Source of the DNA: a virus | Taxonomy: Duplodnaviria > Caudoviricetes | Strand: one strand, 5' to 3' | Length of the DNA: 62,054 nucleotides | Virus record (IMG/VR): IMGVR_UViG_3300020430_000015 | Span: 1 to 62,054 of that record | Shown: positions 1 to 62,054 of the stretch, piece by piece | Numbering within the stretch: the first letter of the stretch is position 1 | Layout of the letters: every line of letters begins with the position of its first letter | Translations under genes and position numbers: made by a program | The notes under the pieces: generated by a model | Told to the model about the DNA's origin: nothing | Databases searched by the model: none | Seen by the model: the letters and a program-made list of their open reading frames with translations, nothing else

Positions 1-188
1 GTTTCTTCTGCTGATTCTTCTTTTGAAGTTTCTTCTACTTCGATATCTTTGATATCATCTTCTAAAAGACCTTCATAGATTGATCTTGATTTTTCTACAA
101 CGATATTGTGGAAAATCTCTTCTGCCGCTGATTTGTCGTCAGCGATTAATTTTTCAAGCATTTGCTCGAATTTACTTTTATCTGACAT
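1..188 (-). CDS. Acidic prohead core/scaffold-like protein, N-terminal part (runs off window)
   Basis: Manually translated: ATG at 188 with AGGAGA RBS, MSDKSKFEQMLEKLIADDKSAAEEIFHNIVVEKSRSIYEGLLEDD..., open to position 1. Lies downstream of the portal with a TAAATA box at 231-236. Confidence 0.55.
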   Translation of the reverse strand, partial: MSDKSKFEQMLEKLIADDKSAAEEIFHNIVVEKSRSIYEGLLEDDIKDIEVEETSKEESAEE

Positions 189-296
189 TATTTTTCTCCT
201 ATTAACTGTTTTTGATAAGACTGTCCTTATTATTTACATTATTGTTGGTAAAAACGGCAGATAACGGCCCGTTAGAGAGTGTTTTAGACGTCAATT

Positions 297-884
297 TTAC
301 AGGTGATAGCGTCTTTTGAACTCTTGCACTGTGATTTCACTGTAATTTGTGTATTTTTTTAGATCTTTTGCTTCAAACACGTGTGTTCCTTCAGGTATCA
401 CTCTCACAAATCTTTTCAATGCATTCTTTTGCAGTACTATCGAAGTCTGTCTATTCCAGTTGCCATGATAGGTTGCCACGTCTGTATTCTTTTTGTAGTT
501 GGGTGTGTCGCCATATATGTTGTTTAGTTTACCATCTTGGTTGCCTATGAAGTCAAAACCTAAGATGTATATCAATTGATGCTCTTTTTGTGTGGCTAGA
601 TACAATGCTGTGGGTCCAGATGACCAACCTAAACTAGGTTCAAAGAAGTTCAATCCATTCCATTTTTTATATGCTCTATTTGGATTGGTCCAAACCGGCA
701 TTTTTCTGTGTGCATCAGCATGACATATTTCATTAATCATCTTGGCATCTACTGCCACAAGGTAATCTGGTGTGAATGTTCTGTATACGGCATTGCAGGC
801 ATACACTTTGCCGTGTTGTTTCAGAGGCTCTAATGGTATAGGCTTACGACTGAGACCGTTGCCCAGTACAAATGCCACGGACAT
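297..884 (-). CDS. DUF115/Maf (GT42 sialyltransferase-like fold) protein
   Basis: N-terminal VLGNGxSR, YACNAVYR, PDYLVAVD, GWSSGPTA and IYILGFD motifs typical of DUF115/Maf/Cst-like proteins. Confidence 0.55.
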   Translation of the reverse strand: MSVAFVLGNGLSRKPIPLEPLKQHGKVYACNAVYRTFTPDYLVAVDAKMINEICHADAHRKMPVWTNPNRAYKKWNGLNFFEPSLGWSSGPTALYLATQKEHQLIYILGFDFIGNQDGKLNNIYGDTPNYKKNTDVATYHGNWNRQTSIVLQKNALKRFVRVIPEGTHVFEAKDLKKYTNYSEITVQEFKRRYHL

Positions 885-887
885 CTA

Positions 888-1127
888 TTATACCTCTGGT
901 TGATTAGCGGAGCCGTACATTTTTCTCACAAATTCTAACTCTTTTTGTTGCTCATCTTTGTGAAACTCGCCGGCTTTACGTGCTTTGTTGATCTGTTTTA
1001 GTGTAAGACGTGTTTTACGTGTATCACTTACACCCATAATACCTTGGTCAGATGTAGGATCGTATTCCTTTTGTTCACCTGATTCAGTAGAAATTTTGTC
1101 GAAATAAAATAATTCACGTAGTATCAT
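888..1127 (-). CDS. Small conserved head-region protein
   Basis: 79-aa ORF (RKTRLTLKQINKARK) directly after the portal, with its own TAAATA box at 1133-1138. Confidence 0.6.
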   Translation of the reverse strand: MILRELFYFDKISTESGEQKEYDPTSDQGIMGVSDTRKTRLTLKQINKARKAGEFHKDEQQKELEFVRKMYGSANQPEV

Positions 1128-1141
1128 AATGATATTTATGT

Positions 1142-2866
1142 TTAAGTGCCTGGAGTTGTAGTTCCTGCGTCTGGTGGAGTGCCTGCTCCTGGAGTGCCTG
1201 CACCTTCGTCACCTGGTTCTGTTGCTGGTGCTTCAGGCTCAGCCGCATCTAAGTCTGCTTGGATACCTGCTGTGCTTACACCTGCACTTCTTAACTCTGT
1301 TGCTGAAGTTGTAGGTTTAGCCTGCGTGGTTGCATCGTTTTCTTCTCTCCATAATCTTTCGTTTTCTGCCATTTCTTCTGGAGTTAATCCTAAGAATCTT
1401 GAAAGTGCATAACGTTTGCTTACAAATGGAACCTGAGCAATCTGTGTGTAAGTAGAAATTCTATTGTTATCAACCTCTGCTTGTCTATAAGATGCAAAGT
1501 TCATTGGTGGATTAAACTTAATATCAAACATTGCGATGTCAATATTAACACCTTTTTCTATCAAATACTGTTTGAACTCTTGATTGAATTCATTTGATAC
1601 CATGTTTTGTAATCTTTCACAGTATTTGTTAAATCTTAATTCTTGAATGTATGCTGTGCCTACTCTACCATCATTGTATTGGCTTTGTCCATCATCAGCA
1701 CCTGTTGGCAAATAAGAACTTGGTATACGTAAACCTCTTAATAGTTTGTTTGTAAAGTATTTTAGATCATCAATCTCACCTAAATTAGTACCACCTGGTA
1801 ATGTTTCTACTTTAGAACCTCTACCTTCTGCTGTTTGTGGGAAGAAATAATCTTCATTGATAGATAATGGATTGTAACTTGAATCAATTACGTTTGTACC
1901 ACCACCCGTGCTTGACGGAATACGTCTTTGGTGTATTTCTGTTTTAACTCTTTCTACAAATTGCATTGCCAAGTGCGATGGCATATTACCTACGTCAATG
2001 TAAAACACTCTACGTTCTGGTGCTCTTTGTACTCTGTAAATTATAATTGCATCTTCTAGTAATTCTTTTTGTTTGTAAACTTTAAAAACACTTTCTAACA
2101 GACTGTTTCCAAATGGAAAGTTCAAATCAAGACCTTCACTTAAACTTAAATGGAAAATGTGCTTGGCATCAACAGCAATTTCTCTTTGTCCTGTAGCAAA
2201 TCTTGTGCCTGGTGAGTCTTGATAATTTGCACCAACCATACCTCTTACACCACCTGTTAAATATCCTGAACCACCGCCAGTTACATTACCAGTTGTTTGA
2301 TATGGAGTTGTTGCCACAAGGTTTCTAAAGTTAAAATTAATATCTCTTACAACATATTGTTCAGGAGTTTTTCCTGTGCTTTCATTTACAATAATTTTAG
2401 AAACTTTTGCAGGATCAACATGAAATAATTTCTTTGTTTCTGGATCTCTAATAAAGAATGAATCACCGTACTTGAATACATTACGCATGATTTTAAATAT
2501 TCTCTTGTTTAAATCATTTAATTTGCACCACTGATGCAAATATTGTTCAATAATTTGTACTTCTGTGTTTGTTGCTTTCTGATTGTATGTAAATTTAAAT
2601 GGAGTATTGTTTTGTGTGTTGTTCTGTGTGCAAAATTCTGCAAGAATATCAAGTGCGGCATTGACCTCACTGTCCATATCCATTACATTGTATTGTCCAT
2701 ATCTTTCTATTCTGTTTGGTGCACCACTGTACACATCAGGAAGATAAGATGAATAGTTTGAACGTGCAGGACCAGGCTTGCCTGTTACTCCTCCACCCAT
2801 TGCTGAATATGTGCCATCAGATGCTCCTGCAACTGGTACTTCACTAAAAAATTTTTTCCAACTCAT
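1142..2866 (-). CDS. gp20: Portal vertex protein (T4 gp20 family)
   Basis: LLEDAIIIYRVQRAPERRVFYIDVGNMP, EDYFFPQTAEGRGSKVETLPGG and DDLKYFTNKLLRGLRIPSS are gp20 hallmarks. Confidence 0.96.
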   Translation of the reverse strand: MSWKKFFSEVPVAGASDGTYSAMGGGVTGKPGPARSNYSSYLPDVYSGAPNRIERYGQYNVMDMDSEVNAALDILAEFCTQNNTQNNTPFKFTYNQKATNTEVQIIEQYLHQWCKLNDLNKRIFKIMRNVFKYGDSFFIRDPETKKLFHVDPAKVSKIIVNESTGKTPEQYVVRDINFNFRNLVATTPYQTTGNVTGGGSGYLTGGVRGMVGANYQDSPGTRFATGQREIAVDAKHIFHLSLSEGLDLNFPFGNSLLESVFKVYKQKELLEDAIIIYRVQRAPERRVFYIDVGNMPSHLAMQFVERVKTEIHQRRIPSSTGGGTNVIDSSYNPLSINEDYFFPQTAEGRGSKVETLPGGTNLGEIDDLKYFTNKLLRGLRIPSSYLPTGADDGQSQYNDGRVGTAYIQELRFNKYCERLQNMVSNEFNQEFKQYLIEKGVNIDIAMFDIKFNPPMNFASYRQAEVDNNRISTYTQIAQVPFVSKRYALSRFLGLTPEEMAENERLWREENDATTQAKPTTSATELRSAGVSTAGIQADLDAAEPEAPATEPGDEGAGTPGAGTPPDAGTTTPGT

Positions 2867-5052
2867 TATGTGTTATCCGCCACTATTTTTGTATTGTCTG
2901 ATACGTTCTTAGCAAATTTATTGTTCTGATCCATCATCATTAAAACTTGCTCCATTGTAGTATTTAACTTATCCAACTTGTTTCCTGTTTCAGTTGCGGA
3001 TGTTGTAATTGATCCTGACATTCCGGAATTCAGATTGTTCATTGCTTCTCCAAGATTACTTAAACTGTTAGCATACATATCAATCTTACCTTTGTCAAGA
3101 GAATCTAGTGTTGCATTGATACTTTTGGCAAAGTTTTCTGGTCCACCGCCAAAAAGTTTTCCAAAAAAGCCTGTTGCTGATGCACTTGTGGCACTTCCCA
3201 TGTCTACCATTGCACCTGCCAGTGTTTTCAAACCACTTGCTGTGTCTTTTAAACCTTGGCCATCTATGTTGGTGAGCCCTTCTATACCTGTTGTAAATTT
3301 TTGTAGTGCACCACCCATTAGATATGTCGCGCCGGCAATACCTGCACCCAATACTGCAATAGACCCTGCTATGATTGAGGCTCCTAATAAAATTTTAGGA
3401 TTAGCCAATGTGCCTAATGCTCTTCCTAATAGAGAAAATACTTTTCCTGCACCTGCACCTATTCCTTTAGCAAGTCCACCTACGTTTGCTCCTATTCTAG
3501 ATACTGATCCACCACCTCCACCGCCAAGATAAGAACCAGCAGAAGTTAAACCTTTGCTCGCCGCTTGTCCTAACTTAATACTACCAAAGCCTCCTAGTGC
3601 CAATAAAGCGACACCTATTGCAGTTCCGAACTTGCCCATTTCTTCAGTTAAGAAGGATACCATATTTCCAAATAGTTCTAAAGGAACAGAAATTAAATTA
3701 AACAGTCCTGCTAGTGTTGTTGTTGCCGGAGCCAACACCGCCGCGAATGCTGTTCTCAATCTTTGTGTTGCTCTGTCAAATTGAAGTGCGGCTGTTCCTG
3801 CGGCTTCTTGTGCTTTTCTTTGTTCTTCAGTCACTTGTTGTAAATCGCCTAAAGCATTTTTAAATGCAATCGTTTCGAATCTTACATCAAAGAAGTCTAC
3901 GCCGAATTGTTTTAATTGTGCAAATCTTTGTCTTTCTTCTGCACTTAAATTTCCTGTTTCTTGTGCCGCTGTTTGGAACACAGACATCAATTGTTCTACT
4001 GAACCCGACTCACCTCTGCTGACTCTGTCCAGTGCTTCACTAAATCCTTGCAACTGCATAATACCTGCCTCTCTTGCATTTGTAGGAATTCCGCCTGTTG
4101 CAATTAAATTTCTTAATGACTGTCCAAGTTCTTGCGAACCTTTATCTGTTAAAGACAATGCTCTCTGTATCACTGCTTGTTGTTTTTGATCCATACCAGC
4201 CATTTGTAATTTTAATCTAGAGTCAGCGGCATTCTGTTTCATTTCTTGTGCCAACATATCTCTATTTTTTCCTGTTAGCCTTGTTAACAAGTCAAGATTA
4301 GTTAGGTACTCATCCGCACCTGAGGCAAGTTCTCGCGAAGTCATTGTTTGTGTTCTGCCTAATTGAGTTTGGATTTCTAAATATTCACCTGCACCTTCGG
4401 CAATTCTGTCCATTGTAAAACCTAGACCAGATAATTTTTCGAATGTTTCACCTTGTGAAAGTTCTATGAGTGCTTGGGAAAATCTTTGGAATCCTTGACC
4501 AGCAGTTCCACCTAGTAAGGCAAGATTGCCTTGCGCCGCCGCAACTGCTGAGGTAAGTTGCCCCATTGTTAGTCCTGTTATTCCAGATACTCTTCTTAAT
4601 TCACTGATGCTTTGACCTGCTGTTGCACCCACAGTTGAAAGTTGTCTGTAGAAATCTACGTTGTCAGACAACGCATCTAAAAGTGTACTTGCAATGTAAC
4701 CAACAGTTTGTCCTAATACACCCATCTGTGCTGTGGAATATTTTACTGTTGATCCGAGACTTTTTAGTGTACCTGTGGCTAACGTAACACCAACAGCCAT
4801 TGTGTTTTGAATTTTGGCATATTTGTTTAATCCAGTGGTTGTTTCTTCCAAATCTTCATTGAGGTCTTCCAAATAGGATCCCACAGTTTTCATTTCTTTG
4901 GCAGTCTTTCCTGTGGCTTGTGCCACTGACGCCATACCTGTGCTTCCGCCAAGTGCTTTTACCAATGCTTTAAGTGTGGTTTCCTGAGCAACGCCTGAGG
5001 CGGCTATGCCCTTTGCCAATGCATCCAATTGATCTGGTGTTAAATCTGCCAT
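2866..5052 (-). CDS. Tape-measure-like protein
   Basis: 728 aa, Ala/Gly/Leu-rich helical composition with hydrophobic segments. Lies next to gp26/gp51-like chaperone genes. Confidence 0.65.
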   Translation of the reverse strand: MADLTPDQLDALAKGIAASGVAQETTLKALVKALGGSTGMASVAQATGKTAKEMKTVGSYLEDLNEDLEETTTGLNKYAKIQNTMAVGVTLATGTLKSLGSTVKYSTAQMGVLGQTVGYIASTLLDALSDNVDFYRQLSTVGATAGQSISELRRVSGITGLTMGQLTSAVAAAQGNLALLGGTAGQGFQRFSQALIELSQGETFEKLSGLGFTMDRIAEGAGEYLEIQTQLGRTQTMTSRELASGADEYLTNLDLLTRLTGKNRDMLAQEMKQNAADSRLKLQMAGMDQKQQAVIQRALSLTDKGSQELGQSLRNLIATGGIPTNAREAGIMQLQGFSEALDRVSRGESGSVEQLMSVFQTAAQETGNLSAEERQRFAQLKQFGVDFFDVRFETIAFKNALGDLQQVTEEQRKAQEAAGTAALQFDRATQRLRTAFAAVLAPATTTLAGLFNLISVPLELFGNMVSFLTEEMGKFGTAIGVALLALGGFGSIKLGQAASKGLTSAGSYLGGGGGGSVSRIGANVGGLAKGIGAGAGKVFSLLGRALGTLANPKILLGASIIAGSIAVLGAGIAGATYLMGGALQKFTTGIEGLTNIDGQGLKDTASGLKTLAGAMVDMGSATSASATGFFGKLFGGGPENFAKSINATLDSLDKGKIDMYANSLSNLGEAMNNLNSGMSGSITTSATETGNKLDKLNTTMEQVLMMMDQNNKFAKNVSDNTKIVADNT

Positions 5053-5064
5053 ATTACCAAATTG

Positions 5065-5112
5065 TATTTAAATCCAATCATTAAGTACGCACTTAATACT
5101 CATCACTAAATA
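5065..5112. promoter_or_regulatory. Symmetric bidirectional late promoter: TATTTA-N12-AAGTACGCACTT-N12-TAAATA
   Basis: TATTTA at 5065-5070, palindromic box at 5083-5094, TAAATA at 5107-5112, between divergent structural genes. Confidence 0.75.
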
Positions 5113-5162
5113 TGTGTATATAAAAAAGTGCGTAACACTTTCTTGTATTTATTGGAGATAAA

Positions 5163-6035
5163 ATGACAGAATTACAACAAGGACAAACACCACAAGCGAA
5201 TCCTTTAAAGAAATATTACAGACAACCCAAGCAGTATATCAAACTGCCTAGCGGTTACAAATTTTATCCTGAAGGAGCAATACAAGTTCCAGAGTCAGGA
5301 GAGATTGCTGTGTACCCTATGACAGCAAAAGACGAATTACTTTTTAAGACACCAGATGCATTATTAAACGGTGAAGCCACTGTAACAGTGATACAGAGTT
5401 GTGTGCCAGCCATAAAGAATGCTTGGGCAATGCCTAGCATAGATGTTGATGCTGTGCTAATAGCAATCAGAATGGCAACATACGGTGAAAAGATGTCTGT
5501 GCCGGTCACAATACCTAACACAAAAATACAGAGAGATTTTGAATTAAATTTACAATCATCTCTGGACAAACTTCTTTCAGCACAATATCAAGACACTGTG
5601 TTTGTGGCAGACATGGAAGTGACTACCAATCCTTTGAATTACAGTCAGTTCACAAAGATGGCAATCAAATCTTTTGAAGAAGCACGTTTACAGGAAACAA
5701 TAAGAAATCAAGACATACCTGAAGAAGACAAACTGAAAAGATTTCAGCAGAGTTTAACAAAATTGACTGCGTTAAATGTTGGCATGGTCACTGAAACTGT
5801 GGTATCTGTAAAAGTTGATGGACAGACTGTAACAGACAAAGCCATGATAGCAGAGTTTATTGAAAATGCTGAAAAAGGATTCTTTCAAACAATACTGGAT
5901 CATTTAGAAAAACAACGAGATGCCTTTGCACTTCCTGAAATGGAAATCACAACCACGGAACAAGAACGCAAAGAAGGTGCTCCAGAATCTTTCAAACTAC
6001 CTATACAATTTGATACCGCAAATTTTTTCGCTTAA
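5163..6035 (+). CDS. gp26: Baseplate hub assembly protein / tail chaperone (T4 gp26-like)
   Basis: NPLKKYYRQPKQYIKLPSG, PMTAKDELLFKTPDALLNG and IDVDAVLIAIRMATYGE motifs; C-terminal NFFA. Confidence 0.8.
   Translation: MTELQQGQTPQANPLKKYYRQPKQYIKLPSGYKFYPEGAIQVPESGEIAVYPMTAKDELLFKTPDALLNGEATVTVIQSCVPAIKNAWAMPSIDVDAVLIAIRMATYGEKMSVPVTIPNTKIQRDFELNLQSSLDKLLSAQYQDTVFVADMEVTTNPLNYSQFTKMAIKSFEEARLQETIRNQDIPEEDKLKRFQQSLTKLTALNVGMVTETVVSVKVDGQTVTDKAMIAEFIENAEKGFFQTILDHLEKQRDAFALPEMEITTTEQERKEGAPESFKLPIQFDTANFFA
6023..6029 (+). other. Putative -1 ribosomal slippery site T-TTT-TTC
   Basis: X-XXY-YYZ heptamer in the last codons of gp26. The -1 frame is open through to ORF 6071-6259. Confidence 0.6.
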
Positions 6036-6070
6036 AAATCTCCACACTGGATATTTCTGAGATCCTTAAG

Positions 6071-6259
6071 ATGGCCAAGGACATGGAAAATGAAACTAAA
6101 AATTTCAAAGCAGAACTCACAAAAATTGCTTGGTTCATGCGTGGTGGAGTCACAATGGAAGAGATATACATGAGTGCACCAGAAGACAGAGAGATCATGG
6201 CAAAAGTGATCAAAGACAATCTAGACACAGCCAAAAAAACAGGACAACCGTTCTTTTAA
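6071..6259 (+). CDS. gp51: Small gp51-like hub assembly protein (possibly the frameshift extension of gp26)
   Basis: WFMRGGVTMEEIYMSAPEDREIM resembles the short gp51/gpT-type tails that follow gp26 in marine T4-like phages. Confidence 0.6.
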   Translation: MAKDMENETKNFKAELTKIAWFMRGGVTMEEIYMSAPEDREIMAKVIKDNLDTAKKTGQPFF

Positions 6260-6365
6260 TGCAAACTAACACATAATATAAAGTGTAAAATAATCTACCT
6301 TACAGACATCTAAAATCAAATATGCTGTTTTAATGATGAAATCACCTGTTCTAAATAATACACCT

Positions 6366-6935
6366 ATGCAAGTATACACGCAAATAACCAAACCTGCGGA
6401 GTTAAACGGAGATGATGTCTGGATACCCTGTATGAAAACATATACAGTGGACCATGATCCCGCCAAGCCGCAAGGCTTAATCATCACACACATCGAATCA
6501 GTCAATCATTACAAACACAGTCTCAAAAAATTACTAGATCAAAAAATTTATGCAGTGGGTTCCAAGACCTACGATAGACTAGTGGAGATAGGATTTAACG
6601 AAAACAACATACACTGGCGACACAAGGCGGATGAACTCAAACTGATGAGTAAAGACGTAGGGCCACTCACGTGGCTCCGCGGAGACAAATACGCAAGAGA
6701 TTTTTCGAAGATGCCAAATGTGACCACCATCCAGACCTACGAGTCACGTCCTGACAGGGACGCCGTTAAAAAAATTTTAAAGATGGATCCCAAAGTGATT
6801 CATGTGTACCAACAAAGTGTGTTGGAAGAATTGGAAGTTAGAGATTGGAGTCACACAAAACTCCGCTATGTTCAGAGTGCAGACCCTGATAAGAGTTTGT
6901 GGTTGGACTGTGAACAGTTTGATCCTAATGTGTAA
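6366..6935 (+). CDS. hemD: Uroporphyrinogen-III synthase (HemD)-like protein
   Basis: IITHIESV, IYAVGSKTYDRL, LTWLRGD and IQTYES align with HemD motifs (FTSxNAV, aVGxxTa, lrG, vYet). Start moved to ATG 6366, just after TAAATA at 6352-6357. Confidence 0.55.
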   Translation: MQVYTQITKPAELNGDDVWIPCMKTYTVDHDPAKPQGLIITHIESVNHYKHSLKKLLDQKIYAVGSKTYDRLVEIGFNENNIHWRHKADELKLMSKDVGPLTWLRGDKYARDFSKMPNVTTIQTYESRPDRDAVKKILKMDPKVIHVYQQSVLEELEVRDWSHTKLRYVQSADPDKSLWLDCEQFDPNV

Positions 6936-7002
6936 GAACGACTGCGTCGTTCTGCTTCGCTAAACGCTCAGCAATTAAGCAATCAACATAACGAAGTTAT
7001 GT
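6935..7002. repeat. Cluster of three short perfect inverted repeats with GNA triloops
   Basis: AGAACGAC-TGC-GTCGTTCT at 6935-6953, GCTTCGC (GCGAAGC on minus) at 6954-6960, ACATAAC-GAA-GTTATGT at 6986-7002. Confidence 0.7.
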
Positions 7003-7321
7003 GTCGCATCATGCAGATAGTTGATCCATACTTCACCCGTTTGGGCAAAGTAGGAGCCATCATGCGAGATTAGCCTGCCATTGTGTGAGAGGAAATTTCT
7101 TTCGATCGGAAGCGGTGACCCGCCAACTCCCTATTCCAGACTTCATAGTCACGGGCAACTGACCCACCCTTCACAAACAAAGTGAGTAGTTGTGATGTTG
7201 TATCTTTTTCACAGAGCATCTTCTTTTGTGCCTCAAGTAAGCACTTGCCTTGCAACTCAGGATTCACCTAACGTTTTATCAACTGCATTTCCTGGATATC
7301 GCTATCAACTGTGTTGCTATG
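7003..7321 (-). ncRNA. Candidate large structured ncRNA of unknown family
   Basis: GC-richer gap with no credible ORF. Multiple nested helices, several needing G-U pairs on the minus strand, plus 5'/3' long-range complementarity. Confidence 0.55.
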
Positions 7322-7750
7322 TTAAGCCTTGTGAGATTTTAATTCTTCTTTTAGGACTTTGGATCCGCCTACGCGAACATTAATAATTCCATTGTAGTAG
7401 TCGTCTGTTTCGAGCACTCTTCTGTCAAACTGTTCCTTGGCTTCCAAATAACTCATTGTGCCTCTGTTTGAGCAAATGTATAATATTTCCCTAGTAAATT
7501 TGTCTTCCCCTTGTGCCTTGACGTCAGCAACCAAATGATCATTGGAACCCCAATAGTCTCTCCAGTCACTTTCGACTTTGCTTCTACGTTTGTTTATTCT
7601 TCCCTTGAGTGGCGGACGTGTCTTCTTGAATTTTGCCAGTTTTTTGCCCACATATTTTTTACCGTTGGTTGTATTGGTAATGAGATACACAAAGCCTTCA
7701 CAGTCTTCTGGCAGTGTGTCTATGGGTTTTCCTTGATATGTCCATGCCAT
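7322..7750 (-). CDS. GIY-YIG family endonuclease-like protein
   Basis: GFVYLITN...KKYVGKK, YWGS, FTREIL, YLEAKEQ and YYNGII motifs. TAAGTA box at 7756-7761. Confidence 0.8.
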   Translation of the reverse strand: MAWTYQGKPIDTLPEDCEGFVYLITNTTNGKKYVGKKLAKFKKTRPPLKGRINKRRSKVESDWRDYWGSNDHLVADVKAQGEDKFTREILYICSNRGTMSYLEAKEQFDRRVLETDDYYNGIINVRVGGSKVLKEELKSHKA

Positions 7751-7768
7751 ACCAATACTTACCGTGTG

Positions 7769-7984
7769 CTATTTTTGGTTGTGTGTCTTTTGATTTCTGC
7801 TGTCTTCAAACTCTGTTGTGAGTTCTTTTCTACGTGTTCGGGCCAAAATTCGAATTTCCGCGAGCGCCTTTCTGGCGGCTACTTTGGTAGCGAGGCTCCG
7901 CCTCTTCGCGAACTGCTCGTTTGCCTTGAAGTACGCCATGTATGCTTTGGTCAACTTATCATGTGTATCATCTTGTATGCTCAT
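7769..7984 (-). CDS. Small basic helical protein (Hc1/histone-like)
   Basis: GGAGA RBS before ATG 7984; KVAARKALAEIRILARTRRKEL motif. Confidence 0.5.
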   Translation of the reverse strand: MSIQDDTHDKLTKAYMAYFKANEQFAKRRSLATKVAARKALAEIRILARTRRKELTTEFEDSRNQKTHNQK

Positions 7985-9752
7985 ATGTCTCCACATCATT
8001 TGCATAAGAAGTGAATCCGTTTTCTTTTATCACTTTCAATACATTGTTTACACGCCCTACCAGTTCATCTTTGTGACTGATTAAGAATATGTTTTTGCCT
8101 CTCTCCCTACTCATCTTTTTCAATATTGCTAACGAACTTTCAACACCTGCACTGTCCATACCACTGTCTATCAATTCATCTAGGAACAACAGATTAATAT
8201 TTTGATACAAGTTTTCCCATACATCTCTGAATGCAAAACTCATACCTAGTATTAATCTGTTACGTTCACCTCTGCTCAAGTTGTCAAAATCTAAGTCTTG
8301 ACCGAGTTGAGTGATTTCCACACTCAAATCATTTTTGAATGTGACCAAGTGTGGAAGTCCCAATTGATCCAAGTAGTGTGTTAACCTGTTGTTCAAGAAG
8401 GTCAGGTTTTGATCAATTATCTTTTTCCTTATGAAGGAATCTTTGTTTGTTAACAATTTGTACAAGAATTCTTGATGTTCTTTTAGTTTTTGTAGTGTGT
8501 TTGCTTCATCCCAATTTATTTCTTGTAGTGCTTGTTTTTGTAATTCATCTATTTGATCTATGTATGGATTGGATTCTTTTTGTTTGTTTTTCAATGCTGT
8601 TTCTATGTTGCCCACGTATTGTTTGTGTTCGTATGCTTCTTTTATTGTGTCATAGTATGTGTTTGGTTTTTCTGTGAGATCGCCTAAATCTTTAAGTTCT
8701 TTTTCTGTTTCATCTAATTGTTCCTGCAAATCCATCACATAACTGTTTGCTTCTCCATATTCTTCTTCTAGTTTTCTCTGCATTTCTTCAATTTTTTCAT
8801 TTGGCAAATCCTGACCACAAGCATAACAAGTGGCTTTTTCATTTAATTTGTTCAAATCTTTGTCTAGTTTTTTAGCAGTTTTATCTGCTTGTTCTATTGT
8901 GGCTTCCAAATTACTTTTATCTTTTAGTAATTGTCTTTGCTCTTTGTCCAGTTTATGCCAATCTTCTAATGTCTTGTGTGCATCAAGTTCTTTTTCAACA
9001 TCAAAATTTTCTAATTCTTGCAAATTCTTTTGCAATTTTTCAATATCATCTTTGTTTTGTGTTTCCCAAGCACTGCTTTTATGATGTAAACTTTGAATTG
9101 TTTCTTCAACTTTCTGATTGCTTATTTTAAGACCTTCTAATCTTGCTGTTTCCATAGCAATATCTTCTTTAGTCCTTTTAATTTTTGTTTTCAGTATTTC
9201 TGCTTTTTCAGACAACAACTGTATACCTAGTAATTGTTCTATAATATCTTGTTGTTCAGAATGATGTAAAGCCAAAAACGGTTGAGTGTATGTGTTAAGT
9301 GCGACAAGATGTTTAAACATACGTGGAGTCATACCAATCATTTTGTTCAGGTCTTCTTGTGTTTTACGTGAGTCACCTTGACTGACGTCTGATAATTCTT
9401 GTTCTGTATCATCAATAAAGTATTTCATAACGTTTGGTTTTCTACCACGTTCTACTCTATATTTTTTGCCTTCCTTTTCAAATGTAATTGTGACCAACAT
9501 ACCTTTTCCGTTGGTTTTGTTTACAAGATTATCTCTACGTATTTTTGTAAGTGCTTCACCATATAGTGCATAGGACAGTGCATTTACAATAGTTGTCTTA
9601 CCTGTACCATTACGCGATCCTGCATCATCACCACCCATGTCTAAGTTTTCACCTAGTACAAGTGTTAATAGTTTTTGTTGGAAGTCTATGGCCTGGGTTT
9701 GATTACCCACACTCATAAAATTTTTAACTGTAAGAGTCTTAATTAGTATCAT
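7968..9752 (-). CDS. gp46: Recombination endonuclease ATPase subunit (gp46/SbcC/Rad50)
   Basis: Walker A NGTGKTT, zinc hook CYACG, coiled coil, signature LSRGE, Walker B LLFLDE, ISH motif. Confidence 0.95.
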   Translation of the reverse strand: MILIKTLTVKNFMSVGNQTQAIDFQQKLLTLVLGENLDMGGDDAGSRNGTGKTTIVNALSYALYGEALTKIRRDNLVNKTNGKGMLVTITFEKEGKKYRVERGRKPNVMKYFIDDTEQELSDVSQGDSRKTQEDLNKMIGMTPRMFKHLVALNTYTQPFLALHHSEQQDIIEQLLGIQLLSEKAEILKTKIKRTKEDIAMETARLEGLKISNQKVEETIQSLHHKSSAWETQNKDDIEKLQKNLQELENFDVEKELDAHKTLEDWHKLDKEQRQLLKDKSNLEATIEQADKTAKKLDKDLNKLNEKATCYACGQDLPNEKIEEMQRKLEEEYGEANSYVMDLQEQLDETEKELKDLGDLTEKPNTYYDTIKEAYEHKQYVGNIETALKNKQKESNPYIDQIDELQKQALQEINWDEANTLQKLKEHQEFLYKLLTNKDSFIRKKIIDQNLTFLNNRLTHYLDQLGLPHLVTFKNDLSVEITQLGQDLDFDNLSRGERNRLILGMSFAFRDVWENLYQNINLLFLDELIDSGMDSAGVESSLAILKKMSRERGKNIFLISHKDELVGRVNNVLKVIKENGFTSYANDVETYEHTR

Positions 9753-10758
9753 TATTCAAATCTCTAAATATACCTAACAATACTTGTTTGTCATATGCGT
9801 CTGATTCAATTGATTCAATTTCTTTAGAAACTATCTGATCAACACTTTCAAACTTTGTGATATCTATGTCGGTATTAATTTCTTCGTCTTTTTTGTTAGG
9901 AATTAATGTAATTTCTCTACATCCATATTCTTTCATAAATGTTTCTTTTATAAAACTTGCTTCTTCAAAACTTATATCAATATCTAGTGTAACTCTCAAA
10001 TGCATTTTGCTTTTCATGATGTCTTTAGTTTTATCCAGCAGTGTGCTTAATTTAACATTTCTATATTTAGGACAGTTGCCCCAATTAAAATACACAGGCT
10101 CTTTGCCATGTTCTAGTATCATCATGCCACGTTCATCGTCATCTACATCTGCGTAATTGTGCGGAAACGGATTACCTAAATAATGAATATTATTCTTAAT
10201 TTGTCTTTTGTGGAAATGTCCAGAGAACACATATTCCTGAGCAACAAAGTCACTGCCTTTTAGTTCGCCAGTGTCTGGCATTTCTACCATTGCATTCATA
10301 AAAAAGTTCGGCAGTTCAAAATGCCCGAACATATATTTGCATTTCATCTTGCCCACCTTTTTCCATTCATTACCAACAAGCCAAGGAACCATTACCACAT
10401 CATCTATCTTTGTGATTTCGTTGATCATTGTGATACCTGGAATAAATCTTCCGAATTCAGTTGACTGTATATCTCTGCTGTCTTTGTAATATAAGTCGTG
10501 ATTGCCTGGAAAGAAATAAAATTTATCGAATGCTTTTCCTATTTTTTCTAAACTTCTAATAGAAGCATCCATAGTGGTTATGTTTACACTGTTTCTATTG
10601 TGATGCCAGTCACCACAGAACATTCCAGTTTCACAGCCATGCTGTTTCGCAAGGTCTATGTACCAGTCTATAAATTCTTCGCAATCATCGTTGTGTAACT
10701 TTGAGTTGGATTTCAAGCCAAAGTGTATGTCAGTAAAAACCGCTAATTTCTTGAACAA
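9739..10758 (-). CDS. gp47: Recombination endonuclease nuclease subunit (gp47/SbcD/Mre11)
   Basis: DIHFG, GDWHH, GNHD, GHFE and SGHFH metallophosphoesterase motifs; TTG start with AGGAGA RBS. Confidence 0.95.
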   Translation of the reverse strand: MFKKLAVFTDIHFGLKSNSKLHNDDCEEFIDWYIDLAKQHGCETGMFCGDWHHNRNSVNITTMDASIRSLEKIGKAFDKFYFFPGNHDLYYKDSRDIQSTEFGRFIPGITMINEITKIDDVVMVPWLVGNEWKKVGKMKCKYMFGHFELPNFFMNAMVEMPDTGELKGSDFVAQEYVFSGHFHKRQIKNNIHYLGNPFPHNYADVDDDERGMMILEHGKEPVYFNWGNCPKYRNVKLSTLLDKTKDIMKSKMHLRVTLDIDISFEEASFIKETFMKEYGCREITLIPNKKDEEINTDIDITKFESVDQIVSKEIESIESDAYDKQVLLGIFRDLNNDTN

Positions 10759-10780
10759 AATAATTCTCCTACTTGTCTAC

Positions 10781-10809
10781 AGCATAACTTAAAAGTTACG
10801 CAATGTCAA
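10781..10809 (-). promoter_or_regulatory. sigma70-type promoter for gp47/gp46
   Basis: Minus strand TTGACA (10809-10804)-N17-TATGCT (10786-10781). Confidence 0.65.
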
Positions 10810-11652
10810 CTACTTCTTAACTTTTTTGGCAACTTTTTTTACAGGCGCTTTACGAGGTGTCGATGCTTCGCCTTGTGTTTGTCTCGTCATACTAGGCATC
10901 ATGTTATTCATTTCAAGAATGTCATCTCTAATGTTTTGATTTCTTTTTTCGATGTTTATTATTCTAACAAATGAATTTGTTACTGCCGCTGTGTAATATG
11001 CAAATGGATTATTTGATTTGGATTCATCAAATTGTAAACCAATCTGTGCCAATTGCAATATGGCTTGTCCTTGCATTTCGTCGTTGTATGTGTAACCTCT
11101 CACATTACCTCTTGTACCATATCTTTCGCACAATTTCATCCACATCAATGCCAACTTATTTGTTGCTTTACCAATGTCTTTGTTAAATTTTCCATTGTGC
11201 AATCCACCTTCCCAATGACTTTTGCCAATACAAGTTAAGTTGCCTTTTTTATCGTATTTCCAATGTTGGAATGGTGGGAAATTTACTTTAACTTTTCTGT
11301 CTGCTACATTTCTTGGATTTCTTTTTCTGCCCGGATCTTCTGGAATATGATCATAAGTCATCACTCTAAATACCACATCGTCTTTGGATATTTTACGATA
11401 ATCTATGTCACATTCAGACAGTTTGGTCTTAGGATTTATTGCTTTCCGTCTTTCATATTCCTGTTGCGTAAGCCTTTTGGCTTTGTTTCTCTTTGCTTGA
11501 GCCACTGTTCTAATGTTAATTGCGTCTATTTTATTCACAATCAAATCATATGTGGAATATGTATCTTTGGTATAACTGCAATATGAATTTTTAGATTTGT
11601 GTATTTCTTCTAACAAATCCTTATTATTAAGGTAATTTACTTTAGTTTTCAT
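10810..11652 (-). CDS. gp55: Late-transcription sigma factor (T4 gp55 family)
   Basis: NYLNNKDLL at the N-terminus; GYTYNDEM...FDESKSNNPFAYYT...F.R.I..EKR motif. Confidence 0.9.
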   Translation of the reverse strand: MKTKVNYLNNKDLLEEIHKSKNSYCSYTKDTYSTYDLIVNKIDAINIRTVAQAKRNKAKRLTQQEYERRKAINPKTKLSECDIDYRKISKDDVVFRVMTYDHIPEDPGRKRNPRNVADRKVKVNFPPFQHWKYDKKGNLTCIGKSHWEGGLHNGKFNKDIGKATNKLALMWMKLCERYGTRGNVRGYTYNDEMQGQAILQLAQIGLQFDESKSNNPFAYYTAAVTNSFVRIINIEKRNQNIRDDILEMNNMMPSMTRQTQGEASTPRKAPVKKVAKKVKK

Positions 11653-11678
11653 GAATACTTTCTATTAGTTATGCCTTC

Positions 11679-11713
11679 ATTATAAACTGAGCAGTTAATT
11701 TTGTCAATAAATA
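11679..11713. promoter_or_regulatory. Consensus sigma70 promoter for gp55 (minus) overlapping the palindromic box and the late promoter of the baseplate operon (plus)
   Basis: Minus strand TTGACA (11707-11702)-N17-TATAAT (11684-11679). Box AACTGAGCAGTT at 11685-11696. Plus strand TAAATA at 11708-11713. Confidence 0.8.
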
Positions 11714-11732
11714 AATGTAAGGATGTAACCAA

Positions 11733-12644
11733 ATGGTAGATTTCAGAAACAAATTGAAAAACACAAAAGTAGATCTCAGCACGGTCAATCAGCAAGAGGC
11801 GTTTGAAAAAATGTCAAATAACCTGGATGTTGCAACTAATATTGTAGGCAAACTGAAGGATAAATTTGTAGACACCGCGGCTAATATTACTGCCCAGGCA
11901 AAAAGAATGAGCGGTAGTTTAAAAAATTTAATCAACGGTGAATTAAGTGTAGACGGTAATGCACAAACTATTGTCACAAACAAAGCGAAAGCAGTGGCAA
12001 AAGATTGGAGAGTAAGTTTAAGTGTACCAGAATCTATCAAACAACACATCAAAAAAGGTGGTTTGCTTGAACCTTTAATAAGAACAGACAGCAAAATGAT
12101 ATTCCCGTACACTCCAACGATTTATGTGTCTCATCAAGCATCTTATAATCCTTTACAGCCTGTACACACAAACTATCCTTATTATGCTTATGAAAATTCC
12201 AGAGTGGGACAGATGACAGTCACAGGAGAGTTTTTTGTGCAGAATTCACTTGAAGCCAAATATTGGGTAGCGGCAGTTCATTTCTTAAGAACAGTTACAA
12301 AAATGTCTTATGGTGAAAACAGTCCTAACAGAGGTCAACCACCTCCTGTATTATTTTTAAATGGTTATGGCGATTACACATTCAATCAGGTTCCTGTTAT
12401 TGTAACAAACTTCCAATTTGACTTAAAAAGAGAAGTTGATTATATTTCAACTGGTTTAGGAAGCACTGAACAGGCTGATGATGACGGTGGAATTTATTCA
12501 TTGGACAAAAATGCATGGGCACCATCAGAAAGTTTAATTACAGTTGAACTGGTACCACAATACAGCAGAAATCAAATCAGTCAGTTCAATTTGAAAAACT
12601 TCATTCATGGAACTGATGTACTAGACGGAAAAGGATTTATTTAA
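11733..12644 (+). CDS. Baseplate/tail-tube initiator-like structural protein
   Basis: FPYTPTI, HFLRTVTKM.YG and PPP..FLNGYG....VPVIVTNF motifs; first gene of the baseplate operon, ahead of gp53. Confidence 0.6.
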   Translation: MVDFRNKLKNTKVDLSTVNQQEAFEKMSNNLDVATNIVGKLKDKFVDTAANITAQAKRMSGSLKNLINGELSVDGNAQTIVTNKAKAVAKDWRVSLSVPESIKQHIKKGGLLEPLIRTDSKMIFPYTPTIYVSHQASYNPLQPVHTNYPYYAYENSRVGQMTVTGEFFVQNSLEAKYWVAAVHFLRTVTKMSYGENSPNRGQPPPVLFLNGYGDYTFNQVPVIVTNFQFDLKREVDYISTGLGSTEQADDDGGIYSLDKNAWAPSESLITVELVPQYSRNQISQFNLKNFIHGTDVLDGKGFI

Positions 12645-12946
12645 TGGCAAGGTACAGTGGAACAAGTCCGTATAGTGCAACAACTATTGTTGACGAACAA
12701 TATTTAGATATTTTAAGACCAAGAACAATACCTTCAAGTTCTGATGATTTTTTATACACAATTGAATCACAATATAGTAGAAGACCAGACTTACTGGCTT
12801 TTGACCTGTATGGATCACCAAAACTTTGGTGGGTATTTGCACAAAGAAATCCAGACACGTTGCAAGATCCAATATTTGATTTTACTCCGGGCACAGAAAT
12901 CTATATTCCAAAAGGAAATGCAATAAGAGAAGCATTGGGAGTTTAA
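12644..12946 (+). CDS. gp53: Baseplate wedge protein gp53-like (LysM-like)
   Basis: RRPDLLAFDLYGSPKLWWVFAQRN...IYIP motif. Confidence 0.8.
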   Translation: MARYSGTSPYSATTIVDEQYLDILRPRTIPSSSDDFLYTIESQYSRRPDLLAFDLYGSPKLWWVFAQRNPDTLQDPIFDFTPGTEIYIPKGNAIREALGV

Positions 12947-12950
12947 TCCA

Positions 12951-15536
12951 ATGGCGGGTGCAGTAAAAACAAGAATACAATCTAAAAAAAGAGAAAAACT
13001 GATTAAAGCAGGACAGTTAAAGGAAACTGGCGACGGTTCTGTAATGGAAAGAGTTTACAACAAAAAACTTAAATTCAAAAATAATAAAGTCAGTAGAAGC
13101 AAAGCAATTAATGATAAAGTTGCTAAAAGCCAAAAAGCAAATGACAATAAAATTGTAGAAGAGGTAAAAAAAATAAATTTCAATAACAAGCACAAACCTA
13201 ATCCATTACATGATTTTAATAATTTTTCAGCAGTCATAACTTTAATTGCTATGACAAAAGAAGAAGTAAATTTTCCGTATGTGCTCTTAGAGAAAGGTGA
13301 TTATGGAAAATTTGTAATTGCACAGACGGCTGGTAAAATAGGTAATCGTGCAAACACTAGCACATTTATTGATAGGTCAGTGAAAGGTAATTTAGAATTT
13401 TTAATTGACAATTTAGAAATAGATTCAATTGTTGCTCCTACTAAAAGAAACAAACACACACAGGCGACAAACATACGTTTTGAAATCACGGAACCTTACA
13501 GTATTGGACTTCTTATTGCCACAATGAAAATACAAGCCGCAAGAGCACAGCAGGCAGATGCTTCAGATAAGGAAATTGGTGCATTCAATCATGTCAAGGC
13601 TCCTTATGCTCTATTAATAGACTATGTTGGTACAGTGCCAGGGAAAAAATTTGATCCTGTTTCTAACCAGGTTGTTTCAACCAATAATGAAAAGGAATAT
13701 CCTAAACGTCACGTGATTCCAATACAATTTCAATCTATACAATTTAGAGCCAATCAAGGCGGAGCGGTATATGATTGTCAGGCAAGACCCCACATGGAAT
13801 ATGGTTTATCTGACATAAACAATAAAATTAGAGAAGATATAACAATTGAAGGTGACACCGTTCATGAAATATTACAAAGTGGTAGCAAATCTTTAATGCA
13901 CTTTTTAAATCAAAAAGGTGAATATAATGAAAAAGCAAAAAAATATAACATCAGCAATAGAGTTCCAGATGGAGAAGACTTTGTTATACTGTTTCCACCT
14001 GAGGAATATAACAATGGAACAGGAAACAAACAATTTAGAGATGAAATTCTGCGTGATGTGTCTGCAGGATATGATACAACAGAACAAGACAGTTCCGATG
14101 AAAATGAAAGTCAAAGAATAACAAATCAAAATATTTTACGAAATTATGACCCTACACTAAGAATTGAAAAATTATTGCGAGGCAATAACGAAAATAATGC
14201 GGACTTTATGGTTAACGCAGTGAACAAATCAGATGATCTTAACTCAGGTGGTGGAATACAAATTAATCAATTAGATGGCAAAGTATACACCGGCAACACT
14301 ATTGGGTCATCTAGAATGGTCTGGGATAAAAGTGTTCATAGAGAAAATACAAAAATTTTTCCTGACTTCAATGACAATTATTCTTGGTGGAGCGGAACAT
14401 ATAAAAGAGATGACATAGGCATTAACTTTAAGAAAAAACAACTTACCTTCCCAAAAGGTACTTTAGTTACAGATATTATTGAAATGGTGCTGATATTATC
14501 TGAATATGGAAAAAAATTAGGAGAGTCAATAGGCGATAAAGAATCAGAAGGCGGTTACACCGAATGGTTTAGAATTATACCACAATGTTTTGAATTGAAA
14601 GATTCTTACATAGAAGCAGTAACAAAAACCAGTCATAAATTAATCGTGTGTAATGTAATGCCATATGGTGTTATGAATTCAACGCTGAAGTCAGATGATC
14701 AAACAGTTGATTACATTCAAGAAATTAATAGAAACATTGTAAAAAGATATGACTATCTGTATTCAGGCAGAAATCATGATATCCTAGATTTTGATCTAGT
14801 ATACAACAATGCTTTTTATAATTCTGTATTAAGAGATCCAAACAATTCACAAAGTGCTGACCCAGGTAAAAAAGGAGAGAACACTATTAAAAAAACTAGA
14901 ACGACTGTGTTTGGAACAAAGGATAATGCAAGTGGCAAAAGTTCATACGCAAGTGAAGTTCCTGACTCAGCAGGTGCTAACAATCAAGGTACAAATGATG
15001 AAGCATCAGAAACATCTTTTGCTAGAGACTTCAATCAACGTATTATAAATTCTGCTGTTGATTTGATAGACGTTAATGTCACAATACATGGTGATCCATA
15101 TTACCTACCAAACAGTGGTATGAGTAATTACATCAATATGGCAAAAAGTGATGATGAAAGAATTGAAGAAGGTGACAGTTATATGATAAACTCAGACGGA
15201 CAAATTAACTTTTTACCAAGACAAACTTTAATAGAATTAACATTTATAAGTCCAATTGACATTGACAAGGTTCAAGGCAATTATATTTTTCCGACAGGAA
15301 CAATAAATGATAGAAACGGAAGAGAAAGAGTAATAAACGAATTTGGTGGAATATTTAGAGTTATAGAAATACGCAGTGAATTTAAAGGTGGAAGATTTAC
15401 ACAGACGCTTAGATGTGTAAGATCTGGAAATATGAATATCACAGATGATAACAGTAACACAATTTCAACAACAACATACGAAGAGAAAAAACCAGCAGAG
15501 TTTGATCAAGAAGATTACAGTAACGAAAGTGCATAA
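12951..15536 (+). CDS. Baseplate hub protein (gp27/gpD-like)
   Basis: Lies between gp53 and gp5; C-terminal IHGDPYY...GIFRVIEIRSEFKGGRFTQTL typical of hub proteins. Confidence 0.6.
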   Translation: MAGAVKTRIQSKKREKLIKAGQLKETGDGSVMERVYNKKLKFKNNKVSRSKAINDKVAKSQKANDNKIVEEVKKINFNNKHKPNPLHDFNNFSAVITLIAMTKEEVNFPYVLLEKGDYGKFVIAQTAGKIGNRANTSTFIDRSVKGNLEFLIDNLEIDSIVAPTKRNKHTQATNIRFEITEPYSIGLLIATMKIQAARAQQADASDKEIGAFNHVKAPYALLIDYVGTVPGKKFDPVSNQVVSTNNEKEYPKRHVIPIQFQSIQFRANQGGAVYDCQARPHMEYGLSDINNKIREDITIEGDTVHEILQSGSKSLMHFLNQKGEYNEKAKKYNISNRVPDGEDFVILFPPEEYNNGTGNKQFRDEILRDVSAGYDTTEQDSSDENESQRITNQNILRNYDPTLRIEKLLRGNNENNADFMVNAVNKSDDLNSGGGIQINQLDGKVYTGNTIGSSRMVWDKSVHRENTKIFPDFNDNYSWWSGTYKRDDIGINFKKKQLTFPKGTLVTDIIEMVLILSEYGKKLGESIGDKESEGGYTEWFRIIPQCFELKDSYIEAVTKTSHKLIVCNVMPYGVMNSTLKSDDQTVDYIQEINRNIVKRYDYLYSGRNHDILDFDLVYNNAFYNSVLRDPNNSQSADPGKKGENTIKKTRTTVFGTKDNASGKSSYASEVPDSAGANNQGTNDEASETSFARDFNQRIINSAVDLIDVNVTIHGDPYYLPNSGMSNYINMAKSDDERIEEGDSYMINSDGQINFLPRQTLIELTFISPIDIDKVQGNYIFPTGTINDRNGRERVINEFGGIFRVIEIRSEFKGGRFTQTLRCVRSGNMNITDDNSNTISTTTYEEKKPAEFDQEDYSNESA

Positions 15537-17002
15537 TGGGATATAGAAACACAAGAAAATCTTATTCAATTGATCCAGCAAAGAATCCTGGACCTTATGA
15601 AGCCATTGTGAGAAATGTGCTGGATCCGGGATATGCAGGTTCAATACAAGTTGAAATTTTAAAAACATTAGACAGCGGAGTAACAAGTCCTACACAACAA
15701 ATTGTTACCTGTCAGTATCTGCATCCATTCTATGGCACAACTAATATTGCAGATATAAATTCAAACACAGATTTTAGAGACAGTCAACAGAGTTATGGTA
15801 TGTGGTTTGTTCCACCTGATGTAGGGAACCGTGTGTTAGTTATGTTTGTGGAAGGCAATTCCAATAAAGCATACTGGATTGGTTGTATACCACAAGCACT
15901 TATGAATATGCAGGTGCCAGGTTCAACTCCAGCCACAACAATGACAGACACTGAAGATCCAGAACTTATTGGAAAAAAATTACCGGTTGGTGAACATAAT
16001 AAAAGTAGACATCAAGATTGGCCCACAACAAAACCTTTGACTGTGCCTAAGCCAATACACAGTCAAGCAAAATCAGTTTTAGAAACACAAGGACTGTTGG
16101 AAGATGAGACAAGAGGTTTGACCACTTCTAGTTCAAGACGTGAAGTGCCTAGCAGTGTGTTTGGTATCAACACTCCAGGACCTATTGACAAAGCCTACAG
16201 CAACAGACAACAGAACAGTAAGAATGCTAGATTGGGCGGAACAAGTTTTGTAATGGATGATGGTGATGATAAATTTGTTAGAAAAGTTAAAGCATCTGAA
16301 GGAGCATACGAATATGTTAATGTTGAATCAATGGATCAAGAAACGTATGCTGGTGCAGAAAAACAAGCCAATGTTCCACACAACGAACTATTTCGAATAC
16401 GAACACGAACAGGTCATCAAATACTATTGCACAATTCAGAAGATCTTGTGTACATTGCTAACGCAAATGGCACAGCATGGATTGAGATGACTGCAAACGG
16501 AAAGATAGATTTCTATGCGGAAGACAGTGTGAGTGTTCACAGTAAAGGCGATTTTAATTTTAAAACAGACAGGGACTTTAACTTACAAGCAGGAAGAGAT
16601 ATCAATTTAAAAAGTGCCACGGTGAATCAAGAATCAACTACTCACAATGTTCTTGTGTCTGGCGCACAAACAGTAGAAGTTATAGGGCAACAGACAATCA
16701 CAACTGGCAACACAAATCATTATGCTAATGGTAATATTAATTTAGATGTTGGTGGATTAGTGAACATAGCCAATGGCATTGCTGTCGCAACGCCGGTGTC
16801 GCCTTTAGCGACTTGGAGCCTTCCAGGCGAAGCAAATCCAACCATAATGAAACGGGTGCCACAACATGAACCTTGGAGTCATCATGAAAACTATGATCCA
16901 ATGGCTGTGGCTTTAATTAAAACAGATAGAAGTGAACAGGAAGATATTGTAGTTGCAGAACCAATCAATATTCCAGACACATTTAAAAACGTGAGGACAT
17001 AA
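15536..17002 (+). CDS. gp5: Central spike protein (gp5/VgrG-like)
   Basis: OB-fold SYGMWFVPPDVGNRVLVMF, RIRTRTGHQILL and a beta-helix region; followed by a PAAR gene. Confidence 0.8.
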   Translation: MGYRNTRKSYSIDPAKNPGPYEAIVRNVLDPGYAGSIQVEILKTLDSGVTSPTQQIVTCQYLHPFYGTTNIADINSNTDFRDSQQSYGMWFVPPDVGNRVLVMFVEGNSNKAYWIGCIPQALMNMQVPGSTPATTMTDTEDPELIGKKLPVGEHNKSRHQDWPTTKPLTVPKPIHSQAKSVLETQGLLEDETRGLTTSSSRREVPSSVFGINTPGPIDKAYSNRQQNSKNARLGGTSFVMDDGDDKFVRKVKASEGAYEYVNVESMDQETYAGAEKQANVPHNELFRIRTRTGHQILLHNSEDLVYIANANGTAWIEMTANGKIDFYAEDSVSVHSKGDFNFKTDRDFNLQAGRDINLKSATVNQESTTHNVLVSGAQTVEVIGQQTITTGNTNHYANGNINLDVGGLVNIANGIAVATPVSPLATWSLPGEANPTIMKRVPQHEPWSHHENYDPMAVALIKTDRSEQEDIVVAEPINIPDTFKNVRT

Positions 17003-17304
17003 TGCCAGAAACAAGTAGAGAAGGAGATTCATTATCCACAGGACATGGTTGCGTAGGCTCCACGGTGCTCGACACTCCTGGTCAATCTAAAGTTTTTGTA
17101 GAAAATAAATTAGTGGCTAGAGTGGGCGACCCAACAGTTGCACATCCTAATCCACCCAATCCACCTTGTCCTGATCACGTTGCAAATGTAAATGCTGGCA
17201 GTTCAAAGGTAATTGTTGTAAATTCACCTGTGGCTAGAGTAGGTGATAGTGCTGATGCTGGCGCAATGACATCAGGATCAGGTAAAGTGATAATAGGGGG
17301 TTAA
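17002..17304 (+). CDS. PAAR-repeat spike tip protein (gp5.4-like)
   Basis: Repeated VARVGD, GSSKV and His/Cys residues. Confidence 0.9.
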   Translation: MPETSREGDSLSTGHGCVGSTVLDTPGQSKVFVENKLVARVGDPTVAHPNPPNPPCPDHVANVNAGSSKVIVVNSPVARVGDSADAGAMTSGSGKVIIGG

Positions 17305-17323
17305 AAATAAAGTAAATATTGTT

Positions 17324-17764
17324 ATGGCAGAGAAAAAATTATATAAAGAGACAGTGGTAGCAGGCAAAGAGTTTAAAACACAGCCACCTAGTCAGAAAAT
17401 GTACAGAGGTATAAGCACCGTAAACGAAGCAAACTCTTCATTTGCTTTATATGATATAGGACTTATCAAGCAAGATCTTTTAAATCATTTCCATATAAGA
17501 CAGGGAGAAAAACTAGAGAATCCTGAATTTGGTACAATTATTTGGGATATACTATTTGATCCACTTACAGATGAAGTAGAGGTAGCCTTAAAAAACAATG
17601 TTCAGCAGATTATTGATAGTGATCCTAGAATAAGAGCAACTGCTATTGTTGTTACACCATTTGAATCGGGCATACAAATTGAAATAGAGTTAGAATACTT
17701 GAAATACAATATTTCTGAACGACTTAAATTAACTTTTGACCAAAACAACGGATTACTAAATTAA
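17324..17764 (+). CDS. gp25: Baseplate wedge subunit gp25
   Basis: DLLNHFHIRQGEKLENPEFGTIIWDILFDP...DPR motif. Confidence 0.9.
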   Translation: MAEKKLYKETVVAGKEFKTQPPSQKMYRGISTVNEANSSFALYDIGLIKQDLLNHFHIRQGEKLENPEFGTIIWDILFDPLTDEVEVALKNNVQQIIDSDPRIRATAIVVTPFESGIQIEIELEYLKYNISERLKLTFDQNNGLLN

Positions 17765-17792
17765 ATGCGTAGTTTATGTCATACAATAAATA
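17763..17792 (+). promoter_or_regulatory. Palindromic box plus late promoter for gp6
   Basis: AAATGCGTAGTT (17763-17774)-N12-TAAATA (17787-17792). Confidence 0.65.
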
Positions 17793-17813
17793 CTGATATT
17801 ACAAAAGGAAATC

Positions 17814-20800
17814 ATGGCATCTACAGATAGACAAAATAGATTATTGTTAGCAGAAGATTGGACTAGAATATACCAATCTTATAAAAATGCAGAATTTAAA
17901 AGTTACGACTTTGATACTATCCGTAGAACGATGATTCAATATATCAGGTCCAATTATCCTGAAGATTTCAATGATTATATTGAATCATCTGAGTATCTTG
18001 CACTAATTGATTTAATTGCTTTTTTAGGACAAAATATTTCATTTAGAACGGATTTGAATGCAAGAGAGAATTTTATAGATTTAGCCAGCCGACGTGAAAG
18101 TGTATTACGTTTAGCAAGATTAATTAGTTACAATGTTACAAGAAACCAAGCAGGTAATGGTTTACTGAAAATCACAAGTATCGCGACAACAGAAAATATA
18201 ATTGATAGTAATAATTTAAATCTTGCAAATCAAACTGTTTCTTGGAATGATTCAGGAAATTCAAATTGGTATGAGCAATTTATCAAAGTTTTAAATGCAG
18301 GATTAGGAGAAAATGAAAAGTTCGGCAAACCAATCAAATCAGCAAAAATAGATTCAATTCCAACTGCTCAATATAGATTTAATACAGCAACTTTAGATAC
18401 GCCTGTTTACACTTTTTCAAAAAGTATAGGCGGACAAAGTTTAGATTTTGAAATAGTATCAACAACATTTGATAATGAAAGTTTACAAGAACAAGCACCT
18501 AAAATAAGTGAACCATTAAGTTTTGTTCATAGAGATGATGGAAAAGGAAATTCCAGTCCTAACACAGGATTTTTCTGTCACTTTAGACAAGGTGTATTAG
18601 ACCAGGGAGACTTTACAATTACAAATCCTTCAAATAATGAAGCAGTTTCGATTGATGCAAGAAATATCAATAACACAGATGTTTGGCTATATTCCTTAAA
18701 TGAAGCCGGCACTGAAGATAAATTATGGACAAAAGTTGACAGTGTAGTTGGAAACAATGTAATATTTAATTCAACAGTCAAAGCAATTAAAGACATTTAC
18801 ACAGTTTTAAGTAGAGCAGAAGATAGAATACAATTAAAATTTGCTGATGGAGTGTTTGGAAATTTACCACAAGGCAATTTTAGAGTATATTATAGAACAA
18901 GTGCAAATCAAAATTTAAGAATGGTGCCTGATGATATGCAGAATATCGCTGTAGATATAGATTATATTTCGCAAAATAATCAATCTGAGACAATAACTTT
19001 AACATTAGGTTTACAATATACAGTTGATAATGCTACAACATCAGAATCCACAGAGAATATAAAAACTAATGCTCCGGCAACTTACTACACGCAAGGTAGA
19101 ATGGTGACTGCTGAAGATTACAATGTTGCTCCTTTAGGAACTAATCAGGAAATTATAAAAGTAAAAGCAATAAACAGAACAGCAAGTGGCATATCAAGAT
19201 ATTTTGATTTAATAGACGCAACTGGAAAATACAGTAACACAAATTTATTTGGCAATGATGGTGTAATTTATAAAGAAGAAAATGAAACTGTTGATAATTT
19301 TGATTTTACAACACAAACAGATATTGAAGCAGTCATTATAAACAAAATTGAACCTATGTTGGCTAACAAAAACGTAAGAAATTACTACATAGAAAAATTT
19401 CCAAAAATATTATTAACAGATTTAAATGCAACATGGGTGCAAACAAGTAAAGACACAAATTCATCTACAGGAAAATTTAATGATTCTGTGTCAGCAGTTG
19501 ATTATCAAGTAGGTGGATTTACAGCAAGTCAATTGAAATACATTGAACCTGGAGCAATGATTAAATTTGAAGCACCTGAAGGATTTCATTTCATGGCAAA
19601 TGACGAGCATGGTTTAATGCCAGGATTGCCTAATCATCCAAATGCGATTACGCACAAATGGACTGCTGTTGTCAGTGTTTTCAACGATGGCGCGACAGAT
19701 CCAGGTACAGGTGAAGGTCCTATTCAATTTAACGACATTATTCCAACGGGTGCTATTGCAACACAAATATTACCTAAATTTTCAAAACAATTATCAAATG
19801 ATGTAAAGACTTTAATTATTGATCAAACTTTTGCATACAATAATTTTGGATTAAGATACGATGTAGCAACTAGATCATGGCAAGTAATAGACGAAAATAA
19901 TTTAAATGTTTTTGGTTCTTTCAGCACAGGAAAAACTGGCGATGTAACAAATCAACAACTAGATTCAAGTTGGATTTTGCGTTTTACTAATAATGGTGCA
20001 ACTTACACAATGACAACAAGATCATTGCGTTATGTATTTGAAAGTAAAAGAGAAGTAAGATTTTTCTATGACAGTGTAGATAGAAATTTTAACATTGTAA
20101 CAGGAAAAACCTTGCAAGACAGAATATCTGTTTTATCTTTTAACACAAAACCAGATTCAAACGATTCATTCAATATTGATACTGACTTCAGTGTTGCAAC
20201 AGAATTTAGAACAGCACAAGGTTATATTGATAGTTCAAAACTTGAATTAACACATTTTGATTCCGATCAAGACGGAATCGTCGATAATCCAGATGCTTTT
20301 AACGATGTAGTGGCTCCAACGGTAAATGTAACATCTAAATATGTTTTCCAAAAATTAATTGATGGTCAAAACGGCACTCAAAGATATGCGTATGTTGATG
20401 CTTCAGAAGAAATGATTTATGTAAGACAAAGTTCTGTTGGTGCAATAGGCGATTATGTTGACGGTTCAATAGTCTATATTGTAGATACAGATTCTTTCAA
20501 AAAGATTAACACTACAACAAATACAACATCAGAAGAAACAAATTATATTGCTCATCTAGGAAGAGACAAAGTAAAATTTCAATACGTACACACAGTGGAT
20601 GGTAATACTAGATTAGATCCTAGTGTAACAAATATTATAGATATGTACGTGTTGACTAGAACTTATGATATCGATTTCAGACAATGGTTAGCAGGGGTAA
20701 CAGCCACTCCGCCACTGTTGCCAAGCAGTGATTCATTATACAATAATTTTAATGCTTCATTGGCAACAATGAAGTCTATTAGTGATACCTTAATATATCA

Positions 20801-21356
20801 CCCTGTAAAATACAAAGTGTTATTTGGCGAAAACGCAAGTGCTGATCTACAAGCCACTTTTAAAATAGTTAAAAACAGTGAAGAAGTTACCAACGATGCT
20901 GATATAAAAAGTAGAGTAATTTCTGCAATAAACGAATTTTTTGCTTTAGAAAATTGGAATTTCGGTGATACTTTTTTCTTTACAGAACTATCTGCTTTTG
21001 TCATGTTTGAATTGGCACCAGATATTTCGAACTTTATAATTGTTCCTAAAGCAGGTAATCAAAGTTTTGGAAGTTTGTTTGAAATAAGTTCAGAAAGCAA
21101 TGAAATCTTTATAAGTGGAGCAAAAGTTTCAGACATAGAAATAATAGATGCTGTAACAGCCGCACAAATTAAAGCCACAGGCATAGTGACAACAAGTTCT
21201 ACGTCTACGTCATCTTCATTAAGTGGAACACTTGCTTCTAGTTCGAGTGCATCAGGATCTACAAGTTCAGGTTCTAGTTCAGGTTCCGGCTCAGGATCTA
21301 GTTCAGGTTCCGGTTATAGTTCGGGAGGCTCTAGTGGAGGAGGCAGTGGGTATTAA
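17814..21356 (+). CDS. gp6: Baseplate wedge protein gp6-like
   Basis: DFNDYIESSE..ALIDLIA, ARENFIDLA.RRESVLRLARLISY, FADGVFG and RMVTAEDY motifs. Confidence 0.85.
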   Translation: MASTDRQNRLLLAEDWTRIYQSYKNAEFKSYDFDTIRRTMIQYIRSNYPEDFNDYIESSEYLALIDLIAFLGQNISFRTDLNARENFIDLASRRESVLRLARLISYNVTRNQAGNGLLKITSIATTENIIDSNNLNLANQTVSWNDSGNSNWYEQFIKVLNAGLGENEKFGKPIKSAKIDSIPTAQYRFNTATLDTPVYTFSKSIGGQSLDFEIVSTTFDNESLQEQAPKISEPLSFVHRDDGKGNSSPNTGFFCHFRQGVLDQGDFTITNPSNNEAVSIDARNINNTDVWLYSLNEAGTEDKLWTKVDSVVGNNVIFNSTVKAIKDIYTVLSRAEDRIQLKFADGVFGNLPQGNFRVYYRTSANQNLRMVPDDMQNIAVDIDYISQNNQSETITLTLGLQYTVDNATTSESTENIKTNAPATYYTQGRMVTAEDYNVAPLGTNQEIIKVKAINRTASGISRYFDLIDATGKYSNTNLFGNDGVIYKEENETVDNFDFTTQTDIEAVIINKIEPMLANKNVRNYYIEKFPKILLTDLNATWVQTSKDTNSSTGKFNDSVSAVDYQVGGFTASQLKYIEPGAMIKFEAPEGFHFMANDEHGLMPGLPNHPNAITHKWTAVVSVFNDGATDPGTGEGPIQFNDIIPTGAIATQILPKFSKQLSNDVKTLIIDQTFAYNNFGLRYDVATRSWQVIDENNLNVFGSFSTGKTGDVTNQQLDSSWILRFTNNGATYTMTTRSLRYVFESKREVRFFYDSVDRNFNIVTGKTLQDRISVLSFNTKPDSNDSFNIDTDFSVATEFRTAQGYIDSSKLELTHFDSDQDGIVDNPDAFNDVVAPTVNVTSKYVFQKLIDGQNGTQRYAYVDASEEMIYVRQSSVGAIGDYVDGSIVYIVDTDSFKKINTTTNTTSEETNYIAHLGRDKVKFQYVHTVDGNTRLDPSVTNIIDMYVLTRTYDIDFRQWLAGVTATPPLLPSSDSLYNNFNASLATMKSISDTLIYHPVKYKVLFGENASADLQATFKIVKNSEEVTNDADIKSRVISAINEFFALENWNFGDTFFFTELSAFVMFELAPDISNFIIVPKAGNQSFGSLFEISSESNEIFISGAKVSDIEIIDAVTAAQIKATGIVTTSSTSTSSSLSGTLASSSSASGSTSSGSSSGSGSGSSSGSGYSSGGSSGGGSGY
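21190..21353 (+). repeat. Ser/Gly low-complexity C-terminal tail of gp6 with a 24-nt-period repeat
   Basis: TCTAGTTCAGGTTCCGG at 21273-21289 and 21297-21313; protein ends ...SSGGSSGGGSGY. Confidence 0.8.
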
Positions 21357-24300
21357 TGGCATACGAAAACAAGAAAGAATTTCCAGTACCAGTAGGGTCT
21401 GAATCTAACAGAAGAAAATCTGCGGAGTTTCTTCCTAAATATTTTAGAACTTCAGCCAATCAGAAATTTTTAAACAGCACACTAGATCAGATGATATCCA
21501 GTGGTACACTGGAAAAAATTTCAGCATTTTATGGTAGAAAAAATACACAATCCTACAAAGCAGATGATTATTATGTAGAGGACATAAATGCTGATAGACA
21601 AAATTATCAATTTGAACCCGCAATTACCCAAACAGATGAATTAGGTAATGTAAACTTTTACAAAGATTATATTGATTATATCAATCAGGTAAAAAATTTA
21701 AATGGTTATGCAGATGATCATTCTAATTTAAATGCACAAGAATATTACACATGGTCACCAAAAATTAATTGGGACAAATTTATAAATTATAGAGAATATT
21801 TTTGGTTGCCGTATGGAGCCTCAACAGTTTCAGTAGCAGGTCAACAAAGATCAGTTGTTAGCACATATACAGTAACAAAAAGTGACCAAGGTGACAATTA
21901 TGCGTATCTCTTTACGCCAGATGGTAAAACTGTAAATCCAACATTAAAATTATACAAAGGTCAAACATACAAGTTTGATATATCAGCACAAGGACTTCCG
22001 TTTACAATTAAAACTGCAAGAAGTTCAAGTGATGATTTTATTTACAATGTAGGTGTAAGTCAACAAAAAGTTGAAAAAGGTATTGTAGAATTCACAGTTT
22101 CCGACACAGCACCAGACAAATTGTATTATGGAGCAAACAATGATATAAATGCCTGGGGACTTATAAAAATTTACACAATAGATGAAAATAGTGAATTAGA
22201 TGTTGCAAAAGAAATAATAGGTAAGAAATCATACACACTATCAGACGGCACAGAATTATCTAATGGCATGAAAATTAACTTCAAAGGCACGATTACTCCA
22301 ACAGAATACGCAGAAGGAGAATATTATGTTGAAGGAGTTGGTGATGCAATACAATTAATAAACGTACAAAATTTAGAAGTTGTGAGTTCATACACAGAAA
22401 ATACTCCAGTGCCTTTTGATACAACACAATTTGATACTGTCGGCTTTGGAACAGCGACATCATATGCATTAAACAAAGATTATGTTGTAATTAACAAAGC
22501 ATCGCCAGACAGAAATCCTTGGAGTAGACACAACAGATGGATTCACAAATCAGTAATTGAAGCCAGTGCAAAAGCAAATGGTCAGATTGCTAATGTTGAT
22601 CAATCATTAAGAGCAAGAAGACCTATAATAGAATTTGAAGCAGGGTTAAAGTTATTCAATTTTGGAACATCAAGCAAAGGAAATATAAATTTAATTGATA
22701 CTGTAACCACAGATGCAATGTCAGATGTTGAAGGGGCAGTTGGATATCACATTGATGGCGTAGAACTTACAAATGGTATGAAAGTGATGTTCACAGCAGA
22801 CACAGATCCACTTGTAAAAAATAAAATTTATGAAGTTAAATTTTTAGATTTTACTGAAAATAATATTACAACAAGACAAATTAGTTTAGTTGAAGTGACA
22901 GATGCAGACAGTTTAGAAAATGAAACGGTTTTAGTCACCCAAGGTACAAAAAACCAAGGCAAAATTTACTGGTACAACGGAACAAGTTGGCAACTTACTC
23001 AAGAAAAAACTAAAGTAAACCAAGCGCCAATGTTTGAACTTTTTGATGACAAAGGGATTAGTTACACAGATGCAACAAATTACAGCAACTCAAGTTTCCG
23101 AGGTAACAAAGTTTTTAGTTTCAAAGAAGGTCAAGGTGCTAACGACCCGGAACTAGGTTTTCCAATAAATTATCTTAATGTAAACAATATTGGTGATATT
23201 ACATTTGATTTTAATTTGGTCAATGACAGTTTTGTGTACGGTGACGACACACAAACAACAGTGAATACTGACACAGCATTTTTAAAAAAGTTTACTGATA
23301 GAACAACAAACAGTCTACAAAACGGTTGGGAAAAAGCAGATACTGAAAGTTATCAAAGAGTAGAAAGATTATACAATGTAACTGCAACACAAACAAACGA
23401 CTTTGCTGTTGATGTGTATGATAAAAGCGGAGATTTAAATGATTTAACTGTAAAAGTTTTTGTTAATAATCAAATTAAAAAAGAATTAACTGATTACACA
23501 ATTAATAGAATAAATTCTGTTGCTTTCATTAATTTTAATCAATCATTAACAGATGGTGATGTTGTTGTACTTAAAACATCTAGTGCGACAATAAAAAATA
23601 AAAACGGACATTATGAATTTCCTAACAATTTAGAAAGTAATACACTTAACAATAACATAAGTTCTTTTACTCTTGGACAAGTAACCGACCATGTAAAAAC
23701 AATTACAAATGAACTTTCAGGAATTGTAGGCGTTACTCCAGGTGCAAGTAATTTAAGAGATTTTCCAAATGCAACAAAATTTGGTAGGAAATTTTTACAA
23801 CATTCAGGACCACTCAGTCTTGCAATGTACACCTTACTAAGAAAAGATATTCATATAGTAAATTCTATTTCTTTCAGTCAAGAAGCATACTTAAGATTCA
23901 AGAGAGCATTTATAGAAAAAGCAACAAACTTAGGTTTCGATGGCAATGTAGATGTTGCAGTAGATAAAGTTTTAGAAGAAATTAATAAAAATTACACAGA
24001 GTCATCTGCATTTTTCCAAACAGATATGTTAGGTATTGGAGCATTTAAATCAACAACACATAAAGTTTTAGATACAAATAGTCAATTCTATGCAATATCA
24101 ACAAACTTTGATTTAAACAGTTTATCAATTAAAGCAATAAACGTGTATCACAATGGTGAACAACTAATACATGAACAAGATTATGTTTTCACAAATGGAT
24201 TTGTTAATGTTACTAAAACACTAACACTTGATGATGAAATTGTAATTAGAGAATTTGAAACATCAAATGGATCCTACATTCCAGCAACTCCAACTAAATT

Positions 24301-27300
24301 AGGTTTATATCCAAAATATATTCCACAAAAATATAGCGATACTACCTTAGTAAATCCTACAGATGTGTTACAAGGACACGACGGCAGTATTATAAAAGCA
24401 TATGGTGATTACAGAGATGATCTAATTTTAGAATTAGAAAAAAGAATATACAACAACATTAAGACAACCTACAATAGTGATTTGTTAGACTACAATGCTT
24501 TTATTCCGAAAGCAAATAGAACAAACTTGTTTAGTCATGATTCAATAAACACTGTATTGTTACAAAATTACAACGAATGGGCAACATTTATTGGAAATGA
24601 AGATTATACAGCAAACACATATCAGCAAGATTCTAATAGTTTAACTTGGAATTATTCTAATGCTATTTCACCAACAGGTGAAAAATTATTAGGACACTGG
24701 AGAGGTATATACAAAAATTTATTAGGTACTGATAGACCAAATATTACTCCATGGGAAATTATAGGCTTTACAGAAAAACCAAAATGGTGGGAAACTACTT
24801 ATGGTCCTGCTCCGTACACAAAAGAAAATCTAGTCTTATGGAAAGACATGGAGGCAGGAATAGTAAGGGAACCAAATAAAAAAATTGTTATACTAGACAA
24901 ATATAAAATATCTAACTTAACTTCTTATATTCCTGTAACAAGCACAGGAACAATCCGAAGTCCATTTGATAGTGGGTATGCTAGAGAAGTAGTTTTAAAC
25001 GCAACTAAATCAAAGTATTCATTTGGCGATCACAGTCCTGTTGAAAATGCATGGAGAAGAAGTTCTGATTATCCTTTTGCAATATTAAAAGCATTTTTAT
25101 TACACCAACCAGCAAAAGTAATTGGTATAGGTTGGGATACAAGTAGAGTTAAACGAAATGATGCAGGTCAAATTGTTTATTCAACTGGTTTAAGATTACA
25201 ACCTTCGGCGTTAGTATTTCCAAGTTCTATTTCAGAAAAAACAAAAATTTTAACTGCTGGACTGGTAAACTACATATATGATTTTGTTGAAGTTAATCTA
25301 ATCAATAGTTATGCAGATTATAAAGCAAAAATAAAAAACATTCAAGCACAAATAGGATTTAAAATAAGAGGCTTTAGTAATAAGGATAAATTTAAATTAG
25401 TTTTAGACAGTAAGTCTCCTACAAACACCGCAAATATTTTTGTACCTGAAGAAAATTATAAATTAATTTATAATACAAGTTCGGCTGTTGAACTCATAAC
25501 TTACAGTGCTTTAATTATTGAAAAAACAACATCTGGTTATCTTATTAAAGGTTACGATAAGAATAATCCTGTTATAAATTATTTTGCTCCAATTCCAATT
25601 ACTGCCGACCCAACAATCAATGTTGGTGGAGTAAGTGCATCTTTTGTAAATTGGGCAACAAATAAAAGATACGATGTCGGACAATATGTTAAATTTTCAA
25701 ACGAATTTTACGCAGTAGAAACACAACACGTTTCAGAAAGCACTTTCGATTTGTCTAAATTTGTAAAACTTGTTGAATTACCTATCGAAGGTGGAACAGT
25801 TGCACAATTAAGAAAGAAATTCAGCACAGATATTTCAACAGTTCCATATGGCACAACCTATGAAACTATTCAAGAAATAGTTGATATTATTTTAGGGTAC
25901 GGGGAATATCTTAAATCTAAAGGATTTAAATTTAATGATTTCGAAAGAAATTTAGAAAAGGTTTCTAATTGGCAATTATCGGTACGTGAATTTATGTACT
26001 GGACCACACAAAATTGGGACGCTGGTAGTGTGATTAGTTTGAGTCCATCTGCAGAAAGACTAGTGTTAGAAACGCCAAACGCAACTACTGATAATGTTTT
26101 AGATAATTTTTATTCCTATGGCGTGTTAAAAGAAGACGGAAATAATTTAGACAAAAATTTTGTGCGTGTTACAAGGGATAGAAATGTATTTGAATTACTA
26201 TTAAAAGAAACAATTAATGGAATATATTTCTGTAAAATTCCTGTTGTGCAAAAAGAAAATGTTTGTATTATAGATAACACAACAACATTTAATGATTTAA
26301 TTTTTGATCCTGCAAGTGGTTACAAACAAGATAGAATAAAAGTATTAGGATACCTGACTGAGTGGGACGGAAGTGGGGTGTCTCCTGGCTTTATATTTGA
26401 TGAAGCGAAAATACAAGAATGGGCACCATTCACAAAATATGCTATGAGTGATGTAGTAAAACACAAACAATTTTTTTACACTGCAAATAAAAAATTAAAA
26501 GCATCAGAAAAATTTAATGAAGAAGATTGGCGCAGATTAGATAATCGACCACAACCTTCTTTGTATGCAAACTTTGATTATAAGGCAAATCAATTTGGTG
26601 ATTTTTATGATTTAGATACAGATAATTTTGACACTGATCAACAGCGAATGGCTCAACACTTAATTGGTTATCAACCAAGAGAGTACTTAAGAAATATTAT
26701 AAATGATGATGTTGCTCAATACAAATTTTATCAAGGATACATTAGAGAAAAAGGAACATCAAATGCGTTGAGTAAATTATTTGACGCTCTAGCAAGTGCA
26801 GACAAAGAAAGTGTTGATTTTTATGAAGAATGGGGTATACGTAAAGGACAATATGGTGCATCGGATACTTTTGATGAAATAGAATATGTGCTAGATGAGT
26901 CAAAATTAAGATTGAATCCACAACCAATTGAATTGACAGACTTGAACACAGGAGCAGAAACTGATTTAGTATATAGAATACAATCAGGTGAGGTTTATCT
27001 AAAACCAGACAATTACAATCATAATCCGTTTCCTATAAAATATGACAAAAATACATACATCAAAACTGCAGGTCCAGTAAATCCTATTGATATATCTGTT
27101 ACAGTTGGAAGTTATGATGATTTATTAACAAGCACCACTCTGACAAACCTAAAAGACGGCCAATATGTGTGGGTAGGAAACTACAATAATTCTTGGAATG
27201 TGTTTAGATATTCTAACACAAATCAAACAATTACAAGTGTTGTTGCAGGTTCAAATGGAATTACAGTCACGACTTTAAACAATGCTGAAATGACAGTGGG

Positions 27301-30300
27301 AGAAATTTTTGTAGTAAATGCAAATGGATCAGATTATGTGCTAAAATGTAAATCAGTATCTTTAAATTCAATTGTGTGTGAACCTAAAACAGGATTCCAA
27401 TCTATCACCACAGCAGTTGGATTTATTAGAAGACTTGTTACAAGTCGTGTGTCTGACATTGCAGAAATAAATCAACGAATTGTAGACCAAGGATTAAAGG
27501 ATAATGAAAAATTCTGGGTAGACCAAAGTAATGATGGTAAATGGAAAATTGTAAACAATAAATTTGTCTTCAAACAGCATGACACAGTAAGTTCAACGAC
27601 AGACTCAGGTGATGTAAGTTTTGGTCAAGTTTTATCAGCAAACAAAAATAACACAATACTATTAGTCGGACAACCAGATGAAAATGATGGACAGATCTAT
27701 GTATTCAGTAGAGGAACTGAAAGTGCTACACTAAGATTGATACAAATAATTCAATCTCCAACAGTTGATCCTATCTATCAACAAACGGATTTATTTGGTC
27801 CTAACAGTAAATTTGGTAAGGCAATGGAAATTTCACCAGAGGGTGATTATATATTAGTTGGTGCTCCAGATGCCAGCAATCTAAAAACAGAATACAAAGG
27901 ACAATTTGTTGATACACAGAATTATGCAACAGGAAATATTGTACAATACAAAAAACAACTATGGAGAGCAACAAATCAAATAATTGGTGCAGATCCATCA
28001 GTGGACTTTTCAACTTTTGATGCCGCTGGTTTCTACAATGAAGCAACTAATTCAGCAATCACAAACCTTTTAATAGGTGATGCTGTACACCCAGGCACAA
28101 CAACGAATCACCTTTTAGTTAGAGCAAGTGCTGATCAATACAACGGCACAAAAATTGGTGACAAATTGTATATGAAATATTTAGGATTCACATCTGATTA
28201 CAATCAAGACAGAAACAATTACATGAAGGATCCGAAAGCACCGTTCGGAGAGGATATTAATCAATCAACACTACTAGGTGAACTTTTCTCTTTCAATGCT
28301 GTTCCGATAGTAGAAAAAATTGATGAAATATTGAAAGTGGATTTGACTCTGACTGATCCTGTAGTCGGCAATGTGCTTACAACAGACACAGCACAAGGGA
28401 CAGTGGTATATGTAAACAAAGTTGGAACAAAAACTCTTATCTATTTGAAAGATGTGCAAGGTATATTTTCTAATTCAGACTCAATAAACTTTGGCAATTT
28501 AGAAATAGGTGCTTATGATAGAGTAATATCAGAAGATTACAACTACTTAGGTGGTTGGTGGAGAGTTGATTTTCCAACAGCAGTGTCTACAGACTTGGGT
28601 GCAGATACATCTAATCATCTAGTAATATACGATATCATAAGACAAAATATAACAAGAATTGAAAACCATTTTTTCAATTCAGTGGAATATCCATGGATGC
28701 CTATCTCACCAATGAGTCCAGTTTACGGTGCAGAATTTGGAATGGTATCTTATGCTCAGAGTTATTACATTGATCAAAGCACAAACAGTTGGCAGGCAAA
28801 CGGGTCGCCAGTTAGTGTATTGAGCAACAAATATTTTATTAGAACAGACGTGCAGACAAGTTATCATGCAATGGGCAAACAAGCAGGTGACCAAATAAAT
28901 GTTTGGTTTAACACTGTATCTAACAACAGATACACTTTCCCAGGATTGAATATTTCTAATGCTGACACAAATGGATTGAAAACAATTAGTGATGTTTGGG
29001 AAGGCTATGTTGATGTTGATTCTCAACCGGACAACAATGCAAACTTCTATGTTCCAACGGTTGGTGACATTGTAAGATGTGATACTACCTACACACAAAC
29101 AGGAGGCTTTGGCGGAGAAGGAACAGTGGCGGCAATACAATACACAGGATTGCAAAAATATAGATTATGGATTAAAGACTTATCAGGTAATGGTATGCCA
29201 TTTGTGCAAGGTTCCAATGCAGGCTTCAATGGCACAATTACAGTGGTAGGCACACCAAACAGATTGTTAGGTAACATTGAACAAACAGCATTCACTGACA
29301 GTAATTTGCCTGGAACCATTGGTAATTTATTAGTGTTTGAACACACAGCACCTATCAATTTCTCAGGCACAATTACAGAATACTTTGGTAGAGATATTGA
29401 ATATTGGACTTGGGATGAACTGACATTGGACGGCATCAATGTCTCTGCAAACACACCAAGCAGTGTCAACAGAGATTGGAAACAAGTTTACAATATTCCA
29501 ATAGGAGAAGGTGTACAGAGTGCGTTTACAAATCAAGGATGTTTCCTTGTGTACGAAAAAGAAACGAACGGACAGTTTTCATTTGCCGGAGGTTACAGCA
29601 TACCTGATTCTGCAACAGGATTAAGATTTGGATCAAGAATTAAAATTAGAACTGTGGGTAATGAAACAGTGGCTTATGTGGGAGCAGAAGGTGATAACAC
29701 AACAAATTTACCAGGCAAAATTTATTTTATAGAAAACAGTGCTACTAAAAATTGGTGGTTAGGTATTGATCCTCAATATAGAGGTTTGTTTGATGCCACA
29801 GTATCATATCAGACAGGTGAACTAGTGGTGTATAACAATCAATTATACAAAGCAACAACCAACATGGTCCCGCAACCTTTTTATGATTACAATTGGCAAT
29901 TACAAAATACTCATACAGATTTCCTAGGTTACATACCAAATGATTCAGGAATTGAATTAGAAAATGACAGCACTTTAGATCAAAATAACATGGTGCAGTT
30001 TGGAAATAGATTTGATATTGATACAAATGGTAATAATATTATTGCAAATGTATTGTACTCAAATGACAGTCAAAAAATAATTGTTTACAGATTGCATGAC
30101 AATCATTACTCATACAAACAAACAATTACTGCACCAGATGATTCAGGACCAACAATTAATTTTGGTGCCGATATCAGTATTAGTGGTGATGGTCAATTAA
30201 TTGCTATTGGGTCTCCTTTAAAAGACTTTACAGATATAGATATGGGTGCTGTTTATGTTTACAAGAAAGCAACAGATGATTCAGGCTTATATGCACTAAC

Positions 30301-33300
30301 ACAAACTTTAACAAGTCCTGCTAAAGAAGTAAGTGAAAACTTTGGATATGCTTTATCATTTAGTGGAGACATACTTGCTGTTACAAGTCTAAAAGGCGAT
30401 ATGACAATTGACACAACTTTTGATGGTAACATAACAAGTTTCGATAATGAAATGACGTCATTCACAAAAATTGTACAAGACACAGGCACAATTCACATTT
30501 ACGAAAAATTTGATAACACATTATTATATTCAGAAAAATTCACCTATGCAGATACAAGCATACAGCAATTTGGTTCTAATTTATTGGTTAATGTTAACCA
30601 CGTTTATGTTGGAATGCCTAATTTACAATTACTAAATGAAGAAGTAGGAACAACTATTGATTTCCGCAGATCTCAAGATGCGAACAACTGGACTAGTGTA
30701 CATGAAACAATTGGCGGCATTGAACAACCTGATCTAACAAAAATTAAAAGTGTATTTTTATACAACAAAAAAACAAAAAAAGTTTTAGCAAATCTTGATT
30801 ATATTGATCCTATTTTTGGAAAAATACCAGGACCAGCAGAAGAAGAAATTTTCTACAAAACAAAATATGATCCAGCCTACTACAATCAATCAGGATCTAC
30901 AAGGCAAGATGATTTAAATCATTGGGATCACAGTCAAGTAGGAAGATTATGGTGGGACATAAGCAAAGCACAATATTACTATCCATATCAAAGCAATATA
31001 ATTTTCAACAATTCTTATTGGAACAAATTATTCCCAGGCGCAACAATTGATATACATGAATGGACACAATCAAAATATACGCCTATACAATGGAATACTT
31101 TGAGTGCAAGTCCAGAAGGATTATCTTTGGGAATCACAGGTACGGTGTCAAACACTAACAACTTTGTATTAGCAAAACAATATGACAAAGTTGCGGGTGT
31201 GTTTACAAATGTTTATTTTTATTGGGTAAAAGGTAAAACATCTGTACCGCAAATTGAAGGTAGAACTTTATCTGCGAATGATGTGGCGAAATTAATTAAA
31301 GATCCAAGATCACAGGGTTACAAATATGTTACAATATTCGGTTCAAATAAATTTGCACTTGTAAATTGTGGAGGTTTAGTAAATGATAGAGATGCTGTAA
31401 TAAACTTCAGATTGTTTAATACAATTACAAATAATGATATTCATGAAGAATATGCAATAGTGACTGAAAATTTAGCGTCTAGTAAAATTCCAACAGATAT
31501 TGAAACTGTTTGGTTTAACAGTTTGATTGGTTATGATGAACTAGAAAATCAAGTGCCGGATCCTGCTTTGAGTGAAAAATTAAAATATGGTACATTGATG
31601 CAACCAAGACAAAGTTGGTTTAAAAACAAGCAAGATGCTTTAAAACAAGCAATTGAAAGAATTAATAGTACATTAATTAAAAATTTAATTGTAGATGAAG
31701 TAGATTTATCTAATCTAATTAAATCTGATCCAGCACCTTTGACTGCAACAGGCTTATATGATGTGACCGTAGATACAGAAAAAGATCTACAATTTATTGG
31801 TGTTGGTACAGTAAAGACAGCAACATTAATTCCAACAATTGAAGACGGAAAAATTAAATCTGTTTTTGTTTCTGACGCAGGTAAAGGATATAAATTTAAA
31901 CCAACAGTCACAATTAACACAACAACAGGATCTGGTGCAGTAATAGAATTATTAATCGATATTAATGGGTCAGTATCAAGTGCTGTGGTACGTGAGCAAG
32001 GAACAAATTATAAATCTAATGATACAATTACTGTCCGTGATTTCAGTGCATTAGTAAATGCTGACAGCACAGTCACAGGAAAATGGGCAGTATACACTTA
32101 CACCACAGAGGGTTGGACTCGTGCAAGAATACAAAGTTACAATGTTGGATTATATTGGGACTATGCTGATTGGTATGACGTAGGTTACAGTGAATTAACT
32201 GCTATAGATAAAAAAGTTTCACAGACTTATGAATTAGACGCTGTAGAGTGCGCCATTGGAGACATAGTAAAAATTGAAACTGTAGGTACAGGTGGCTGGT
32301 TACTATTAGAAAAAATAGATAATCAAGAGGATGTTGATTACACAGTAAATTACAAAACTGTAGGTAGACAAAACGGAACAATTCAATTTAACACAAAATT
32401 ATATGATTATGCTAATCAAAATATAGGTTTTGATTCTAACAGTTTTGATGTGCAACTCTATGATAGACAGCCTATTGAAGAAACAAGAATAATTTTACAA
32501 ACTGTAAGAGACAGTATATTTGTTGAAGATTTAAAATTAGAATACAATAAATTATTCTTTGCAAGTGTGAGGTATGCACTATCAGAAGATACTTTAAACG
32601 ATTGGGTCTTTAAAACAAGTTTTGTTACAGCACAACACAATGTAGGTGATTTAAAACAAAAAGTTACATTTAAAAATGATAATCTATCTAACTATGAAGA
32701 TTATATTAGAGAAATTAAACCATACAAATCTAAAATAAGAGAATATGTAAGTTCTTATGATAAAATTGAACCTACTAATACATCCTTAACTGATTTTGAT
32801 TTACCGCCAAGATATGTTAATGGTGTAATCACTCCTTCAAATATTAGAGTAGAAAATAGTGCTTTAGTTAATGCAGACAACATAAACACATTTCCAAATA
32901 AACATTGGAAAGACAACATAGGTTTTACAGTTAAGTCTATTAATATAAAAGAAGGCGGAACACTTTATAAAAACGCACCTACAATAGAAATAGTAGGAGG
33001 CGGTGGCTCTGGAGCAACAGCAACAGCATACATTAAAAATGGAAAAATTAACAGAATAAATGTTACAAATGGTGGATCTGGATATGTTGGTAATCCAACA
33101 GTAAACGTGTTAGGATCAACTACTGGTACAGTTGCTGAAGCCTATGCAGTCTTAGGCGATAGTCTAATTAGATCAACTCACCTAGGCGTCAAATTTGATA
33201 GAACAACTGGAGAACTATTACTTGCCAATTTAACACGAACTGAAACTTTCTCAGGCAACGCAAGTCAATTAAAATTCAAATTGGAATGGCCGATGGATTT

Positions 33301-36046
33301 ACGTACCACTACCGTTAAAGTAAAAGTAAACAATCAATTAAAATTAAGAAGTGAATATACCTTCAATAATGATATAGATGAAACTAAATCATACACAAGA
33401 AATTGTGGGTATGTTTCATTTACTTTACCTCCGGCAAACAATGCAAATATATCTATTGAATATTTGATTGATCAGGATGTATTGCACACACAAGATAGAG
33501 TAAATTTATATTACACACCAACTGATGGAATGCCAGGCAAAGAACTTGCACAGGTAATTGAAGGTATAGACTATGGTGGTGTAGAAGTTCGTAGCATAGG
33601 TTTTGAAAACAAATCAGGTTGGGATAATCAACCTTTTATGGAAGGAGAATGGGATACTTTTGATGAAAGTTATGAAGATGAAGTTTTCTATCTAGATCAA
33701 AGTACATTATCTTTAACACTTTCTAAAACACTTGAAGCAAACGTACAATACAATGTTTACAGGAACGGCATAAGAGTTGATGATCCTAATTTTGGAACAG
33801 CACAACAAACAAATGTCAATGCTGTAATGGAAACAATAATCGGCGATGGTTCTACTAAAACAATAGATATTAGTGCTGTAGAAACAGGAAATGACACAAT
33901 CATAATTAGAAAATCAACAAGCGATGGTTCATTCTTACCTGATCCTAAAGAAGTTGACACACTTTTACAAGGTGGAGATTTAGCATACTCTACTGCTCAA
34001 GGTCTAAATGCTGAAGATATAAATGTAGATGGAGACGGCTTTGTAACTCCAACATCATCACATGGCCCAGAAGAATTTGTACCAGGACAAGTCTTAGATA
34101 CACTAGACATTCAAGTTTATGACAGAGGTTCAAATACAGGCAGTAAAATTAACAGTTACAATTACATAGGTGATGGTACAACAACCGAATTTGCTTACAC
34201 AGATTATCCGCAAAGTGCTGAGGCTGTATTTGTTTCAGTAAACAATATTTTATATAACAGCAATTTATTCACAGTAAACTATCAAACCAAAAAAATAGTA
34301 TTCAATAGTGCACCTGCAAATGGAGATAAAATTAATTTTATTACTATGGGTAACAATGGTGAATCTGTTTTAGATGTAGATGTATTCACTGGTGATGGTT
34401 CAACTGTTGATTTTGTTACAAGAGCCAAATTTACAGCAGGAAAAATTTCTGTATTTGTTAGAGTAAATGGTCAAAGAACAGCATTCCAAATAATAGAAAC
34501 AGACAGTTCATTTGCTATACCAAACAGAGTAGCGATAAGATTTGATACAGCACCGGCAATAGATGCAGTGATTAGTATTTGTGTGTATGAAAGTGCGAGT
34601 CAATCGTTTAGTGAAGTAACGCAAAATGAATTTACTGGAGATGGAAGCACAGCAACTTATCAACTGTCGCCAACACCTTTTGCACAAAAACCACTGACAA
34701 CAAATGTAATTGTTAAAGTTGGAGACAATATGTTAAGGAGTGGTTGGTATAAACAATTTAAAGTTTCAATCCTTAGAGATTATAAAATTGAAAATTGGCA
34801 AATTTTACCAGGTACTATAAACGCAACTGATGTAAGAGCATTTTTAAATGATGTTGAAATGACAAGTTCACAATATAGATGGAATCCTGGCAACTCGAGT
34901 GTAACACTAGAGTCAGGTGTAGGTGTTGCAGGAGATATTTTAGATGTGTTTATTGATAATGGACAATATAGTGTATCAGATACAGGCGTGTTGACTTTGA
35001 CTAATGCCCCAACACAAAACACAAAAGTAACTGCATATCAATTCAGCAAACATGATATAGCAGACATTGAAAGAGAACAAGCAGATGTAATTGCTAGATT
35101 AAGTTTAACTGTGAACACAGATGATTACTATCTATACAATCAATTAACAAATGGTGTAATTTATCTACGTAAGCCGGCAGTTGATGCTCAATATGTTTGG
35201 GTAGCATTGAATGGTGAATGGTTAGCACCAAGTGTAGATTATACTGTATCTAATGATCAAATGAGAGTATTAATTTCAAGAACTGTCAGTCAAAATGATC
35301 AGATAGATGTAATGCATTTTTCAGCACCAAGTTTCATTGGAAAATTTGCATACAGACAGTTTAAAGATATGATGAATAAAACACATTTCAAACGCATAGG
35401 AAATGATAGACAATATTTCCTTGCAAATACATTGTACTGGTATGATAGAGAAATTGTTTTAAAAGACGCAACAGGAATAACTGAACCAAACATTTCTGCA
35501 AGTCTACCTGGTATTATATTCATAGACGGCGAGAGAATAGAATACTGGATTAAGGACGGTAACAAATTACAGCAATTAAGAAGAGGTACACACGGTACTG
35601 GAGTTCCTACTCAACATTTTGCAGACACTGAAGTTCACGATCAAAGTGCCTTTCAAACAGTTCCTTACAAAGATGAGTTTATCTCAGAAGTGTATACAGG
35701 TGCAAATGTACAAAATAATCAGTTAACAATTTCGTTTACACCAACAAATGTAAATCAATTTGAATTATTTGTTGGAGGTAAGAGAATGCGTAAAAACAGT
35801 ATTTCACAGTATAATCCAGCAAACGGACAGGACAGTCCTGAAGCAGATGATACTGTGTCAGCAGAATTCACAGTAGATGGTGTAAATCCTGTGATTACAT
35901 TTACAAATACACCAGCCACAAATGCCAAAATTGTGGTGATACGTAAACAAGGTAAAATTTGGCAAGAAGGCACAGATCCACTGAGTCAGACGAATAATGA
36001 CATCGCAAGATTCATACGTCAAAAAGAAGTGGCTCCGCCGCAATAA
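21356..36046 (+). CDS. Giant (4896 aa) baseplate wedge/virion protein, gp7-like position
   Basis: Single uninterrupted ORF after gp6. Contains FG-GAP-like blades, CBM5/12-like motifs, GGSGATA/NGGSGY motifs and GDG(S/T)T repeats. Confidence 0.75.
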   Translation: MAYENKKEFPVPVGSESNRRKSAEFLPKYFRTSANQKFLNSTLDQMISSGTLEKISAFYGRKNTQSYKADDYYVEDINADRQNYQFEPAITQTDELGNVNFYKDYIDYINQVKNLNGYADDHSNLNAQEYYTWSPKINWDKFINYREYFWLPYGASTVSVAGQQRSVVSTYTVTKSDQGDNYAYLFTPDGKTVNPTLKLYKGQTYKFDISAQGLPFTIKTARSSSDDFIYNVGVSQQKVEKGIVEFTVSDTAPDKLYYGANNDINAWGLIKIYTIDENSELDVAKEIIGKKSYTLSDGTELSNGMKINFKGTITPTEYAEGEYYVEGVGDAIQLINVQNLEVVSSYTENTPVPFDTTQFDTVGFGTATSYALNKDYVVINKASPDRNPWSRHNRWIHKSVIEASAKANGQIANVDQSLRARRPIIEFEAGLKLFNFGTSSKGNINLIDTVTTDAMSDVEGAVGYHIDGVELTNGMKVMFTADTDPLVKNKIYEVKFLDFTENNITTRQISLVEVTDADSLENETVLVTQGTKNQGKIYWYNGTSWQLTQEKTKVNQAPMFELFDDKGISYTDATNYSNSSFRGNKVFSFKEGQGANDPELGFPINYLNVNNIGDITFDFNLVNDSFVYGDDTQTTVNTDTAFLKKFTDRTTNSLQNGWEKADTESYQRVERLYNVTATQTNDFAVDVYDKSGDLNDLTVKVFVNNQIKKELTDYTINRINSVAFINFNQSLTDGDVVVLKTSSATIKNKNGHYEFPNNLESNTLNNNISSFTLGQVTDHVKTITNELSGIVGVTPGASNLRDFPNATKFGRKFLQHSGPLSLAMYTLLRKDIHIVNSISFSQEAYLRFKRAFIEKATNLGFDGNVDVAVDKVLEEINKNYTESSAFFQTDMLGIGAFKSTTHKVLDTNSQFYAISTNFDLNSLSIKAINVYHNGEQLIHEQDYVFTNGFVNVTKTLTLDDEIVIREFETSNGSYIPATPTKLGLYPKYIPQKYSDTTLVNPTDVLQGHDGSIIKAYGDYRDDLILELEKRIYNNIKTTYNSDLLDYNAFIPKANRTNLFSHDSINTVLLQNYNEWATFIGNEDYTANTYQQDSNSLTWNYSNAISPTGEKLLGHWRGIYKNLLGTDRPNITPWEIIGFTEKPKWWETTYGPAPYTKENLVLWKDMEAGIVREPNKKIVILDKYKISNLTSYIPVTSTGTIRSPFDSGYAREVVLNATKSKYSFGDHSPVENAWRRSSDYPFAILKAFLLHQPAKVIGIGWDTSRVKRNDAGQIVYSTGLRLQPSALVFPSSISEKTKILTAGLVNYIYDFVEVNLINSYADYKAKIKNIQAQIGFKIRGFSNKDKFKLVLDSKSPTNTANIFVPEENYKLIYNTSSAVELITYSALIIEKTTSGYLIKGYDKNNPVINYFAPIPITADPTINVGGVSASFVNWATNKRYDVGQYVKFSNEFYAVETQHVSESTFDLSKFVKLVELPIEGGTVAQLRKKFSTDISTVPYGTTYETIQEIVDIILGYGEYLKSKGFKFNDFERNLEKVSNWQLSVREFMYWTTQNWDAGSVISLSPSAERLVLETPNATTDNVLDNFYSYGVLKEDGNNLDKNFVRVTRDRNVFELLLKETINGIYFCKIPVVQKENVCIIDNTTTFNDLIFDPASGYKQDRIKVLGYLTEWDGSGVSPGFIFDEAKIQEWAPFTKYAMSDVVKHKQFFYTANKKLKASEKFNEEDWRRLDNRPQPSLYANFDYKANQFGDFYDLDTDNFDTDQQRMAQHLIGYQPREYLRNIINDDVAQYKFYQGYIREKGTSNALSKLFDALASADKESVDFYEEWGIRKGQYGASDTFDEIEYVLDESKLRLNPQPIELTDLNTGAETDLVYRIQSGEVYLKPDNYNHNPFPIKYDKNTYIKTAGPVNPIDISVTVGSYDDLLTSTTLTNLKDGQYVWVGNYNNSWNVFRYSNTNQTITSVVAGSNGITVTTLNNAEMTVGEIFVVNANGSDYVLKCKSVSLNSIVCEPKTGFQSITTAVGFIRRLVTSRVSDIAEINQRIVDQGLKDNEKFWVDQSNDGKWKIVNNKFVFKQHDTVSSTTDSGDVSFGQVLSANKNNTILLVGQPDENDGQIYVFSRGTESATLRLIQIIQSPTVDPIYQQTDLFGPNSKFGKAMEISPEGDYILVGAPDASNLKTEYKGQFVDTQNYATGNIVQYKKQLWRATNQIIGADPSVDFSTFDAAGFYNEATNSAITNLLIGDAVHPGTTTNHLLVRASADQYNGTKIGDKLYMKYLGFTSDYNQDRNNYMKDPKAPFGEDINQSTLLGELFSFNAVPIVEKIDEILKVDLTLTDPVVGNVLTTDTAQGTVVYVNKVGTKTLIYLKDVQGIFSNSDSINFGNLEIGAYDRVISEDYNYLGGWWRVDFPTAVSTDLGADTSNHLVIYDIIRQNITRIENHFFNSVEYPWMPISPMSPVYGAEFGMVSYAQSYYIDQSTNSWQANGSPVSVLSNKYFIRTDVQTSYHAMGKQAGDQINVWFNTVSNNRYTFPGLNISNADTNGLKTISDVWEGYVDVDSQPDNNANFYVPTVGDIVRCDTTYTQTGGFGGEGTVAAIQYTGLQKYRLWIKDLSGNGMPFVQGSNAGFNGTITVVGTPNRLLGNIEQTAFTDSNLPGTIGNLLVFEHTAPINFSGTITEYFGRDIEYWTWDELTLDGINVSANTPSSVNRDWKQVYNIPIGEGVQSAFTNQGCFLVYEKETNGQFSFAGGYSIPDSATGLRFGSRIKIRTVGNETVAYVGAEGDNTTNLPGKIYFIENSATKNWWLGIDPQYRGLFDATVSYQTGELVVYNNQLYKATTNMVPQPFYDYNWQLQNTHTDFLGYIPNDSGIELENDSTLDQNNMVQFGNRFDIDTNGNNIIANVLYSNDSQKIIVYRLHDNHYSYKQTITAPDDSGPTINFGADISISGDGQLIAIGSPLKDFTDIDMGAVYVYKKATDDSGLYALTQTLTSPAKEVSENFGYALSFSGDILAVTSLKGDMTIDTTFDGNITSFDNEMTSFTKIVQDTGTIHIYEKFDNTLLYSEKFTYADTSIQQFGSNLLVNVNHVYVGMPNLQLLNEEVGTTIDFRRSQDANNWTSVHETIGGIEQPDLTKIKSVFLYNKKTKKVLANLDYIDPIFGKIPGPAEEEIFYKTKYDPAYYNQSGSTRQDDLNHWDHSQVGRLWWDISKAQYYYPYQSNIIFNNSYWNKLFPGATIDIHEWTQSKYTPIQWNTLSASPEGLSLGITGTVSNTNNFVLAKQYDKVAGVFTNVYFYWVKGKTSVPQIEGRTLSANDVAKLIKDPRSQGYKYVTIFGSNKFALVNCGGLVNDRDAVINFRLFNTITNNDIHEEYAIVTENLASSKIPTDIETVWFNSLIGYDELENQVPDPALSEKLKYGTLMQPRQSWFKNKQDALKQAIERINSTLIKNLIVDEVDLSNLIKSDPAPLTATGLYDVTVDTEKDLQFIGVGTVKTATLIPTIEDGKIKSVFVSDAGKGYKFKPTVTINTTTGSGAVIELLIDINGSVSSAVVREQGTNYKSNDTITVRDFSALVNADSTVTGKWAVYTYTTEGWTRARIQSYNVGLYWDYADWYDVGYSELTAIDKKVSQTYELDAVECAIGDIVKIETVGTGGWLLLEKIDNQEDVDYTVNYKTVGRQNGTIQFNTKLYDYANQNIGFDSNSFDVQLYDRQPIEETRIILQTVRDSIFVEDLKLEYNKLFFASVRYALSEDTLNDWVFKTSFVTAQHNVGDLKQKVTFKNDNLSNYEDYIREIKPYKSKIREYVSSYDKIEPTNTSLTDFDLPPRYVNGVITPSNIRVENSALVNADNINTFPNKHWKDNIGFTVKSINIKEGGTLYKNAPTIEIVGGGGSGATATAYIKNGKINRINVTNGGSGYVGNPTVNVLGSTTGTVAEAYAVLGDSLIRSTHLGVKFDRTTGELLLANLTRTETFSGNASQLKFKLEWPMDLRTTTVKVKVNNQLKLRSEYTFNNDIDETKSYTRNCGYVSFTLPPANNANISIEYLIDQDVLHTQDRVNLYYTPTDGMPGKELAQVIEGIDYGGVEVRSIGFENKSGWDNQPFMEGEWDTFDESYEDEVFYLDQSTLSLTLSKTLEANVQYNVYRNGIRVDDPNFGTAQQTNVNAVMETIIGDGSTKTIDISAVETGNDTIIIRKSTSDGSFLPDPKEVDTLLQGGDLAYSTAQGLNAEDINVDGDGFVTPTSSHGPEEFVPGQVLDTLDIQVYDRGSNTGSKINSYNYIGDGTTTEFAYTDYPQSAEAVFVSVNNILYNSNLFTVNYQTKKIVFNSAPANGDKINFITMGNNGESVLDVDVFTGDGSTVDFVTRAKFTAGKISVFVRVNGQRTAFQIIETDSSFAIPNRVAIRFDTAPAIDAVISICVYESASQSFSEVTQNEFTGDGSTATYQLSPTPFAQKPLTTNVIVKVGDNMLRSGWYKQFKVSILRDYKIENWQILPGTINATDVRAFLNDVEMTSSQYRWNPGNSSVTLESGVGVAGDILDVFIDNGQYSVSDTGVLTLTNAPTQNTKVTAYQFSKHDIADIEREQADVIARLSLTVNTDDYYLYNQLTNGVIYLRKPAVDAQYVWVALNGEWLAPSVDYTVSNDQMRVLISRTVSQNDQIDVMHFSAPSFIGKFAYRQFKDMMNKTHFKRIGNDRQYFLANTLYWYDREIVLKDATGITEPNISASLPGIIFIDGERIEYWIKDGNKLQQLRRGTHGTGVPTQHFADTEVHDQSAFQTVPYKDEFISEVYTGANVQNNQLTISFTPTNVNQFELFVGGKRMRKNSISQYNPANGQDSPEADDTVSAEFTVDGVNPVITFTNTPATNAKIVVIRKQGKIWQEGTDPLSQTNNDIARFIRQKEVAPPQ

Positions 36047-36069
36047 ATACAATAGAAATTGGAGCATAA

Positions 36070-36681
36070 ATGAGTAAATTTAATGAAAACAACGGAGTTT
36101 TAATACAAGGTCATATCAAGATTCATGACCCTGAATCAGGCGCTGTTTTCGTCAATAAACGTAATGCAATTCATTATGAAAACATGAGTATTGCTTTAGC
36201 GGAGAGTGTTGCTAATCAAGGTCAAGGTTTTATTAATTCTATGGCGTTTGGTAACGGCGGAACAAGTGTTGATCCTACGGGTATTATCACATATTTGACT
36301 CCTAACAGCACGGGCACAAATGCAAGTCTGTATAACCAAACATATAGTAAAGTTGTTGATGATAGAAGTGTAACAAACTTAGATCCTCAAAGAAATAAAA
36401 TAGAAACGAGACACGTAAACGGTACAAATTATACAGATGTGTTAGTAACTTGTCTTTTAGATTACGGTGAGCCAAACGGACAAGATGCAGTTGATCAAGC
36501 ATCGCAGGCAAATAGTTTATATGTGTTTGATGAACTAGGACTTGTTAGTTTTTCGCCAAGTGGCACAGGCAAATTATTGACACACGTAGTTTTCCATCCT
36601 GTACAAAAAAGTTTGAATAGATTGGTGCAAATAGATTACACTGTAAGAGTACAAAGTTTGACAGGATTTAACGAGGGGTAA
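36070..36681 (+). CDS. Virion structural protein (baseplate-associated)
   Basis: Preceded by TAAATA at 36044-36049 and a GGAG RBS; FDELGL...LLTHVVFHPVQKSLNR motif. Confidence 0.6.
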   Translation: MSKFNENNGVLIQGHIKIHDPESGAVFVNKRNAIHYENMSIALAESVANQGQGFINSMAFGNGGTSVDPTGIITYLTPNSTGTNASLYNQTYSKVVDDRSVTNLDPQRNKIETRHVNGTNYTDVLVTCLLDYGEPNGQDAVDQASQANSLYVFDELGLVSFSPSGTGKLLTHVVFHPVQKSLNRLVQIDYTVRVQSLTGFNEG

Positions 36682-36684
36682 TAG

Positions 36685-38715
36685 ATGTCATATACCATAA
36701 GTTTTTCTGATGCAGTAAACAAAGGAACTATCACTGTCGAAGACAACACAGTGAATAGTCAGACTAGTTTACAATTTCCTGGAAAAAACACAACATCATA
36801 TGGTACAATAATAGCGGAAAATTTTCTACACGTATTAGAAAATTTTGCTAACAGCACGGCTCCATTAAGACCAATACAAGGTCAAACTTGGTTTGATACC
36901 ACAGCAGGTGTAAACCAATTAAAAATTTATGATGGTACAACATGGGTGGCATCAGGTGGACTTAAAAAAGCAATTAATCAACCAAGTGCCTCAGAAAGTA
37001 TTACAGGTGATTTATGGGTTGATACCGATCAGCAACAATTATATCTATTCACAGGATCAGGTTGGATACTAGTAGGTCCACAATACAGTTCAGGATTAAC
37101 AACAGGTGCAACGCCTACAACAATCAAAGGAACTGATGATTTAGATTACACAATTATAAAATTAGAAGTTGCGGCTCAAACAGCGGCAATAATTGCAACA
37201 GATTCATTTACTCCAAAAATTACAATACCTGGCTTTTCACAACTGCGTCCAGGAATTAATTTAAGTATAGCAAATATAAAAGGTGATGGTGTTGGTAAAT
37301 TTTATGGCACAGCCGAAAAAGCAGATGCTCTTGTTGTCAGCGGTTCAACAGTTGCGGCAGGCAACTTTTTAAGAGCAGATACAACTTCATTAACAGATTT
37401 TCCAATTAAAGTTAAAACAGATGATGGAATAGAAGTAGGTGCCGCAGGATCATTTAAAATGTTTGTTGAACAACAAGCAGGTATAATTCAATTAGGCACA
37501 CTAGATGAAGAAATAGATTTTAGATTAAACAATCAAGGTACCACAACAACTGTAATGAGATTAAGTTCTGCAGGACAAGTTGGTGTAATGAAAACAAACC
37601 CGACTGCTGTGTTAGACGTGGCTGGTACTTTATCCGTGGATGGTATAGTGACAGCAAATGATATCACTGATGCGACTAACATTGGTTCAGGATCACTTGT
37701 AGTGAAAGGTGGTTTAGGTGTTGCTAAAAAATTATTTGTTGGTAGTGATACAAATATTGCAGGAAATTTAGTTGCAAACAATATATCACCTTCTGCAAAC
37801 AATATACACAACCTAGGTTCTACAAATAATCAATATGGAAATGTTTATGCAAATACTTTTGTAGGTAATTTGACAGGAAACGTAAGTGGAACAGTATCAG
37901 GTACAGCAGGATCATCTAATAAACTTACTCAAGCATCGACTTTTAACATGGTTGGTGATGTTACAGCAACAAGTTTTACATTTGATGGACAAACAGGTGG
38001 CACATCCAAAACTTTTAATACAAGTATAAGCAATTCATTTATTGGCAATCAAACATTAACAACAACAAGTCAAGTAAGTGATGAATTAATAATTAACAGA
38101 ACACAAGGTACAGCAGGAATATTTAAAACTACGGTTGGTAATATCGTTAACACTATTCCAACACCACCAGTAGGTTCAATTACTTTGTTTGCTGGTGCTA
38201 CTGCTCCTGCTAATTGGTTAATGTGCGATGGTGCAGAGATCAGTAGAGCGGTATACAGCACACTATATGGTATAATAGGAACGCAATATGGAACTCCGAC
38301 AAGTTCTGCTGTTTTCAAGTTACCTGATTTGCGTGGCAGATTCCCATTAGGTAAAGACAATATGTCTAATCCAGGTTTAGGTCAAGGTTCAGCGGACAGA
38401 GTTACAGCGGTTGCGGCAGATAATTTAGGTCAAGGTGCAGGTGATGAGAAGAAAACAATTACAAAAGAGAACCTACCAGATCACGAACACAATATGAGAG
38501 CAAACAATGGTGACCAATTCTTTGCTTCAAGAATGATAGCAGGTGCATCAACAGATAACGAAGTAACAACTAGAGATGGGCCTGATTTAACAAATACAAC
38601 AGGTGCTCAGCAATTACCTAATTCAGGTGGAATTAGCGGCACAATTGGACAACAAATGGATGTAATGAATCCTTACATCACATTGAATTATATAATTTAT
38701 ACTGGAGGCATTTAA
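36685..38715 (+). CDS. Tail fibre with phage tail-collar domain (short-fibre-like)
   Basis: PVGSITLFAG..AP.NWLMCDG.EISR..Y..LY.IIGT.YG...FKLPDLRGRFPLG collar motif; LPDHEH and MNPYITLNYII tip motifs. Confidence 0.85.
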   Translation: MSYTISFSDAVNKGTITVEDNTVNSQTSLQFPGKNTTSYGTIIAENFLHVLENFANSTAPLRPIQGQTWFDTTAGVNQLKIYDGTTWVASGGLKKAINQPSASESITGDLWVDTDQQQLYLFTGSGWILVGPQYSSGLTTGATPTTIKGTDDLDYTIIKLEVAAQTAAIIATDSFTPKITIPGFSQLRPGINLSIANIKGDGVGKFYGTAEKADALVVSGSTVAAGNFLRADTTSLTDFPIKVKTDDGIEVGAAGSFKMFVEQQAGIIQLGTLDEEIDFRLNNQGTTTTVMRLSSAGQVGVMKTNPTAVLDVAGTLSVDGIVTANDITDATNIGSGSLVVKGGLGVAKKLFVGSDTNIAGNLVANNISPSANNIHNLGSTNNQYGNVYANTFVGNLTGNVSGTVSGTAGSSNKLTQASTFNMVGDVTATSFTFDGQTGGTSKTFNTSISNSFIGNQTLTTTSQVSDELIINRTQGTAGIFKTTVGNIVNTIPTPPVGSITLFAGATAPANWLMCDGAEISRAVYSTLYGIIGTQYGTPTSSAVFKLPDLRGRFPLGKDNMSNPGLGQGSADRVTAVAADNLGQGAGDEKKTITKENLPDHEHNMRANNGDQFFASRMIAGASTDNEVTTRDGPDLTNTTGAQQLPNSGGISGTIGQQMDVMNPYITLNYIIYTGGI

Positions 38716-40901
38716 TGAGTTATAAACTAAACAAAACAGATGGTAGTTTACTTGTTGATCTAGTTGATGGTCAATTAGATACTACTTCCAGTGACTTAAC
38801 ACTTATAGGAAGAAACTATTCAGGTTTTGGTGAAGTTTTAAATGAAAACTTTATTCAACTTTTAGAAAATTTCTCAAACGCAACAGCGCCTATTAATCCT
38901 TTAAGAGGTCAATTATGGTTTGATACAACTGAAAATAGATTAAAAGTATACAACGGTTCGGCTTTTGTTACTTCAGGTGGTACAACGGTATCTAACACAC
39001 AACCAAACATGGTTGCAGGTGATATGTGGATCAATAATGAAACAAGTCAACTGTATTTCTTTGATGGAACAAATTTAAAATTAGTTGGTCCAATTTATTC
39101 TAACGCTCAAGGAACTTCAGGATTTGAAGTTGTAAGTTTATTAGATACACAAAACGTTACGCAACACGTCATTAAAATGTTTGTTGCAGGGAGTTTGGTA
39201 GGTGTTCATTCAAATGCACAATTTACTCCGGTAGCAACTGGCAGAATTACTGAACTTGTAACGGGAAGTAATCCAAATGGTGAAATACAAAAAGGATTCA
39301 ACACTGTAGGCACAGGTTACAAATACATAGGCACGTCTTCTGTATCTGAAGCATTAATTGATGGTAATGGCACAATTAGAAATGCTGATAGTTATCTTGT
39401 ATCTGATGGTGATGATACAACAGTAGGTAAAATTACTATTCAAAAAGATGATGCATTACGTATTGGTTTAAACGGTAACACTGACATAGGTTTTACAAAT
39501 AATGCATTTACAATTTCAAACCAACGAAATGGACAAGATGTAGAAATAAAAGTAAGAAATCCAGCAGAACTATCTGCATTTAAAATTGATGCATCTAACA
39601 GTAGAATTGGAATTTACAAAGCATCTCCTACAAAAACTTTAGACGTAGGCGGAGATGTTAATATTGATGGTAATCTTGTTGTTGCAGGTACAACAACATC
39701 CATAGATGTACAAGATTTAAGAGTAGAAGATAAAAATATAGAACTTGCAATCGACAGCAACGGCAATATAGGTAACGATGCGGCAGTAGATGGTGGCGGT
39801 ATTATATTAAAATCAAACCAAGGTGACAAGTCATTTGTATGGCAAAATGGAACAGGCAGTTGGACAAGTTCTGAATTTATAGATTTAGCGGCAAGTAAAG
39901 GAATTAAAATTAATACAAATACAGTTTTAACAGAAACAGCACTAGGTGCCAGTGTAACTCAAGCACCTGGTTTAACAATACTTGGAACTTTAACACAATT
40001 AGTTGTAGATGATGTAACAGTAGATGGTTCAAGTGTGTTTACTTCGGCAAACAGTTTGCAATTAGGAAGTAATGGTCCAATCACGGTATTGAACAGTAAC
40101 AGAATTACAGGCGTAGGTTCACCAGTTAATGATTCGGATGTTGCAACAAAAGGATACACAGATGGTTCTACAGTAATAGGTCTTGATATGAACGTTACTG
40201 GACTTAACATGGCATCACCTTATAATGATGTTAGAGATGAATTAGAAAAATTATTCCCAGCAGGTGGTTACACATTAGCAAGTCCTAATAGACCAACAAA
40301 TCCTAATTTTGCAAACAGTGTGATACCAGCAAGAGGACAAGGTGCATTGGCTAGAGTAAGAGCAGTAAACTATGGTTCAGGCGGTGGTTTCAGTATTCCA
40401 AGCATACCTTTTGCAGGTTTGAAAAACTTTACACCAGTTGATCAAACAATTACTATACAACAAAGAACAATACAAACAATTACAACTTACAGTCAAGATA
40501 ACAGTTTAGGTACAACAACAAAAATCACTTGTTCTGCATCACACTTTTATGAAGCAGGTCAAGCCGTTGTAGTGTCAGGCACAACATTCAGTGGTGGAAT
40601 TGCAACAATAGATGGAAATTACACGGTACAGGCGGCTGAATTTTCAGCAGAATCACCTAACTTTGTATCATTAACGATAAACTATGACTCACAAGCGTCT
40701 GGATTAAATGGTGCCAATTACAATGCGGCAAGTGGTACTATTGAAAGAACACCTGTTGTAGGAAACGCAAACAAACAGGTAGTAGAAGACTTCTCAGACC
40801 CAACAGGCGTTACTGGACAGGTTACTTTTGCACCAACAGTAACAATATTACAGTTTGGAGTAAACAATGGAGTATGGGAGTTTGACAGAACAATACCGTA
40901 A
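38715..40901 (+). CDS. Tail fibre/baseplate-attached protein, paralog 2
   Basis: Shares N-terminal GRNY.G.GE..NENF..LLENF....P..P..GQLWFD domain with its neighbours. Confidence 0.7.
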   Translation: MSYKLNKTDGSLLVDLVDGQLDTTSSDLTLIGRNYSGFGEVLNENFIQLLENFSNATAPINPLRGQLWFDTTENRLKVYNGSAFVTSGGTTVSNTQPNMVAGDMWINNETSQLYFFDGTNLKLVGPIYSNAQGTSGFEVVSLLDTQNVTQHVIKMFVAGSLVGVHSNAQFTPVATGRITELVTGSNPNGEIQKGFNTVGTGYKYIGTSSVSEALIDGNGTIRNADSYLVSDGDDTTVGKITIQKDDALRIGLNGNTDIGFTNNAFTISNQRNGQDVEIKVRNPAELSAFKIDASNSRIGIYKASPTKTLDVGGDVNIDGNLVVAGTTTSIDVQDLRVEDKNIELAIDSNGNIGNDAAVDGGGIILKSNQGDKSFVWQNGTGSWTSSEFIDLAASKGIKINTNTVLTETALGASVTQAPGLTILGTLTQLVVDDVTVDGSSVFTSANSLQLGSNGPITVLNSNRITGVGSPVNDSDVATKGYTDGSTVIGLDMNVTGLNMASPYNDVRDELEKLFPAGGYTLASPNRPTNPNFANSVIPARGQGALARVRAVNYGSGGGFSIPSIPFAGLKNFTPVDQTITIQQRTIQTITTYSQDNSLGTTTKITCSASHFYEAGQAVVVSGTTFSGGIATIDGNYTVQAAEFSAESPNFVSLTINYDSQASGLNGANYNAASGTIERTPVVGNANKQVVEDFSDPTGVTGQVTFAPTVTILQFGVNNGVWEFDRTIP

Positions 40902-40931
40902 AGACGATAAATATTACGAAACAAGGGTACT

Positions 40932-42401
40932 ATGGCATATATTGTAAACAAATTTGACGGAACTTTAATAGCAACTGTGCAAGATGGCACAGTGGATCAA
41001 ACAACTAATCTAAGATTCATAGGTAAAAACTATGCTGGATATGGTGAAATACAGAACGAAAACTTCTTACATCTATTAGAAAACTTTGCAAGTGGTAGTC
41101 AACCAAGCAAACCAATTAGTGGTCAGATATGGTTTGACACATCAAACAGCAAACTCAAGTTCTATGATGGTACAAAATTCAGAACAACTGGCGGTGCAGA
41201 AGTAAGTACAACTGCTCCGGGTGGTTTAACAACGGGTGACTTTTGGTGGGACTCAGCAAACAGTCAATTATATGCTTGGGACGGCACAAGTTTTGTTCTT
41301 GTTGGTCCACAAGGTACAGGTTCATCTGTTACACAATTTACAACAAGACAAATTAAAGATTCTTTAGGTGCTAATCAATTAATAATTGAAGGTAAAGTAA
41401 ACAACACAACAGTTGTAATTTTCAGTGGCACAGAGTTTACAATTGGAACGTCTGATCCAAGTAACACAATAACAGGTTTTGATGTTGTTAAAAAAGGTTT
41501 AACTTTAGTAAACACTCAAGCCGCAACAAGTGGTATTACAACTACTGACCACAGATATTGGGGAACAGCATCTAACTCAGATAGATTAGGCGGATTCCTT
41601 GCTTCAGATTATATTAGATCAGGATCAAGTGCTTTTGCAAGTGTAGTAAGATTTGGTGATGCAGGTTTTACAGTTGGTGATTCAAATGATTTAAAAGTTT
41701 CAATTGAAAATGGTAATGAAGGTGCTATTGCAAATGAAATAGGAACAAAAATTACTCTTAAAGTAAATGCAAATAATGTAGTAACAAGTATTGCCGAAGT
41801 AAATGAAGATGGAATTATGCCAGGCACTGGTGTTAAGAATATTGGTGCAACAAATGATAAATGGTATGAAGTTCATGCACAATTCTTAAAAGGATTGGCG
41901 GACAACGCATCAGGTATCTTATTTGGTGGTCAAACTTATTTAGGTGCAACAACAGCCGTTAATAATACGGTGGCATTAAGAGATGGGTCAGGCAAAATTA
42001 CAGCAAATATTTTTGACGGTGTGGCAACATCAGCCAACTATGCTGACTTGGCTGAAATATATTCTACAGATAAAACTTACGAAACTGGCACAATTATGGC
42101 AATTGGCGGTGAGGCAGAAACTACTGAATACGATAGAACCAAAAATTTATTTGGTGTAATATCTGAAAAACCAGGATTTTTGATGAATAAAGATGCTGAT
42201 GGACAGGCTATTGCTTTTGTTGGACGTGTACCAGTCAAAGTAAAAGGCCCTGTTCAAAAAGGAGAAAAAGTTTTTGCTGATGATGGTGGTGTTGCAACTA
42301 CTACCAAAAAAGGAGAATTGGTAGGCTTCGCCTTACAAACTGATCTGAATGAATCCACAAAACTTATTGAGGTAGCACTTAGATTAATAAATAATTCGTA
42401 G
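40932..42401 (+). CDS. Tail fibre paralog 3 with C-terminal intramolecular-chaperone-like domain
   Basis: Same N-terminal domain; C-terminal YADLAEIY...GVISEKPGFLMN...GRVPVKVKG.V.KG motif. Confidence 0.7.
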   Translation: MAYIVNKFDGTLIATVQDGTVDQTTNLRFIGKNYAGYGEIQNENFLHLLENFASGSQPSKPISGQIWFDTSNSKLKFYDGTKFRTTGGAEVSTTAPGGLTTGDFWWDSANSQLYAWDGTSFVLVGPQGTGSSVTQFTTRQIKDSLGANQLIIEGKVNNTTVVIFSGTEFTIGTSDPSNTITGFDVVKKGLTLVNTQAATSGITTTDHRYWGTASNSDRLGGFLASDYIRSGSSAFASVVRFGDAGFTVGDSNDLKVSIENGNEGAIANEIGTKITLKVNANNVVTSIAEVNEDGIMPGTGVKNIGATNDKWYEVHAQFLKGLADNASGILFGGQTYLGATTAVNNTVALRDGSGKITANIFDGVATSANYADLAEIYSTDKTYETGTIMAIGGEAETTEYDRTKNLFGVISEKPGFLMNKDADGQAIAFVGRVPVKVKGPVQKGEKVFADDGGVATTTKKGELVGFALQTDLNESTKLIEVALRLINNS

Positions 42402-42413
42402 GAATAGAATTCA

Positions 42414-43292
42414 ATGGCTTTAATAACAGCAAATAGATTTAACACATTAAGACAATCTGTAGATAATGTGCTAGGAAATGGTGCAGGTGATACAGGTTAT
42501 GGACAAGCATTAACAAGTGCAACTATCAATGTTGGTGATATTATAAATGCAAGTCATATTAATGCTGTGTATGAAGATTTAAGGAAATGTTACAAACACC
42601 AAAATGGTGGTGACCCAGCAAGTACATTAATTCAAGCAGTAACACAAGGTGATCTAGTTAAAGATACAGACGGTGTAAATTATACTGGTTGGGATCAATA
42701 TGAAGCACTGGCTACTAATGTTTCCACAAACAGATTGACTGTGGCAGGTACGCAACAGACTATTACAACTGCAATGACAAGATCCAGAGGTAGTTGGAAT
42801 GGCACTATCGTACAAGTATCTGACGTTGCTTTCGCTAGTGATGATGCAAGAAGACACTTTTTTAACCAAGGTGGCTTTATCAGAATTTTAGCAAGTACGT
42901 CAGACGGAAGTTCATTAGGCAACAGTTGGCAAAATATGTTCAATACCAATGCTGGTAATGTAGACTTAAAAGCACATGGCACAACAAGATCAGGCAGTGG
43001 AGGAACAGTTTCTAATGCATTAGGAAATTATGAACTGTCTGGAGCATATCAGTACATATATCAAAACTTTGATGCTGGTGGAGGTGCTTACAGTGCCAAT
43101 GACTATTACATTGAGGCGTATGCGGCAAGTGGTAGTTTAATCAAAATCAGACAAACATGGAGAGACCAAAAAGGTGGCAATCCAGATGAAAATATCTCCA
43201 ATTTAACAGCGACTATTCAATGTGCAACAGCAATTACCGATGTAATTGGTACTGCACCAGGTGTTACTAGTGGTTCTGGTACTACTTTATAA
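42414..43292 (+). CDS. Virion structural protein (Gly/Thr-rich)
   Basis: TAAATA at 42388-42393 upstream; last gene of the structural operon. Confidence 0.55.
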   Translation: MALITANRFNTLRQSVDNVLGNGAGDTGYGQALTSATINVGDIINASHINAVYEDLRKCYKHQNGGDPASTLIQAVTQGDLVKDTDGVNYTGWDQYEALATNVSTNRLTVAGTQQTITTAMTRSRGSWNGTIVQVSDVAFASDDARRHFFNQGGFIRILASTSDGSSLGNSWQNMFNTNAGNVDLKAHGTTRSGSGGTVSNALGNYELSGAYQYIYQNFDAGGGAYSANDYYIEAYAASGSLIKIRQTWRDQKGGNPDENISNLTATIQCATAITDVIGTAPGVTSGSGTTL

Positions 43293-43301
43293 TTCATTTC
43301 A

Positions 43302-43330
43302 TTGACTAAAATCCAAATTTACGCTATAAT
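43302..43330 (+). promoter_or_regulatory. sigma70-type promoter heading the tailoring operon
   Basis: TTGACT (43302-43307)-N17-TATAAT (43325-43330). Confidence 0.7.
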
Positions 43331-43344
43331 GACAGTACAAAATT

Positions 43345-43677
43345 ATGAATCAATCGTTCGAAAAATCAATGGCTTATGCCAATCGTATGAAAGTGTTCAA
43401 CAATCAACTTAGATTGTTAAAAGAAAAGTATCTAGAAAAGAACACCCACTACACTCAAGGACATCAATTTACAATAGATTTACATCTCATTAATCATTGT
43501 ATTGCACTGAAAAATTTAAACAAACAAAACACAGTGTTGTTAGATGACTATCAAATACCTGTGCAAATAGAAAACATAGATATTTTTTATGATGACATAA
43601 TGGACGTTTACCAACGTAATCTAAATTCTTATCTTGTTGAATACAACGAGTTGGTAAAGGAAAAAGGTGAAATTTAA
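43345..43677 (+). CDS. Hypothetical protein
   Basis: 110-aa ORF, first gene after the sigma70 promoter. Confidence 0.6.
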   Translation: MNQSFEKSMAYANRMKVFNNQLRLLKEKYLEKNTHYTQGHQFTIDLHLINHCIALKNLNKQNTVLLDDYQIPVQIENIDIFYDDIMDVYQRNLNSYLVEYNELVKEKGEI

Positions 43678-43679
43678 AA

Positions 43680-44483
43680 ATGTCAAAAGGAATTGTTTTA
43701 TTTGCCCATAATAATGATGCCATTGATTATGTGGCTCAGGCAGAATTCTGTGCTAAAAGAATTAAAAAACATCTAAAATTACCTGTAACCTTAATCACAT
43801 CTGAAACAGATATTAACAAAGATGTATTTGATAATATCATTAAAATAGATAATCCTAATACAAATCAAACTAGAAATATGCATGACGGAGACATTCGGAA
43901 AAATGTTTTATGGAGTAATCACACAAGGTCCACAGTATTTGATTTGTCTCCCTATGAGGAAACAATAGTAATGGATACAGATTATATGGTTGAAAACGAC
44001 ACACTACTCAAGGCATTTGAAACAAAAGAAGATTTCCTGATCAATTATGACGCACAACACATAGACTTTGAATCAACTATGACTAATGAAATGAAATATA
44101 TTAGTGATACTGGAATTAAAATGTGCTGGGCAACAGTTTTTTATTTTAAAAAAGTAGAACGTGTACGCAATCTATTTGTGTTAATTGATCACATTAAGCA
44201 ACACTGGAGTTTTTATAGATTTAGATATCAATTGAAAGAACTAACATTTAGAAATGATTATGCTTTCAGTATAGCAATCCATATTATGAACGGATTTACA
44301 AACAGTGATTGGCCCAATAGATTGCCTTGCAAACTATTTTATATTACTGATAGGGATAAGATTGTATCATACACAGACAATACATGGACTTTTAAATTGC
44401 AAAGTGGACTTAAATGTTCTATAAAAGATATAAACATCCATGTTATGAACAAATTAGGATTGGAAAAATTTATAAATGAGTAG
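43680..44483 (+). CDS. GT-A fold glycosyltransferase-like protein
   Basis: KGIVLFA, LSPYEETIVMDTD (DxD), WATVFYF and RND motifs. Confidence 0.65.
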   Translation: MSKGIVLFAHNNDAIDYVAQAEFCAKRIKKHLKLPVTLITSETDINKDVFDNIIKIDNPNTNQTRNMHDGDIRKNVLWSNHTRSTVFDLSPYEETIVMDTDYMVENDTLLKAFETKEDFLINYDAQHIDFESTMTNEMKYISDTGIKMCWATVFYFKKVERVRNLFVLIDHIKQHWSFYRFRYQLKELTFRNDYAFSIAIHIMNGFTNSDWPNRLPCKLFYITDRDKIVSYTDNTWTFKLQSGLKCSIKDINIHVMNKLGLEKFINE

Positions 44484-45297
44484 AGGCTTTTTAGTTTTTG
44501 TGCAAGATAATGGCGATGTAGATTATTTAAAACTTGCCACTGCGTGTGCTATGAGTATAAAAAAATTTATGCCACAAGAACAAGTGTGTCTTGTTACTGA
44601 TATCTTTGTGCCCGATAATTTTAAAAAATATTTTGATATTGTTAAAGATATCCCTGGAGAAGATTTAGCCAAGAACTCCAAATGGAAAGTGCAAAACAGA
44701 TGTAAAATATATGATGCATCACCATTTGACGAAACTATTGTGTTAGATGCTGATATGTTGGTGTTGGAAGATATCACTCATTGGTGGAAAGCATTATCTA
44801 ATTACGAACTTTACTATACAGACAAAGTAAAAACATTTAGAAATGAAATAGTGCAGGACAATTTTTATAGGAAAGTATTCGAAGCAAATGATTTGCCAAA
44901 TGTGTATTGTGGTATGTACTACTTTAAACGCACTGAAAACAATCATAAATTTTTCAATTTATTGAAAGACATTGTCGAAAATTATAATTGGTACAGTGAA
45001 AAATACACTGCTCAACACACACAAAGTTGGTGTAGTATGGATGTGAGCACTGCTATTGCAATAAAAATCAAAGATATTTCTCATCAGGTATTTTCTAAAA
45101 AGAATTTTTTAACATTTACTCATATGAAACCAAACATACAAAACTGGTTAGCACAAAAAGATAGTTGGTTAGAAGTGATTGATTATAACTTAAACAATTC
45201 AAACGAACTTATGGTAGGTAATTTTTTACAAAAAGGAATCTTCCACTATGTTGAAAAAAGTTTTATAACAGATAAAATGATGGAGCAACTGCAATGA
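44476..45297 (+). CDS. GT-A (GT8-like) glycosyltransferase, paralog of the upstream gene
   Basis: RGFLVF, ASPFDETIVLDADML (DxD), FTHMK and FHYVEK motifs. Confidence 0.7.
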   Translation: MSRGFLVFVQDNGDVDYLKLATACAMSIKKFMPQEQVCLVTDIFVPDNFKKYFDIVKDIPGEDLAKNSKWKVQNRCKIYDASPFDETIVLDADMLVLEDITHWWKALSNYELYYTDKVKTFRNEIVQDNFYRKVFEANDLPNVYCGMYYFKRTENNHKFFNLLKDIVENYNWYSEKYTAQHTQSWCSMDVSTAIAIKIKDISHQVFSKKNFLTFTHMKPNIQNWLAQKDSWLEVIDYNLNNSNELMVGNFLQKGIFHYVEKSFITDKMMEQLQ

Positions 45298-45875
45298 GAC
45301 CACCGTTGACATTTGGCAATTACAAACCTGAAATGAAATACTACTTTAGATTTGATCCAGATAATGGTGAAGTTTTAGAATTTAGTATTGAAAAGAAAGG
45401 TAACTGTGTTGAAATATCAAAAGAACTTGCAGATAAGTTGTATGCAGGACAAACAAATTTCATTTTTTATAAGGTCATTTTGGGCAAAGATGGATATAAA
45501 GCAGTGCCTAAGAATGCCGTTGAAAACAAAACACACACTGAAATTCAACAAAAGGATATTGTGAATACTAATTTATATGAAATAAAATCCAACAAAAAAG
45601 ACTCTTGTATCAGATTCAAATTAGATATGTCTAAAAAGGAATGGTGTATATCAATAGATGAAAAATTAAAAAAATCATTACAAGATAATGTTGATCCTAA
45701 TAACGAGTATGAATTTTTTACAACCAACAGCAACAACACATCAGTTCCAGCATACAGTTTCAAAATTAAATTACAAAATTTATTTGAAAATAATGTAACA
45801 ATACCTCATCCTGTTGATTATGTTCCAAAAATATTTTGTAGAAAAGTTTTTAATTATGCATTGGAGATAAAATAA
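45294..45875 (+). CDS. Hypothetical protein
   Basis: 193-aa ORF translationally coupled within the operon. Confidence 0.6.
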   Translation: MRPPLTFGNYKPEMKYYFRFDPDNGEVLEFSIEKKGNCVEISKELADKLYAGQTNFIFYKVILGKDGYKAVPKNAVENKTHTEIQQKDIVNTNLYEIKSNKKDSCIRFKLDMSKKEWCISIDEKLKKSLQDNVDPNNEYEFFTTNSNNTSVPAYSFKIKLQNLFENNVTIPHPVDYVPKIFCRKVFNYALEIK

Positions 45876-46789
45876 TGGTTTTAAAAATTGCAGACATAGA
45901 CTTTGTATTTTTAAGTTTCGATGAGCCAAATGCAGATAAAAATTTTGCAGACTTAAAAAAGAAAGTGCCATGGGCGAAACGTGTGCATGGCGTTGCCGGA
46001 TTTGATTCTGCACATAAAAAAGCAGGTGAAATATCAGACACAAATCGATTTATCACAGTAGATGCTGACACACAGATTGATGAAGAATTTTTATCAATGA
46101 TTGTTGACTATAACAGTTTAGGTATAGATGACACATACACATTAAGTTGGTGTGGAAAGATTGATCTCAACGGATTGCAGTATGGTAATGGCAGTTTAAA
46201 ATGTTGGACAAAAGATTTTGTAAAAGCAATGAAAACACATGAAAACCATGACGGTAAAAATAAAAATGTAATAGAATTTTGTCATAATCCAAAATATTTT
46301 CAATTTAATGAAAATTTTTCAACTAGTTATGTGAATGGTTCGAAATATCAGGCATGGAGGGCTGGTTTCAGAGAAGGAGTAAAAATGAGTTTAGATAAGA
46401 ATGCTCCACTTAAAAATTTAAAAGATGCTTGGTGGCAAAATTATCAAAGGTTACTTGTATGGATGTCTGTAGGGCAAGATTCTGAATATGGATTATATGC
46501 AATTCATGGTGCTAGATTAGGTTGTTATCTTACAAGTTGTACTGATTGGGACTTTACAAAAGCAAACAATTACAGTTTTTTTAAACATTATTGGCAATAT
46601 GATATACATGACGGAGGTAATATTAAACCAGATTATTACAAAGATATAATTGACATGGGACAAAAAATAATTGATCAACATGACATACCGTTGAGTGCCG
46701 AGCCGTTCAGTGTTGAACAAAGTAGAACATTTAAAGAAGTTTATTTGAATACCCCACGCATTTGGAAAAGGAGATTCAAAAGTGTTTGA
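45875..46789 (+). CDS. Glycosyltransferase-like protein (GT-A, DxD)
   Basis: FLSFDEPNA, RVHGV.G...AH, TVDAD, YGNG.LK and AWRAGFREGVK motifs. Confidence 0.6.
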   Translation: MVLKIADIDFVFLSFDEPNADKNFADLKKKVPWAKRVHGVAGFDSAHKKAGEISDTNRFITVDADTQIDEEFLSMIVDYNSLGIDDTYTLSWCGKIDLNGLQYGNGSLKCWTKDFVKAMKTHENHDGKNKNVIEFCHNPKYFQFNENFSTSYVNGSKYQAWRAGFREGVKMSLDKNAPLKNLKDAWWQNYQRLLVWMSVGQDSEYGLYAIHGARLGCYLTSCTDWDFTKANNYSFFKHYWQYDIHDGGNIKPDYYKDIIDMGQKIIDQHDIPLSAEPFSVEQSRTFKEVYLNTPRIWKRRFKSV

Positions 46790-47447
46790 CATAATTTTTA
46801 TATCATATCAAGAACCTAATGCTGATAAAAATTTTAAGCATTTATTAAGTAGATTTCCTATAGCACAAAGAGTGCATGGCATAAAAGGAATACATCAAGC
46901 ACACATTGAAGCGGCTAAAAAAGCATTAACAAAAATGTTTTGGGTCGTTGATGGAGATGCGATTGTGGAAGAGGATTTCAATTTTGATTATGAAGTGCCT
47001 AAAAAAGACATGAACGCAGTACACGTGTGGAGAAGTCGCAATCCAGTTAATAATCTGGTATATGGATATGGCGGTGTCAAACTTTTACCCAGGGATTTGA
47101 CGTTAAATATGAGTATAGGAACTACTGACATGACTACAAGTATAAGTGATAGATTTAGACCAATGGAACAAGTATCAAATGTTTCTGCATTCAACACTAG
47201 TCCTTTTAACACTTGGAAAAGTGCTTTTAGAGAGTGTGTAAAACTATCTAGCAAGGTCATTGACAGACAAGAAGACTCTGAGACAGAAGCAAGACTAGAT
47301 GCTTGGTGTAAGTCAGATGATCCAATTGCAGTTGATGGAGCCATTGCTGGCAGGAAATATGGAACTGAAAATAAAGATAATAAAGAAGCAATATCTAAAA
47401 TAAATGATTTTGCATGGATAGAACAAATTTATAAAAATGGAAAATAA
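46782..47447 (+). CDS. Glycosyltransferase-like protein, paralog of 45875
   Basis: FISYQEPNA, RVHGIKGIHQAH, VVDGD, YGYGGVK and WKSAFRECVK motifs. Confidence 0.6.
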   Translation: MFDIIFISYQEPNADKNFKHLLSRFPIAQRVHGIKGIHQAHIEAAKKALTKMFWVVDGDAIVEEDFNFDYEVPKKDMNAVHVWRSRNPVNNLVYGYGGVKLLPRDLTLNMSIGTTDMTTSISDRFRPMEQVSNVSAFNTSPFNTWKSAFRECVKLSSKVIDRQEDSETEARLDAWCKSDDPIAVDGAIAGRKYGTENKDNKEAISKINDFAWIEQIYKNGK

Positions 47448-48489
47448 TTTTAACATACCTTTTAAAAACATAGTTCAATTTGGACAACAAACAATGTTGG
47501 ATTCAAAACTATTTTCAGTAAGTTGGATCTTAAGTAGATTTTGTAATTATGATTGTTCATATTGTTGGCCTTATGCACACAGCAAAAAACCTGATCATCG
47601 ACCATTAGAACAATATAAAAATACAATAGACGAGATAAAAAGACAAGCAAGGAAAAATGGATTTTCTGATTTCCATTTCAGTTTCAGTGGTGGAGAACCT
47701 ACTGCATATAAAAAATTTTTAGAATTAATTCAATATTATAGCGGTGATAACGAAGCAGAATATCAAAGTATTCATATGACAACTAATCTAAGTCCTGGTA
47801 TAAAATGGTGGTCACGTTGGATAGATGCAACAAGGAAATTATCTCGTAGATCAATCACAGCAAGTTTCCATCATGAATTTGCAAACGAACAAGAGTTCGG
47901 CGACAAGATACTGATGTTGACTGATCATGATGTTTTTGTAACAATCAATCAAGTGATGGTGCCAGATCTTTTTGATGAATTGTATGCAAGATGTAAAAGA
48001 TTTTGGGATAGAGGTATCAATGTCACACTGAAACCTATGAGTGATCCTTCAGCAAGTTTTATTGTAGATGGTTACACTGACAAACAAAAAGAATTATTGC
48101 AACAAGGCTTTCCTCAACAGTTTCCTAACAAACAGTATAATAATTATGACAGTTTTGAATCCAACTGGGCAGACGGAATAGATAATAAAATATATCAATT
48201 AAAATTAATAGACAAGGAGAAAAAAGAATATTTCCTTGATCAGGCAGAAAGATTAAATGCTTTCGGATTTAACAAATTTAAAGGTTGGAAATGCAATGCT
48301 GGTTTTCAAAGTTGTATTGTCAGAGAACCTGGAGGAGAAGTAAAAAGAAGTTATAGTTGTCACGACCAACCATTGGGCACTATTGAAGATGGTTTTGATT
48401 TGTTTAATATGCCTATGCCATGTCTTACTCCTAGTTGTGTCAGTAGTGCTGATAGTAAAATACCAAAAAGGAAAATGGCAAATGTATAA
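47437..48489 (+). CDS. Radical SAM enzyme with C-terminal Cys-rich (twitch-like) domain
   Basis: CNYDCSYC, SGGEPT, TTN and WKCNAG...C...C...C motifs. Confidence 0.9.
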   Translation: MENNFNIPFKNIVQFGQQTMLDSKLFSVSWILSRFCNYDCSYCWPYAHSKKPDHRPLEQYKNTIDEIKRQARKNGFSDFHFSFSGGEPTAYKKFLELIQYYSGDNEAEYQSIHMTTNLSPGIKWWSRWIDATRKLSRRSITASFHHEFANEQEFGDKILMLTDHDVFVTINQVMVPDLFDELYARCKRFWDRGINVTLKPMSDPSASFIVDGYTDKQKELLQQGFPQQFPNKQYNNYDSFESNWADGIDNKIYQLKLIDKEKKEYFLDQAERLNAFGFNKFKGWKCNAGFQSCIVREPGGEVKRSYSCHDQPLGTIEDGFDLFNMPMPCLTPSCVSSADSKIPKRKMANV

Positions 48490-49468
48490 TTTTACAGATA
48501 TTAGAGATGTGCATCTAGAAATTACTAGCAAGTGCCAGGCGAAATGCCCTATGTGTCCAAGAAGAATAAATGGTGGACCTATGAATCCATTTATAAAATT
48601 AGATGATATTACAATAGATAGATTCAAAGAATGGTTCCCAAGACATTTTATACAACAATTGAATAGTATGTTTATGTGCGGAAATTTAGGTGATCCGATT
48701 ATAAGCAAGGATACTTTAAAAATATTTGAATATTTAAGATTAGTTAATCCACGTATGAAACTAGCAATGCACACAAATGGTAGTGCAAGAGATCAAAGTT
48801 GGTGGAAACAATTGGCACAACATAGAGTAGTTGTTACTTTTGGTATTGATGGATTAGAAGATACAAATCATCTTTATCGTATATCCACAAACTTTAAAAA
48901 GATAATCGAAAACGCCAAAGCATTTATAGGCGCCGGAGGATATGCTAAATGGCATATGTTGGTTTTCGAACATAACGAACATCAAATAGAAGAAGCAAAA
49001 CAGATGTCAATAGATTTAGGTTTTAAAATGTTTACCACGAAAAACACAACTAGATTCAAAGATGATTATTTTCAGGTAATAGATGAAAAAGGACAACCTT
49101 TGCACAAATTAAGACCGTCAGAAAAAAGTAAGGCTATGAAGCCTATGATGGAGGAGGCAAGTAAACAAGTTAAAACAAATATTGTGTGTAAAGCAGTCAA
49201 GTATAAACAGATTTATGTAAGTGCTTGTGGAAACGTATCACCTTGTTGTTGGCTCGATATGGAATGGCTACCGCCAATGCAAGAATCGAGAATAGATTAT
49301 ATGAAAAAAATAAAAAGATTTCCAAATCTATACAAAGAATCCTTACAAGAAATATTCGAAAGTAACTTTTTTAGTGATATAGAAGATACTTGGGAGATTA
49401 CTCCTTTGCAAGAATGCAGTAAACAGTGTGGAGCATTTGATAAGTTAGGAGCACAATTTGAAAATTAA
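48482..49468 (+). CDS. Radical SAM/SPASM-like enzyme
   Basis: CQAKCPMC, CGNLGDP, HTNG, GIDG and C-terminal PCC...CSKQC. Start moved to ATG 48482. Confidence 0.9.
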   Translation: MYNFTDIRDVHLEITSKCQAKCPMCPRRINGGPMNPFIKLDDITIDRFKEWFPRHFIQQLNSMFMCGNLGDPIISKDTLKIFEYLRLVNPRMKLAMHTNGSARDQSWWKQLAQHRVVVTFGIDGLEDTNHLYRISTNFKKIIENAKAFIGAGGYAKWHMLVFEHNEHQIEEAKQMSIDLGFKMFTTKNTTRFKDDYFQVIDEKGQPLHKLRPSEKSKAMKPMMEEASKQVKTNIVCKAVKYKQIYVSACGNVSPCCWLDMEWLPPMQESRIDYMKKIKRFPNLYKESLQEIFESNFFSDIEDTWEITPLQECSKQCGAFDKLGAQFEN

Positions 49469-50063
49469 TATAAAAGACGTGCTATTCTGGATGGATGCTA
49501 TCAGACAATCAGATGACAGATACAGAACTCTAGAAAGTTTTTGGAAAGGTCAAATTAATAGTAAAATATGGCTAATAGATCATTTAGAAAAATACTATCA
49601 ACATTTACCTTATAATATATTAGTGTGTGGTGGTTGGAACGGAGTATTAGCAACATTATTATTCAACAGTAATCTTGATATCACGCGAATAGTCAGCATG
49701 GATATAGATCAAAATTGTGAAGAGATAGCATATACTATGAACAAAGATTATGAAATGCAAGGCAGGTTCAAAGCAATTACTTCAGATATGTTGACCTACG
49801 AAGATTATGGCAAACACAATTTAATAATTAATACGGTTTGTGAACATATGACTACTGAACAATATAACCAATGGTTAGACAAATTGCCTACAAACAAAAG
49901 AATAGTATTGCAAAGCAATGACTATTTTAGTCATAAAGAACACGTAAATTGTAAACAAACTTTAAAAGAATTCCAACAAGATTGTAATTTAAATGTTGAT
50001 ATCGCGGCTACTATGCCAACAGAAAAATATAATAGATTTATGATAATAGGACACAAAAAATGA
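49458..50063 (+). CDS. Class I SAM-dependent methyltransferase-like protein
   Basis: ILVCGGWNG, SMDID, SDM and INTVCEH motifs. Confidence 0.65.
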   Translation: MKINIKDVLFWMDAIRQSDDRYRTLESFWKGQINSKIWLIDHLEKYYQHLPYNILVCGGWNGVLATLLFNSNLDITRIVSMDIDQNCEEIAYTMNKDYEMQGRFKAITSDMLTYEDYGKHNLIINTVCEHMTTEQYNQWLDKLPTNKRIVLQSNDYFSHKEHVNCKQTLKEFQQDCNLNVDIAATMPTEKYNRFMIIGHKK

Positions 50064-50674
50064 AAGAACCAGTAAATTTTTCAGATAAGGTTGCTTATAA
50101 AATTACAATGTTCTTGCGTTGGATTGCTGATACGTTTTTTAAAAAACGTTATGGACACAGGGCAGTTGTTTTAGAAACTGTTGCAGGTGTGCCTGGCATG
50201 GTTGCAGGTATGTGGAACCATTTAAGAAGTTTACGTAAAATGAAACCAGATGATCGAGGTTGGATTAAAACTTTGTTAGCAGAAGCGGAAAATGAACGTA
50301 TGCATCTGATGATTTTTATTAGGATTGCAAAACCAAATTGGTTTGAACGTTGGATGATTATCACAGCACAATTTATTTTCTGGCACTTCTATATGTTCTT
50401 GTACATATTTTTTCCACAGTGTGCCCACAGGATGGTAGGTTATTTTGAGGAACAAGCCTGCATTAGTTATACAGAATACTTAAAAGAAATAGATGAGGGA
50501 AGAACAGAAAACATTAAGGCGCCTAAAATTGCTATTGATTACTATAATTTGCCTAAAGACGCAAAGTTGCGTGATGTTGTTATCGCTGTGCGAAAAGATG
50601 AAGAAGGACATAGAGACGTAAACCATGAAATGGCAGATCAAATAAGAAGGAATAGAGCAGGACTTATAAAATGA
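50060..50674 (+). CDS. aox: Alternative oxidase (ubiquinol oxidase)
   Basis: LETVAGVPGMV, EAENERMHL, GYFEEQA..SY and RKDEEGHRDVNH di-iron motifs. Confidence 0.95.
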   Translation: MKEPVNFSDKVAYKITMFLRWIADTFFKKRYGHRAVVLETVAGVPGMVAGMWNHLRSLRKMKPDDRGWIKTLLAEAENERMHLMIFIRIAKPNWFERWMIITAQFIFWHFYMFLYIFFPQCAHRMVGYFEEQACISYTEYLKEIDEGRTENIKAPKIAIDYYNLPKDAKLRDVVIAVRKDEEGHRDVNHEMADQIRRNRAGLIK

Positions 50675-51375
50675 TAATGAGCAACAAAGACATAGAAGAG
50701 TATCATAATATTGGTTTGGACACTGCAACAAAAGTGTTTAACAAATTTAAAGATGGAACTTTAGATTATCTAGAGTTAGATTTAGATTTTAATGATTACA
50801 AAGTGAAGCAGGAATTTAAAAACATTGACTCTTATTATGTAGAACACAGAGAAGATGAATCTCATAAAGGTTGGGAGAGTTGTTGTTTACATGGATTAGA
50901 TATAGATAAGACAAGAGTGGCAAAAGAATATGGTTACAAAGATGAACTTAATGCTCCTTATAAATGGACAAAATTGCAAGACATGGCTCCAACAGCAAAA
51001 AAATTCTGGGAAGAATTTCCAGCAGAAAGATATAGTAGAATAAGATTTATGAAACTAAAACCATCAGGTATGATAGATTGGCACAATGATGATCCTGGTA
51101 CAACATTGCCAGATGACTTATGCGAATATCTTATACCTATTAATGTTGCTGTGTTACATCCTGCCTTATGTTATATGGAAATTGAACCAGAAAAAATTAT
51201 TCCGTGGAAACATGGCAAAGTGTTTTTAGTAAACATTTTAAAAAATCATAGAGTGGTAAACAATTCGAATGTGGATAGAATACACATGATTGCCCAAGCA
51301 CACATCGGAAATAAAAGAAAAGCATTTAACGAATTACTAGATAGGAGTATACAAAAATATGGCGTTTCTATTTGA
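50671..51375 (+). CDS. 2OG-Fe(II) oxygenase (Asp/Asn beta-hydroxylase-like)
   Basis: RIRFMKLKP.G.IDWHND (HxD), distal HRVVN and RIHM motifs. Confidence 0.75.
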   Translation: MIMSNKDIEEYHNIGLDTATKVFNKFKDGTLDYLELDLDFNDYKVKQEFKNIDSYYVEHREDESHKGWESCCLHGLDIDKTRVAKEYGYKDELNAPYKWTKLQDMAPTAKKFWEEFPAERYSRIRFMKLKPSGMIDWHNDDPGTTLPDDLCEYLIPINVAVLHPALCYMEIEPEKIIPWKHGKVFLVNILKNHRVVNNSNVDRIHMIAQAHIGNKRKAFNELLDRSIQKYGVSI

Positions 51376-52750
51376 AGCACAAACAAAAGAAAAGAAAAAT
51401 ATTGTATTCATTTGTAACACAAATTTTCACCAGATAGATAATATCAGTGCAAAAGAAACAATTATGAATATCGCTGAGTATCAAATTAGTAACATTACTA
51501 GTAAAGGATATGATTGCTATGTTGCAATAAGTGAAGACACGACCTTACAAAAAGTGGCAGACGATTATGATTATGCAGTGTGTTACAGCACAGATACAGA
51601 ATTTGAAGGAGATAAATTTTTTGAGCATCTACATGGACTTATTAAATCAGAATTTCTTGTTGCAGGACATATCTTAGATAGAAAAGAAGGTTGGTATGAA
51701 ATTCATGAACAATGCTATGTAATAAATTTAAAGAAATACAAAGAATACGAATGTCCTGAAATAGGAGAATTCAAAAGAAATGCAGAACATTTCGAAACTG
51801 TGCCTATTAGGAGTGATGAAAATTTTCATGATAATCACACTCCTCTTTGGATTAAGCCAGGAACCGAAATGATAAAATATAAACACAAATGGCACGGATG
51901 GAATCTATTAAGAGTAGCCTTCGACAATAAAGAAGAAGTGATTGTATTCGATGAAAATATAAGACATTCTAAAAGATGTTATTATGCCGCACACGAAACT
52001 GATTATATCGAAAATAGTAGTCATATACTAAAAAAATATAATCTTAGTGCCAGTAGATTATTTTACCCTATTAACACAGAAGAGGTGGTATCCTTACCTG
52101 ATTTTGTCGGTCCTATCAAACAATTAGTTACACCTGCAAGTGGTTTTAACTGGTTAAAATACCTAGATAAATATGGTTATAACGAAGATACGGAAGTTAT
52201 ATTTTATGACTACAATCCTAATGCTTTATACTATATGCAGACTATAATTGAAAAATATGAAGGTGGAGATTTACATAAATTTCTAAAACAAAACAATACT
52301 CATAGGACACCAGACTGGATTAATAGCAAAAAAGATATTGCAGATTATATCAGTAAAATAGGAAATTTGTTAGGAATAAGAAGTAAATTAAAATTCAAAT
52401 ATGTTGAATGCGATTTATTGAATGAATTTAATCTTAAATTTAAAAATGACAAAGGCACAATTTTAAATATTAGCAATATATTTGCTTATGAACCAACAGC
52501 GGCAGTGGTGCCAACAAAGCAAAGGGTATTCAGAGAAAACAAACTTATTAAATTACTCCATGAAAAATATGATAAAATTCATTTAATAGCATCTATGCAC
52601 TCATGGACAGGCTTTGTAGATTATCCTATGTTAGCAGGTCCAGTCACTAAATTTACACCGTGCGATATAGAATCAATGAGAGCACCGTTATGGCGTTTTG
52701 GAAAGGATTGGAAAAATCCAAAGGATCCTCATGAAGAAGAAGATGAATAA
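51359..52750 (+). CDS. Hypothetical two-domain protein (possible GT-like plus methyltransferase-like)
   Basis: 463-aa coupled ORF; GHILD...HEQC..INL in the N-half; IFYDYN and LNISNIF in the C-half. Confidence 0.45.
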   Translation: MAFLFEAQTKEKKNIVFICNTNFHQIDNISAKETIMNIAEYQISNITSKGYDCYVAISEDTTLQKVADDYDYAVCYSTDTEFEGDKFFEHLHGLIKSEFLVAGHILDRKEGWYEIHEQCYVINLKKYKEYECPEIGEFKRNAEHFETVPIRSDENFHDNHTPLWIKPGTEMIKYKHKWHGWNLLRVAFDNKEEVIVFDENIRHSKRCYYAAHETDYIENSSHILKKYNLSASRLFYPINTEEVVSLPDFVGPIKQLVTPASGFNWLKYLDKYGYNEDTEVIFYDYNPNALYYMQTIIEKYEGGDLHKFLKQNNTHRTPDWINSKKDIADYISKIGNLLGIRSKLKFKYVECDLLNEFNLKFKNDKGTILNISNIFAYEPTAAVVPTKQRVFRENKLIKLLHEKYDKIHLIASMHSWTGFVDYPMLAGPVTKFTPCDIESMRAPLWRFGKDWKNPKDPHEEEDE

Positions 52751-54008
52751 CAGTTGTACTTTCTGTATGCATCCTTTCACAGGACTTGCTACTAGAGAAG
52801 ATGGGGCAATTAAAGTTTGTTGTCGTAGTCTTCCTATTGCTAATATCAAAGATATGAGTTTAGAGGAAGCATGGAATTCCGATAAAATGAAGCAAGTAAG
52901 AAAACAAGTGCTCAACGGAGAACGACCTGATGTATGCCAACCTTGTTTTGATTTAGAAGATCAAGGCGTACAAAGTTTACGACAAAGACATATCACGGAT
53001 TCATCCCCCGAGTCAAGAAGTAATTTATATCCTAATGCTTTAGATACTTTGAGTGCAGATTATTCTATGCCTTTTCAATTGCCGACAATGGAAATAAAAA
53101 TAGATAATTTATGCAATTTAAAATGTAGAATGTGTAATCCTTTGGACAGTACACAATGGAAAGATTGGAGCAGTATAGTATCGCATTATGAAAAGGAAGG
53201 CAATTATCTTGTGGAGGCAGTGAAAGGATTGGGATTAGAAAAGGCACCTTATGTAGGATTATTTGAAGACAAATCACACTTTTGGGAAAATTTAGAAAAA
53301 TTACTACCTTACTTTAAAAGAGTTGAATTTGCAGGTGGAGAACCTTTAATGGCTCCTTCACATTATAAAATTTTAGATTTACTGGCAAAAAATGGAAAGA
53401 ATATTGAAATAAAATATGCAACAAATGGAACTACTCTTGGTATCAAAGGTGGTAGAAATATATTTGAGTATTGGCCTAAATTTAAAAGTGTTGCTGTCAA
53501 TGTAAGTATAGATGGATTGCATAACACATATGAATACATTAGAGGAAATAGTAAGTTTGCAGATGTAGAAAACAATATTAAAGAAATGAAGAAAATTCCA
53601 ACAGTCAGTCGTATTGTTGGAGCATTTACAGTTCAAGCAAATAACATCTTACAAATAGACAAAGTTATTGATTATTTTTTGAATGAAATGCAAATTGTGT
53701 TTTATAGTCATAGAGTAAATTATCCTAGAGCCTTATCGGCACAAGTTTTACCAGAAGAATTAAAACAAGCAGTGGTTGTAAAACTAGAAGCATTGAAGAA
53801 TAAAGTTAAAGACTATAAGATGGTCAAAAAATATCCTGTGTTAGAAAAAATTACTTTACAACAGATACAAGACAATATTAATTTTTTACAAGCAAGAGAC
53901 CTTAATCATTATTGGGAAGACTGTGTTGATTTCAATAAAAAATTAGATATCTCACGTAAGCAAGGACCTTTTGAAAAAATTAATCCGGAGTTTGCCGCTT
54001 ATGTTTAA
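52743..54008 (+). CDS. Radical SAM enzyme with N-terminal twitch/SPASM-like domain
   Basis: FCMHPF...VCC...CQPC, CNLKCRMC, AGGEPL, TNG and SIDG. Start moved to ATG 52743. Confidence 0.9.
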   Translation: MNNSCTFCMHPFTGLATREDGAIKVCCRSLPIANIKDMSLEEAWNSDKMKQVRKQVLNGERPDVCQPCFDLEDQGVQSLRQRHITDSSPESRSNLYPNALDTLSADYSMPFQLPTMEIKIDNLCNLKCRMCNPLDSTQWKDWSSIVSHYEKEGNYLVEAVKGLGLEKAPYVGLFEDKSHFWENLEKLLPYFKRVEFAGGEPLMAPSHYKILDLLAKNGKNIEIKYATNGTTLGIKGGRNIFEYWPKFKSVAVNVSIDGLHNTYEYIRGNSKFADVENNIKEMKKIPTVSRIVGAFTVQANNILQIDKVIDYFLNEMQIVFYSHRVNYPRALSAQVLPEELKQAVVVKLEALKNKVKDYKMVKKYPVLEKITLQQIQDNINFLQARDLNHYWEDCVDFNKKLDISRKQGPFEKINPEFAAYV

Positions 54009-54915
54009 AGTTGAACATTTATATAAACACGTACAAGGAAGCGTCAAAGTAGAATGGAATCTTGGAAAACGTTGTAATTATGATTGTACATACTGCCCTG
54101 CAGAGATACATGATAATACAAGTAAGCACACAGACATAAAAATTTTAAAAGGAGCAGTTGATGATTTAATAGCATCTATGCCTAGTAACGATACAAAAGT
54201 AAGAATTAGTTTTACAGGTGGAGAACCCTGCGTACATCCAAAATTTTTACAACTTTTAGAATATGCAAGACCAAAAGTGAGTTGGTTAAATGTAACAACA
54301 AATGGAACCCGTACTCCAAAATATTATATGCACCTTTTAGATAATTTGGTTGACCATTTGGTATTCAGTATGCACTTCGAATACGATTACCAAAAAGTAC
54401 TGAATTCAATTTTAAGGGCCGCACAAGGGTCTAAAAACAAAAATATACTTGTACACGTAATGATGCTTCCTGGACGTTTATACGACGTCAAAGACGTTTG
54501 CAGACACCTTTCTGATGAGCAAATAAAGTTTGCTCTAAGACCAATACGTTGGACTCAAACTCATGATATTTTTGAAGACATGAATCGGTACTCTCCAGAA
54601 GAATTAGATTTTTTGAAATTGGAAAACCATAATCCACCACACAATGTTTTGATAGACAATGGACCAAAAACTTGCAACGTAAATGATATGCTTATCCAAA
54701 AAACTAATCAATTTAAAAATTGGAAATGCAATGCAGGACTTGAAAGTTTAATGATTAATTGGGACGGAGTTGTTCACAGAGCAACTTGTAGAGTTGGCGG
54801 AAGTCTAGGAAACATTTACAAAGGAACGTTTAACAAACCAACTGAACCTATTAATTGCACAAGAGATTGGTGCACCTGTGCCGCTGATATTAATATTACA
54901 AAAGTTAAATCCTAA
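54001..54915 (+). CDS. Radical SAM enzyme, paralog of 47437
   Basis: CNYDCTYC, TGGEPC, TTNG and WKCNAG...C...C...CTC. Start at ATG 54001. Confidence 0.9.
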   Translation: MFKVEHLYKHVQGSVKVEWNLGKRCNYDCTYCPAEIHDNTSKHTDIKILKGAVDDLIASMPSNDTKVRISFTGGEPCVHPKFLQLLEYARPKVSWLNVTTNGTRTPKYYMHLLDNLVDHLVFSMHFEYDYQKVLNSILRAAQGSKNKNILVHVMMLPGRLYDVKDVCRHLSDEQIKFALRPIRWTQTHDIFEDMNRYSPEELDFLKLENHNPPHNVLIDNGPKTCNVNDMLIQKTNQFKNWKCNAGLESLMINWDGVVHRATCRVGGSLGNIYKGTFNKPTEPINCTRDWCTCAADINITKVKS

Positions 54916-55867
54916 CTTTATCCAATAAACTTTCTGGCTGACACATACAAGTATTTGTTTTATCACAAATTTTAGGTTTTATGTCTGGATCAAATTTTGA
55001 AACAAAATCTTTATCATAAATGTTGTAGTTGTCAAACAGTCTTGTTCTACAAGCACCTGTAATAATACCTTCAGGATCAATCATCATACTGTCTACGCCT
55101 ATATTACAACGCCATCCATAGAAATCATTCTGTTTGTTTAGAACAATCCAATTCCTATTAACACGTTTTTTTGATCCATTTTCAAACACAACAACAGGAT
55201 TATCTTTTAAATGTCTTCTATTTTTCCATATGTGCCATATGCTAGGTCGTCTTTTTGTAGGCTTGGCTACAAATGCCCGTTGTTCATCTGTGTAGTTGAT
55301 TGTTTCGTGCATAACTTCCATAGCACTGATAAACCATGGGTGTTTACTTGTTTTACAAGTTTCAATCAGTGCCAAACACTTGTCCCATGCAGAAGGATCC
55401 ATCAAAACCATTACATTTGGACTTCTGCCCATCTCATGTAGTGTGTCACTTACTTTTACAAAATGTTCTATGTCTACTTCTTTGTGATGACAACTTAATA
55501 AAATTTTATCAAACACAGTGCCGAACTTCTGCCACCATCTTAAAGTTCTACTACCATTACTGCTTATAGTGATGTATGCAGGAATATGTTTTCTTATTTC
55601 AGTTACAAATTCTCCTAACTTGGGCCACAGAGTAGGTTCACCTCCTACAATGTGTAATTCTAACATTTCTTTGCCAACTGCTTTGTATTTTTTGAATAGA
55701 TGCTTAAAATTTTCTACTAGTTGCTCCATGTCGTCAGTCCAACGATGTGTGCCTTCATGCGATCCCTTGAAACAATACCAGCAATTAAAATTACAGGTAT
55801 TTCCTATCATAAACTCTATACGCAGTAAATTTTTAGGTTGTGGATTATGTACCTGTACTATGTTCAT
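54905..55867 (-). CDS. Radical SAM enzyme, paralog of 47437/54001
   Basis: CNFNCWYC, VGGEPT, SSNGS and WRCNIG...C...C...CMC motifs. Confidence 0.9.
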   Translation of the reverse strand: MNIVQVHNPQPKNLLRIEFMIGNTCNFNCWYCFKGSHEGTHRWTDDMEQLVENFKHLFKKYKAVGKEMLELHIVGGEPTLWPKLGEFVTEIRKHIPAYITISSNGSRTLRWWQKFGTVFDKILLSCHHKEVDIEHFVKVSDTLHEMGRSPNVMVLMDPSAWDKCLALIETCKTSKHPWFISAMEVMHETINYTDEQRAFVAKPTKRRPSIWHIWKNRRHLKDNPVVVFENGSKKRVNRNWIVLNKQNDFYGWRCNIGVDSMMIDPEGIITGACRTRLFDNYNIYDKDFVSKFDPDIKPKICDKTNTCMCQPESLLDKVRI

Positions 55868-57282
55868 AGCAAGTGTCCTATTTCTGGAAATATGTTTTTA
55901 GCATTTACACCACGTATTGCATCTAACTTATTGACATATTCTTTGAAACCTGGCAATAGAAATGAATTATCTTTCTGATTCATATGTGCCAATACAGCCT
56001 CCCAACGACGCCAACCATATGGATTATTTTTCCAATACTCATCGTCTTTTCTATAATTGTGCCATAGCCAATCTTTAAATTCTAAAAATCTTTCTTGTAC
56101 TTCTTGTTTGTCTTCTTTGGGTAATATTTGTATGCTTAAAAAAGTTGGTATGTACAATAAGTGCATATTAACAAGTCCACCTCCCATTTGCACATCGCCA
56201 GGCACTGTGCCTAAATTTAATTTTTTAAATCCACTTTCTACTTTCCATTTCATAAAGTCAGGCAAATGTTTTACATTAAAAATTTGTATAGCAGTTGCTA
56301 AACTAGTTTGTATATTGTCTGGAGTGTTATCTAACATCTGTAAATTTTTTTCAACAATATCCCATTTAGTAGGAAACCTTATATATTCATCACGTTCTTT
56401 TATTGCATCCATACTCACAGCAAATTTAACTTTTTTAAATTTACTCCATAATTCAATTAAATCTTTGTCGACTAATATTCCATTTGAATTGTAACGCAAT
56501 AATATTTTGTCTTGATAGCCTTGTCTGATTATTTCTTCAATAAATTTTTTGTGTTCTTTTATCATTAAAGGTTCACCACCAGCAAAATAAACTTGTTTAA
56601 GTTTAGGAATTTGTTTATACATCTCTTCCCAGAACTCAGGCTTTTCATGCCAGAAGTTATTAAATTCTTTCTTATCCCATTGAAGTTGATCCTTCACGTG
56701 TTTATCTTTTAATTGTGGCATTAATTCTTTCCAATCTTTTACCCATTTACTACTGTCGTGGGGTGAACACATTACACATTTTATATTGCAAGTATGACCT
56801 AATCTTAAATCTAAATATAATAAATCCTCTGGCACAGTTCCATCTTCTTTGGTTTGCTGTATTAATTCAGGAATATCTACACCATCTTTATACCATGTGC
56901 CTGTTTCCCATACACGTTTACTAACAACGCCAACTTTTTCTTCTTCAAAGCATTTACTACAACTAGAAGGTATTTGTCCTTTCAACATTGTGGTTCTTAC
57001 ACTTTTCATATACGCATTATTCCAAGCACTCATAGGAGTATCTTTTCCGAAGTTTGCAGGCGTGCCATCTTCCTTTTTGATTATTCCTACTTCATGGTCG
57101 GAACCTGCACCACTGGCGTTTGCTGAACAGCACAATCTCATATCTCCGTTAGGTCTTGTAGCAAAATGTATCCAAGGCAATATACAAAAAGTAGGACTAC
57201 CTGACACAGATTGCAATTCTCTTTGCCATTTACCTAATTGTGTATCCTCAGGATTGATCCAATATTCTTTATTGTCCGACAT
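55864..57282 (-). CDS. Radical SAM enzyme with N-terminal twitch domain, paralog of 52743
   Basis: FCILPW...LCC...CSKC, CNIKCVMC, AGGEPL and NSNG motifs. Confidence 0.9.
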   Translation of the reverse strand: MSDNKEYWINPEDTQLGKWQRELQSVSGSPTFCILPWIHFATRPNGDMRLCCSANASGAGSDHEVGIIKKEDGTPANFGKDTPMSAWNNAYMKSVRTTMLKGQIPSSCSKCFEEEKVGVVSKRVWETGTWYKDGVDIPELIQQTKEDGTVPEDLLYLDLRLGHTCNIKCVMCSPHDSSKWVKDWKELMPQLKDKHVKDQLQWDKKEFNNFWHEKPEFWEEMYKQIPKLKQVYFAGGEPLMIKEHKKFIEEIIRQGYQDKILLRYNSNGILVDKDLIELWSKFKKVKFAVSMDAIKERDEYIRFPTKWDIVEKNLQMLDNTPDNIQTSLATAIQIFNVKHLPDFMKWKVESGFKKLNLGTVPGDVQMGGGLVNMHLLYIPTFLSIQILPKEDKQEVQERFLEFKDWLWHNYRKDDEYWKNNPYGWRRWEAVLAHMNQKDNSFLLPGFKEYVNKLDAIRGVNAKNIFPEIGHLL

Positions 57283-57892
57283 TTAATATCCTATACATTT
57301 TTTCTGCCACAGCATTATTACTTTCCTGTCCAGGGTGCATATCATCTGTTGCTTTATCATATATTGTTATTCCATCATTGTGCCAATTACTGACATTTAT
57401 AAAATCAATTTTATGCCTTTCCAATTCATTTGGCGTGGCAGGATAATGAATATATCTTACGCCTAATTTATTTAGATGCAAATCTGCGTGTTGAATGTTA
57501 AACCAAGATTTCATTGCATAATCTTTTTCATCTAAAAATTCTACCCATTTGCGTTCCTGATGTGTTTTATTCCATGGCCCTAATCTGTCTCTGAATAATG
57601 GAAACTTATGTTGATTATTAAACAACATATCTCTTACAAAATGACTCCACATTATTATTACAATATCATCTTTTTTGAAATCAAATTTTAATATGGTGTA
57701 TAAAATTTCCATATTACTACTTCCAGGAAATGATTTGTTTACAAGTTCCATTTCAAGTTTGTTTGCTAATGTTTGTGCCCATCCTAATTTACTAGGTTTG
57801 AGATGATGGAATTGATTGAAGAACCAATTTTTACAATCTTCTAATCCAGTTCCATATGTATAAGAACAGCCAAACGTAATTAATCTTTGCAT
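57269..57892 (-). CDS. SGNH/GDSL-like hydrolase or acyltransferase
   Basis: FGCSYT.G (block I), N.S.PG.SN and DxxHPG catalytic motifs. Start at ATG 57892. Confidence 0.65.
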   Translation of the reverse strand: MQRLITFGCSYTYGTGLEDCKNWFFNQFHHLKPSKLGWAQTLANKLEMELVNKSFPGSSNMEILYTILKFDFKKDDIVIIMWSHFVRDMLFNNQHKFPLFRDRLGPWNKTHQERKWVEFLDEKDYAMKSWFNIQHADLHLNKLGVRYIHYPATPNELERHKIDFINVSNWHNDGITIYDKATDDMHPGQESNNAVAEKMYRILNVGQ

Positions 57893-58701
57893 TGATTTTC
57901 TCCCCATTGTCGTTCTTTACACCAGAAACATTTTCCGCACACAGGCACGGGCGACCCTGGCACATATGTCTTGTAATCTAAGTCTCCAAAGATTTCAGGA
58001 TATGTGTCTCGATCACCTTCACAACTTCTAGTAAGATTGAATAGGTCCATTATGCCTAATTTTTTAAATTGAGCAACTATCCAATCCTTCTGTACATATG
58101 TGAACGGGTGACAAGCATAGCCGCCCATGTGTGGTTTGATGAGTTTTTCTAAAGTCTTATCACCAATAGTATCTATTAAAACATCTCTGTCTAATAGCCT
58201 CTCATCAAATTCTTTGTCAGGATTCTTGGTCACACCGCAAAACCAAGCATCCAATTTTTCTGTGTGAGCCACGTATTCTGCGTGTGCTCTTAATTCTATC
58301 TGGTTACCGCTTTTAAGTTTTCCATATTCGTCCATAATGTTTGGACCTTTTGATCCCCATTCTAAATCTGGGGCAATAAAATTTTCGTGTCTTGTGAACT
58401 TAATTGTTGGAAAATTATCAACTAACCAATGGTATACATCTAAACTGTTTTGTTTTTGCCAAGGTCTAGTTTTCCAACATCTAATATTTGTAATAATGTG
58501 AACTTCGGATGTATAAAGTTTTTGTGTGATAATACTGCAAAGCAACACTGCCATCAAGGCACTGTCCGCTCCACCACTCAAACTGATGCCAACCTTTTGC
58601 CATCTTTCAGAAAATGGAAATATTACTCCATTTATCTCATGGAGAATATTTTTGTAGAGACTAGTTTGATAAACTGCTTTTATGTGTTCATAATCTGGCA
58701 T
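57880..58701 (-). CDS. QueC-like PP-loop ATP pyrophosphatase
   Basis: SLSGGADS PP-loop, TRSCE and CGKCFWC zinc motif. Confidence 0.7.
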   Translation of the reverse strand: MPDYEHIKAVYQTSLYKNILHEINGVIFPFSERWQKVGISLSGGADSALMAVLLCSIITQKLYTSEVHIITNIRCWKTRPWQKQNSLDVYHWLVDNFPTIKFTRHENFIAPDLEWGSKGPNIMDEYGKLKSGNQIELRAHAEYVAHTEKLDAWFCGVTKNPDKEFDERLLDRDVLIDTIGDKTLEKLIKPHMGGYACHPFTYVQKDWIVAQFKKLGIMDLFNLTRSCEGDRDTYPEIFGDLDYKTYVPGSPVPVCGKCFWCKERQWGENQCKD

Positions 58702-58714
58702 AATTGGACATTAA

Positions 58715-58757
58715 TATTTATCGTGTTTAAGTACGCACATTTTTTTTCCGATAAGTA
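58715..58757. promoter_or_regulatory. Divergent late promoters flanking a palindromic box
   Basis: TATTTA at 58715-58720, AAGTACGCACAT at 58729-58740, TAAGTA at 58752-58757. Confidence 0.65.
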
Positions 58758-58761
58758 CAGT

Positions 58762-59439
58762 ATGTTGGAAAGAATCAATACCAAAATAGACGCCAAATCC
58801 ATTTTTGATATCACCAAACAGTTACCGCCAGGTAAGAATGTTTTGAATAAACCCACTGGTGATTTCTTTTATGATGAATGGAAACTTGAAGATAAGTGGT
58901 TAGGCACACCTGTAGATGACCTTTTAGGTAAATTACCTAATCATGGTGAGGCAAGAGTGATTGTTTTATCTCCAGGACAAAGTTATTGTGCCCATGCTGA
59001 CATAGATGATAGGTGGCACGTTACACTAGATGCTGAAGAAAGTTACCTAATTGATTTAGAACACAATAAAAATTACAAATTAGAAGTTGATAACGAAGTT
59101 TATGAGATGGATTCGGGTAGAATCCACACAGCAACCAACTTTGGCTTCAAACCACGATATCAGTTGGTTATACGCAAATTACTGAAAAGGCATCAATTGC
59201 AAGAGCCTACTAATTGCACAATTGAATTAATAGACCCACCATACAATGTAAGATATCTTTTTGATAAAAGTTTCTCTATCTTATTAAACAAATTAGAAAA
59301 AGAAGGAAAAATTAATAATTTTAGACGCACTAATAATAATTCTATAGCATTAGATATAGAAAAAGAAGAAATAAAACAATTACTTGATTTAAAAAACACT
59401 TGTGGTTTCCAATACAAAATAATTTATGGAAAATTTTAA
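58762..59439 (+). CDS. 2OG-Fe(II) oxygenase-like protein
   Basis: ARVIVLSPG..Y.AHADIDDRWH, HTATN and RYQLV motifs. True start is ATG 58762; the upstream extension overlaps the QueC-like gene. Confidence 0.7.
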   Translation: MLERINTKIDAKSIFDITKQLPPGKNVLNKPTGDFFYDEWKLEDKWLGTPVDDLLGKLPNHGEARVIVLSPGQSYCAHADIDDRWHVTLDAEESYLIDLEHNKNYKLEVDNEVYEMDSGRIHTATNFGFKPRYQLVIRKLLKRHQLQEPTNCTIELIDPPYNVRYLFDKSFSILLNKLEKEGKINNFRRTNNNSIALDIEKEEIKQLLDLKNTCGFQYKIIYGKF

Positions 59440-60046
59440 AAATTTTTACAAATTTAAGGGAGGACTCGCTGTGACGAATATGCTTTACGAACCTCTTGTT
59501 AGCAACAACAAAAAAATTTTCTGCATGAACTGGAATGTAAATGAATATTTTGACAACGCAGAAATGACAGAAGAATTATACAACTTTTGGTTTAATCAAG
59601 AGTTAAAATATCTGTTGCATTTAAGCAACAAAAAATATATTCCTGAAATATTATTAATTGATACAAAAAAACGTATCATAGAATTTAAATGGTATAATAA
59701 AAATCTTAATGTTATGATAGAAAACAACACAATCAACAAAGTTAAGAATTGGCAAAAGAAAATAAAAGCAATTAAAGATGATTTGGAGAAGGATAACATA
59801 TTCAAAATTAATATGTACCCACACACTTTCTATTTTGACGATGATGACAATGCATACATAATGGATCTCTATGGTTGTACAGACAAGCACACAAGATATT
59901 TGGACACAAAATATCTAAAACCTCTAATAAGAACTAATAGATTTGATAAATTTATAATAAACGACCAATTAGACACACACGAATTGTATAATGAAACTAT
60001 TAAAACTAACTATGCAGAATGGCCGGGAGATTTTTTAAATGCTTGA
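59426..60046 (+). CDS. Degenerate protein-kinase-like fold protein
   Basis: FNQELKYL..L, IPEIL, catalytic-loop-like KINMYPHTF and DFG-like MDLYG. Confidence 0.4.
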   Translation: MENFKNFYKFKGGLAVTNMLYEPLVSNNKKIFCMNWNVNEYFDNAEMTEELYNFWFNQELKYLLHLSNKKYIPEILLIDTKKRIIEFKWYNKNLNVMIENNTINKVKNWQKKIKAIKDDLEKDNIFKINMYPHTFYFDDDDNAYIMDLYGCTDKHTRYLDTKYLKPLIRTNRFDKFIINDQLDTHELYNETIKTNYAEWPGDFLNA

Positions 60047-60575
60047 GTTTGTAGGTAATTGTAATCATATCCTTAATTGGAATGAAATAATAAATGAAGT
60101 AAAAGATCAAGAAGGTAAGTGTGCCTGCAAGTATCTACCTGTGTCAGAAGTGCCAGAACTAAAAGAAATTAATGATGCACTGGGCAAATACTGTCAACCA
60201 TCTATAGAATGGATCAACTATTACCCAGGCAAAGAGTTTTCAATGGAGGTAGCAGAGAAGTTTGGAGAATTTGTTGGTGCTCCTAGAATGATTAAGAGTT
60301 GGATATCTAAAATATATCCTGGAAAGACTGCACCATGGCATTGGGATTGGGACGTTGACTGGAAGAAATACACAGAACAAGGCAATCCTGTAAGATTCAC
60401 AGCAATGATTAATGAACCTGCACCAGGACACGTGTTTATTGTAGGTGATGAAGCATTGTATAATCAGAAACAAGGAGATGTTCACAAGTGGCCTGACTTT
60501 AAATCATATCATGGCGGAACTAATTGTGGACTTGTACCTAAATTTAATTTTAATTACTTGGCATACTCAGAATGA
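60039..60575 (+). CDS. 2OG-Fe(II) oxygenase-like protein
   Basis: WISKIYPGKTAPWHWD, HGGTNCG and KFNFN motifs. Confidence 0.7.
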   Translation: MLEFVGNCNHILNWNEIINEVKDQEGKCACKYLPVSEVPELKEINDALGKYCQPSIEWINYYPGKEFSMEVAEKFGEFVGAPRMIKSWISKIYPGKTAPWHWDWDVDWKKYTEQGNPVRFTAMINEPAPGHVFIVGDEALYNQKQGDVHKWPDFKSYHGGTNCGLVPKFNFNYLAYSE

Positions 60576-61126
60576 AACAATACATAGGAAATTGTAGTGA
60601 TGTGATAGACTGGAATGCAGTTGTAGACAGTGTTGCTAATTCTAAACCAGCATATCAAGGACCAAGACACACACGAAATGATGACCTGCCTGGCATAAAA
60701 GAGATCAGTGAAGCATGGGACAAGGCAGGATACACACTGGCATCAGATGGTGGCACAGTTGGTTGGGATATGTGTATACCCGAAACTAACTTTGATAGAA
60801 GTGTTGTGGATAAATTTTCTGATTATGTAGGTGTTGATGTGTTAAGTTGTTGGGTAAGTGTAATACATCAAGGATATCATGCTCCATGGCATTGGGACAC
60901 ACAGGACAACGAAGAAGAATTAAAGAAGTTAGGTGCTATTGAAAGATTTCATGTGCATATGCAGGACACACGTCCAGGACATATACTAATTGTTGAAGAT
61001 GATTTGTACTACAACGCAAAACAAGGTGATGTATACAAGTGGCCAGATAGAAATGCATGGCACGCCGGCAGTAATTGTGGACAGAATCCAAAATATATTT
61101 TTAACTTCTTCGGAACAAAGAGATGA
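60572..61126 (+). CDS. 2OG-Fe(II) oxygenase-like protein, tandem paralog
   Basis: WVSVIHQGYHAPWHWD, HAGSNCG and KYIFN motifs; visibly similar to 60039. Confidence 0.7.
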   Translation: MKQYIGNCSDVIDWNAVVDSVANSKPAYQGPRHTRNDDLPGIKEISEAWDKAGYTLASDGGTVGWDMCIPETNFDRSVVDKFSDYVGVDVLSCWVSVIHQGYHAPWHWDTQDNEEELKKLGAIERFHVHMQDTRPGHILIVEDDLYYNAKQGDVYKWPDRNAWHAGSNCGQNPKYIFNFFGTKR

Positions 61127-61677
61127 AAATATTAATTACAGGACATACTTCACCTATGGGCAGTGCCTTATACGAACATTATAAATTAATGAACGAAGTG
61201 CTAGGTGTAAGTAAAAATGAAGGGTTTGATTTTACAAAAGGTGATCATCTAGATCAAATTGTAGATATGGCTTTAGCGAGAGATGTATTTCTAAATGTCG
61301 CACACGTAGATACTGCACAATCAACTCTAATGATGAAATTAAAACAACGCTGGAGTCCAGAAGCACCATTACGTAAAGTTATCACTGTAGGATCATTGGC
61401 AACAAAAGTCGATAAAAAATTATTAGAGCAGGTTAATATTGACAAGCAATATCTTAAAGATAAACATCACATAGATGCAGTCAGCAACGCAATAACAAAT
61501 GAAAAGCCATTTGGCGAACAGTTACATTTTACTCTTGTGCGTGTTTTAAACTACGGTGAAAAAACAGGTGACCGAGCAGGAGAACCTACTTGTAGTGTAG
61601 AGGATATCTGTAGAACTTTTGATTATATTATAAATGAACCTATGTATATAGGTAAGTTAGATATTCGACGTAATTAA
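61123..61677 (+). CDS. Short-chain dehydrogenase/reductase-like protein
   Basis: KILITGHTSPMG Rossmann start, FLNVA, ITVGS and Y..DK motifs. Confidence 0.6.
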   Translation: MKILITGHTSPMGSALYEHYKLMNEVLGVSKNEGFDFTKGDHLDQIVDMALARDVFLNVAHVDTAQSTLMMKLKQRWSPEAPLRKVITVGSLATKVDKKLLEQVNIDKQYLKDKHHIDAVSNAITNEKPFGEQLHFTLVRVLNYGEKTGDRAGEPTCSVEDICRTFDYIINEPMYIGKLDIRRN

Positions 61678-62054
61678 TATTCAGATAGATTATCAATACC
61701 TAATTGTTTACGAAACTTGTCTGTAAACACACAATCAATTCTTAGGCCATATTCCTGTTCAGCATTTACTTCGCCGCCATGCCAGTCTTGATCATTCCAA
61801 AATGCGGCATTAGAATTAATGTATACTTTGTTTTGCTTTTCAGGATCCCATATATAGAATCCTCTTTTTGTGTTGTGTCTTATGTGTATGAATTCATTCT
61901 TGTGTCCACTGTACCCCTGATTGTCTCCATGTTTGCCATCAAGATCTCTATGTTCAAAAGGTTTACCGTCGTGTTCACAATGGAAGAATATCACTCTGCC
62001 TATGCTTTCTATGATGCCCGTGTTTACTAATTCTTTTATCCAGTTTACTAAACC
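61674..62054 (-). CDS. Oxygenase-like (cupin/2OG-Fe) protein, C-terminal part (starts outside window)
   Basis: Frame is open to the window edge (GLVNWIKELVNTGIIESIGRVIFF...); EHRD, WHGG and LRID motifs. Confidence 0.55.
   Translation of the reverse strand, partial: GLVNWIKELVNTGIIESIGRVIFFHCEHDGKPFEHRDLDGKHGDNQGYSGHKNEFIHIRHNTKRGFYIWDPEKQNKVYINSNAAFWNDQDWHGGEVNAEQEYGLRIDCVFTDKFRKQLGIDNLSEY

What the first reader, a model, noticed from the sequence alone, without database searches (positions are those of the whole stretch)
7003..7750. Large candidate structured RNA directly downstream of a small GIY-YIG nuclease
Seen: the largest non-coding gap in the window starts right after the nuclease stop codon on the same strand. 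Minus-strand helices are: TCC-TACTTT-GCCC-AAAC-GGGT-GAAGTA-T-GGA (7055-7025, two G-U pairs); GCGG-GTCA-CCGC (7123-7112); nested TCAC/GTGA and AACT/AGTT stems (7195-7149); long-range TCCAGG (7296-7291) with TCTGGA (7140-7135); and AGTTGAT, present twice (7310-7304, 7284-7278), complementary to ATCAACT (7025-7019). The 142-aa nuclease looks like a bare catalytic domain with a basic KKTRPPLKGRINKRR insert and no long DNA-binding tail. Inference: a co-transcribed nuclease + RNA pair, possibly a ribonucleoprotein, RNA-guided or ribozyme-like system. I do not recognise the RNA family.
Basis: partly seen in the sequence, partly recalled or inferred. Interest (0 to 1): 0.8.

Follow-up and report, generated by a model that had tools for sequence, protein, structure and literature searches.

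The report
Large structured RNA after phage nuclease
The gap after a small phage nuclease gene holds a real, conserved, knotted RNA of unknown function that is common in aquatic T4-like phages, but it does not appear to need the nuclease.

Summary
The 386-nt ORF-free stretch (window 7321-6936, minus strand) is a genuine structured RNA. It folds better than shuffles only on the minus strand. It is present downstream of the orthologous nuclease in 61 of 65 testable viral contigs. On 26 sequences, 91.8% of cells pair against 44-52% in slid controls, and 26 of 44 pairs change on both sides, including two pseudoknots.

No Rfam family matches the window. Sister variants carry Rfam Polynucleobacter-1 (RF01718) as their 5' domain. 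A model built from the window-type central/3' part finds those variants full length. The window RNA is therefore an undescribed variant of a larger modular family.

The nuclease is a conserved stand-alone SegE-type GIY-YIG domain. The pairing looks like lineage synteny (gp46-orf78-nuclease-RNA). The nuclease occurs without the RNA in Melnitz phages, a cyanophage and phiM12. The RNA occurs without the nuclease in Polynucleobacter chromosomes, beside DUF6641 and a short integrase.

An RNA-guided nuclease is unlikely. The function is unknown; my best guess is an autonomous RNA that binds a protein.

The parts
7322..7750 (-). 142-aa stand-alone GIY-YIG nuclease (SegE-type domain, phrog_447)
   Evidence: Pfam PF19835, E 2.9e-35, residues 3-123 on profile 1-123/123. 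PHROG phrog_447. AF2 model pLDDT 81; best PDB fold match is the I-TevI catalytic domain 1LN0 (prob 0.96, E 0.19). 591 relatives in viral contigs.
6936..7321 (-). Whole structured RNA (type A of a modular family)
   Evidence: No ORF. Minus-strand fold z -2.43. 12 loci are 85-95% identical over all 386 nt and 14 more match in part. Covariation. G-T wobble pairs dominate several paired columns, which fits RNA on this strand only.
7252..7317 (-). 5' domain: closing helix P1 (7317-7313 with 7256-7252) around two small hairpins
   Evidence: Read from the sequences: the two P1 strands change together between types (GCAAC/GTTGC, GGAC/GTCC, ACTGTA/TACAGT). No statistics were run.
7228..7244 (-). Hairpin H2
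   Evidence: In the MFE fold. The stem sequence differs but stays complementary in other subgroups (read).
7194..7220 (-). Hairpin H3 with the conserved purine-rich loop CTCTGTGAAAAAGATACAA
   Evidence: Stem variants GATG/CATC, GTGG/CCAC, GTATG/CATAC, GCTGG/CCAGC, GTGGG/CCCAC read. The loop is nearly invariant. A similar CTGNGNAAAAG motif recurs in type B' 5' domains.
7156..7192 (-). Hairpin H4; its loop carries the 5' strand of pseudoknot PK1 (7175-7171)
   Evidence: helix 1: 9 pairs, 7 with changes on both sides, 80.1% paired. The outer part is covered helix 2.
7084..7088 (-). 3' strand of PK1 (pairs with 7175-7171)
   Evidence: helix 2: 5 of 5 pairs change on both sides, 93.8% paired.
7147..7152 (-). 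5' strand of pseudoknot PK2 (pairs with 7120-7115, the loop of hairpin P_d)
   Evidence: helix 3: 6 pairs, 4 with changes on both sides, 96.8% paired.
7091..7137 (-). Helix P_f (7137-7134 with 7094-7091) enclosing hairpin P_d (7131-7127 with 7112-7108; inner pairs 7122-7121 with 7114-7113)
   Evidence: helix 4 (4 of 4 pairs change on both sides, 94.1% paired), helix 5 (97.7%) and helix 6 (92.3%).
7058..7069 (-). Repeat r1 (TCTCGCATGATG), end of repeated unit 1
7030..7051 (-). Hairpin H7 between the two repeated units
   Evidence: helix 8: 9 pairs, 93.4% paired, 2 with changes on both sides.
7007..7018 (-). Repeat r2 (ATCTGCATGATG), end of repeated unit 2
   Evidence: In 68 of 78 distinct RNAs both copies carry the same core octamer variant, of about 11 variants, 48-70 nt apart.
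6985..7003 (-). Hairpin with a TTCG-type loop
   Evidence: MFE fold. The equivalent hairpin has a C(TTCG)G loop in most relatives (read).
6953..6973 (-). Hairpin with tandem G-A/A-G pairs and a small loop (GA hairpin)
   Evidence: Read. The motif TGAGCG..AGCGAAAA retrieved further family members. It is deleted in L001-L004 and in 3 metatranscriptome contigs (12 bases left out at 6959).
6936..6952 (-). Terminal G+C hairpin at the junction with the convergent gene 6333-6935 (likely the 3' end of both transcripts)
   Evidence: RNA-library contigs stop or start at 6937-6946 (a weak hint only). There is no T-run, and the terminator scan did not call it.

Best explanation
The gap is the gene for a roughly 385-nt, compactly folded non-coding RNA on the minus strand.

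Structure shown by comparison: hairpins H3, H4, P_d and H7; helix P_f; and two pseudoknots (the H4 loop with 7088-7084, and the P_d loop with 7152-7147). Read from the sequences but not statistically tested: the closing helix P1, and a 3' tail of three hairpins ending at the convergent-gene junction.

It is one variant (type A) of a modular RNA family of aquatic T4-like phages. The central/3' part is shared. The 5' domain is swapped between variants, and in one variant it is the Rfam motif Polynucleobacter-1.

In these phages the RNA lies last in the gp47-gp46-orf78-nuclease gene string. It is probably transcribed through from the nuclease gene (inferred). The nuclease is an ordinary conserved stand-alone GIY-YIG enzyme that neither needs the RNA nor is needed by it (inferred from distribution).

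Most likely mode of action (inference, about 1 in 4): a stable RNA acting on its own as a scaffold or decoy. Its two copies of a roughly 28-nt unit, which change in parallel between lineages, would be twin docking sites for one co-evolving partner, probably a protein.
For: - Strand-specific stability.
- Raised G+C of 45-48% against 35-39% in most flanking bins.
- No coding: 1-2 nt indels between relatives and within RNA-library contigs.
- RNA present in 61 of 65 orthologous loci with at least 600 nt downstream. A strict motif script found 41. Another 20 were classed from alignments and sequences, and 4 lack it.
- Covariation: 91.8% of 1088 cells paired against 44-52.5% slid. 26 of 44 pairs change on both sides against 8-16 slid. 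Score 0.399 against 0.10-0.135. 0 of 500 shuffles reach the observed value on four of five measures.
- Family link: RF01718 at 62-118 bits starts 13-35 nt after the nuclease stop in 9 loci. Model R1, built from type A only, hits those same RNAs full length further downstream: L222 53.6, L223 53.0, L099 49.4, L211 48.3, L094 43.9 bits.
- Independence: the nuclease lacks the RNA in the Melnitz phages, S-MbCM100, phiM12, and loci L040/L044/L075/L079. RF01718 RNAs occur in 10 of 101 Polynucleobacter-genus genomes. The seven copies whose sequence was read carry the r1/r2 units, GA hairpin and end hairpin. There is no nuclease within 1.5 kb in 10 of 12 such loci, nor within 10 kb in 3 chromosomes. 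There the upstream gene is divergent, so the RNA needs its own promoter.
- Parallel change of r1 and r2.
- RNA-library contigs from 3 studies cover the RNA; one 766-nt contig bridges 6897-7645.
Against: - No transcript ends, strand or abundance could be measured. The runs are assembled contigs, and DNA may be present in RNA libraries.
- No promoter was found for the RNA: 0 sigma-70-like sites in 6700-8100.
- In an unbiased motif scan the RNA always had the nuclease upstream when enough flank existed (33 loci; 6 more were too short to tell). In L058 nuclease and RNA are inverted together between their neighbours. A functional tie in phages is therefore not excluded.
- The structure was derived from the same sequences on which it was counted.
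- The sequences fall into a few clades.
- The chromosomal Polynucleobacter copies and most type B RNAs were not hit by model R1 at E<=0.01. Their homology in the central part rests on my reading of shared elements.
- The proposed partner of the repeated units is unknown.
Confidence: 0.6

Rival explanations
1. Cis-acting 3' element of the nuclease operon. The folded RNA stays attached to the mRNA and controls its 3' end, stability or translation, for example by limiting expression of a potentially harmful nuclease, or by insulating converging transcription.
For: Always last on the gp47-gp46-orf78-nuclease strand and followed by a hairpin at the convergent junction. One RNA-library contig bridges ORF and RNA. 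No separate promoter was seen. In L057 and L097/L134 another ORF lies between nuclease and RNA, so the RNA keeps the operon-end position rather than adjacency.
Against: About 330 nt with two pseudoknots is far more than a 3' stabiliser needs. The same RNA in Polynucleobacter chromosomes follows a divergent gene and precedes other genes. The nuclease gene does without it in the Melnitz phages and a cyanophage.
Confidence: 0.2
2. Ribozyme. The pseudoknotted core with invariant purine-rich joining strands catalyses a reaction such as self-cleavage, processing or ligation. r1 and r2 would be twin substrate or recognition sites.
For: Nearly invariant unpaired segments between covarying helices, and two pseudoknots. 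Identical repeats flanking hairpin H7 could be two cut sites releasing a roughly 58-nt piece.
Against: No match to any ribozyme family in Rfam, even at E<=10. The helix order does not fit a group I intron, and there are no exons. No joints or sharp ends appear in the contigs (tables 5 and 6), though contigs cannot show them.
Confidence: 0.1
3. One reading: the RNA is a cofactor or guide of the GIY-YIG nuclease, forming a ribonucleoprotein.
For: Tight linkage in phages: 33 of 33 testable motif-found loci have the nuclease upstream. Joint inversion in L058. The nuclease has no DNA-binding domain. HNH nucleases with HEARO/omega RNAs set a precedent (recalled).
Against: Each occurs without the other. 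No variable guide-like segment appears among close relatives. The nuclease is more conserved (71-95%) than gp46 (50-89%) while RNA types are swapped. Stand-alone GIY-YIG enzymes without a binding domain are known (T4 endonuclease II; recalled).
Confidence: 0.08
4. Not an RNA: a decayed C-terminal DNA-binding domain of a Seg-type homing endonuclease, or a DNA-level site such as an origin or recombination site.
For: T4 Seg proteins are longer and carry a C-terminal binding domain (recalled). Direct repeats r1/r2 could be protein sites on DNA.
Against: All 80 relatives kept are about 138-150 aa. All three frames of the gap are full of stops. Compensatory changes and G-T wobble pairs fit one strand only. 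The plus strand has no excess stability.
Confidence: 0.03

Closest known systems
Polynucleobacter-1 RNA motif (Rfam RF01718; Weinberg et al. 2010, PMC2864571, table and passages seen)
   Same: Sister variants of this RNA carry RF01718 as their first 141 nt, directly after the same nuclease gene. They share the central/3' part with the window RNA. Both are orphan RNAs of unknown function in aquatic samples.
   Different: The window's own 5' domain does not match RF01718 even at E<=10. RF01718 covers only about a third of the RNAs that contain it. The 2010 table lists it as probably cis-regulatory, whereas in the phage loci no same-strand gene follows it. The paper's supplementary file, which may describe its gene context, could not be seen.
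GOLLD and ROOL: large ornate RNAs of phages and prophages (10.1101/2024.12.08.627333; search listing and start of abstract seen)
   Same: Large, complex-folded RNAs with no known function, carried by mobile elements.
   Different: No sequence or structure match. This RNA is smaller, about 330-560 nt. Self-assembly, shown for those RNAs, is untested here.
HEARO / omega RNA with IscB nucleases (recalled)
   Same: A large structured RNA found next to a small nuclease gene.
   Different: Here each partner occurs without the other, no guide segment is seen, and the nuclease is GIY-YIG rather than HNH/RuvC.
T4 Seg and I-TevI GIY-YIG homing endonucleases; T4 endonuclease II (the latter recalled)
   Same: The protein has the SegE-type GIY-YIG domain and an I-TevI-like catalytic fold.
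   Different: It has no DNA-binding tail. It is a conserved gene at a fixed place, more conserved than its neighbour gp46, rather than sporadic like a homing gene. It has no sequence match to any solved structure.

Membership tests
Rfam RF01718 Polynucleobacter-1 | Covariance-model score at or above the gathering score (37 bits) | tested here: not met
   0 matches in the window at gathering. Not among the 5 weak matches at E<=10 in 6700-8100.
Rfam RF01718 Polynucleobacter-1 | Belongs to the same larger RNA as RF01718-bearing molecules (shared central/3' domain) | tested here: met
   Model R1, built from 25 type A sequences, gives full-length hits downstream of the RF01718 hit in L222, L223, L211, L099, L094, L050, L064, L096, L032 and L071 (30-54 bits).
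Group I intron | Match to the Rfam intron model; interruption of a gene with flanking exons | tested here: not met
   No match. The RNA lies between a stop codon and a convergent gene.
Group I intron | P3-P7 pseudoknot around a P4-P6 domain | tested here: not met
   The order of the covarying helices puts only 26 nt between the PK2 strands. This is my reading of the topology, not a formal test.
Guide RNA of an RNA-guided nuclease (omega/HEARO kind) | RNA and nuclease gene always occur together | tested here: not met
   Nuclease without RNA. RNA without nuclease.
Guide RNA of an RNA-guided nuclease (omega/HEARO kind) | A variable guide segment next to a constant scaffold | tested here: inconclusive
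   Variable parts are hairpins and a short linker after r1. No free hypervariable stretch of 16 nt or more appears among close relatives.
Guide RNA of an RNA-guided nuclease (omega/HEARO kind) | Physical binding of RNA and protein | not testable with these tools
   No tool here folds an RNA with a protein.
GIY-YIG nuclease, SegE-type domain (PF19835) | Profile match over the curated cut-off | tested here: met
   121.6 bits against cut-off 25, over the full profile.
GIY-YIG nuclease, SegE-type domain (PF19835) | GIY-YIG catalytic fold and conserved motif residues | tested here: met
   Best PDB fold hits are the three I-TevI catalytic-domain chains (weak, E 0.19-0.43). Y22, Y33, G35, R87, E88, E103 and N120 are invariant in 10 sequences. 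Which of them are catalytic is by recall.
Homing endonuclease (Seg/I-TevI kind) | Separate DNA-binding domain; sporadic, mobile distribution | tested here: not met
   142 aa with no second domain. Fixed synteny in 73 of 80 loci and higher conservation than gp46.
GOLLD / ROOL ornate RNAs | Match to their Rfam models | tested here: not met
   No match.

The most novel reading that the evidence does not exclude
The RNA is a new class of autonomous 'ornate' mobile-element RNA with an activity of its own (catalysis or self-assembly). It would be traded between virulent T4-like phages and small integrase-bearing chromosomal islands of their hosts. The island copy could be a decoy or counter-weapon against the phage copy, or the reverse. 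The twin, co-varying units would be the sites of that activity.
Probability: 0.12. Interest if true: 0.85.

Novelty: new variant of a known kind. Interest (0 to 1): 0.6.

Why it matters
- These phages are abundant in seawater and lakes: 591 relatives of the nuclease in one viral collection and RNA-library contigs from three studies. Yet this roughly 385-nt RNA has no family assignment.
- The work shows that an orphan Rfam motif from 2010 is only the first third of a much larger RNA.
- That RNA comes in several swapped-domain versions and is shared by virulent T4-like phages and integrase islands of a cultivable host genus (Polynucleobacter). This gives a tractable system in which to find its function.
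- It also removes an attractive but unsupported reading, an RNA-guided GIY-YIG nuclease.
- It flags the widespread database label 'NAD synthetase' for this nuclease family as probably wrong.

Tried and rejected
- Rfam at gathering on the window and on 12 loci of types A-C: nothing.
- Rfam at E<=10 on 6700-8100: noise only.
- blastn of the gap, a type B RNA and a type D RNA against 50,697 phage records: no match. No cultured phage in that collection is known to carry the RNA.
- Pseudogene reading: the three frames are full of stops.
- PDB sequence search with the nuclease: 0 hits at E<=1.
- Search for targets complementary to r1/r2 in the window: 7 matches at up to 3 mismatches against 9.5 expected. 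The repeat itself is not enriched: 3 against 2.7 expected.
- Ideas tried on paper and dropped because variants break them: r1/r2 as box C/D, a bulge-helix-bulge, start-codon or T-box mimics, or a mini-CRISPR array.
- A small hairpin inside each unit and a 5'-to-3' closing helix (AGTTGAT/ATCAACT) remain possible but untested.
- mafft-qinsi was not usable; plain MAFFT was used instead.
- My first automatic r1/r2 extraction was noisy and was replaced.
- The promoter scan found no sigma-70-like site, and TATAAATA is absent from the window.
- Contig depth over the RNA against its flanks cannot rank expression. Parts without cover are not evidence.
- Literature: searches for GIY-YIG with structured, guide or noncoding RNA, pelagiphage RNA and ornate RNAs found no description of this RNA. 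'Polynucleobacter-1' occurs in one held paper only.

Full report
**What is there.** The window is a 62-kb fragment of a T4-like virus. On the minus strand lie gp47-like (9739-10758) and gp46-like (7968-9752) genes. They are followed by a 78-aa basic ORF (7769-8005), a 142-aa ORF (7322-7750), and then 386 bases with no ORF, down to the stop codon of a convergent gene at 6333-6935. Two apparently larger gaps from a crude ORF scan are covered by ORFs of 350 and 273 aa. This is therefore the largest non-coding stretch I found. Its G+C is 45-48%, against 35-39% in most flanking bins.

**The nuclease.** The ORF matches Pfam SegE_GIY-YIG over the whole profile (E 2.9e-35, residues 3-123 on positions 1-123 of 123). 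The basic KKTRPPLKGRINKRR segment is therefore part of that domain type and not an insert. It belongs to PHROG 447. That family, and many GenBank records, carry the label 'NAD synthetase', which does not fit a GIY-YIG domain. An AlphaFold model (pLDDT 81) has the I-TevI catalytic domain as its best solved-structure match (1LN0, probability 0.96, E 0.19). No solved structure matches by sequence. All 80 relatives kept are about 138-150 aa, so the short form is the normal form.

- The minus strand folds at -118.4 kcal/mol (z -2.43; 1 of 100 shuffles as good). The plus strand shows no excess (z -0.15).
- On an alignment of 26 type A/C sequences (A2) I counted a structure of 44 pairs.
  - 91.8% of 1088 cells form standard pairs, against 44.0-52.5% when partners are slid by 1-3 columns.
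  - 26 pairs change on both sides, against 8-16 slid.
  - The covariation score is 0.399, against 0.097-0.135 slid.
  - 0 of 500 shuffles reach the observed value on four of five measures (34 of 500 on the fifth).
AACT/AGTT is the outer part of a real hairpin.
- In GCGG/CCGC only the two inner pairs hold. Its loop pairs with 7152-7147 as a pseudoknot.
- TCAC/GTGA is not supported (60.6% paired).
- TCCAGG/TCTGGA conflicts with helix 7137-7134 / 7094-7091, in which all 4 pairs change on both sides.
- AGTTGAT/ATCAACT stays open.
- Several paired columns are mostly G-T wobble (for example 24 of 26 at two pairs). This fits an RNA read from the minus strand and not a DNA structure.
- Caveats: I derived the structure from these same sequences, and they fall into a few clades.

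**Conservation.**
- 591 stretches in viral contigs encode relatives of the nuclease.
- The gap itself is 85-95% identical over its full length in 12 of the 80 loci kept, and partly alignable in 14 more.
- Of 65 loci with at least 600 nt downstream, a strict motif script found the RNA in 41. Reading the other 24 showed 20 more with a recognisable variant and 4 without (L040, L044, L075, L079).
- Relatives differ by 1-2 nt indels, and all three frames are closed, so the region is not coding.

**A modular family, partly known.**
- The 78 distinct downstream regions fall into type A (25, including the window), type B (32) and 21 others.
- Most share a 3' module (68 of 78 have the r1/r2 pair): repeated unit 1, hairpin H7, repeated unit 2, a TTCG-loop hairpin, a hairpin with tandem G-A pairs, and a final hairpin.
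- The two units end in a core octamer, GCATGATG in the window. That octamer exists in about 11 variants, and in 68 of 78 RNAs both copies carry the same variant, 48-70 nt apart. Two sites changing in parallel, rather than in a complementary way, suggest one common partner that co-evolves with them.
- The window has no Rfam match.
- The 'type D' variants match Rfam Polynucleobacter-1 (RF01718) at 62-118 bits, starting 13-35 nt after the nuclease stop.
- A covariance model built only from type A central/3' sequences (R1) finds these type D RNAs full length, downstream of their RF01718 hit, at 30-54 bits. It also finds five further variants at 66-85 bits.
- The window RNA and the RF01718-bearing RNAs are thus versions of one larger RNA with different 5' domains.
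- RF01718 was published in 2010 as an orphan motif, marked as probably cis-regulatory (PMC2864571, table seen; supplement closed).

**Is it tied to the nuclease?**
- Within the phages the linkage is tight. I scanned viral contigs with a 3'-hairpin motif that does not depend on the nuclease.
  - 33 of the 80 loci listed had the nuclease upstream: 31 at 325-610 nt, and 2 at 1299 nt with an extra ORF between.
  - 6 had the repeats but too little flank to tell.
  - 41 had neither and look like chance hits.
- However, the whole neighbourhood is syntenic. gp46 lies upstream in 73 of 80 loci, and the baseplate-like gene lies downstream and convergent.
- The nuclease (71-95% identical) is better conserved than gp46 (50-89%). 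It behaves as a core gene and not as a roaming homing gene.
- The nuclease occurs without the RNA in the four Melnitz phages (76% identical), in a cyanophage, in phiM12 and in contigs with other neighbours.
- Conversely, RF01718 occurs in 10 of 101 genomes of the Polynucleobacter genus, some of them single-contig chromosomes.
  - The seven copies whose sequence I read are full length, with both units, the G-A hairpin and the end hairpin.
  - They have no nuclease within 1.5 kb in 10 of 12 loci, or within 10 kb in three chromosomes.
  - They sit in a small cassette: DUF6641 gene (divergent) - RNA - acidic ORF - 188-aa tyrosine recombinase.
  - With a divergent gene upstream, the RNA there must have its own promoter.
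- One observation favours a unit in phages: in L058, nuclease and RNA are inverted together between their usual neighbours.

**Expression.**
- Eight runs on record as RNA hold part of the stretch.
- Contigs from three studies cover the RNA. One of 766 nt bridges 6897-7645, and several contigs stop or start at 6937-6946, where the end hairpin lies.
- These are assembled contigs from libraries that can contain DNA. They show presence and are compatible with read-through from the nuclease gene, no more.

**How it most likely works.**
- Shown: a conserved, strand-specific, pseudoknotted RNA fold of a modular family carried by mobile elements.
- Inferred: it is made as the tail of the nuclease transcript in these phages, and from its own promoter in the chromosomal cassette. 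It acts independently of the nuclease.
- My best single guess (about 25%) is a stable RNA that scaffolds or titrates a protein through its twin units.
- Rivals: a cis-acting 3' element of the operon (20%), a ribozyme (10%), a nuclease cofactor or guide (8%), and a non-RNA feature (3%). The remainder is unknown.

**Novelty.** Searches of the held literature found no description of an RNA linked to GIY-YIG genes or of this RNA in pelagiphage-like viruses. 'Polynucleobacter-1' occurs in the 2010 paper only. I rate it a new variant of a known kind: an undescribed, larger architecture around a known orphan motif.

Noticed in passing
window 7769-8005 (-): A 78-aa, very basic, probably helical ORF sits between gp46 and the nuclease. 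It is kept at that place in most related loci and has no Pfam or PHROG family. It could be a nucleic-acid-binding partner of the RNA or of the nuclease.
   Followed up: partly
window 7322-7750 and public phage records: This GIY-YIG family (phrog_447) is labelled 'NAD synthetase' in PHROGs and in many GenBank phage records. The domain content gives no support for that name.
   Followed up: partly
whole window: The T4-type late-promoter octamer TATAAATA is absent on both strands (0 found; 7.9 expected, sd 2.6). This suggests avoidance, or a different late-promoter motif in this lineage.
   Followed up: no
L245-L247 (three Polynucleobacter chromosomes), RNA near the middle of each: Conserved small cassette: DUF6641 gene (divergent) - full-length RNA - acidic ORF(s) - 188-aa tyrosine recombinase, next to ordinary chromosomal genes. 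It looks like a small integrative element. One genome has two copies on one chromosome.
   Followed up: partly
L058:1923-6414: Nuclease plus RNA are inverted as a block between the baseplate-like gene and gp46, compared with the usual order.
   Followed up: no
L016, L025, L041 and other type B loci, downstream of the nuclease: In type B RNAs the central domain is replaced by a different conserved domain, while the 5' end and the 3' module are kept. A purine-rich motif CTGNGNAAAAG recurs in different places in types A and B'.
   Followed up: partly
window 6953-6973; L001-L004: The G-A hairpin is deleted in the window's closest relatives L001-L004. A 12-base deletion at 6959 is also seen in three RNA-library contigs. 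This hairpin is therefore dispensable in nature.
   Followed up: no
L081:4438-4587 (Methylophilales phage Melnitz-3): After the Melnitz nuclease gene only about 150 nt remain. They begin with the same CATAGCAAC...GTTG as helix P1 of the RNA, followed by a perfect TATAAATA. This may be a remnant left after loss of the RNA.
   Followed up: no
L205-L232: Contigs carrying this phage gene order sit in genome bins labelled as very different organisms: Neomarinimicrobiota, Pacearchaeota, Bifidobacterium and Saccharibacteria. They are probably phage contigs mis-binned into those genomes.
   Followed up: no
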